Notes: generated by a model not told the origin, from the sequence alone. Numbered from the stretch's first letter, positions 1 to 64,000 are shown. The stretch is 64,000 nucleotides of DNA from Methylovulum sp. (GCF_028687615.1 NZ_JAQTZU010000004.1:4293-68292); one strand, 5' to 3'. Translations and numbers: made by a program.

Positions 1-142
1 ATCTGTCTAATCAGGAAACGTGATGGAACGGGTTATAAGCCCGCCAACAGCGGAGCTTCCTTAAGGAAACCCTGAATAAGTCTTCTGGCAAATTTAGGGC
101 AAAGGGCATGAACGAATTCAACTTGTGCCGCGTTTTTAACAA

Positions 143-1357
143 TCAAGCCGGCTCATCCAACAACCAAGCCGGAAAATCATCTTGATAGCTTTCCCAGTGG
201 CTCTTACCTGCCGACAATTCCGCAGCCGTCAACAAACAGGCGTCCAACTCCCGGCACGCCTGATCGACATTGATGTTTTGCCCGATAAACACCAATTCTT
301 GGCGGCAGTCACCATAGGGGGCTTGCCAATTTGCCATGATGTCATCGACGTTTTCTTCAGGCCATTCGTTTTTGGGTACTGATGCCCACCAGCGTCCGGC
401 GCAGCCGTGCTGCATCATGCCGCCGGCTTGTGACCATTGCCCGACCCAATCAGGTCGCGATGCCAACCAGAAAAAACCTTTCGAACGCAATAAAGTGCCG
501 TTATTCCAATCGCCAAAATGCAGGTAATCGTAAAAGCGTTGTGGATGGAAGGGGCGACGGGCGCGGTAGACAAAACTGGCAATACCGTATTCGTCAGTTT
601 CGGGCTGGTGTTCGCCACGCAATTCCTGCAACCAGCCTGGCGCTTGGGCGGCCTTGTCAAAATCAAAACGTCCGGTATTCAGTAGTTTTGCCAGTGGTGC
701 GTTCCCCATCACCATAGGGATAATTTCCGCATCACGGTTAAGGCTAGCCAATAAGGCTTGTAATTCCGCCAAATCAGTGCTGCTCACCAAGTCGGCTTTG
801 GCAATCAGAATCACATTGCTGAATTCAATTTGTTCAACCAACAAATCGGCAATATTGCGCTGGTCATCTTCCCCTGCAACTTCACCGATTTCCGCTAGAA
901 ACGGCGCTTCCAAATATTGCGTCATGAAATTCATCGCATCCACAACGGTGACCATCGTATCGAGCTTGGCAAGGTCGGATAAACTCACGCCAGCGTCATC
1001 ACGGAAGGTGAAGGTTTCGGCAATGGGCAGCGGTTCCGCGATGCCTGTCGATTCAATCAACAAATAATCAAAGCGCCCCGATTTCGCCAGTTCGGTGACT
1101 TCCAGCAACAAATCTTCACGCAATGTGCAGCAAATGCAGCCGTTGCTCATTTCCACCAATTTTTCTTCGGTGCGGTTCAGCACCCTTTCGTTTTTGACTA
1201 AGGCGGCATCAATATTGATTTCGCTCATATCGTTGACGATGACGATGACGGCAATTTTCAGCCCTTCGCGGTTGGCGAGGACTTGGTTTAATAACGTCGT
1301 TTTGCCTGCGCCTAAAAAGCCGGAAAGAACGGTGACGGGTAAGCGGTTTGTGGTCAT
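143..1357 (-). CDS. COG0523-family GTPase metallochaperone (CobW/ZigA/YeiR-like)
   Basis: 404-aa ORF with P-loop [12 protein letters not shown], CxCC metal motif GCICCTL and a CobW-type C-terminal domain. It lies downstream of a TonB receptor that sits behind a Zur-like box. Confidence 0.9.
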
Positions 1358-1872
1358 AGTGTTTAAATCGGGTGTGTTTGCCCCGCTATTTGCTGTAGCG
1401 GAACAAGTGAAAAAATCTTCTAGCGGCGGCTAATACTTGGCCACCACGTTTAGGCATTTTCAAAAGAGGTTGCCGCAAAAATGATTTTTTGGATGAAGCA
1501 TTTGGCGGTAAGAGGCGCGTCCCAGGTTAATTTTTTATGGGCAGGTATCGGTACAATTCGGGTGATTTTTAATACGTTCATGTTTTACGCGTTCATCGTG
1601 ATTAGTGGCTAAGGATCATATCCGCGCTGTGTTTAGGCGCAGCAGGTTTTGCCATTTGCCAAATTGGGGTTTCAAGTATAAGCCCGTGGTGATGAGTCTT
1701 ACGCCGGACATAAGTGGATTGCCGTTACCGGCACCGATACAGGAATGAAACCGGAGAGAAACACCCCCTTACCTACAAGTTACGGCAATCCGCTTATGCC
1801 CGGTGCATTCCCTTGCTTTTTTTAGCAGGACGATTGTCAGAAAGTTGAATCAATTCCTCCACGCTATAATGG

Positions 1873-3966
1873 TCAATAATTCACCCTAAGCCCAATCTCC
1901 GCCCCCCTACCCGGTTCCGGCGCAAAATTACGCAAATACGAGGTCGAATTGCGGATATTTTCATCCAGCAAGTTATTGGCTTTGGCAAACACCATCACAT
2001 CCACGTCTTTGATTTGCTTGATGAGGTACTGGGTGCTGAGGTTTAGCTGCACATAACCAGCGGTGGCGGTGTCGAAATCGCCGGGACGGTCTTGGGCTTC
2101 GCCACGGGTCAGCCGCAGGTTGCTGTTCCAATCACCTTTGATATGGTCGAGTTGGAAACCGAAGCGTAACGGTGGCATTCGTGGCACGTCGCCGCCGGCG
2201 ACAAATTGCCCGCGTGTGTAGTCGCTGAACAAAGTCAAATCGACGAGTCCGTAGTGGTTTTCTATGAGCGGGAAAATCAGTTTGCCTTCATAGCCCATAA
2301 ACGTGGCATTGGCTTGGCGGCTTTCGACGACGGGCGAGCAAGGTGTGCCTACGGGGCAAATGCCGCCTTCTTCGGTGACAAACACCCCGCTACGTTGCTG
2401 GTAAATGTAATCGTTGGCCCAGTTGTGGAACAGATCGAATTCCGCGCGAAAGCCGTTGGCGTTGAATTTATAACCCAAATCCAAATTGTACGAAGTTTCT
2501 TCATGCAGCTTGATGTTGCCGATTTCAAAGCTGCGGGTGGCGTCGTGGTAGCCATTGGCGAGCAATTCCTGCACTTGCGGGGCGCGTTGCGAGCGGGTCA
2601 TGGCAAGGTTGACACTGTGATTATCGTTGATTTTCCACAGGCTGGACGCGGATGCGCTGACGGGAACGTAATTCAAATTACTCAAGCCTTCCGGGGCGAT
2701 AGTGGTATCTTCAACCCGAAAACCGAGTTGGTTATTCAGCATTCCGAATTTGAACGATTCGACGGCGAACACACCATAGCTATTGGTAAACGATTGCGGG
2801 ACGATGACGGAATTGCTGGATTTATCTATCGCGGCAAAATCGCTGGCTATGGCTTGGAAGCCTAATGCCCCGTGCAGCCCGGCAATGGGTTTGTGGGTCA
2901 GTTCCAAACGGCTTTCGTAAGTTTTGTTGGTGAAAAACGCGGCTTCTTGCCCATTGGGGATTTCGGTGTGTTGGTAATCGGTGTAGCCCAGTTTCATGCG
3001 TAGCGATTCGGCAAAGGCGAACGGATTTTTCAGTTCGCTTTTCAAATCGTATTTGCTTTGTTTGAGGGCTATGCGGGTGATTTCGCCGCCTGTGCCATCG
3101 GGGGCGATGCCGTAATTGTTTTCCAATCGGTTGATGGACACGCCCGCAAAACCAGGTTCGCCGATTAACGACAGACCTGCCGAACCGCTGATGGCATCGC
3201 TAGAGCTGTTGGCGATAAAGCCATTAGTGTTTTGCAGCGTGTCGGGCAAAGTTGGGTCAACTTGCCGCGCGGCGTTGATGTCTATCGCATTGCCGCCAAT
3301 ATCGACATTGCCCCGGTCACGGAAAAAGCCGTCGATATGGTAGGCGATGTGGTCTTTGCCGCCTTCCAGTTTCATGGTCGTGGCGGTTTCATCAGAGACG
3401 GAATCAAAACGTTGTTCCAACGCACCGACCCACAGGGATGTGGGAAGTGCGGCGGAAGGTCGGGAATCTTCGCCGCCGCCTAGGAGTTTTTCGGGCAGTT
3501 GTTCGGGGATGCGGTTATCGATGACATTGACCACGCCGCCGATTGCACCGCTGCCGTAGAGTAGCGTGGCAGGGCCGCGTAATACTTCAATACGTTCCGC
3601 CAGCAACGGTTCGACGCTGGTGGCATGGTCTGGACTGATCGCGGACACATCGTTACTGCCGATGCCGTTATTCAGAACCCGCACCCGTGGCCCGCTTTGC
3701 CCGCGTATAACCGGTGTGCCAACGCCGGGCCCAAAAGATTGGCTGGTTATGCCGAGTTCGTTTTTCAGAGTTTCGCCGATGCTGTGCCCGACTTTCAAAC
3801 GTAATTCTTCATCGCTTAGGATAGTGACGGGAAGCGTAGTATCGGAAACATTTTCTTGCAGGGGCGCAGTGACGACTATTTGCTCCAGTTCCGTTATAGA
3901 TGAAGTTTCCGCATAGACAGGTGTGCCAAATGCGGATAGACAAAGCATGGCGAGTTTTTTATTCAT
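1873..3966 (-). CDS. TonB-dependent outer-membrane receptor (ZnuD-like candidate)
   Basis: 697-aa ORF with signal peptide MNKKLAMLCLSAFGTPVYA, plug-domain motif IEVLRGPATLLYGSGAIGGVVNVI and a barrel ending in an aromatic residue (RVNY). Confidence 0.9.
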   Translation of the reverse strand: MNKKLAMLCLSAFGTPVYAETSSITELEQIVVTAPLQENVSDTTLPVTILSDEELRLKVGHSIGETLKNELGITSQSFGPGVGTPVIRGQSGPRVRVLNNGIGSNDVSAISPDHATSVEPLLAERIEVLRGPATLLYGSGAIGGVVNVIDNRIPEQLPEKLLGGGEDSRPSAALPTSLWVGALEQRFDSVSDETATTMKLEGGKDHIAYHIDGFFRDRGNVDIGGNAIDINAARQVDPTLPDTLQNTNGFIANSSSDAISGSAGLSLIGEPGFAGVSINRLENNYGIAPDGTGGEITRIALKQSKYDLKSELKNPFAFAESLRMKLGYTDYQHTEIPNGQEAAFFTNKTYESRLELTHKPIAGLHGALGFQAIASDFAAIDKSSNSVIVPQSFTNSYGVFAVESFKFGMLNNQLGFRVEDTTIAPEGLSNLNYVPVSASASSLWKINDNHSVNLAMTRSQRAPQVQELLANGYHDATRSFEIGNIKLHEETSYNLDLGYKFNANGFRAEFDLFHNWANDYIYQQRSGVFVTEEGGICPVGTPCSPVVESRQANATFMGYEGKLIFPLIENHYGLVDLTLFSDYTRGQFVAGGDVPRMPPLRFGFQLDHIKGDWNSNLRLTRGEAQDRPGDFDTATAGYVQLNLSTQYLIKQIKDVDVMVFAKANNLLDENIRNSTSYLRNFAPEPGRGAEIGLRVNY

Positions 3967-4246
3967 ATTTTAAGTGTCGGGGAAAGAGGCTATAGAAATG
4001 GTCAAACGGTGGATTATTGGCAAAAAATCTGGATATGATTAAAAGTGCAAAGTGACAAGTTTTTTCGCAGGGAAAAGATTGATGTGGGTTTCCCTTGCAC
4101 ACCAGTCCCAAACCCATCTTCTCCAGGAGAAAAAAAACAGACTAACCGGGTACCTTCTTGAAACCTTGCACTTTTAATCACACAAAAATCAGCCACTTCA
4201 TAATGGCCTTGTTGCCATCAACCCAAACAACACGGCTCATAAAATA

Positions 4247-4261
4247 TGTTATAACATAACA
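4247..4261. promoter_or_regulatory. Zur-box-like operator TGTTAT-AAC-ATAACA
   Basis: Perfect 6-bp inverted repeat with a 3-nt spacer. It differs at one spacer base from the enterobacterial Zur core TGTTATAATATAACA, and the flanks are AT-rich. It sits in the divergent region between the TonB receptor (ATG 3966) and the lipoprotein gene (ATG 4427). Confidence 0.65.
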
Positions 4262-4426
4262 TATTGCAAGTAATTTTTTCCCTGATGAAACAAGCTCCGC
4301 TATTCGGTAAACGGCGAATTCATATAATAAGTGCCATAACTTGCCTCATAAGCACTGATAAGCTAGTATTTCCGCATATCGAGTTTTTCAGCCACACCCA
4401 ACTTTAAACCGTAAGGAATATCTCTC

Positions 4427-5113
4427 ATGTTAAAAATCTATACCCTACTCATTCCGGCATTGCTGGCAGCAAGCTTGAGTGGCTGCGGAATGTTTCATAA
4501 TTACGAAGTTAAAGATGCCGATCTGGTTGATGTAAGCTACGACGCCGTTGATGACCTGCAAAAAAGGCTCACCCGAAAACCCGCCAAAAACTCCCTGATC
4601 ATCGTCACAACCTTATTGAATGTCGATAACCTTAACAAAACATCGGCTTTTGGCCGGATCGTTTCTGACCAAATCGCCTCGGCTTTCCATCAAGCCGGCT
4701 ATCAAATCATCGGCATGGAACTGCCCATTGATTTGTTTGTGATGCAAGAGGATGGCAGCTTGCATCTTTCCGATGACACCCAAAAATTGCTTAGACGTTA
4801 CCATGCCGCCGTCTTGGTTGGCGGGGTCTACGCTCCGGGCAAAAAGAATTCTTATGTGTCACTGCGCGTTATTGAAACCGCGACAAAAAATATCATTTCT
4901 TCAACGGATTACTCCATACCGATGGGACCGGATGCAAAATTGCTGATGTCGCCTAAGGATGTCGGCTCCGCCGGTACACGAGGCGAACCGCTTGCCGAGG
5001 AAGTAAAATCCGCCCCTGAGCCTGAAACCAGCGTAGTCGAAGAAAGCTCACCCGCTAAAACAGCAACTGAAAAGACCACAACAGAAAAAACCTCAAGCGA
5101 CAGCCTCGAATAA
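4427..5113 (+). CDS. Lipoprotein of unknown function (FlgO/TolB-N-like core, Thr/Glu/Lys-rich tail)
   Basis: 228-aa ORF with lipobox LSGC at residues 17-20 and a low-complexity C-terminus (TATEKTTTEKTSS). Confidence 0.6.
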   Translation: MLKIYTLLIPALLAASLSGCGMFHNYEVKDADLVDVSYDAVDDLQKRLTRKPAKNSLIIVTTLLNVDNLNKTSAFGRIVSDQIASAFHQAGYQIIGMELPIDLFVMQEDGSLHLSDDTQKLLRRYHAAVLVGGVYAPGKKNSYVSLRVIETATKNIISSTDYSIPMGPDAKLLMSPKDVGSAGTRGEPLAEEVKSAPEPETSVVEESSPAKTATEKTTTEKTSSDSLE

Positions 5114-5122
5114 GCATTTGGA

Positions 5123-6091
5123 TTAACGCTCCCTCACCAAGCGAAAACCCAGATTTGCCTGCCGCGCCCACGCCGTACTCCAGTTGCGGTAGGCGGCGCG
5201 CACTCTGGGCGCGTCGGCATTCCAGCCGCCACCGCGCATCACCAGCAAATCGTCAAAATCGGGTTTGGCGTTTAGGCAAACCTGTTCGGAACCGTTATAA
5301 GCTTCTTCATAACGTGAACACGTCCATTCCCAGACATTGCCCAACATATCGTGCAATTTCCATGAATTAGCCAGCAATCCCCCTACCGTGGCATAAAAAA
5401 ACTGCCCGTCGTCACATTCATGCCTTTGTTCCCAGGAGAGCGCCTTAATTTTTTTCTTATCGGCGACATTCGCATAACGGCAAGCAATGTCGGGATTATT
5501 TCCCCAATACCGCGCCGTTGTCGACCCTGCCCTGGCGGCATATTCCCATTCGGCTTCGGTAGGCAAACGATAATAGTGGCCAGATTCTTTGTTCAGCCAA
5601 TCAATATAAGCCTGCACATCATGGAAACTGACACATCCCACTGGCTGGTCGGATTTTAGGCTCAAGTCCTTGACGGGAGACCGCCAGTTTGCCCACTCCC
5701 ACCAGGCCCAATGTGGTTCGGCAGTATGGTCATAACTCCAGCAACCTTTTTCTTCGTTACCACGTTCAGCATCGGTCACAAAATGGGTGGCGTTGACAAA
5801 GTATTGGAATTCCTCGACGGTAATTTCGTATTTTGCCAACTTAAAACTTTTGACGCAGATTCTATGCAGGGTTTCGTTATCACCACGACCTTGTTCAGTT
5901 TCAGGACTCCCCATAAAAAAACAGCCCGAAGGCACAGCGGCCACATCGGGAACCAAGCCTGCACCGATATGACGTAAAGGCGTTTTTAAGGTCTTAGCCA
6001 ATTCGGCCCGCACAGGCAAGTTGATGGCAAAACCGCCCAGCAAAAATAGAAAAGTGACGTGGATAATCGACATGAAAAAGTTTGCAGGCAA
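5123..6091 (-). CDS. Formylglycine-generating-enzyme (SUMF1/FGE-sulfatase) domain protein, secreted
   Basis: 322-aa ORF with a hydrophobic N-terminus and motifs RLPTEAEWEYAARAG, MLGNVWEWT, RGGGW and GFRLV typical of the FGE-sulfatase fold. Confidence 0.85.
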   Translation of the reverse strand: MPANFFMSIIHVTFLFLLGGFAINLPVRAELAKTLKTPLRHIGAGLVPDVAAVPSGCFFMGSPETEQGRGDNETLHRICVKSFKLAKYEITVEEFQYFVNATHFVTDAERGNEEKGCWSYDHTAEPHWAWWEWANWRSPVKDLSLKSDQPVGCVSFHDVQAYIDWLNKESGHYYRLPTEAEWEYAARAGSTTARYWGNNPDIACRYANVADKKKIKALSWEQRHECDDGQFFYATVGGLLANSWKLHDMLGNVWEWTCSRYEEAYNGSEQVCLNAKPDFDDLLVMRGGGWNADAPRVRAAYRNWSTAWARQANLGFRLVRER

Positions 6092-6251
6092 AAATTAAAT
6101 TATCGCATGTTCCGTAACCAGACTTCCCTCTCCTTTCATAGGGTAAGTCAAACAACAATTCCGTTTGAAAACCTACAAAGTCTATCTTGCAATTAATATC
6201 TGCGGACAATTTAGGTATGATGCGGTAATTATTACCAGCTCATCCTACGAT

Positions 6252-9134
6252 ATGCCACTGAATAAAAGCCTACAATCCGAATTGCAAAACTTGCCCGACT
6301 CCTTGCGCGAAACTATCGCCCCATTATTGCAACAATGGCAGGAAAAACTCGGCCAGCTAAATCTGGACATTCCCACCTCGCCGGAATTGACCAGCCTGCC
6401 CAAAGTGTGGGCCGGCAGCCAGTTTATTGCGGAAACTTGCTTGCGGCAGCCGGAATTGCTGTTGGATTTAATAGCCACTGGTGATTTGTCAACACCTTAT
6501 GCGGAATCGTCTTTTAACGAAAAGTTACAATTACTCGCCATAAGCGATGAAGCGGAGTTAATGCGCCAGCTCCGGCACAACCGGCGGCGCGAGATGGTCA
6601 GGATAGCGTGGCGGGATTTGGCGGGCTGGGCGCAATTGTCTGAAACGCTGATGGATTTATCGCGCCTGGCAGATGCCTGCATCCAATTCGCCTTGGATTT
6701 TCTGTACACACAAGCCTGTGCGAAACGTGGCGCCCCCTTACTGCCGGATGGCAGCCCACAGCAGCTTATCGTGCTGGGCATGGGCAAACTCGGCGCCTAC
6801 GAGCTGAATTATTCCTCCGACATCGACCTGATTTTTGCCTACCCCGAAGAGGGTGTCTTGCCTGACCGCAAAGCCACGAGTTACGGCGAATTTTTCACCC
6901 GTTTATGCCAAAGCCTGGTCAAAGTCTTGGATGAAATTACCGTGGACGGCTTTGTATTCCGCACCGACATCCGTCTGCGGCCTTATGGAGACAGCGGCGC
7001 GGTGATCATGACGTTTGACGGCATGGAGCATTATTACCTGACCCAAGCGCGGGAGTGGGAGCGTTACGCGATGATCAAAGCCCGGCAAGTCGCCGGCGAT
7101 TTTACGATGGGGGCGCAGTTGATGGGTATGTTACGGGCCTTTGTCTACCGGCGTTATCTTGATTATGGCGCGTTTGAAGAATTGCGCTCGTTGAAAGCCC
7201 AAATCACCCAAGAATTGCGCCGTAAAGACCGCCTCGACAACGTCAAGCTCGGCGCGGGCGGTATCCGCGAAGTGGAGTTTATCGGCCAAGCGTTCCAACT
7301 TATCCGGGGCGGTACTGAAAAATCCCTACAACAACGCGGTATCCTGGATATTTTAAAAAGGCTAGGCGAGCTGAATTTGCTCACGCCTGCCGACACCGAA
7401 CAACTTATTTCGTCTTACGGCTTCCTGCGCCGTGTCGAAAACCATATCCAGCAATATCAAGACAAGCAATGCCACGATTTGCCAACCAACCCGACCGCCC
7501 AAACCAGCCTGGCCTATTCACTGGATTTTTCTGATTGGAACCATTTTAAAACCGCCTTGGACAGCGTCAGAAGCCAAGTCCATAGTGTTTTTGAACAAGT
7601 CTTCTCATTATCCAAACCGGAATCAAGCGACAGCCACGGGCTGCATATTTGGTCAGAAAATGCCGATGAAGCCGATTTACTGGAACAACTTGGACAATGT
7701 GGGTTCACCAGACCACAAGCCAGCCTGACCGCCATCCGGCAATTCAAACAAGCCGCGCCGATTAAACGTTTGAGCGCCAAAGGCGCGGCGGTGTTGGATC
7801 GCTTAATGCCGCTATTGTTAGATGCCCTGCCCGTCCAGACCCACCCTGACCAAACCTTAAAACGGGTCTTGACCTTGTTTGAAGCTGTCGCCGGACGGGC
7901 AGTGTATTTGTCGCTACTGGCAGAAAATCCCGATGCGTTGGCACAATTGTTACGCTTGATTTCCGCCAGCGCATGGCTAAGTGATTATTTGGCGCGTTAC
8001 CCCATTTTGTTTGATGAACTGCTTGATCCGCGCACGTTATTTGCCCCCTTGCAAAAACAGGATTTGGACGCGCAACTGGCGATATTGCTCACCCCGATAG
8101 ACAACCAAGACCTTGAAGCGTTGATGACCGTCCTGCGCCAATTCAAGCAACAGCAAGTATTGAAAGTCGCCGCCGCCGACATCATGGGCGTGGTTCCATT
8201 GATGGTGGTCAGTGATTATCTGACCTATATCGCCGAAAGCGTGGTCGGGCAAGTCGTCAAACGGGCATGGCTGATGCTGACTGAAAAACATGGCTTCCCG
8301 CCGGTAAGCCAAGAAAGTGGCGAAGTTAGCCCTGGTTTTGCTGTCTTGGGACTCGGAAAATTTGGCGGTATCGAATTGGGCTATGGTTCCGATTTGGATT
8401 TGGTGTTTATTTGCGATTACGCCGATGGCCTGGCAATGACCGATGGTGCAAAACCGCTGTCCTGCACCCAGTTCTACGGGCGTTTAGGCCAAAAAATCAG
8501 GCACATCCTCGACACCAAATTGCTGTCCGGCATTTTGTATGAAATCGACATGCGCTTACGCCCGAACGGTGATTCCGGCTTGCTAGTGACCCACATCAAC
8601 ACCTACGAAGACTACCTCCGCAACCAAGCCTGGACCTGGGAACACCAAGCCTTGGTCAGAGGCCGCTTTATTGCAGGCGACACCCGTTTGCAAACGGGTT
8701 TTGAAAAGTTGCGCCATGCTATTTTAGGCTTGCCCAGAAACCTTGAAAACTTAAGGGCCGAAGTCCGCGACATGCGCGAAAAAATGCGCCTAGCCCTTGT
8801 GAACAACGAACTTGGGAAATTTGACCTCAAACAAGGCAACGGTGGCATCGCCGATATTGAATTCATCGTGCAATTTCTGATACTGGCCCATGCTGCAAAC
8901 CACCCCGCGTTGACCGTTTACACCGACAACATCCGCTTATTGGAAAATCTGGGAAGCCAAGGCTTGCTTCCCGAAACCACAGTCACCACGCTAAAAACGG
9001 CGTATTGCGAATACCGGGATTTAGGCCATAAACTGGCGCTACAAGACAGCCTCGCCCTGGTTGATGAAAGGGAAGTTGCCGAATTGAAACAGTCGGTCGG
9101 GCACATTTGGGATCAAGTATTAATTTTCCCGTAA
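6252..9134 (+). CDS. glnE: Bifunctional glutamine synthetase adenylyltransferase/adenylyl-removing enzyme
   Basis: Two GlnE nucleotidyltransferase repeats (LGMGKLGAYELNYSSDIDLIF and LGLGKFGGIELGYGSDLDLVF). The ORF-track start at 6165 is trimmed to ATG 6252 (MPLNKSL). Confidence 0.93.
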   Translation: MPLNKSLQSELQNLPDSLRETIAPLLQQWQEKLGQLNLDIPTSPELTSLPKVWAGSQFIAETCLRQPELLLDLIATGDLSTPYAESSFNEKLQLLAISDEAELMRQLRHNRRREMVRIAWRDLAGWAQLSETLMDLSRLADACIQFALDFLYTQACAKRGAPLLPDGSPQQLIVLGMGKLGAYELNYSSDIDLIFAYPEEGVLPDRKATSYGEFFTRLCQSLVKVLDEITVDGFVFRTDIRLRPYGDSGAVIMTFDGMEHYYLTQAREWERYAMIKARQVAGDFTMGAQLMGMLRAFVYRRYLDYGAFEELRSLKAQITQELRRKDRLDNVKLGAGGIREVEFIGQAFQLIRGGTEKSLQQRGILDILKRLGELNLLTPADTEQLISSYGFLRRVENHIQQYQDKQCHDLPTNPTAQTSLAYSLDFSDWNHFKTALDSVRSQVHSVFEQVFSLSKPESSDSHGLHIWSENADEADLLEQLGQCGFTRPQASLTAIRQFKQAAPIKRLSAKGAAVLDRLMPLLLDALPVQTHPDQTLKRVLTLFEAVAGRAVYLSLLAENPDALAQLLRLISASAWLSDYLARYPILFDELLDPRTLFAPLQKQDLDAQLAILLTPIDNQDLEALMTVLRQFKQQQVLKVAAADIMGVVPLMVVSDYLTYIAESVVGQVVKRAWLMLTEKHGFPPVSQESGEVSPGFAVLGLGKFGGIELGYGSDLDLVFICDYADGLAMTDGAKPLSCTQFYGRLGQKIRHILDTKLLSGILYEIDMRLRPNGDSGLLVTHINTYEDYLRNQAWTWEHQALVRGRFIAGDTRLQTGFEKLRHAILGLPRNLENLRAEVRDMREKMRLALVNNELGKFDLKQGNGGIADIEFIVQFLILAHAANHPALTVYTDNIRLLENLGSQGLLPETTVTTLKTAYCEYRDLGHKLALQDSLALVDEREVAELKQSVGHIWDQVLIFP

Positions 9135-9146
9135 GTTTTGCATTCT

Positions 9147-10193
9147 TTAGCGTTGCGCTTGCCTATACAGTAAGCCAGGCTTAATGGAGATTTGCATTGG
9201 ATTGCTGGCAATTTCCCGTGCCGCCAGAAATTGCGCGTAATAATTGCGGGAAGCGAATCCAAACGCCGGGCCGTTATAAGCCTTGACGATACGGACAAAA
9301 TCCCGGCCCACGGTATTTTGCGCCCGTCTCATGCCGCCAACACCGTGGTTGTAGGAAGTAATCGCTGTCGGCCAATCCCCCAGTTTGCGGTAGGCGAAAC
9401 TCAAATAACGGGCCGCACCAAGCGCAGATGCAAAAGGATCCAAGCGTTTGTCAACCCTATCGCCACCGGGCATGAAGGTTTTCGCCGCGCCTTTGGTGAA
9501 TTGCCACATGCCTACCGCACCTGCGGAAGATTTGGCGGACGGTTGGAACGAAGATTCAACATGAGGCAATAAGGCCAATTCTTCCGGCAAGCCCGCATCA
9601 CGGAATATTTTTCTAAATTGCCGTTCATAGCGGCGGCTTATCTCCAGCCCTTTCATAAACCGTTCCTGGGTGCCACGTTGTGGACGCACCCGTTCGGCTG
9701 CTCCGGTTAAAACACTGCCCAGTGGTCTGCCATTAGCTTGTAATTTGGGGATGATTCGCCTGTCGCTGGCATTCAACGGCATGTTATAGCGCAATTTATT
9801 CTCAAGGATTGCCAGTTGGGTTTTCCAAAAAGCGCGGCGTTGGCTGACCATTTCTTTTTGTTCGCTGGTCAGGCTTTCGCCGACATCCCCTGGCAACACC
9901 ATCACTTCGTAGATCACATCCAAATAACGGTCATCGTGAAATGCCACTTCCGAGCGACGCCACTCCACATAGGTTTTGCGCCAGAATTCCACCGCCGGTT
10001 CCAGCTCACCGGGTTTGTGAAATGCATCGGAAAGGTTTGATTTATAGGAGCTTTGCGGAGGAAATGCCGGTTGGCTAATGGGATGGGAGGTGGCGATATG
10101 GTCACTTTTGATCGTTGGTTCCGTGCTGGTACAAGCATTCAACACGAACACAAGCACTGCCAAAAACCCAATACGCTTAATTAATCGGTTCAT
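9147..10193 (-). CDS. Lytic transglycosylase lipoprotein (SLT domain, MltD-like without LysM)
   Basis: 348-aa ORF with lipobox LNAC and SLT catalytic motif VESSFQPSAKSSAGAVGMWQF. Confidence 0.8.
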   Translation of the reverse strand: MNRLIKRIGFLAVLVFVLNACTSTEPTIKSDHIATSHPISQPAFPPQSSYKSNLSDAFHKPGELEPAVEFWRKTYVEWRRSEVAFHDDRYLDVIYEVMVLPGDVGESLTSEQKEMVSQRRAFWKTQLAILENKLRYNMPLNASDRRIIPKLQANGRPLGSVLTGAAERVRPQRGTQERFMKGLEISRRYERQFRKIFRDAGLPEELALLPHVESSFQPSAKSSAGAVGMWQFTKGAAKTFMPGGDRVDKRLDPFASALGAARYLSFAYRKLGDWPTAITSYNHGVGGMRRAQNTVGRDFVRIVKAYNGPAFGFASRNYYAQFLAAREIASNPMQISIKPGLLYRQAQR

Positions 10194-10611
10194 TATTATT
10201 CAAAGGGGCTGGATAAATAATCTGTAGAAAAATAGTTTTTGCAACACAACATACAAAAAAACCTGGACATTGACAAGCAACATTGGTGTCGCAGCAAATT
10301 TTCCGCAGCCACCCTTCTTCATCACCCAACATCCATCAGCAAAAGCGCAGTAAAATGGAAACTGCTTTAAGCGGGTTTGGCCGTGTCGCTTGCTTTGAAG
10401 CCCATCAATTATAATAACTGATGTTACGCACCGACTACGAACTATCAATAACTTACAGTTGTTTTTTGCTTTGTAAGTCATTGATTCTTCGTTGGCCTGC
10501 GTAACATCAGATAATAAGCCATTAAGCATTTGCCAGCCGATAAATAGACCTTCCTGATCTTTAAAAATGGAAGACCTATGATCCGCATTAACCCAACCTA
10601 AAACCAAGCCC

Positions 10612-11649
10612 ATGCCCACCATCGAAATACCCATCTGGCCTTACGCTTACGGACAACCCGTCAGCACCGGAAACCTGCGCACGTTGCCAGAAGACTTCAT
10701 CGTCACCGAACAACTCGCCTTTGAACCGTCCGGCGACGGCGAACATGTATTTCTTTATATCGAAAAAATCGGTGAAAACACTGAATACATCGCCAGGCTC
10801 TTGGCAAGACACGCCCAGGTCCGGCAACGTGATATTGGCTATGCCGGACTCAAAGACCGCCATGCCATCACCCGCCAATGGTTTAGCGTCTGGTTGCCTG
10901 GTAAAACGGGGGACGGGCCGGATTGGACCTTACTGAATGGCGATCAACTACACGTTTTACATACTGTCCGCCATGCACAGAAACTAAAACGCGGCGTATT
11001 GGCGGGCAACCAGTTCCAAATCACGTTACGGAACTGGCAAGGCGACACCGACACGCTGATCCGGCAATTGGAGCAAATCAAAACCCACGGCGTCCCAAAT
11101 TATTACGGTGGGCAACGTTTCGGCCATAACGGGCAGAACGTCAACAAAGCCTTGGCGATGTTCGATGGTGCGAAAACCGGACGCGAACAACGCAGCCTTT
11201 ACCTTTCCGCCGCCCGTTCATTTTTATTCAACCAACTGCTCGCCCAACGCGTCCAAAACCAAACTTGGAACCAAGCCGTAGACGGGGATGCTTACATTTT
11301 TGACCGTTCTAATAGTTGCTTCAAATCCACGCAGGCCGATGACGGCATCATCCGACGTTTAAGCCGTGGCGACATCCATCCTAGCGGGATGTTATGGGGC
11401 AAAGGCGATGCCGACGTCAGCAGCACGGCATTGCAACTCGAACACAACATCATCGCCGCGTACCCAGCCCTAGCCGAGGGTTTGCTGGCAGTTGGGGTAG
11501 ATAGAAACCGCCGCGCCTTGCGTGCCAATGTCTTTGATTTACAATGGGCATTTATTACGGATGATGTGCTGGTTGTGAGTTTTAGCTTGCCTGCGGGTAG
11601 CTATGCGACGGCGGCGTTGCGGGAGTTTGTGGATTATGGGGAAAAGTAG
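10612..11649 (+). CDS. truD: tRNA pseudouridine(13) synthase
   Basis: 345-aa ORF with the TruD signature GLKDRHAITRQWFS and the expected overall length. Confidence 0.92.
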   Translation: MPTIEIPIWPYAYGQPVSTGNLRTLPEDFIVTEQLAFEPSGDGEHVFLYIEKIGENTEYIARLLARHAQVRQRDIGYAGLKDRHAITRQWFSVWLPGKTGDGPDWTLLNGDQLHVLHTVRHAQKLKRGVLAGNQFQITLRNWQGDTDTLIRQLEQIKTHGVPNYYGGQRFGHNGQNVNKALAMFDGAKTGREQRSLYLSAARSFLFNQLLAQRVQNQTWNQAVDGDAYIFDRSNSCFKSTQADDGIIRRLSRGDIHPSGMLWGKGDADVSSTALQLEHNIIAAYPALAEGLLAVGVDRNRRALRANVFDLQWAFITDDVLVVSFSLPAGSYATAALREFVDYGEK

Positions 11650-11699
11650 TTCAAGAGCGGTATCGCTTAGGAATGAGCATGGAATAAATTCGCGGATCA

Positions 11700-11757
11700 A
11701 GACCTGTCAGGTTTCTTGTGCCCCAGAGATATAAGGGTATCAAAACCTGGCAGGTCT
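11700..11757. repeat. REP-like inverted repeat (AGACCTGTCAGGTTT ... AAACCTGGCAGGTCT)
   Basis: 15-nt arms with one mismatch, separated by 28 nt. Each arm contains the palindrome ACCTGNCAGGT. A second copy lies at 12610-12642. Confidence 0.7.
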
Positions 11758-11944
11758 AACGAGCCGTTGCGGAAATTATTTCATGCCCGTTCCTTACCTA
11801 AAAAATTTGTCCAATTTGGCTGTAAACTGGGTAAAGATTAGTAGCAGCGGGCAGAAGCCCGCCGCCTAGCTATAATGAGTTTGAAGCGATATTGAACAGC
11901 TTCCAACGCATCGGAATGGGGTTGCTAACAAAACTTCATCCTGG

Positions 11945-12484
11945 TTACGGGATTATTTGTTCATTTTTCATCGTGTTAAGCAATTGGCGTGCTTGTGCCG
12001 TTTCTTCTTCGGTACCATGCAGGATTAGGACAAATTTATCCGCAATCAGGGCTTTTTCGTATTTGATGATTTCGTCTTCTTTCATGCCCATGCTGAATAA
12101 CGCCGCACCGAGCGCGGATAATCCCGCCATGATCACCGAACTTTCCATAGCCGCCACCAGCGAGGTGACAATTGGGCCGGCGAGGGCCACCAAACCGACA
12201 CCGGGAATAAAGAACACGGCGGGTGCAAAAAGCAATCCCCAAATGCCACCCCAAATCGCGCCGACACTCCCCCACGTTTTAATGCGGTCGCCTTTGGTAT
12301 AAAAACCTACGGGGTGTTCTTCAGTTTGATAGCCTTTACCAATAATAGATAGGTTTTCCATATCGAAACCTTGCTTGTGCAAGGCTTTTACGGCTTCTTC
12401 TGCCTCGATGTGGGAGTTAAAGATGGAGATGACGGTATTCTCAACACTATTTTTTAAATTATCTAAAGTATTTTCTGTGCTCAT
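11945..12484 (-). CDS. Membrane protein with general-stress (YflT-like) flanking domains and a Gly-rich TM core
   Basis: 179-aa ORF with soluble N- and C-terminal alpha/beta modules around the hydrophobic segments WGSVGAIWGGIWGLLFAPAVFFIPGVGLVALAGPIV. Family assignment is tentative. Confidence 0.6.
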   Translation of the reverse strand: MSTENTLDNLKNSVENTVISIFNSHIEAEEAVKALHKQGFDMENLSIIGKGYQTEEHPVGFYTKGDRIKTWGSVGAIWGGIWGLLFAPAVFFIPGVGLVALAGPIVTSLVAAMESSVIMAGLSALGAALFSMGMKEDEIIKYEKALIADKFVLILHGTEEETAQARQLLNTMKNEQIIP

Positions 12485-12609
12485 GGTACATGTCCTGAAA
12501 AATTTGCGGGAAGTCGCTGTCGGTTAATCTACTTGATTCGTAAAGATAATCCACCGGACAGTTTAGGATTTGGCTAAAAACAACTTCCCTGAAGCATTCT
12601 TGAAATCCT

Positions 12610-12642
12610 AGACCTGACAGGTTTCAAAAACCTGTCAGGTCT
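12610..12642. repeat. REP-like palindrome (AGACCTGACAGGTTT caa AAACCTGTCAGGTCT)
   Basis: 15-nt arms with a 3-nt spacer. Same family as 11700-11757. Confidence 0.7.
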
Positions 12643-12898
12643 TAATATCGGGAAGTTATTAATGGCCAAATCTTTAGCTTGAATTATCAAGGGATAATCC
12701 AAATCCAGTATACGCCGATTTTTCAAGCTGAGTTAATCCGTTAAAGTCACTCGTTTTTCAGAGCAAACGAGAAGAAGAACGCTCGATATTGCCCTGCTGG
12801 TGCTGGACTTTATTTTACAAAATCTGCGTGGGAACCCTTAGCAGAAGTTATTTTTTGCCACATCCTAAAGCACTCGATACCCTACAGAAAATCACCTT

Positions 12899-14488
12899 CT
12901 ACCTTCTATCATCTTCCGTCATTAACCGTGCCGCGAGCTGATGATCAGAAAACGTTGACAAGGCTTCGCCTATTGTCCGGCATTGGCCTCCTTGCGCTTC
13001 ATAATCCTCAGAAAAGTCATGGATAAACTCCATGACGGTATGATCAATCAAATAACCTGCTGTAAAATCAAAAATAATCGACCTGCCTTTTTCAAGCTTG
13101 GCGAGCGCCTGTTTTAATGGCAGGAAGTTGGAAAAAAGCGCGGAACCCAACAGTTTGACCACCAGCGTACCGTTAGTTTTTTGCTCAATCGTAAAATGGA
13201 TTTTGAACAAATTGCTAAACCACACGCCGCGTAGCAAATTAATCGCCAGCTTTACAATTATGCCCAGAACGACACCGCTGAGTAAATCTAACGCCAATAT
13301 CCCGATAATAGTGATGATAAACATCAACAGTTGTTCTTTGCCAATATCCCTGACCCTGGCGAAAACTTTGGGCGAGGTTAATTTATAACCGGTATAAACT
13401 AGGATAGTCGCCAGTGAAGCTAAGGGGATATTTTGTATCAAGCGGGTAAACAGCACGACAAACAGCAATAACAACAAGCCATGAAAGAAGTTAGCCCATG
13501 CCGTTTTCGCGCCATTGTTGATGTTCGCTGAGCTACGGACGATTTCGGCAATCATCGGCAAACCGCCAATTAAACCGCAAACCAGATTACCTATACCGAC
13601 GGCGGTTAAATCGCGGTCAAGATCAGAAGAACGTTTATCCGGGTCAAGTTTGTCAACTGCCGCCGCACTCAACAAGCTTTCTAGGCTGCCGACCAAGCTG
13701 ATGCCCAGTACCGCTTCCCAAAAAGCGACGGTGCTTATCTTGGCAAAATCGGGGAAACAGAAACTGCTCAAAAAATCATCAGGAATAGCCACCAAATAGC
13801 CCATCCCTTTTGAAGTTGCTTGCTTATCAAGGCCGAAATGCCAGGCAAAAAGCATCCCCACCAGCACGACAATCACAGGTGCAGGAATTTTGGTGTTGAT
13901 TAAAGGCCAAAGTATCAGTATTTCCAATCCTAAAAAACTAATCAGCATGGTCTGTCCATTCATGTTCAATAGGCTATGCGGGATTTGCGCGACCATTGAA
14001 AGCAAGCCGCCGGAGTCCGGCGTAACACCTAGCATGACATGGGTTTGGGTGACCATGATGATCAAGCCAATGGCTGCCAACATGCCGTGGATGACCGAAG
14101 CGGGGAAAAAGGCGCTCAAGCGTCCCAGCTTAAAAACGCCCATCAAAATCTGCAACAGACTGGCGACCACTATCGCCGCCAAGGTATACCGATAACCCGC
14201 CAGCGCGTCGCCTTCCCCCAATGCCTGCACCGCCGCCAACACCACGACTATCAATCCGGCGGCCGGGCCGTTGATGGTCAAATGGGAACCGCTGATCCGC
14301 GAAACCAACACACCGCCGATAACCGCCGTGATAATGCCCGCCGACGGCGGAAAGCCAGACGCCACCGATATGCCTAAACACAAAGGCAAAGCGATTAAAA
14401 AAACCAGAAAACCTGATTGCAAATCATCACGCCAATGCGCTTTCAACTCAGCCAGGCCAGTTTTAGATAGAATACCTTTGTCCATCAT
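12899..14488 (-). CDS. SulP-family anion transporter with C-terminal STAS domain
   Basis: 529-aa ORF with about 10-12 hydrophobic segments and a STAS-like C-terminal region (LVVKLLGSALFSNFLPLKQAL). Confidence 0.88.
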   Translation of the reverse strand: MMDKGILSKTGLAELKAHWRDDLQSGFLVFLIALPLCLGISVASGFPPSAGIITAVIGGVLVSRISGSHLTINGPAAGLIVVVLAAVQALGEGDALAGYRYTLAAIVVASLLQILMGVFKLGRLSAFFPASVIHGMLAAIGLIIMVTQTHVMLGVTPDSGGLLSMVAQIPHSLLNMNGQTMLISFLGLEILILWPLINTKIPAPVIVVLVGMLFAWHFGLDKQATSKGMGYLVAIPDDFLSSFCFPDFAKISTVAFWEAVLGISLVGSLESLLSAAAVDKLDPDKRSSDLDRDLTAVGIGNLVCGLIGGLPMIAEIVRSSANINNGAKTAWANFFHGLLLLLFVVLFTRLIQNIPLASLATILVYTGYKLTSPKVFARVRDIGKEQLLMFIITIIGILALDLLSGVVLGIIVKLAINLLRGVWFSNLFKIHFTIEQKTNGTLVVKLLGSALFSNFLPLKQALAKLEKGRSIIFDFTAGYLIDHTVMEFIHDFSEDYEAQGGQCRTIGEALSTFSDHQLAARLMTEDDRR

Positions 14489-14794
14489 TAATCCTCATGT
14501 TTATCGGCTTTGCGCCGATCTTTTATCATTTTATGCGCGTTTTTGAGGGGACAATTTACCCTCTGACCTAAGCTGTGCTTGAACCCAAATCATATCGGCT
14601 AACTTCCCCTTTTTTTAAACCAACCCGCTTAACTTTGTTCGCTATTGATTGTTTCATAGATGCTTGCTCAAAAAGCTGGGCGATGCGTTCAATAGGCAAT
14701 GCAAGCATTTATGAAACACAGTATAAACGGGATGGATAAAATCGGGCCTATGATTTAATTCAAGCACACGTTCATTGGCTTAAATATTGCCCAA

Positions 14795-14838
14795 TAAAAA
14801 AGCCCCGGTAGATAACCGTTATCTACCGGGGCTTTTTG
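14795..14838 (-). terminator. Rho-independent (bidirectional) terminator
   Basis: Perfect 14-bp stem (14801-14814 / 14820-14833) with a 5-nt loop, flanked by an A-run and a T-run. It lies 11 nt downstream of the stop at 14849. Confidence 0.8.
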
Positions 14839-14848
14839 CAGGCATCCG

Positions 14849-16405
14849 TCATCTCACCAACAACTCCGGCCCAAACCAATCCACAATGACATGCCGATAA
14901 TGCTCGGCTTTTGCGGTTTGCAGATGTTCAAGCGGGTTGAGATTATCGGTGAGCAAGACGCCATTGCGCTTGTCCACCGGAAACAGCCGTTCTTTCAACC
15001 ACGCGGATTGGCTGCCCAGCAAGGTTTTTGCATCCAAATCTATCGATTGTTTTTGGGTCGCCAAAAAAATGAAATCGTTGAAATCACGTCCGGGTTCGGA
15101 GATGAACACGGATTGTTGTGGAAACACTTCGGCTATGGTTTTAGATACGGCGGCCAAGGCATTGGCGTGTCCACCTTGGGCGAAGGCGACAAAATTCACG
15201 GCGAGTATGCCTTGTTCGGACAGCAAGCCGCGTAATTGCGCGAGGGTTTCCACGGTCAACAAGTGCGATGGTTCCGAACCGCCCGTGAAGCAATCGTGGA
15301 TAATCAGGTCGTAAGGGCCGGACAAATGGCGGATTTCATACCGCGCATCGCCGACGATGGCTTTGCCGGTGGGCTGGTAGCCAAAATAATCGACGGCGGC
15401 ATCGGCAACGGCGGGGTCGATTTCCAAGGTGTCGGTGACGATGTGGTAGCGCTCATGCAGGACTTTTGCCATGTGCCCCGCCCCCAAACCGATGATCAGG
15501 GCACGGTGCATTTTTTGCGGGGCCAAGGCGGGAATCAGGCCGACAATATCCTGATAACTCAAGCGGCTTTGTCCGTTGCTGAGGCTGGACGCGCCGATGG
15601 TTGACGCATCCGAAGTCAACAAACGCAAGTCGCGGGCTTTTTGGTCGATGACCCGCACCCAACCGTACAGACTTTCGCGTTCGGATTGGACCTGGAACTG
15701 GTTGCCGCCTGTATAACCATGCCCTGCACCGATAATTGCTGGCAACAAGGTCAAGCCGATAATGGCAAGGACGATGCTGGGCAGGATGGCGACGGAAACT
15801 TTACGTTTTTTCTGTTCATAAACCGCAATGGCGACCGCCAGCACCAGCAATAAAATCCCCGTACCGATCAAGATTTGCCGCGAACCCAACAAAGGGAACA
15901 AGAAAAATCCCAGCATCAAAGTGCCAACCACGCTGCCGACGGTGCTGACGGCATAAATTGAACCCGCGCTATTGCCGACCCCTGCCAATTGTGACGTTGC
16001 GAGTTTTATCGCAAAAGGCCCGACCATGCCAAGCAAGGTCAAACTGGGCGAAAACAAAATCAACGCGCTGACAAACGCCCCGCCGCGAAGCCCTAGCGGG
16101 TCGGTAGCCAACAGAACCGGTCGGGTCAGCAAGGGGATCAGCAACGTGAAAATAGCCGCCAAGGCGATGATTAGCGATAAACCTGTGCGTTTTGACGTAT
16201 CCGCCCAACGTCCGCCGATAAAATAACCGATGGCGAGGGCGATCATGGTCACGGAAATCAGCGATGACCAGACGTAAAGGCTGGCCCCATAAAACGGCGC
16301 GATCATGCGCGTCCCTAGCAGTTCGATCACCATCACGGACGCGCCGGTGACGAAAACAGTGGCAAAGAGTCCGGTGCGGTGGAACAGTTGGGTGTTATGG
16401 GTCAT
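14849..16405 (-). CDS. Fused polytopic membrane domain / spermidine-synthase-like methyltransferase-fold protein
   Basis: 518-aa ORF with about 7 N-terminal TM segments followed by LIIGLGAGHMAKVL and DLIIHDCFTGG, which fit a spermidine synthase-type fold. Confidence 0.8.
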   Translation of the reverse strand: MTHNTQLFHRTGLFATVFVTGASVMVIELLGTRMIAPFYGASLYVWSSLISVTMIALAIGYFIGGRWADTSKRTGLSLIIALAAIFTLLIPLLTRPVLLATDPLGLRGGAFVSALILFSPSLTLLGMVGPFAIKLATSQLAGVGNSAGSIYAVSTVGSVVGTLMLGFFLFPLLGSRQILIGTGILLLVLAVAIAVYEQKKRKVSVAILPSIVLAIIGLTLLPAIIGAGHGYTGGNQFQVQSERESLYGWVRVIDQKARDLRLLTSDASTIGASSLSNGQSRLSYQDIVGLIPALAPQKMHRALIIGLGAGHMAKVLHERYHIVTDTLEIDPAVADAAVDYFGYQPTGKAIVGDARYEIRHLSGPYDLIIHDCFTGGSEPSHLLTVETLAQLRGLLSEQGILAVNFVAFAQGGHANALAAVSKTIAEVFPQQSVFISEPGRDFNDFIFLATQKQSIDLDAKTLLGSQSAWLKERLFPVDKRNGVLLTDNLNPLEHLQTAKAEHYRHVIVDWFGPELLVR

Positions 16406-16540
16406 TTTTGTCTGCTATGTGGTAGTTTTTATGGGGATTATCTATGACCAGCGAGTTGGGTTGTTCGTGGGAGGGAACGCGTATCTCCGGGGCATAAAGG
16501 CATCCTGCCCGCCAGTTGCGCTCAAGAGACCTTAAGCTCC

Positions 16541-16559
16541 AAAAACCGAAAACTTGACC
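16541..16559. repeat. Solo copy of the 19-mer AAAAACCGAAAACTTGACC
   Basis: Identical 19-mer at 28655-28673, and its reverse complement (16 of 19) at 28549-28565. Confidence 0.6.
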
Positions 16560-16575
16560 GTTCAAAGCATATTTT

Positions 16576-17475
16576 CTATGCGGCAAACAACGAACCGCCC
16601 GCCCTACCCTCGACATCAAACCAATAATGCGGCAAACCCAGCGAATCCAACCACTCCGGGCCTTGGTCTTCCTTGAGCATGGCGATGGTTGACGCACTGC
16701 CGGCAATCACGCAAAAATCACTGACCACGCTGACCGCCGCCAAATATTTGACAGGCCAGCCGGTTTTCGGATTGAGGATGTGCCCGTAGCGGACACCGTC
16801 AATCAGGATGCAGCGTTCGTAATCCCCGCTACTGGCTAGTGCCCCGTGATGTAATGACACCGTATCGAGCAAGGCATTTTGTTGGCGCGGATGCCGTATG
16901 CCGATACGCCAGGGACTGCCGTCTGTACGCGGGCCGATGATTTTTATGTCGCCGCCGAGATTGACAACGCCATGATTTATGCCTTGCGACCGGCACAAGG
17001 CGGCGGCACGGTCTACGGCGTATTCTTTGACGATGCCGCCAAAATCAATTTCCATCCCGGCCACGGTAAATTCCAGCAGTGGACTTTGCCAGTGGACTTT
17101 GTGCCAACCGATTTTACCAAGCAGGTTTTGTATGGTTTCTTCATCGGGTAGTTTGCCTAGATCAAACCGCCACGCCTGCCGCAAGATACCTGAGGTTATA
17201 TCAAACAAGCCTTCGCTTTGTTCATGGCAAGCCACTGCGTAATCCAACAATCCCCCTGTTTCGGCATCCACTTCGATACTGCCGCCAAGCGCCGCCACAC
17301 GGTTGATCGCCGCTAAAAAACTATCGGGACGATAACGCGAATAACGGATTTCCAAGCGTTGTATGTCGGCAATGGCGGCATCAGCGACTTGCTTGGCTTG
17401 GGTTTGGGTTTTGGCAAATAGCTGAATATCACAAGGTGTGCCCATAGCCTTGAATTCAGCGCGATAAAATTCCAT
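16576..17475 (-). CDS. apbE: FAD:protein FMN transferase (ApbE family), no signal peptide
   Basis: 299-aa ORF that begins directly with the conserved F-x-AMGT core (EFKAMGTPCDIQL). There is no ATG/GTG/TTG further upstream in frame. The start is 5 nt downstream of the preceding gene. Confidence 0.9.
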   Translation of the reverse strand: MEFYRAEFKAMGTPCDIQLFAKTQTQAKQVADAAIADIQRLEIRYSRYRPDSFLAAINRVAALGGSIEVDAETGGLLDYAVACHEQSEGLFDITSGILRQAWRFDLGKLPDEETIQNLLGKIGWHKVHWQSPLLEFTVAGMEIDFGGIVKEYAVDRAAALCRSQGINHGVVNLGGDIKIIGPRTDGSPWRIGIRHPRQQNALLDTVSLHHGALASSGDYERCILIDGVRYGHILNPKTGWPVKYLAAVSVVSDFCVIAGSASTIAMLKEDQGPEWLDSLGLPHYWFDVEGRAGGSLFAA

Positions 17476-17480
17476 GCCAG

Positions 17481-20102
17481 CTAAAACATCACGCTCCAGG
17501 TTGCCGACAACGCCCCTTCCCTTTCCAGTTGATAGCCGTTGACATCGTCTTCAATGGGTTGCAGCCATTCCACTCCTAAACTATTGCCTTTTAAATCACC
17601 CGAAGGGACAGTGAAATTGAGACCTAAACCTAAATCCCAATAACGCCCGCCGTAATTGCCGCCAAAATCCATAGGCCCAGAACTGAAATTGGCTTTTGAT
17701 CCCGGATTGACATTATTGACCAGCACATTGTCGACTACACCCGCCACCCGGTTGAATCTGCCGTCAATTTTGCCCTGCACGGTATAAATGCCCCGGACGG
17801 AAGCGGATAACCAGTTTGTCAAATGGTAATTTCCCCATGCCGTACCCTGAAACATATCGCCCAAGGCATAGCCGGAATCGTTTTTGCTTTCAAGGCGGTT
17901 GGTCGCACTGAATTGCGCCCCCCATGACCAATCATCCAACATACCTGTGTACGTCAAGCTGGGTTTAAAATCCCATGTGCCACTGCCAAGCTGCATACCG
18001 TAATGCAGCAAACCTTTATCATCACCGTGCATGGCTCTGAGTTTGATGTCAACATCCCCGGTAGGCGCACTTAAACCCAAGGTGGCATGGACATGATGAT
18101 TACCTGTGTCAAACAATTTAAACAGCGCGTACATGCCGGTGTCGCCGACCCCGCCAGTGCGATGCCCGCCGTGCAAATGGTCTTGGAAAGCATTGTAGGA
18201 GACACCTTCCAATAAACGTAAATCCATGTCCATGTCCATAAACTGCGGCATGAGCATCAGGTTCAGCCAGTCGGTAGGGGCGTACATGATGTCCAGCATG
18301 TGCATACTCATATCCATATAGGTCGGCGTAACCCGGCAGTGTTTGGTGAAAGCCTGCAAACAACCGTTGTTCCTGATGGTTTGATCCGTAACGGCCTGGA
18401 TGCCGTGTAGCGTATCCCCTGCCTGACGGCTGTACATATATCGGTAACCGAGCATGACATCGTTGGCTTGATCAAGCATGTGCCCAAACATAACACCCGC
18501 CGGGCCGTGGCTGCCGTGGTGCTTGCCATGATGGGCATGGCTATGGCCGGATTGGCTACCGCCCGTGTTTAAAGCGGCAAGATTGACGTTTAAGGCGGCA
18601 TTCGCCAGGTAATAATCAAAATCGCTATAACTGCCTTCGCCACCACCGCCCATTTTTAAAGCACCGGCATGGGTATAGTATTCAAAGCCCGCCTCAATAC
18701 TGACTGCTTTGGATAATTTTTTGTTGATGGTCACGCCGCCGCTTAAGGCACCAAACGCCGACAGACGTTGGTCACTGGAGAAATTGGCGGGCAATGTGCC
18801 GGGGTCGGCGAGGGCTTTGGCATAAGTCTGCTTGGAAATTAAATAAGGGTGATAAAAATCAGCGGCATCTTGGGAGTAATAACGGATTTTTGGTGTTATC
18901 GTCCAGCTTGGGCCGACAGCTTGCACCCAATCCGCTTCAAAGGTGTGGGCGTTGATACCCCAATCATCGTGAAAAAAGCGATAATCAAGATGTAATGCCG
19001 CATCGGCAAAAGCAATGTGCTGGATAAAACGGCTGCCTACCGTCAATTGGTTGCGCTCGTTAGGACGCTGCTCCAGAAATGCCCTGACATCACCGACAAT
19101 GGAATTAGGATGATCTGGGTCCGTACCTAATGTTGCCGGATCGGCAAAGACAATAGTCATCACTTTGTAAGGATTTTCCAAATAACCGGTGCTGCGTGTG
19201 TAAGCAACACTGGTTTGGACTAAAGCACTCTTATTCAACACTTGCGTCAAGCCCAAACTGGTCGCCCAATCTTGGCGGTTGCCGTGCAATATCTGCATAG
19301 TGCCACTTTTTTCAATCTGTTGGGCAAATGCCTTTTTAGTGATGTAGGTTTCAGCATCATGATCCAGGATCGCCGAGTTATCGCTATTGGTATAACTCAA
19401 GCCCATATCCAAGGTCGTGCGTTTTTGGTTAAAATCCAAGCGACCGCTTAAATTACCAAAACGTGATTCATAATCATGTTCCACAGATAGGCCGCCGCCT
19501 ATTTTGATGGCGGCTTCATCCCATTCATAACCCAAAGTGAAATCACCTTGTTTGCGTGTTTCAGGCGAAGCCATCGATAAAACATGCACAGGTTGTGCAG
19601 TTCTAAACAATTTTTTTCCTGGTACGGTTTTATCGTAAATGAGGATCGGGACAAACTTTTGGGTCAAGAACATCCGGGCGTTATTGATATAAGGCGACGC
19701 CCCCGTGATAATTGTTTCATTGTTTGCCGTATTCGCCTTAATCGCACGGTTGCCATTGGCTGCCAATGGTGCCGTGGTAATCGGCGTCGCCCCCGACCAA
19801 GTGTCCTGGATGTAATTAAAAGCAAATTTGATACGGTCAGACAAGCTGACACGCGCTTTCCCCACCACGCTTTCAACTTCGATGGGATTTTTGTTGTTCA
19901 GTACGTTGTATAAATTACGCTTGCCTTCTTCATAATGGCTGTATTGGAAATTGACTTCGTCATCTTCAGCCGCACCCGCCGCAGGCAAAATCAGTCCAGG
20001 TAAGGCCAAAGCCGCAAGCGTCAGGGCTTGAAGCGCAGGATTGGATTTAATAACAGCCACAACCGCCTCCACTGGCAGAACTGCTGGCAGACTCCGCTTC
20101 AC
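17481..20102 (-). CDS. Secreted DUF3570-like protein fused to a second outer-membrane beta-barrel (MetA-pathway/transporter-like), joined by His- and Met-rich tracts
   Basis: 873-aa ORF with a signal-like N-terminus (ALQALTLAALALPGLILPAAGAAE). It contains the DTWSGAT motif, a His-rich tract GHSHAHHGKHHGSHG and a Met-rich tract MDMSMHMLDIM..MLMPQFMDMDMD. The C-terminal barrel carries GVGDTGMY..LGLSAPTGD..LGSGTW and ends in WSVMF. The start is uncertain because it overlaps the upstream gene by 56 nt. Confidence 0.65.
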   Translation of the reverse strand: MKRSLPAVLPVEAVVAVIKSNPALQALTLAALALPGLILPAAGAAEDDEVNFQYSHYEEGKRNLYNVLNNKNPIEVESVVGKARVSLSDRIKFAFNYIQDTWSGATPITTAPLAANGNRAIKANTANNETIITGASPYINNARMFLTQKFVPILIYDKTVPGKKLFRTAQPVHVLSMASPETRKQGDFTLGYEWDEAAIKIGGGLSVEHDYESRFGNLSGRLDFNQKRTTLDMGLSYTNSDNSAILDHDAETYITKKAFAQQIEKSGTMQILHGNRQDWATSLGLTQVLNKSALVQTSVAYTRSTGYLENPYKVMTIVFADPATLGTDPDHPNSIVGDVRAFLEQRPNERNQLTVGSRFIQHIAFADAALHLDYRFFHDDWGINAHTFEADWVQAVGPSWTITPKIRYYSQDAADFYHPYLISKQTYAKALADPGTLPANFSSDQRLSAFGALSGGVTINKKLSKAVSIEAGFEYYTHAGALKMGGGGEGSYSDFDYYLANAALNVNLAALNTGGSQSGHSHAHHGKHHGSHGPAGVMFGHMLDQANDVMLGYRYMYSRQAGDTLHGIQAVTDQTIRNNGCLQAFTKHCRVTPTYMDMSMHMLDIMYAPTDWLNLMLMPQFMDMDMDLRLLEGVSYNAFQDHLHGGHRTGGVGDTGMYALFKLFDTGNHHVHATLGLSAPTGDVDIKLRAMHGDDKGLLHYGMQLGSGTWDFKPSLTYTGMLDDWSWGAQFSATNRLESKNDSGYALGDMFQGTAWGNYHLTNWLSASVRGIYTVQGKIDGRFNRVAGVVDNVLVNNVNPGSKANFSSGPMDFGGNYGGRYWDLGLGLNFTVPSGDLKGNSLGVEWLQPIEDDVNGYQLEREGALSATWSVMF

Positions 20103-20271
20103 GGCTACTGTGCGTATGTTCGCTCAAAGTATCTTGCATGGGGGTAGGCGCAGTCGCCATAGAGGGTTTGGCAAGTATCCCGCGTTGCCAAGGTGATACG
20201 GGGACGCAGGCTGACAGGGTAATGGCCGACACTATCAAGGCCACTAAGGTTGGGCGTGGTTTTGTACTCAT
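20047..20271 (-). CDS. DUF4266-like small lipoprotein
   Basis: 74-aa ORF with lipobox LSAC and the characteristic C-terminal GGGCGCY. Confidence 0.7.
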   Translation of the reverse strand: MSTKPRPTLVALIVSAITLSACVPVSPWQRGILAKPSMATAPTPMQDTLSEHTHSSREAESASSSASGGGCGCY

Positions 20272-20286
20272 TGTTGCGATTCCCTG

Positions 20287-20790
20287 TTAGGGTCCGGCCA
20301 GTAACTTGTCAACCAAACTTTTTAATTCTTCTGCTTCCCCACTTTTAAAGCCCAGATGCACATGACGCACCACGCCTTTTTGATCGATCAGGTAAGAAGA
20401 AGGCATTGCTTGTACAGCAAACTTTTCGGCACATTGCCCGTTAGCATCAGCGACAATAGTAAAACCAACCGGATATTTGGCAAGAAAATTCTGGGCATCT
20501 TCGGCGTTTTCATCCATATTCACCCCAATGACTTGCAAACCACGACCTTTAAGCCCGCTATTTAAGCTGTCCAAAAAGGGGAAAGACTTGGCGCAAGGGC
20601 CGCACCAGGAAGCCCAAAAATCAATATACAAGACTTTGCCTTGAAATTGTTTAAGCGATTGCGGTTCGGCATCGGGGAAAGATTTGAGCTGGCAATCAGG
20701 GGCTGTATCCCCAGGCTCTACGGCATGTGCCATTGGTATAAAAGAGACCACCAAGGCAAGAAATAGTAAAGAGAGGCTGCGTCTATTCAT
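20287..20790 (-). CDS. TlpA/ResA-family periplasmic thiol:disulfide oxidoreductase
   Basis: 167-aa ORF with a signal peptide and thioredoxin motif WASWCGPC. Confidence 0.9.
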   Translation of the reverse strand: MNRRSLSLLFLALVVSFIPMAHAVEPGDTAPDCQLKSFPDAEPQSLKQFQGKVLYIDFWASWCGPCAKSFPFLDSLNSGLKGRGLQVIGVNMDENAEDAQNFLAKYPVGFTIVADANGQCAEKFAVQAMPSSYLIDQKGVVRHVHLGFKSGEAEELKSLVDKLLAGP

Positions 20791-20869
20791 TTGCTGTTAT
20801 TTTTTTTATAAATGAAACACTTAGCCGAGAATACGCAAAAAGGCATTATCCTCGGCCAGAATTATTGGA

Positions 20870-21370
20870 TTATTGGTTTTGCACGATTTTGACGGCGATA
20901 CCTGTAAGTTTGCCTACGCTGCTATAGCAATTCACATTCATTTTGTAGTTTTCAACACCAACGGCCGTTTTATTGACCCTGACATCGTAGACACCATTGC
21001 CGCTATTGATAGATTTAACATATTTTTTAGTAATGGGATTGTAGATCATGCCAGTAGGTATCGCTGTCGGACTAGGGGCATTAGTGGCGTCCCCATCGAC
21101 AGCGTCTGTGGTGTTTGCCCCAAATACGCCTTTGACAGCTTGCACACTTATGAGAGGGGCGGCAACGGGCAATAAATCCAGCACATTGACTTTCAGATTA
21201 TAGGTATCGCCGTTGGCATTTTTAGAGCAAGTCACCCGGTAATAATCGGTTGTTCCTCTACCAGCCCCAAGAGCACCCGTTACAGAATTTGCCATTGTCG
21301 TATGGGCGTGGGTTACTAGCCCCGTCAACAGGATTGTTGCCAACGTATTTTTTAAGGTTGTTGTGTTCAT
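20870..21370 (-). CDS. Secreted protein of unknown function, paralog A
   Basis: 166-aa ORF with a signal peptide. It shares TG-LGA...DYY-V-C, V-KTAVG--NY----C and a C-terminal NQ with the neighbouring ORF. Two conserved Cys. Confidence 0.6.
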   Translation of the reverse strand: MNTTTLKNTLATILLTGLVTHAHTTMANSVTGALGAGRGTTDYYRVTCSKNANGDTYNLKVNVLDLLPVAAPLISVQAVKGVFGANTTDAVDGDATNAPSPTAIPTGMIYNPITKKYVKSINSGNGVYDVRVNKTAVGVENYKMNVNCYSSVGKLTGIAVKIVQNQ

Positions 21371-21395
21371 AAATTCCTCGACTATTTAATTGGCA

Positions 21396-21881
21396 TTACT
21401 GGTTAATGGTTTGGACTATATCTGTACCGGTATGCCCGCCATCGCTTGCTTCGCAATGGTATTGCAAAGAGTAATTTACTGCTCCAACCGCAGTTTTATC
21501 GACTGCCAGATAAAAAAAGCCATTGCCGCCTTTATAAATGATAGTCGGGCTAAAAGTGGCGTTGCCATTTGCCGCATCGGTGGTATTGGTTGCCGTCGCA
21601 GGCAAGGTGGTGCCGGTATTATCATCCCTGATGACTTGGATACTGAGTTTTGGGATCGTGGTTGAATTATTTCTGACCGCAACATAAATGCGGTTAGTAT
21701 CTCCAGACCCATCGCCAAAGTTGTAACAATGTACTTGATAGTAATCCATCGCGGTACTTGCCGCGCCTAAAGAACCGGTCAAATCATGGGCGAAGGCAAG
21801 GGTTGTTTGCCCTAAAGCCGTTAGCGCCAACAACGTGATCAAAACAGGATGTTTCTTCATTTTTTTCATAAAAGTCCTCAT
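21396..21881 (-). CDS. Secreted protein of unknown function, paralog B (predicted mature N-terminus His)
   Basis: 161-aa ORF. The signal peptide ends AFA followed by HDLTG. It is a paralog of 20870-21370. Confidence 0.6.
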   Translation of the reverse strand: MRTFMKKMKKHPVLITLLALTALGQTTLAFAHDLTGSLGAASTAMDYYQVHCYNFGDGSGDTNRIYVAVRNNSTTIPKLSIQVIRDDNTGTTLPATATNTTDAANGNATFSPTIIYKGGNGFFYLAVDKTAVGAVNYSLQYHCEASDGGHTGTDIVQTINQ

Positions 21882-21993
21882 AATTTAATTATTAGCGGCA
21901 AAGCTGTTCATAGTAGCGTGTTTTTAAGCCGATTGACGCAGATTATTCATCCTTAAATGTGACCATCAATTGTGCTTGTCCACAACCAACATC

Positions 21994-22791
21994 TCATTGG
22001 GTTTTCAGGGCCTCTAATTTGGACGCTGCATATAATCTTACCGTTTCATCGCCATCAACTAGTGCCTGTTGCAACAAATCAGGATGATGACCGGCACTAT
22101 CGACCACCATCAAGCGGACTGAAACGTCCTCATCTTGTAATGCGGATGCCAATCCGTCCGTAGCATCTGCGTCGTCATATTTAGACAAAGCGAACACCGC
22201 TTGCGCCCTGACCTCGGCAGAGGAATCTGATAAAGCCGACACCAAGGTTTTCCTAACTAACGGATCTTTATCGGGTGTTTGCACCGCCAGTGCGCCAATT
22301 GCATCTGCGCGGCTTCCAGGGTCATTAACTTGGGCCATCGCAAGCAATTTCCCCGTATCATTATTATTGGAAGCTTGCATTAAAAGCTTCTTATCCGCCT
22401 TATTTTTTAATGTCCCCTGTTTGCCGTCTTTAGCTGCCCCAAACACCCATATCTCTTCCAACACAGCAGGCTGTGCAGTAGCAGTTGCCTGTGCATAACG
22501 GAAAACCATATCAGCCTGTTTATCCAGCAGGCATTCAAGGAGTTGTTTTATATTTGATCCAGCACAAGCCACTGATACCGGCGCATCCGGCAAACCAGAA
22601 AAATGTATTATGACGCCGGTGTTTTTTGCTAGGGTATCAAGTACCTGTGCTAACGTTTTTTTTGACGCTTCAAGCTTAATCTGTTGGTCAGCATTGCTAT
22701 AAGCGGTCAAGCGGATAGCTTCATCGTCCGCCCTTATTGCCAACGACACTAGCAAACCTACGCATATCACCAAAACTTTGCTTATCAACAC
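21994..22791 (-). CDS. Periplasmic STN-like domain + HEAT-repeat protein
   Basis: 265-aa ORF with a signal peptide. The N-terminal module (LAQVLDTLAKNTGVIIHF...IKQLLECLL) looks like an STN (secretin/TonB N-terminal) domain. The C-terminus has HEAT-like repeats (DPLVRKTLVSALSD, SAEVRAQAVFALSK, DVSVRLMVVDSAG, DETVRLYAASKL). Confidence 0.7.
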   Translation of the reverse strand: MLISKVLVICVGLLVSLAIRADDEAIRLTAYSNADQQIKLEASKKTLAQVLDTLAKNTGVIIHFSGLPDAPVSVACAGSNIKQLLECLLDKQADMVFRYAQATATAQPAVLEEIWVFGAAKDGKQGTLKNKADKKLLMQASNNNDTGKLLAMAQVNDPGSRADAIGALAVQTPDKDPLVRKTLVSALSDSSAEVRAQAVFALSKYDDADATDGLASALQDEDVSVRLMVVDSAGHHPDLLQQALVDGDETVRLYAASKLEALKTQ

Positions 22792-22816
22792 ACCCAGTTA
22801 CCGAGTTTACATAAAT

Positions 22817-22844
22817 GAAAAACCACGAATCCGAAAATTCGTGG
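22817..22844 (-). terminator. Candidate intra-cluster rho-independent terminator/attenuator
   Basis: 8-bp stem CCACGAAT/ATTCGTGG with a 6-nt loop, followed on the minus strand by TTTTT. It lies between the stop at 22989 and the next start at 22791. Confidence 0.45.
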
Positions 22845-22988
22845 TCAAAAGCATAAAACAAGTTATTTATAGTGGCATAGAGGTTGATAACATAAGAATA
22901 ATTATCTAGCTGATACCAATTATTCCACAGCCATAATCAAATAACACACCAGAAGGCCAAAGCGAGGTTTAGTGTTACGTTATGATCT

Positions 22989-23912
22989 CTATCTTCTTGA
23001 AGGCCAATAGTGTTGTGGCGCACCGGCTGGTGCACGGCCACGCGGAATTGGCAAGTTGGCATCAATATCTGCATCCGCAGGCTCGATAGCCAAGTTATAA
23101 CCGTCACCGCAAGCAGGATCAAGTGGATTAGCTACCAAATCACGGCTAATGGTCATTGTAGGCCAGTAGAACAAACCCTTATCCATATCGGCTTGGCTAT
23201 AAGGCATGACTTGCGGATCATTGAATTTAGTTGTCATGTGACCAATCCAGACATCCATCCGGGCAGGATTAGTATCGTTGGCCTTGCCACTTAGACACCA
23301 GTTGGCGGCAGCTACACGCACTTTCAGGCTTTTTGCACAAGAAGTTGATGATTTTATAAAAGCAACTGGGCCAACATTGAACGGGCCATAGACAGAAGTA
23401 CTGGTCACTGATTCCCACATGGGCGCAGACGCATAAGGTATTGGGCCATTATGACTGAAAAAGCCTCTATTTAAAGGCGTGGCATGTTGACCAACCAACG
23501 TGTTTTTATCTATCACGGGAACAAAATTAGGGAAGATATTAGGTTGCACCAAACCCAAACCCAAGTTAATAAAACCTTTGCCTGGTACGACACCGGCAAT
23601 ATCTCCTGATAAATCAGGCAATTCCCCTATTTTAAGCCCAGTTGTCGGATCCAACTTAGTGACTACCGCCATCGCAGGATCTGCGGCATTTGGAAACAGC
23701 ACCGAAGATGCAATGACATCCAAGTGCTTGCCTGAAGTATCTTCATTACCGCTACAGCCATGAGTAATATTGAGTGCATTAAAAGACAGTTGGTTTTCCA
23801 CAACGGCATTTCTGATACCCGTGTGCGCCAGTACGTTTTGGGCGGCAACCGAAACCAATATTGCGCCTGAAATCAGTGCCAGTTTTTTCGCCAGTGTTTG
23901 TTTTTTCATCAA
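22989..23912 (-). CDS. Secreted YcnI/DUF1775-like protein (predicted mature N-terminal His), extended C-terminal region
   Basis: 307-aa ORF. The signal peptide ends NVLA followed by HTGIRN. An H-x20-THGC-SG module resembles the proteobacterial YcnI pattern (N-terminal H ... PHGC-G). Assignment is by motif only. Confidence 0.55.
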   Translation of the reverse strand: MMKKQTLAKKLALISGAILVSVAAQNVLAHTGIRNAVVENQLSFNALNITHGCSGNEDTSGKHLDVIASSVLFPNAADPAMAVVTKLDPTTGLKIGELPDLSGDIAGVVPGKGFINLGLGLVQPNIFPNFVPVIDKNTLVGQHATPLNRGFFSHNGPIPYASAPMWESVTSTSVYGPFNVGPVAFIKSSTSCAKSLKVRVAAANWCLSGKANDTNPARMDVWIGHMTTKFNDPQVMPYSQADMDKGLFYWPTMTISRDLVANPLDPACGDGYNLAIEPADADIDANLPIPRGRAPAGAPQHYWPSRR

Positions 23913-23994
23913 GTCCTCCTGTGGACATTATTAGTTTTAAAAGCAAATCAAGAAAATGATTAGAACCTGCCCTAGATTTACATTAACTAAAGAG

Positions 23995-24010
23995 AGCAGT
24001 ATGTATGCCA
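23995..24010 (-). promoter_or_regulatory. Candidate sigma-54 promoter (TGGCAT-N5-CTGCT)
   Basis: The minus strand reads TGGCATACATACTGCT, with GG and GC at the correct -24/-12 spacing. It lies about 85-100 nt upstream of the ATG at 23912. Confidence 0.35.
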
Positions 24011-24405
24011 CTTTCTTATATAAAGATTTCAAACTAATATGAATAGCAACACATTGAATTATATATTTTAAAAATTTTATTCAAGAAAAAATAACTTATA
24101 AAAAGCAGGGGATTACCATCTTTTTGGAACCCATTCCCTTCCTTAAAATTAACGGAGAAATGCCTGAAACCGCCGCTTTAAAAGAAAAACGTGTGAAATG
24201 CCGCAGATTTATTTTTTTGGCTTTAATTAAGCCTATGTTTTTATTAAATATAATAGAAACAGCGTCAAATGACACAATTAAATACGTTAAATAACATAGT
24301 TTAATTATATTTATAACGACGTGTTGGTATCCAGCTTCCATCTAACAACCGTGTTCCATTGCCCGGTTCGCCCAACTGACAACGCCATTACCGTTAAGCC
24401 AAAAC

Positions 24406-24446
24406 AAAAAAGGCCGGAAACACAAATTCTCTTTGTATTTCCGGCC
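24406..24446 (-). terminator. secA rho-independent terminator
   Basis: 14-bp stem with one mismatch (24412-24426 / 24432-24446) and a 5-nt loop, followed on the minus strand by a T6 run. It lies 56 nt after the secA stop. Confidence 0.7.
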
Positions 24447-24501
24447 CTTGAGCTGACTAAATGGCTACCTACCTGCCATAGCCCATCATTGTAATGATAA
24501 A

Positions 24502-27225
24502 TTAACTGATTTTACCGTGGCAATGTTTGAACTTTTTCCCGGAGCCACAGGGACAAGCATCGTTCCTGCCGACATTTTTAGTGTCAACGCCAGCAAGCAA
24601 CGGTGCGTTGGCCTCTTCCTCATCGTCCACCGCCAATTGCGCCGCGTCATCAGCATCGAATAATGGCACTTGTGCATGCTGGAACTGCATGGCCCTTGGC
24701 GTTTGCATTTGTTCGTCCAACACTTGGGCGTCATGGTCTTGCCTGAGCTGGATTTTGAACAAGATGGTGACGACTTCGTGCTTAATATGTTCCAGCAGGT
24801 TATTGAACATTTCAAACGCTTCACGCTTGTATTCCTGTTTCGGGTCTTTTTGTGCATACCCCCGGAAATGGATGCCTTGGCGCAGATAATCCATCGCGGC
24901 GAGATGCTCTTTCCAATTGCTGTCCAACACTTGCAACATGATTGTTTTTTCAATATGTTGCATGATTTCCAAACCGATATGCTGTTCCTTGTCTTTATGG
25001 TTTTGTTCGAGTATTTCGACAATACGCTGACGTAATGAAGGCTCTTGCAAAGAATGGTCTTCATCCAACATTTGGCGGATCGGAATCTGCACAGTAAATT
25101 CTTGGTGGATATGGGACTCTAATTCCTCTATCGCCCATTGTTCAGCCATCGTTTTAGGCGGGATATATTCCGTGATGGCGTGGTTGACGACGTCTTCCCG
25201 TATCGCCGTGATAATCCCGGAAATTTCCGCCGCCGCCATGACTTCATTACGCTGGGCATAAATCACTTTACGCTGGTCATTGGCGACATCGTCATAAGCA
25301 AGGATTTCTTTACGGATGTCAAAATTGCGGCCTTCGACTTTGCGTTGGGCGTTTTCAATGGAGCGCGTCACCCAAGGATGCTCAATCGCCTCGCCGTTGC
25401 CCATACCCAGTTTTTGCATCAAACCGGCGACGCGCTCAGAAGCAAATATCCGCATCAAGTCATCTTGCAAAGACAAGTAAAAACGGGTGGAACCCGGATC
25501 ACCTTGGCGACCGGAACGACCGCGCAACTGGTTGTCGATACGGCGTGATTCGTGCCGCTCCGAGCCAATGACATGCAATCCACCGCTGGCGATGACTTGG
25601 TTATGGCGATCCAACCAGCCCCCGCGTGTTTTGTCCTTTTCTGCATCGCTGGCCTCAGTGCCTAGAAGTTTCAGTTCAGCTTCAAGATTGCCACCCAGCA
25701 CGATGTCGGTTCCGCGTCCCGCCATGTTGGTGGCAATGGTCACGGCGAAAGGCTGGCCGGCCTGTTCAATGATGTGCGCCTCGCGTTCATGCTGTTTGGC
25801 GTTCAACACTTCATGCTTGATGCCCATCGTATTCAAGAGCAGCGACACCCGTTCGGAATTTTCAATCGACGTGGTTCCAACCAACACCGGCTGCCCGCGA
25901 CTGACGCATTCTTTAATGTCTTCAGCCACGGCTTGGTATTTTTCATCGGCGGTCAGGAAGATCACATCACCCAGATCGCGGCGTATCATCGGTCTATGGG
26001 TAGGGATAACCACCACTTCCAAACCATAAATTTTGTTCAGCTCGAACGCTTCGGTATCGGCGGTTCCGGTCATGCCCGACAGTTTTTCGTACAGACGGAA
26101 GTAATTTTGGAAGGTGATGGAAGCCAGCGTTTGGTTTTCGTTTTGGATGGTGACGTGCTCTTTCGCCTCTATCGCCTGATGCAGGCCTTCTGACCAACGC
26201 CGTCCGGGCATCACGCGTCCGGTAAATTCGTCAACAATGACCACTTCGTCATTGGCGACAATGTAATCCACGTCTTTCTTGAACAAGATGTGGCCCCGCA
26301 TGGAGGCGTTCAGATAGTGCATCAAACGGATGTTGGTCGCATCATACAAGCTGGTGCCTTCCGCCATCAGGCCGTGTTCGACCATAAGCTGTTCGATACG
26401 CTCATGGCCTTGTTCGGTCAGATGGATTTGGCGGGTTTTTTCATCGACCGTGTAATCGCCATGCGGGCTGTCTTTTTCCTGGACGGTCAACAGCGGGACA
26501 ATGTCATTGGCCTTGATGTAAATCTCGGTGCTGTCTTCAGTGGGTCCGGAAATAATCAGCGGTGTCCGTGCTTCGTCAATCAGGATGGAGTCCACTTCAT
26601 CGACGATGGCAAAATACAAATCCCGCTGGACTTTTTGCTCCAAGCTGAACGCCATATTGTCACGCAGATAATCGAAGCCGAATTCGTTGTTAGTGCCGTA
26701 AGTGATGTCAGAAGCGTAGGCTTGGCGTCTTGACGGGGCATCCATCTGGCTCAGGATCACACCCGTGGACAAGCCCAAATAGCCATAGAGCATGCCCATG
26801 TTTTCGGCATCGCGTTTAGCCAAATAGTCATTGACGGTGACGACATGCACGCCACGGGCTGGTAATGCGTTCAGATACGCCGCCAAGGTCGCCATCAGCG
26901 TTTTGCCTTCGCCGGTTTTCATTTCGGCAATCTTACCGTCGTTCAACACCATGCCACCGATCAATTGCACATCGAAATGGCGTAGGCCGAACACGCGTGT
27001 GGACGCTTCGCGCACGGCTGCAAAGGCTTCAGGAATGAGAGTGTCCAGACGTTCTCCCTGAGCCAGACGGTCACGAAAAAACTGGGTTTTAGCTTTTAAT
27101 TCATCCTCAGATAGTTTTTCATATTCCAAAGCTAAAGCATTGATCTTTTTGACCAGCTTTCTCTTTTTATTTATCAGCCTATCGTTACGGCTCCCTACAA
27201 CAAGTTTAACTAGCTTACCGAGCAT
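24502..27225 (-). CDS. secA: Preprotein translocase ATPase SecA
   Basis: Motifs MKTGEGKTL and [19 protein letters not shown], plus the C-terminal zinc finger [14 protein letters not shown]. The start is trimmed to [16 protein letters not shown]. Confidence 0.97.
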
Positions 27226-27655
27226 GTCTTTTTCCGGTGTGAAAGTGGTAAATGATTTAATCAAAGCTTCCGATTATATACCGTCTAGCTTATTAGTTAC
27301 AGAGAAAACGCCCGATTGTTATATTCATCAGACGCTTGTGAACGGCTGGAAATTAACCGATAACTTGATATTTGTTGGTCATTGCCTTGGTCATTGCTGA
27401 TGCAGCCAAGGCCCTTCTGCATTGATAAGCCACTGAAAATGTGAAATTAGCATATAATTGAACGCGTAGAATTGGTTTTTGACACCTACGGTCAAGGACG
27501 CTGGCCGGCACTTTTAGGTGTCCGTAAAACCAACAGGATGGACAATAATAATTAAACATCAGTATCCATGTAGAGAAAGTGCGTCTGGTTTATCCAGCAC
27601 GTTCTTTACGGCTATTTACTGGCAACCACGACTAGAACGACAGAGGAATAAAATC

Positions 27656-28246
27656 ATGCAACTGTTCACCAAAAAACTTTTAAATTATTTTTTGATCGGT
27701 ATCCTAGCGATAATCCCCATCGTAGTTATTTTGCAAATCATTATTTTTATTGAGAAATTAGTTTCAGACCTGTTCAGCATCGTCTATGACTATGCGGATA
27801 GCTATGTCTATACGGCATTGTTTTTCACTGTCAGTTTTACGATTGTCGTGTCCATCGGCCAGAAAATCGTCAAGAAAGGCCGCCCTTGGGTGATCACCAT
27901 ATTCGACAAAATCATTGAAAGAATTCCATTTTTAAATACGGTGTACCGGGTGGTCGGCAAATTGATCAACATGTTCTCATCACATAACCAAACTATTGCC
28001 AAAGAAGTGGTTTATGTTGAATACCCCAGTGCGGGCATTTGGGTGCCGGCTTATGTCACCAACCGGCATGATGACAAGTATGTGTTGTTTATCCCAACCT
28101 CGCCCAACCCAACTTCGGGCTTTACCGTTATTGTTGACCAGGCAAAAATCGTTAAATCCGCAATGGATATTGAAGAAGCCACCAGCTTTATTGTCAGTGT
28201 TGGCGTCGATTACAATAAAGCTTCAGAAATGGCTGAACTACCTTAA
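27656..28246 (+). CDS. DUF502-family membrane protein
   Basis: The ATG at 27656 is preceded by GAGGAA. There are two N-terminal TM segments, and the PTSPNPTSGF motif is typical of DUF502. Confidence 0.75.
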   Translation: MQLFTKKLLNYFLIGILAIIPIVVILQIIIFIEKLVSDLFSIVYDYADSYVYTALFFTVSFTIVVSIGQKIVKKGRPWVITIFDKIIERIPFLNTVYRVVGKLINMFSSHNQTIAKEVVYVEYPSAGIWVPAYVTNRHDDKYVLFIPTSPNPTSGFTVIVDQAKIVKSAMDIEEATSFIVSVGVDYNKASEMAELP

Positions 28247-28294
28247 GCTGTCTGTGAATCCTTAAAATCCACTTTACATAAACCCCATAAACCA

Positions 28295-28519
28295 ATGAAA
28301 TTTAAAATTGCCCTCATATTTTTATTGACCATTTTCAATATGGTCGGCTGTAGCAAAGAAAAACCGGCCGACGTCAATGCTTCTTCCGCCCCCAATGATC
28401 AAGCAACCGGTGCTCAAAACCCCCAGCTCGAAGCCCTCAATAGAGCCAAACTGGTGGAACAAGTGCTCCAAGAAGGGGCTGAACAAGAAAAACGACAAAT
28501 TGATTCGCAAACAAAATAA
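28295..28519 (+). CDS. Small lipoprotein
   Basis: 74-aa ORF with lipobox MVGC and a hydrophilic mature part. Confidence 0.55.
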   Translation: MKFKIALIFLLTIFNMVGCSKEKPADVNASSAPNDQATGAQNPQLEALNRAKLVEQVLQEGAEQEKRQIDSQTK

Positions 28520-28548
28520 GCTTCAAAGTCAATGTCGGTTATACCGGC

Positions 28549-28673
28549 GGTCAAGTTTTCGGTTTCTTCAATTCGTTGTAGGGTACGCTGTGCGTACCTT
28601 TTTCATTGATTTTTAATGATAATTTATGAAGGTACGCACAGCGTACCCTACCTAAAAAACCGAAAACTTGACC
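28549..28673. repeat. Composite BIME-like palindromic element
   Basis: Outer 17-nt arms GGTCAAGTTTTCGGTTT / AAACCGAAAACTTGACC. Inner 23-nt arms GTAGGGTACGCTGTGCGTACCTT / AAGGTACGCACAGCGTACCCTAC, each of which is itself a hairpin (GGTACGC-NNN-GCGTACC). Confidence 0.8.
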
Positions 28674-28816
28674 ATTCTGAGAGTATATATTCCGCGTTGA
28701 TAACATCTTGGCAGTGACCGTAACACACCAAAAACCTCCCGAATCTTACAAGCCAGGATATTTTTTATACAATTTAATGGCTTATGCTGTAATCGACGCA
28801 GTATACACCGTCAGTT

Positions 28817-29662
28817 TTATCCTACCGCCACCGCCCTATTCGCATCCCTAATCCACTCGCTCCAAGACCCGGCATATAAGCTGGAGCCACGCAAACCCGC
28901 ATGTTCCATAGCCAACAGATTATGGCAAGCAGTGACTCCCGAACCGCAATTGTGTACCACTGCATCCGGTGAGTAGTTGCCTATCAAGTTGCTAAACTGT
29001 TGCCGTAACACCGCAGGTGGCAGAAACAATCCATCTTGAGCTAAATTTTGCTGGAACGGGCGGTTTAACGCGCCAGGAATATGCCCGGCGACGGGATCTA
29101 TCGGCTCTTGTTCACCACGATAACGTTCGGGTGTCCGGGCATCAAGCAAGCAAAGTTTTTTAGTCGCCAAGCCATTTTCCAGCGCACGGGCATCCAAGCA
29201 GCCGCTGGTGTTCAGGTACGGCCTGAAAACAACCGGCTTAACTTTGGGCAAGATAGTGGTGATGGGCAAACCCAGTTGTTGCCAGTGTTTGCTGCCGCCA
29301 TCCAATACCGCCACCTTGTCATGCCCCAACCAACGTAACAACCACCACAAGCGCCCGGCAAACGCGCCGCTGGCATCATCATAAACCACCACTTGGGTAT
29401 GGTTGGCTATGCCCCATGTCCCTAATTTGTTTGCCAATGCCCGGACATCCGGCAACGGGTGGCGGCCTGTTTGGTCAGTGATTTGCGAGGATAAATCCTG
29501 GTTCAAATCGGCATAACGGGCGTTGGGGAGATGTCCGAACCGGTAAGCGCTGTGTCCGGCTTCGGTGTCAGCCAGTGAAAACCGGCAATCGACGACGGTC
29601 CAGTCTGGATTCGCCAAATTAGCTTGCAAATCGGCGGCGGAAATTAAAGTGGTGTAGTTCAT
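28817..29662 (-). CDS. sseA: Tandem-rhodanese 3-mercaptopyruvate/thiosulfate sulfurtransferase
   Basis: 281-aa ORF with active-site loop CGSGVTACH in the second rhodanese domain. Confidence 0.88.
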   Translation of the reverse strand: MNYTTLISAADLQANLANPDWTVVDCRFSLADTEAGHSAYRFGHLPNARYADLNQDLSSQITDQTGRHPLPDVRALANKLGTWGIANHTQVVVYDDASGAFAGRLWWLLRWLGHDKVAVLDGGSKHWQQLGLPITTILPKVKPVVFRPYLNTSGCLDARALENGLATKKLCLLDARTPERYRGEQEPIDPVAGHIPGALNRPFQQNLAQDGLFLPPAVLRQQFSNLIGNYSPDAVVHNCGSGVTACHNLLAMEHAGLRGSSLYAGSWSEWIRDANRAVAVG

Positions 29663-30630
29663 GGAGAGACCTGTAGGATAATTTTGCCGATGTGCTGGTT
29701 GCTTTCCATCAGCGCATGGGCCAGCGCGGCATCGTTAAGGGGAAAAATACGATGGATAACGGGCTTGATTGTGCCGGACTCCAGTAAAGGCCAGACGTTT
29801 TTATAGAGTTTTTGGGCGATGGCGGCCTTAAAGGCATCGTCACGGCCCCGTAAGGTGGAACCGGTAAGGGTCAGGCGTTTTTGCATCACGGCCCACAGAT
29901 TCAGTTCGGATTTGGCGCCCTGCTGCACGGCGATTTGCACCAGCCGCCCATCTGTTGCCAGGCATTTGATATTACGCGGCAAATAATCACCACCGATCAT
30001 ATCGAGGATCACGTCAACGCCACGATGTTGGGTCAATTGCAGGACTGCTTCGACAAAATCCTGTTCACGGTAATTAATCGCCGCCTCTGCGCCTAATTCA
30101 CGGCAAAAGTGGCATTTTTCTTCAGAACCTGCGCTGATAAAAACTTTGGCGCCAAACGCCCTGGCAAGTTGTATCGCGGTTGTGCCTATGCCACTGCCGC
30201 CGCCATGCACCAGTAAAGTTTCGTTGGCATTTAAGCCGGCGCGGTCGAAGATATTGCTCCAGACGGTAAAAAAGGTTTCCGGCAACGCCGCCGCTTCGAG
30301 TAATGACAAACTTTCTGGTACTGGCAAACATAAGGCCGCAGAAGCCAAGCAATATTCGGCATAGCCACCACCCGTGACCAAGGCGCACACGGTATCACCG
30401 ACTCGCCACGGCGTCACCGCATCGCCCACCGCCGCCACGGTTCCAGCAATTTCCAGACCGGGAATATCCGATGCGCCAGGTGGCGGCGGATATAGGCCAT
30501 TACGCTGCATCACATCAGGGCGGTTTATCCCGGCGGCGGCGACTTTAACCAACACCTGATACGAAGCCGGTTCCGGTATGGCCCGTTCGGAGCTTAGTAA
30601 GGCATGGTTTTGTATTTCGATAACACGCAT
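29659..30630 (-). CDS. NAD(P)H:quinone oxidoreductase (MDR superfamily, PIG3-like)
   Basis: 323-aa ORF with the nucleotide-binding segment LVHGGGSGIGTTAIQLA. It overlaps the downstream gene by 4 nt. Confidence 0.88.
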   Translation of the reverse strand: MRVIEIQNHALLSSERAIPEPASYQVLVKVAAAGINRPDVMQRNGLYPPPPGASDIPGLEIAGTVAAVGDAVTPWRVGDTVCALVTGGGYAEYCLASAALCLPVPESLSLLEAAALPETFFTVWSNIFDRAGLNANETLLVHGGGSGIGTTAIQLARAFGAKVFISAGSEEKCHFCRELGAEAAINYREQDFVEAVLQLTQHRGVDVILDMIGGDYLPRNIKCLATDGRLVQIAVQQGAKSELNLWAVMQKRLTLTGSTLRGRDDAFKAAIAQKLYKNVWPLLESGTIKPVIHRIFPLNDAALAHALMESNQHIGKIILQVSP

Positions 30631-30865
30631 AAATTAATCCGCAATAAAAATGACCACGCTATTATATGCAACGCAAGCCAGTTTCCGGCAATCAAGGTTT
30701 GCAAGTTTTTAAATCCAGCCGATAGAAAAAATCAGAAAATACGGATAACACACAAACGCTAAGATTCTGATTGCCCGATAATTGACGCTGCCTGTAGTGG
30801 ATGCTATCTTGCCGCCCAGCTATTTAGCGGCGGGATTTTAAGCCGCCACAACATAAGGATAAAAA

Positions 30866-31897
30866 ATGATTAAGGCAGGTATTGTAGGCGGCACCGGATA
30901 TACCGGAGTGGAACTGTTACGGATTTTGGCACGGCATCCCGATGTTGACGTGTCTGTCGTCACGTCACGCGCCGATGCCGGGGTGCGGGTAGATGCGGTG
31001 TATCCGAGCCTGCGAAAATTGCTGGATGCCTGCTTCACCCAACCGGAAATCGACACCCTGGCGCAATGCGATGTGGTGTTCTTTGCCACACCCAACGGCA
31101 CGGCGATGCAAATGGCCGAAGCCTTATTGGAGCGGGGCGTCAAAGTCATCGATTTATCGGCTGATTTTAGATTACAAAACGTCGAAGAATGGCAACATTG
31201 GTATGGCATGAATCACGCCTGCCCCGATTTGATCAGACACGCCGTCTATGGCTTGCCCGAAGTCAACCGCGCCGCCATCCAGCAAGCCAATTTAATCGCT
31301 TGCCCAGGCTGTTACCCGACCGCCGTGCAATTGGGTTTTTTGCCGCTGATAGAAAACAAGTTGGTTGATCTTGGCCACCTGATCGCCGATGTCAAATCCG
31401 GTGTCAGTGGCGCAGGACGCAAAGCGGAATTGGCGGCCTTGATGAGCGAAACCGGCGAAAGCTTCAAAGCCTACGCCGTCAGCGGACATCGGCATTTACC
31501 TGAAATCCGCCAAGGTTTGGCTATTGCCGCCGGACAAGCCGTGCAATTGACGTTTGTCCCGCATTTGACCCCGATGATACGCGGCATCCACGCCACTTTG
31601 TACGCACAGTTGCGGGGCAATGCCAGCTCCTTGCAAGCCCTGTACGAACAACGCTATGCAAACGAGCCGTTTGTCGATGTCCTGCCGCAGGCTTCACATC
31701 CTGACACCCGTAATGTGCGCGGCAGCAACAATTGCCAAATCTCCCTGCATCAACCGCAAGACGGCAACACGGTGGTGGTGCTGTCGGTCATCGACAATCT
31801 GGTCAAAGGCGCGTCAGGACAAGCGGTGCAGAACATGAACCTGATGTTTGGCTTGGCAGAAACGGCAGGCTTGGGGACAGTCGCTTTGTATCCCTAA
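30866..31897 (+). CDS. argC: N-acetyl-gamma-glutamyl-phosphate reductase
   Basis: 343-aa ORF with [14 protein letters not shown] and catalytic Cys in ACPGCYPTA. Confidence 0.95.
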
Positions 31898-32554
31898 CCG
31901 CCCATCTAACAATTGCAATCTTCATGGCAACTGGAAATTGAAAGGATTAGGCGATGCACCCATTGTGGCTATCGCCAATCCAATCACTGGCTGGGCAACC
32001 ATTAGCTGCCTAACAAAGTCCCCCAGCATTTGCTGGAGCTTATCGATACACGCAGCAATCCATTGACGCACTTCCAGATTACCAACAATCCGTCTTCATC
32101 CGCGCCATCGCCAAAATTACAATGGCTTGCCCCCCATCTAAAAACCCATGCCCATCAAAATTGAACAACGGCATAGTATTTTTTGATGGTATTTCTTGAT
32201 TAGGAAGACCTAGGCGGAAGGGTATGAAGCCCCTTGTGCCGCCCCCCAGACAAATACCCTAGGGCATAGGAGCGGGGAATACAAGACAATAGCGGCAACC
32301 GGGCCGCCTTTTCTTTGCCATTTTCTTTTCGACCGGGTGGATGCCACCACTAAAGGGTGGTCTATGGACAGAGCAGCGTAGCGGTGTGCCAAAGCACCGC
32401 AAAAGCAAGTGGGCCGCTTGCCCGTGTGGGAACCGACTTTAAATAATCGTCGCAATCGCAACTCAACTTCTGTTTCTTTTCGACAACCCAGATGTATCTG
32501 CGTAACATCAGTTAATCAGACTATCGCCATGACTTGCCGCTTCGGATTCTCCCC

Positions 32555-33691
32555 ATGAAAAAACCTTACCTGATAACCGCCCTTATCCTTGCCGGACTGG
32601 CTGCGGTTTATTTTTATAAGCAGCCGCCCAAACCCATAGCAGTTGACGTGTATACCGTCGCCAAGGGCGAGGTTAAATCAACAGTGTCCAATACGCGGGT
32701 AGGCACGGTCAAGGCATGTAGGCGGGCTTTTCTGGCTCCGGCGACGGGCGGTCAGGTGGCAAAACTGCATGTTAAAGAAGGCGACCAAGTCCAGCAAAAC
32801 CAGTTGTTGCTGGAGGTGTGGAATAAGGATTTACAAGACCAAGTGAAATTACAGCAAGCGCAAATCCGCGCGAACCAAGCTTCCGCCGAACAGGCTTGCC
32901 AGCTTGGCGCCAGTGCGGGCCGTGAAGCGGAACGGATCAACAAGCTGTATCAGCGCGACCGTTTTGTTTCTGAGGAAATGGTCGATAACAAAGTGTTCAC
33001 CGCCAAATCCAAGCAAGCCGCCTGCAAGGCCGCACGCGAAAACATCAAAGTCAGCGAACGGGCTTTGGAAGCGGCGCAAGCGGCGGTTGAGCGCACCCTG
33101 CTCATCGCCCCGTTTGACGGCACGGTGGCGGAGATCAATGCCGAACTCGGCGAATATGCCACACCGTCACCACCAGGAATCCCCACCCTGCCTGCAATTG
33201 ACCTGATGGATGTCAGTTGCCTATATGTGTCCGCCCCGATTGATGAAGTCGACGCGCCGCAGATAAAAACGGGCATGACCGCTTGCGTCTCGCTGGATGC
33301 CTTCCCTGAAAAACGCTGTTCCGGCACAGTGTCACGGATTGCCCCGTATGTGTTGGAAAAAGAAAAACAGGCGCGTACCGTCGAAGTGGAAGTGAAGCTG
33401 ACCGACCCGAAAGACCTCAAGGAATTGCTGCCCGGCTACAGCGCCGATATTGAAGTTTTACTGACCAGCAAAGCGCAAGCGATCTGGGTTCCGGCAGAAG
33501 CCGTCATGGAAAACAACCGCGTTTTACTGATAAAAGCAGACGGTTTATTGGAAGAGCGCAGCTTTAAACCCGGCTTAAGCAACTGGAATACCATAGAAGT
33601 CATTTCCGGCTTGGCTGTCGGCGACAAAATCGTCAAATCCATCGGTCAGGACGGCGTGAAGGCAGGTGCTTATGTCCAGGAACGGCCATGA
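32555..33691 (+). CDS. Efflux periplasmic adaptor (HlyD/MacA family)
   Basis: N-terminal anchor KKPYLITALILAGLAAVYFY, a coiled-coil hairpin region and a barrel-sandwich domain. The start is trimmed from TTG 32534 to ATG 32555. Confidence 0.85.
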   Translation: MKKPYLITALILAGLAAVYFYKQPPKPIAVDVYTVAKGEVKSTVSNTRVGTVKACRRAFLAPATGGQVAKLHVKEGDQVQQNQLLLEVWNKDLQDQVKLQQAQIRANQASAEQACQLGASAGREAERINKLYQRDRFVSEEMVDNKVFTAKSKQAACKAARENIKVSERALEAAQAAVERTLLIAPFDGTVAEINAELGEYATPSPPGIPTLPAIDLMDVSCLYVSAPIDEVDAPQIKTGMTACVSLDAFPEKRCSGTVSRIAPYVLEKEKQARTVEVEVKLTDPKDLKELLPGYSADIEVLLTSKAQAIWVPAEAVMENNRVLLIKADGLLEERSFKPGLSNWNTIEVISGLAVGDKIVKSIGQDGVKAGAYVQERP

Positions 33692-34347
33692 TCCAGTTGG
33701 AGCATATCCATCGGTATTTCCAGGTCGGCGAGCAGTCCGTCCACGCCCTGAATGACATTAACCTCACGATAAACAAAGGTGAATACGTCTCGGTGATGGG
33801 CCCCTCTGGTTCCGGTAAATCCACGTTGTTAAATATTGTCGCCTTGCTTGACAGGCCCTCTTCGGGGCGGTATGTGTTGAATGATATTGATGTGATCCAA
33901 CGCAGCGATGATGAACTGGCTAGGATACGCCGGGAAAATATCGGTTTTGTGTTCCAGTTTTTCCACGTCATCCCGCGTTTGACCGCCGCCGAAAACGTCG
34001 AAATGCCGATGATATTGGCAGGCATCAACCCCAAGGAACGCAAACAACGGGTGCTGGAAGCACTGGCTGCCGTCAGCTTGCAAGACCGCATCCACCATAA
34101 ACCGAACCAACTGTCCGGCGGGCAACTGCAACGGGTGGCGATTGCCCGTGCGATGATTATGCGCCCCGAAGTGGTGTTAGCCGACGAACCGACAGGCAAC
34201 CTAGATAGTAAGGCGGGCTTGGAAATTATGGAGTTATTGGAAAACCTGAATCGGCAAGGCGTGACCTTGATTATGATTACCCACGATCAGGTACTGGGTA
34301 GCCGTGCGCCACGGCGGATTAGGATTGTTGATGGGCAAATTGAATAA
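33688..34347 (+). CDS. ABC transporter ATP-binding protein (MacB/LolD-type, stand-alone)
   Basis: Walker A GPSGSGKST, signature LSGGQLQRVAIARA and Walker B VVLADEPTGNLD. It overlaps the adaptor gene by 4 nt. Confidence 0.93.
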   Translation: MIQLEHIHRYFQVGEQSVHALNDINLTINKGEYVSVMGPSGSGKSTLLNIVALLDRPSSGRYVLNDIDVIQRSDDELARIRRENIGFVFQFFHVIPRLTAAENVEMPMILAGINPKERKQRVLEALAAVSLQDRIHHKPNQLSGGQLQRVAIARAMIMRPEVVLADEPTGNLDSKAGLEIMELLENLNRQGVTLIMITHDQVLGSRAPRRIRIVDGQIE

Positions 34348-34611
34348 TGGCGAATAGCTTTCCAGGTTTTTCGCTATTTGGTATTGATAGGTTTACCTCT
34401 TGTTTGAATGCTATCAAATCTAAGGCGAATGAATGTCTTCATTCAGCCATTAAGAGAATGGAATTTGAGATTTACGGCAAGTGAAAGCTTCAGAGCAACC
34501 GATCAACGTCTCACATCATCGGCAGCAAAAAGCAAAGCGAGGAATGAGCAGCACTTTTTGCTGTCCGAGTGTATGCGATTGTTATACGTCACGACTTCGA
34601 CACTTTATTTA

Positions 34612-64000: not shown

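Follow-up and report, generated by a model that had tools for sequence, protein, structure and literature searches.

A conserved gene cluster of Methylovulum links two families of putative N-terminal-histidine metal binders to an envelope flavinylation module

The DNA analysed here is a stretch of 64,000 nucleotides (the window) from Methylovulum sp., whose identity as a methanotroph bears out a possibility raised in a preliminary description of the same DNA. A match of 100% protein identity points to this host. The open reading frames and motifs reported in that description were found where it had placed them, and the cluster is kept as a unit, as had been anticipated, since synteny extends across related loci. 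The features on which the analysis is based are, in the direction of transcription:

24409..24449, minus strand: strong terminator after secA with an 18-bp stem, upstream boundary of the cluster
24074-24333: promoter-like sites
22989..23912, minus strand: BIG, 307 aa, probably 306 (ATG at 23909), secreted, of a remote YcnI/DUF1775-like family; residues of interest are mature His1 (His30), His22-Gly-Cys24 (H51-G52-C53), C192, C206, W222 and C268
22821..22846, minus strand: terminator-like hairpin between BIG and the HEAT gene, with an 11-bp stem and a T-run, from a consensus scan only
21994..22791, minus strand: HEAT-repeat protein, 265 aa, secreted
21396..21881, minus strand: SMALL-B (paralog B), 161 aa (157 as deposited), jelly-roll; His triad His32 (mature residue 1), His142 and His150, and a Cys52/Cys143 pair
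20870..21370, minus strand: SMALL-A (paralog A), 166 aa, His-less paralog (A/NSVTG, NC, LTG; here and below, slashes within motifs mark cleavage sites), accessory second copy
20287..20790, minus strand: TlpA/ResA-type periplasmic thiol-disulfide oxidoreductase (WCGPC)
20047..20271, minus strand: DUF4266 lipoprotein (PF14086, E 1.1e-17), 74 aa, with a C-terminal GGGCGCY (CXC)
17481..20102, minus strand: outer-membrane protein, 873 aa, with DUF3570 (residues 25-498), a His-rich linker and a PF13557-like barrel
16576..17475, minus strand: ApbE-family FMN transferase without a signal peptide
14849..16405, minus strand: fused MFS/spermidine-synthase-like membrane protein, last conserved cluster gene in Methylococcales

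The hairpin at 22821..22846 might serve for attenuation, so that BIG would be expressed at a level of its own, and an Rfam search of the 14-25 kb part of the window returned no match. The DUF4266 gene overlaps the called start of the outer-membrane protein gene. The HEAT gene is present in the Methylococcales clusters and missing from the betaproteobacterial ones; the STN domain that had been assigned to its product was not detected in a Pfam search. A COG0523/TonB receptor pair is also located in the window.

BIG has no match in Pfam-A or NCBIfam, and none in the PDB by either sequence or profile search. Its family comprises 286 clusters at 50% identity, and the hosts carrying it are mainly methanotrophs. 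The pair Ala-1/His+1 is invariant in an alignment of 35 sequences, and in the wider family the Ala is found in 186 and the His in 187 of the 203 members, the His standing at median position 28 after a typical n/h/c signal region, so that cleavage is predicted to expose it as mature His1. A second His, which belongs to an HGC motif, co-varies with the first: 186 of the 203 members have both H30 and H51, 12 have neither, and only one and four members have H30 or H51 alone, respectively. The family further has four Cys and one Trp (W222, in 189/203 members). Since the case for the N-terminal His is built on conservation and co-variation and not on a single-sequence statistic, a chance occurrence can be ruled out.

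The likeness of the 307-aa protein to YcnI, which had been proposed from its sequence, was supported by two comparisons. A Foldseek search with the AF2 model of BIG (pLDDT 78) gave YcnI (7me6_B) as the best structural match by probability (0.95) and by TM(target) (0.56), with a weak E of 0.011 and an rmsd of 8.5, and a further YcnI match with a probability of 0.89. The hhalign comparison of the 203-sequence BIG alignment with DUF1775 yielded a probability of 74% (P 2.7e-5, 41 columns), which fell to only 11.6% with the shallow alignment of 35 sequences; the control comparison of SMALL with DUF1775 gave 0.2%, and PF07987 did not match BIG even at an E of 10. In the hhalign alignment, the H1...HGC...FP elements of BIG and DUF1775 are matched and a later Cys and the Trp are in register; for W222, the match to the Trp of DUF1775 appears only when the alignment is relaxed. 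From the match of the model to YcnI and the profile probability of 74% we conclude that BIG is probably a remote, enlarged YcnI-like protein.

YcnI/DUF1775 proteins, such as YcnI of B. subtilis and PcuD of Bradyrhizobium, are Sec-exported beta-sandwich proteins. In the case of YcnI, Cu(II) is bound via the mature N-terminal His (PMC8424229) and is exchanged between YcnI and a CopC domain (PMC12362106). Proteobacterial DUF1775 proteins show the pattern H1...HGC...QxC...W, i.e. an N-terminal His separated by 21 residues from HGC, then another Cys and a conserved Trp; the same elements occur in the same order in BIG. Both BIG and the proteobacterial DUF1775 proteins have a His, a candidate ligand, one residue ahead of the position of Glu50 in B. 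subtilis YcnI, in which the highly conserved Trp137 lies beside the metal site. However, BIG differs from DUF1775 proteins in several respects. With about 250-280 mature residues compared with about 130 it is roughly twice as large, which is due to large insertions, and it has two extra conserved Cys. Moreover, its partners are SMALL and the DUF3570 module, and it never adjoins CopCD or PCuAC: a search of the window and of the related loci fetched (L001-L034, L045 and L046) found neither CopC, CopD nor PCuAC near BIG, whereas the true DUF1775 genes fetched for comparison do have such neighbours. A copper regulator and a copper ATPase were likewise not found in the window cluster.

The two small proteins are genuine paralogs of each other (32% identity, E 8e-17). 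They had been described as matching nothing recognised, and indeed searches of Pfam and NCBIfam gave no match, also none to the PPC or collagen-binding domains, apart from one sub-threshold Kre9_KNH match of paralog B, which we disregarded. Instead of the Ig/cupredoxin-like fold that had been considered for them, structure matching indicates a jelly-roll, which resembles YPM, a calpain C2-like domain and collagenase CBD/PPC domains at the fold level only. In the SMALL family, the Ala at position -1 is invariant (63/63) and is followed by a His in 34/63 members. This His is part of a triad (His32, His142 and His150 of paralog B, corresponding to mature His1, His111 and His119), of which 34 members have all three residues, 27 none and two a part, with at least five independent complete losses in an NJ tree. 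For SMALL-B, cleavage behind the invariant Ala would give a mature His1. One distant SMALL member carries an IPTL-CTERM-like tail just under the cut-off, and JDVT-CTERM or other sorting tails were not found on any other family member checked.

The preliminary description had counted three proteins with an N-terminal His, and the family alignments uphold this count for BIG and SMALL-B. For paralog A it had preferred a THA/HTT cleavage site. This preference is not supported, because the invariant Ala column aligns to TMA/NSV, the 'HAH' is not conserved in orthologs (which have HAS, HTD and others), and paralog A does not have the other two His with which the N-terminal His is invariably combined in the family. 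We thus reject the His+1 of THA/HTT as a conserved feature; cleavage at this site might conceivably still take place in the paralog A protein alone, and the alternative TMA/NSV site that had also been offered is the family-conserved one. A motif of a His followed about 20 residues later by a Cys, suggested to be shared by BIG and the small proteins, proved to be superficial, given that a His directly precedes this Cys in only 13/63 small proteins and that the profile comparison of the two families gave a probability of 0.2%, by which distant homology of BIG and SMALL was rejected as well.

A pairing of BIG and SMALL, including their fusion, had been overlooked. SMALL adjoins BIG in 26/30 informative loci from gamma-, beta- and deltaproteobacteria, and nine protein clusters consist of SMALL::BIG fusions. 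For both families, each locus has one or more copies with the His.

The 873-aa outer-membrane protein had been described as His/Met-rich. It is rich in Met and His, and beyond that it is a DUF3570 flavinylation substrate (PF12094, E 1.1e-120) fused to a PF13557-like barrel, which had been missed. ApbE flavinylates DUF3570 at [ST]GA[ST] (PMC8238504), and the window protein contains the two motifs WSGATP and ITGASP, QDTWSGATP being found in 25/25 of the cluster outer-membrane proteins. SMALL was also considered as a substrate of ApbE and was rejected on inspection, as its 'TGSLGA' and 'TGALGA' do not contain the [ST]GA[ST] acceptor. The barrel domain has more than 11 invariant Met as well as conserved His/Cys motifs from gamma- to betaproteobacteria. 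In the window protein this C-terminal domain has no match to PF13557 of Pfam; many close barrel homologs (49-62% identity) and a standalone protein of Nitrospina do match it. The genomic contexts of standalone PF13557-like barrels showed no consistent copper signal except for one Csp-adjacent cluster. With PcoB/CopB and PF13557 barrels the window protein shares an outer-membrane beta-barrel that ends in Phe and carries MxM and His motifs; unlike PcoB/CopB, it has its barrel joined covalently to a flavoprotein domain and lies outside any pco/cop resistance operon.

DUF4266, TlpA and ApbE are syntenic with the outer-membrane protein across related loci; the DUF4266 and ApbE genes, which complete a flavin/thioredoxin module, had likewise escaped notice. 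All four components of the published DUF3570/DUF4266/thioredoxin-like/ApbE clusters, for which iron and not copper is mentioned (Meheust et al. 2021, eLife), are thus present in synteny, together with both [S/T]GA[S/T] motifs and the C-terminal CXC of DUF4266. Unlike in those clusters, DUF3570 is here fused to the PF13557-like barrel rich in Met and His, and the genes for BIG, SMALL and the HEAT protein are additional. A further difference concerns the extracytosolic ApbE of the published clusters: the ApbE open reading frame of the window, like that of every Methylococcales locus, starts about eight residues ahead of the MGT motif and has no export signal. DsbD was not found among the cluster genes scanned with Pfam and NCBIfam.

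Several neighbours of BIG are linked to copper or to metal traffic, the copper-linked ones each in a single lineage. In one lineage (locus L004), corA and a MauG-like gene (corB) are located directly beside BIG; in L045 a Csp gene follows the cluster; in Methylomirabilota BIG is flanked by a TonB receptor and SMBP, and in Methylomagnum by ECF/FecR/PepSY_TM; in Aquabacterium a DUF2946-like gene, with a match below the cut-off, lies upstream. CorA/MopE and CorB are comparable in that they are secreted copper-acquisition proteins from the same order (Methylococcales), but the site of CorA/MopE contains a kynurenine made by a MauG-like partner, such a partner is not found in the window, and there is no homology to BIG or SMALL. 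Judged from the residues, the candidate sites of BIG and SMALL resemble the histidine-brace sites of LPMOs, CopC, the PmoF1 PCuAC and particulate methane monooxygenase (pMMO; CuB site), which combine an N-terminal His with further His. By analogy, His1 and two further His of SMALL would correspond to the pMMO CuB ligand set, and His1 and one further His of BIG to the canonical brace; the known proteins differ in fold from the SMALL jelly roll and have no sequence relationship to it.

Taken together, the region is most probably a redox-linked envelope metal module, for copper and for acquisition. We consider it likely that BIG and SMALL-B are extracytoplasmic metal (copper) binders that use their N-terminal His; which metal is bound, how the sites are arranged, how electrons travel and which way transport runs are inferred, as is the cleavage site. 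BIG would be a Sec-exported, enlarged beta-sandwich akin to YcnI, in which His1, whose amine is free, and the His22 in HGC would together provide a Cu(II) site of the histidine-brace type with the conserved Trp behind it. The secreted SMALL-B would hold another N-terminal-His site, made of His1, His111 and His119, whose ligand set is like that of pMMO CuB. The two proteins would be a physically interacting pair, with SMALL-A as a ligand-less accessory subunit, and would act with the flavinylated DUF3570-Met/His barrel protein, the CXC lipoprotein DUF4266, TlpA and ApbE. Cu(II) captured at the His sites would be reduced by electrons passed from thiols (TlpA/DUF4266) to the flavin (DUF3570), and the resulting Cu(I) would travel along the Met-rich barrel, the whole being a bacterial counterpart of copper uptake by a reductase and a Met channel. 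This reductive-uptake mechanism is tentative, somewhat short of even odds, and for the overall explanation, which combines it with the binder claim, we estimate a probability of about 0.5. Against it count the missing PF07987 match and the weak Foldseek E-values and shallow-alignment score of BIG, the lack of CopC/CopD/PCuAC, copper-regulator and copper-ATPase genes in the window cluster, the restriction of each copper-linked neighbour to one lineage and the link of some DUF3570 clusters to iron (VIT1; Meheust et al. 2021, eLife). In addition, an ApbE without an export signal fits poorly with periplasmic flavinylation, and the SMALL fold is without known His-brace precedent. The most specific version, an outer-membrane machine that would use flavin to drive reductive uptake of copper in analogy to the eukaryotic route of a reductase plus a Met channel, made of DUF3570/DUF4266/ApbE and the Met barrel and fed by the two N-terminal-His families, one of which would put a pMMO-CuB-like three-His site on a modelled jelly-roll fold, is doubtful.

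The close link to a flavin electron-transfer module across classes needs a redox explanation, and this could also mean that BIG and/or SMALL are copper redox enzymes of the His-brace oxidase/peroxygenase type or electron-transfer proteins instead of carriers, with the flavinylated DUF3570, fed by TlpA/DUF4266, as a dedicated reductant comparable to NosR for NosZ or to LPMO reductases. His-brace sites do support oxygenase/peroxygenase chemistry, the three-His set of SMALL resembles pMMO CuB, MauG-like di-haem peroxidases are encoded nearby in two lineages, and for sites of the YcnI type a part in electron transfer has been left open as a possibility (PMC10952591). We regard the enzyme reading as unlikely, as neither a feature for binding a substrate nor a candidate substrate is apparent, the characterised His-brace proteins of the YcnI/CopC/PCuAC type are without convincing catalysis, and the Met-lined barrel and the TonB/ECF/SMBP contexts point to metal traffic. 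That this traffic concerns Fe, Ni or Zn, bound at the N-terminal-His sites and the His-rich linker, with the flavin serving for example in Fe(III) reduction, appears improbable. Flavinylation in general has been tied to iron reduction, and 25 DUF3570 clusters contain a VIT1 iron transporter (Meheust et al. 2021, eLife); loci with BIG alone lie beside FecR/ECF/PepSY_TM and TonB receptors, which are classic iron systems, His-rich stretches bind Ni and Zn too, and the COG0523/TonB receptor pair of the window would suit such a role. However, chelation by the amine and imidazole of an N-terminal His has up to now been a motif of copper, the relative nearest in structure, YcnI, binds Cu(II), MxM arrays with eleven invariant Met are a signature of Cu(I)/Ag(I) and not of Fe/Zn, and the corA, Csp, SMBP and DUF2946 neighbours are copper-linked.

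If copper is handled, the direction might also be reversed, as in a detoxification or export device like PcoB/CopB with periplasmic carriers. Resistance systems also have Met/His-rich outer-membrane barrels and periplasmic copper carriers, and for YcnI a role has been proposed in sequestering Cu(II) and restricting its entry (PMC12362106), but neither CopA, CusCBA or a multicopper oxidase nor CopRS or CueR was found in any of the loci examined, the recurring neighbours are acquisition or storage genes, and the hosts have a high copper demand, which makes export quite improbable. Paralogs without the His have been kept, namely SMALL-A and, in the fusions, the BIG halves, and the folds therefore have a ligand-independent role. 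Extending this to all copies, so that the conserved His would be structural or fortuitous and BIG and SMALL non-metal envelope proteins, for instance scaffolds or chaperones of the DUF3570 barrel, seems highly improbable, because the all-or-none co-variation of three His in SMALL and two in BIG over repeated independent losses is difficult to account for unless the residues share a site, and a His-bearing copy persists at each locus.

Copper supply limits particulate methane monooxygenase. For gammaproteobacterial methanotrophs without methanobactin, whose copper has to cross the envelope, the locus offers concrete candidates. These comprise two protein families without a Pfam-A or NCBIfam match, their candidate ligand residues and their genetic and fusion link, as well as the unexpected tie of both families to the DUF3570 branch of covalent flavinylation. 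Experiments are feasible, given that the cluster occurs in hosts available in culture (Methylovulum miyakonense HT12, M. psychrotolerans Sph1 and Methylocucumis oryzae Sn10-6). If the proposed explanation is true, a new fold would be added to the short list of histidine-brace-type sites, and DUF3570/DUF4266 would obtain a first functional context. If its most specific version is true, the DUF3570 flavinylation system would obtain an assigned function, and copper intake would be explained in methanobactin-less Methylococcales and in some of their nitrifier and denitrifier relatives.

A strong terminator after secA (24449-24409) is followed by nine genes on the minus strand, and a check of the ORFs in the window bore out the coordinates and quoted peptides of the preliminary description:

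22989-23912, minus strand: BIG, the secreted protein of 307 aa
21994-22791, minus strand: secreted HEAT-repeat protein
21396-21881, minus strand: SMALL-B, one of two small secreted proteins
20870-21370, minus strand: SMALL-A, the other small secreted protein
20287-20790, minus strand: TlpA
20047-20271, minus strand: DUF4266 lipoprotein of 74 aa (PF14086, E 1.1e-17) with the C-terminus GGGCGCY (CXC)
17481-20102, minus strand: OMP, an outer-membrane protein of 873 aa (DUF3570 at residues 25-498, E 1.1e-120)
16576-17475, minus strand: ApbE
14849-16405, minus strand: MFS/spermidine-synthase-like fused protein

Since the DUF4266 ORF, which is located between TlpA and OMP, shares 56 nt with the beginning of the OMP gene as called from a GTG, the true start of the latter probably lies further downstream. 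The gene order BIG-(HEAT)-SMALL(1-3 copies)-TlpA-DUF4266-DUF3570::barrel-ApbE-MFS/SpdSyn is conserved in Methylococcales with differing flanks, and betaproteobacterial loci show the order BIG-SMALL-DUF4266-DUF3570::barrel-ApbE. The MFS/spermidine-synthase-like fusion (14849-16405, minus strand), whose first membrane segment contains the tetrapeptide TGAS, is conserved as the cluster-end gene in Methylococcales only. A complete cluster at locus L045 (1787-11471) has glnE ahead of it, like the cluster of the window, and is directly followed by a Csp (PF03860) copper-storage gene; its HEAT and SMALL genes look frameshifted, as does BIG, which is found in two pieces on the opposite strand, possibly as a result of long-read errors or decay. 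Just downstream of the cluster in the Methylococcaceae UBA6146 (L001, 19144-20190) lies a filamentous-phage replication gene (Phage_CRI/G2P). Elsewhere in the window, two long ORFs of 403 aa (34612-35823) and 571 aa (57537-59252), both on the minus strand, had no Pfam match at 1e-5, and a CobW/COG0523 metallochaperone GTPase gene (143-1357) adjoins a TonB-dependent receptor gene (1873-3966), again both on the minus strand. This pairing is typical of metal-limitation regulons, often for zinc.

BIG, which is 100% identical to a deposited protein of a Methylovulum MAG, had no match in Pfam, searched up to E 10, or in NCBIfam, and PDB sequence searches were empty. A word-indexed search gave 75 relatives, of which all those with a name came from Methylococcales, and an exhaustive profile search yielded 286 clusters at 50% identity. 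Among the 203 members whose sequence covers the N-terminus, we found Ala29 in 186, His30 in 187, His51 in 190, Cys53 in 200, Cys192 in 199, Cys206 in 198, Trp222 in 189 and Cys268 in 184. His30 has a median position of 28 and follows a basic n-region and a hydrophobic core, and is therefore predicted to stand at +1 of a cleavage site for signal peptidase I, as His1 of the mature protein. His30 and His51 co-vary, with both present in 186 of the 203 members, neither in 12, His30 alone in one and His51 alone in four.

The AlphaFold model of BIG (pLDDT 78, pTM 0.81) resembles in its fold the Cu(II) protein YcnI of Bacillus subtilis, which was the best structural match according to probability and target-normalised TM, with an E of only about 0.01 (7me6_B: probability 0.95, TM 0.56; 8um6_B: 0.89 and 0.55). 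For comparison we used genuine DUF1775/YcnI genes taken from plasmids, whose neighbours encode CopD, CopC/CopD, PCuAC and pseudoazurin. The proteobacterial members show the pattern H1-(21 aa)-HGC...QxC...W, whereas both Cys are absent from the Glu-type members of B. subtilis and actinomycetes. Profile-profile comparison of BIG with DUF1775 gave 11.6% with a shallow BIG alignment and 74% (P 2.7e-5) with the alignment of 203 sequences, in which H1...HGC...FP was aligned; a relaxed alignment also placed Cys206 and Trp222 on the DUF1775 Cys and Trp, and the SMALL family, used as a control against the same set, reached 0.2%. From this we conclude that BIG is probably a remote relative of the 'HGC' subtype of YcnI known from proteobacteria, enlarged about two-fold; by the Pfam criterion it falls outside DUF1775. 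YcnI binds one Cu(II) by its N-terminal His, of which both the amine and the imidazole take part, together with Glu50 and a neighbouring Trp, and proteobacterial members, which are without the Glu, 'may use a different ligand set' (PMC8424229). Since the HGC His (His51) sits one residue ahead of the Glu position and co-varies with His1, the most economical reading of the sequences is a putative two-His brace in BIG.

SMALL-A and SMALL-B are paralogs (32% identity, E 8e-17) from a family of about 50-60 clusters, for which Pfam-A and NCBIfam hold no curated model. The confident structure model of SMALL-B (pLDDT 86) is a jelly-roll sandwich, with the Yersinia mitogen YPM (E 3.7e-5), a calpain-7 C2-like domain and collagenase collagen-binding/PPC domains as best fold matches, and is distinct from the folds of cupredoxins, Ig-like LPMOs, CopC and YcnI. 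The Ala at -1 of the predicted cleavage site is invariant (63/63), and a His at +1 is present in 34 of the 63 sequences, the same 34 also having His142, ahead of the invariant Cys143, and His150 (HTG). None of the three is found in 27 sequences, and only the first is missing in two. In a neighbour-joining tree, from which the triad columns were left out, parsimony indicated at least five independent complete losses of the triad from a His-bearing ancestor. Since the three His residues are kept or discarded together, they are best explained as one putative site. SMALL-B of the window is of the full-triad type (mature His1, His111 and His119) and SMALL-A of the empty type (NSVTG, NC, LTG). The cleavage between THA and HTT that had been preferred for SMALL-A is misaligned with the cleavage column of the family, and orthologs of SMALL-A have not kept the 'HAH'. 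Consequently, the proposal of three N-terminal-His proteins is supported for BIG and SMALL-B but not for SMALL-A. Two conserved families thus carry coupled candidate ligands at the predicted mature N-terminus. A distant SMALL member (P0122) ends in an IPTL-CTERM-like sorting tail (residues 164-190; 19.5 bits, cut-off 20.5). Surface anchoring of relatives is possible, since JDVT-CTERM proteins adjoin DUF4266/DUF3570/TlpA in some genera according to a sorting-signal preprint.

With HMMs of the BIG and SMALL families plus the other proteins of the window, we surveyed 28 genome loci obtained with the BIG profile as well as those reached by exact-protein look-ups. SMALL adjoins BIG in 26 of 30 informative loci, among them those of the Betaproteobacteria Chitinimonas, Thiobacillus denitrificans and Aquabacterium and that of a deltaproteobacterial MAG, in which the two genes stand alone together. 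Each SMALL-containing locus has at least one triad-bearing copy, which is always the first, the His-less copies being extras. Moreover, nine representative clusters are SMALL::BIG fusions (P0139, P0146, P0165, P0173, P0188, P0196, P0204, P0217 and P0228, the last with a PPC domain between the halves), and a SMALL::BIG fusion lies at L046 (1464-2675). In eight of the nine, both His30 and His51 have been lost from the BIG part, which has become internal; the SMALL part at the N-terminus retains its triad in six. One such fusion, located upstream of TlpA-DUF4266-DUF3570, has a His-bearing, unfused BIG on one side and a His-less SMALL on the other.

ApbE attaches flavin to DUF3570 at two [S/T]GA[S/T] motifs, and clusters that combine ApbE with DUF3570, a thioredoxin-like protein and DUF4266, often with DsbD, are recurrent, their function being 'uncertain' (Meheust et al., PMC8238504). 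The OMP of the window contains both motifs (WSGATP and ITGASP), and QDTWSGATP was present in 25/25 cluster OMPs examined. In the OMPs of these clusters, DUF3570 is followed by a His-rich linker and a C-terminal domain of about 340 residues (17481-18560 of the window, minus strand), whose family comprises more than 876 proteins, many of them matching PF13557 and some occurring as standalone barrels. More than 11 Met residues are invariant (PAGVMFxHM, MDMxMHMLDIMY, LMLMPQFMDMxM) across gamma- and betaproteobacterial loci, and several clusters of His and a pair of Cys residues are kept from Methylococcales to Betaproteobacteria. BIG and SMALL are paired, and at times fused, within a flavinylation module that is itself fused to a Met-lined barrel. 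A standalone barrel of Nitrospina (L028, 11014-12171) has a CCAHCGG motif, and L044 (3409-14906) harbors three or four tandem DUF3570::barrel paralogs with a DUF4266 gene; IS transposases and the reverse transcriptase of a group II intron interrupt this array. The cluster ApbE starts about eight residues ahead of its MGT motif (window, L001, L007-L009, L012, L013, L016, L017, L019, L033) and shows neither a signal peptide nor a lipobox in the window or any Methylococcales locus examined. This conflicts with the extracytosolic location that ApbE would be expected to have if the substrate of flavinylation is exported.

The hosts are methanotrophs, including Methylomirabilota and Methylomagnum, and also Nitrospina and Thiobacillus. 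Copper-linked neighbours, each a single-lineage observation, include corA (PF18252) and a MauG-like gene directly adjoining BIG in one Methylococcaceae lineage, the Csp gene after the L045 cluster, SMBP with a TonB receptor flanking BIG in Methylomirabilota, a DUF2946 close to the threshold in Aquabacterium and, at another locus, a weak CopC domain; Methylomagnum BIG has ECF sigma/FecR/PepSY_TM neighbours. These scattered neighbours are acquisition or storage genes, and no efflux or resistance genes were among the neighbours in the loci examined. Iron would also fit as the metal, given the FecR/PepSY_TM/TonB context of BIG loci and the published link of DUF3570 clusters to VIT1 (Meheust et al.). 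The main rival explanation, in which the His sites are catalytic or serve electron transfer with the flavoprotein as reductant, appears rather unlikely to us. We infer that the metal would be copper, because the N-terminal-His chemistry, the relationship to YcnI, the MxM-rich barrel, the host range and the scattered neighbours all point to it.

With copper as the metal, BIG and SMALL-B would bind Cu(II) and perhaps exchange it, as has been described for YcnI and the CopC domain of YcnJ (PMC12362106). The thiols of TlpA and DUF4266 would then deliver electrons to the DUF3570 flavins, and Cu(I) would travel along the Met-rich barrel. Deposited copies of BIG and SMALL are annotated as 'hypothetical protein', and full-text literature searches found DUF3570 or DUF4266 mentioned only in the flavinylation paper and the sorting-signal preprint, neither of which links them to copper, BIG or SMALL. 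N-terminal-His proteins of the YcnI type are a known kind, and so is the DUF3570 flavinylation module; the system-level reading, if confirmed, would be substantially new.
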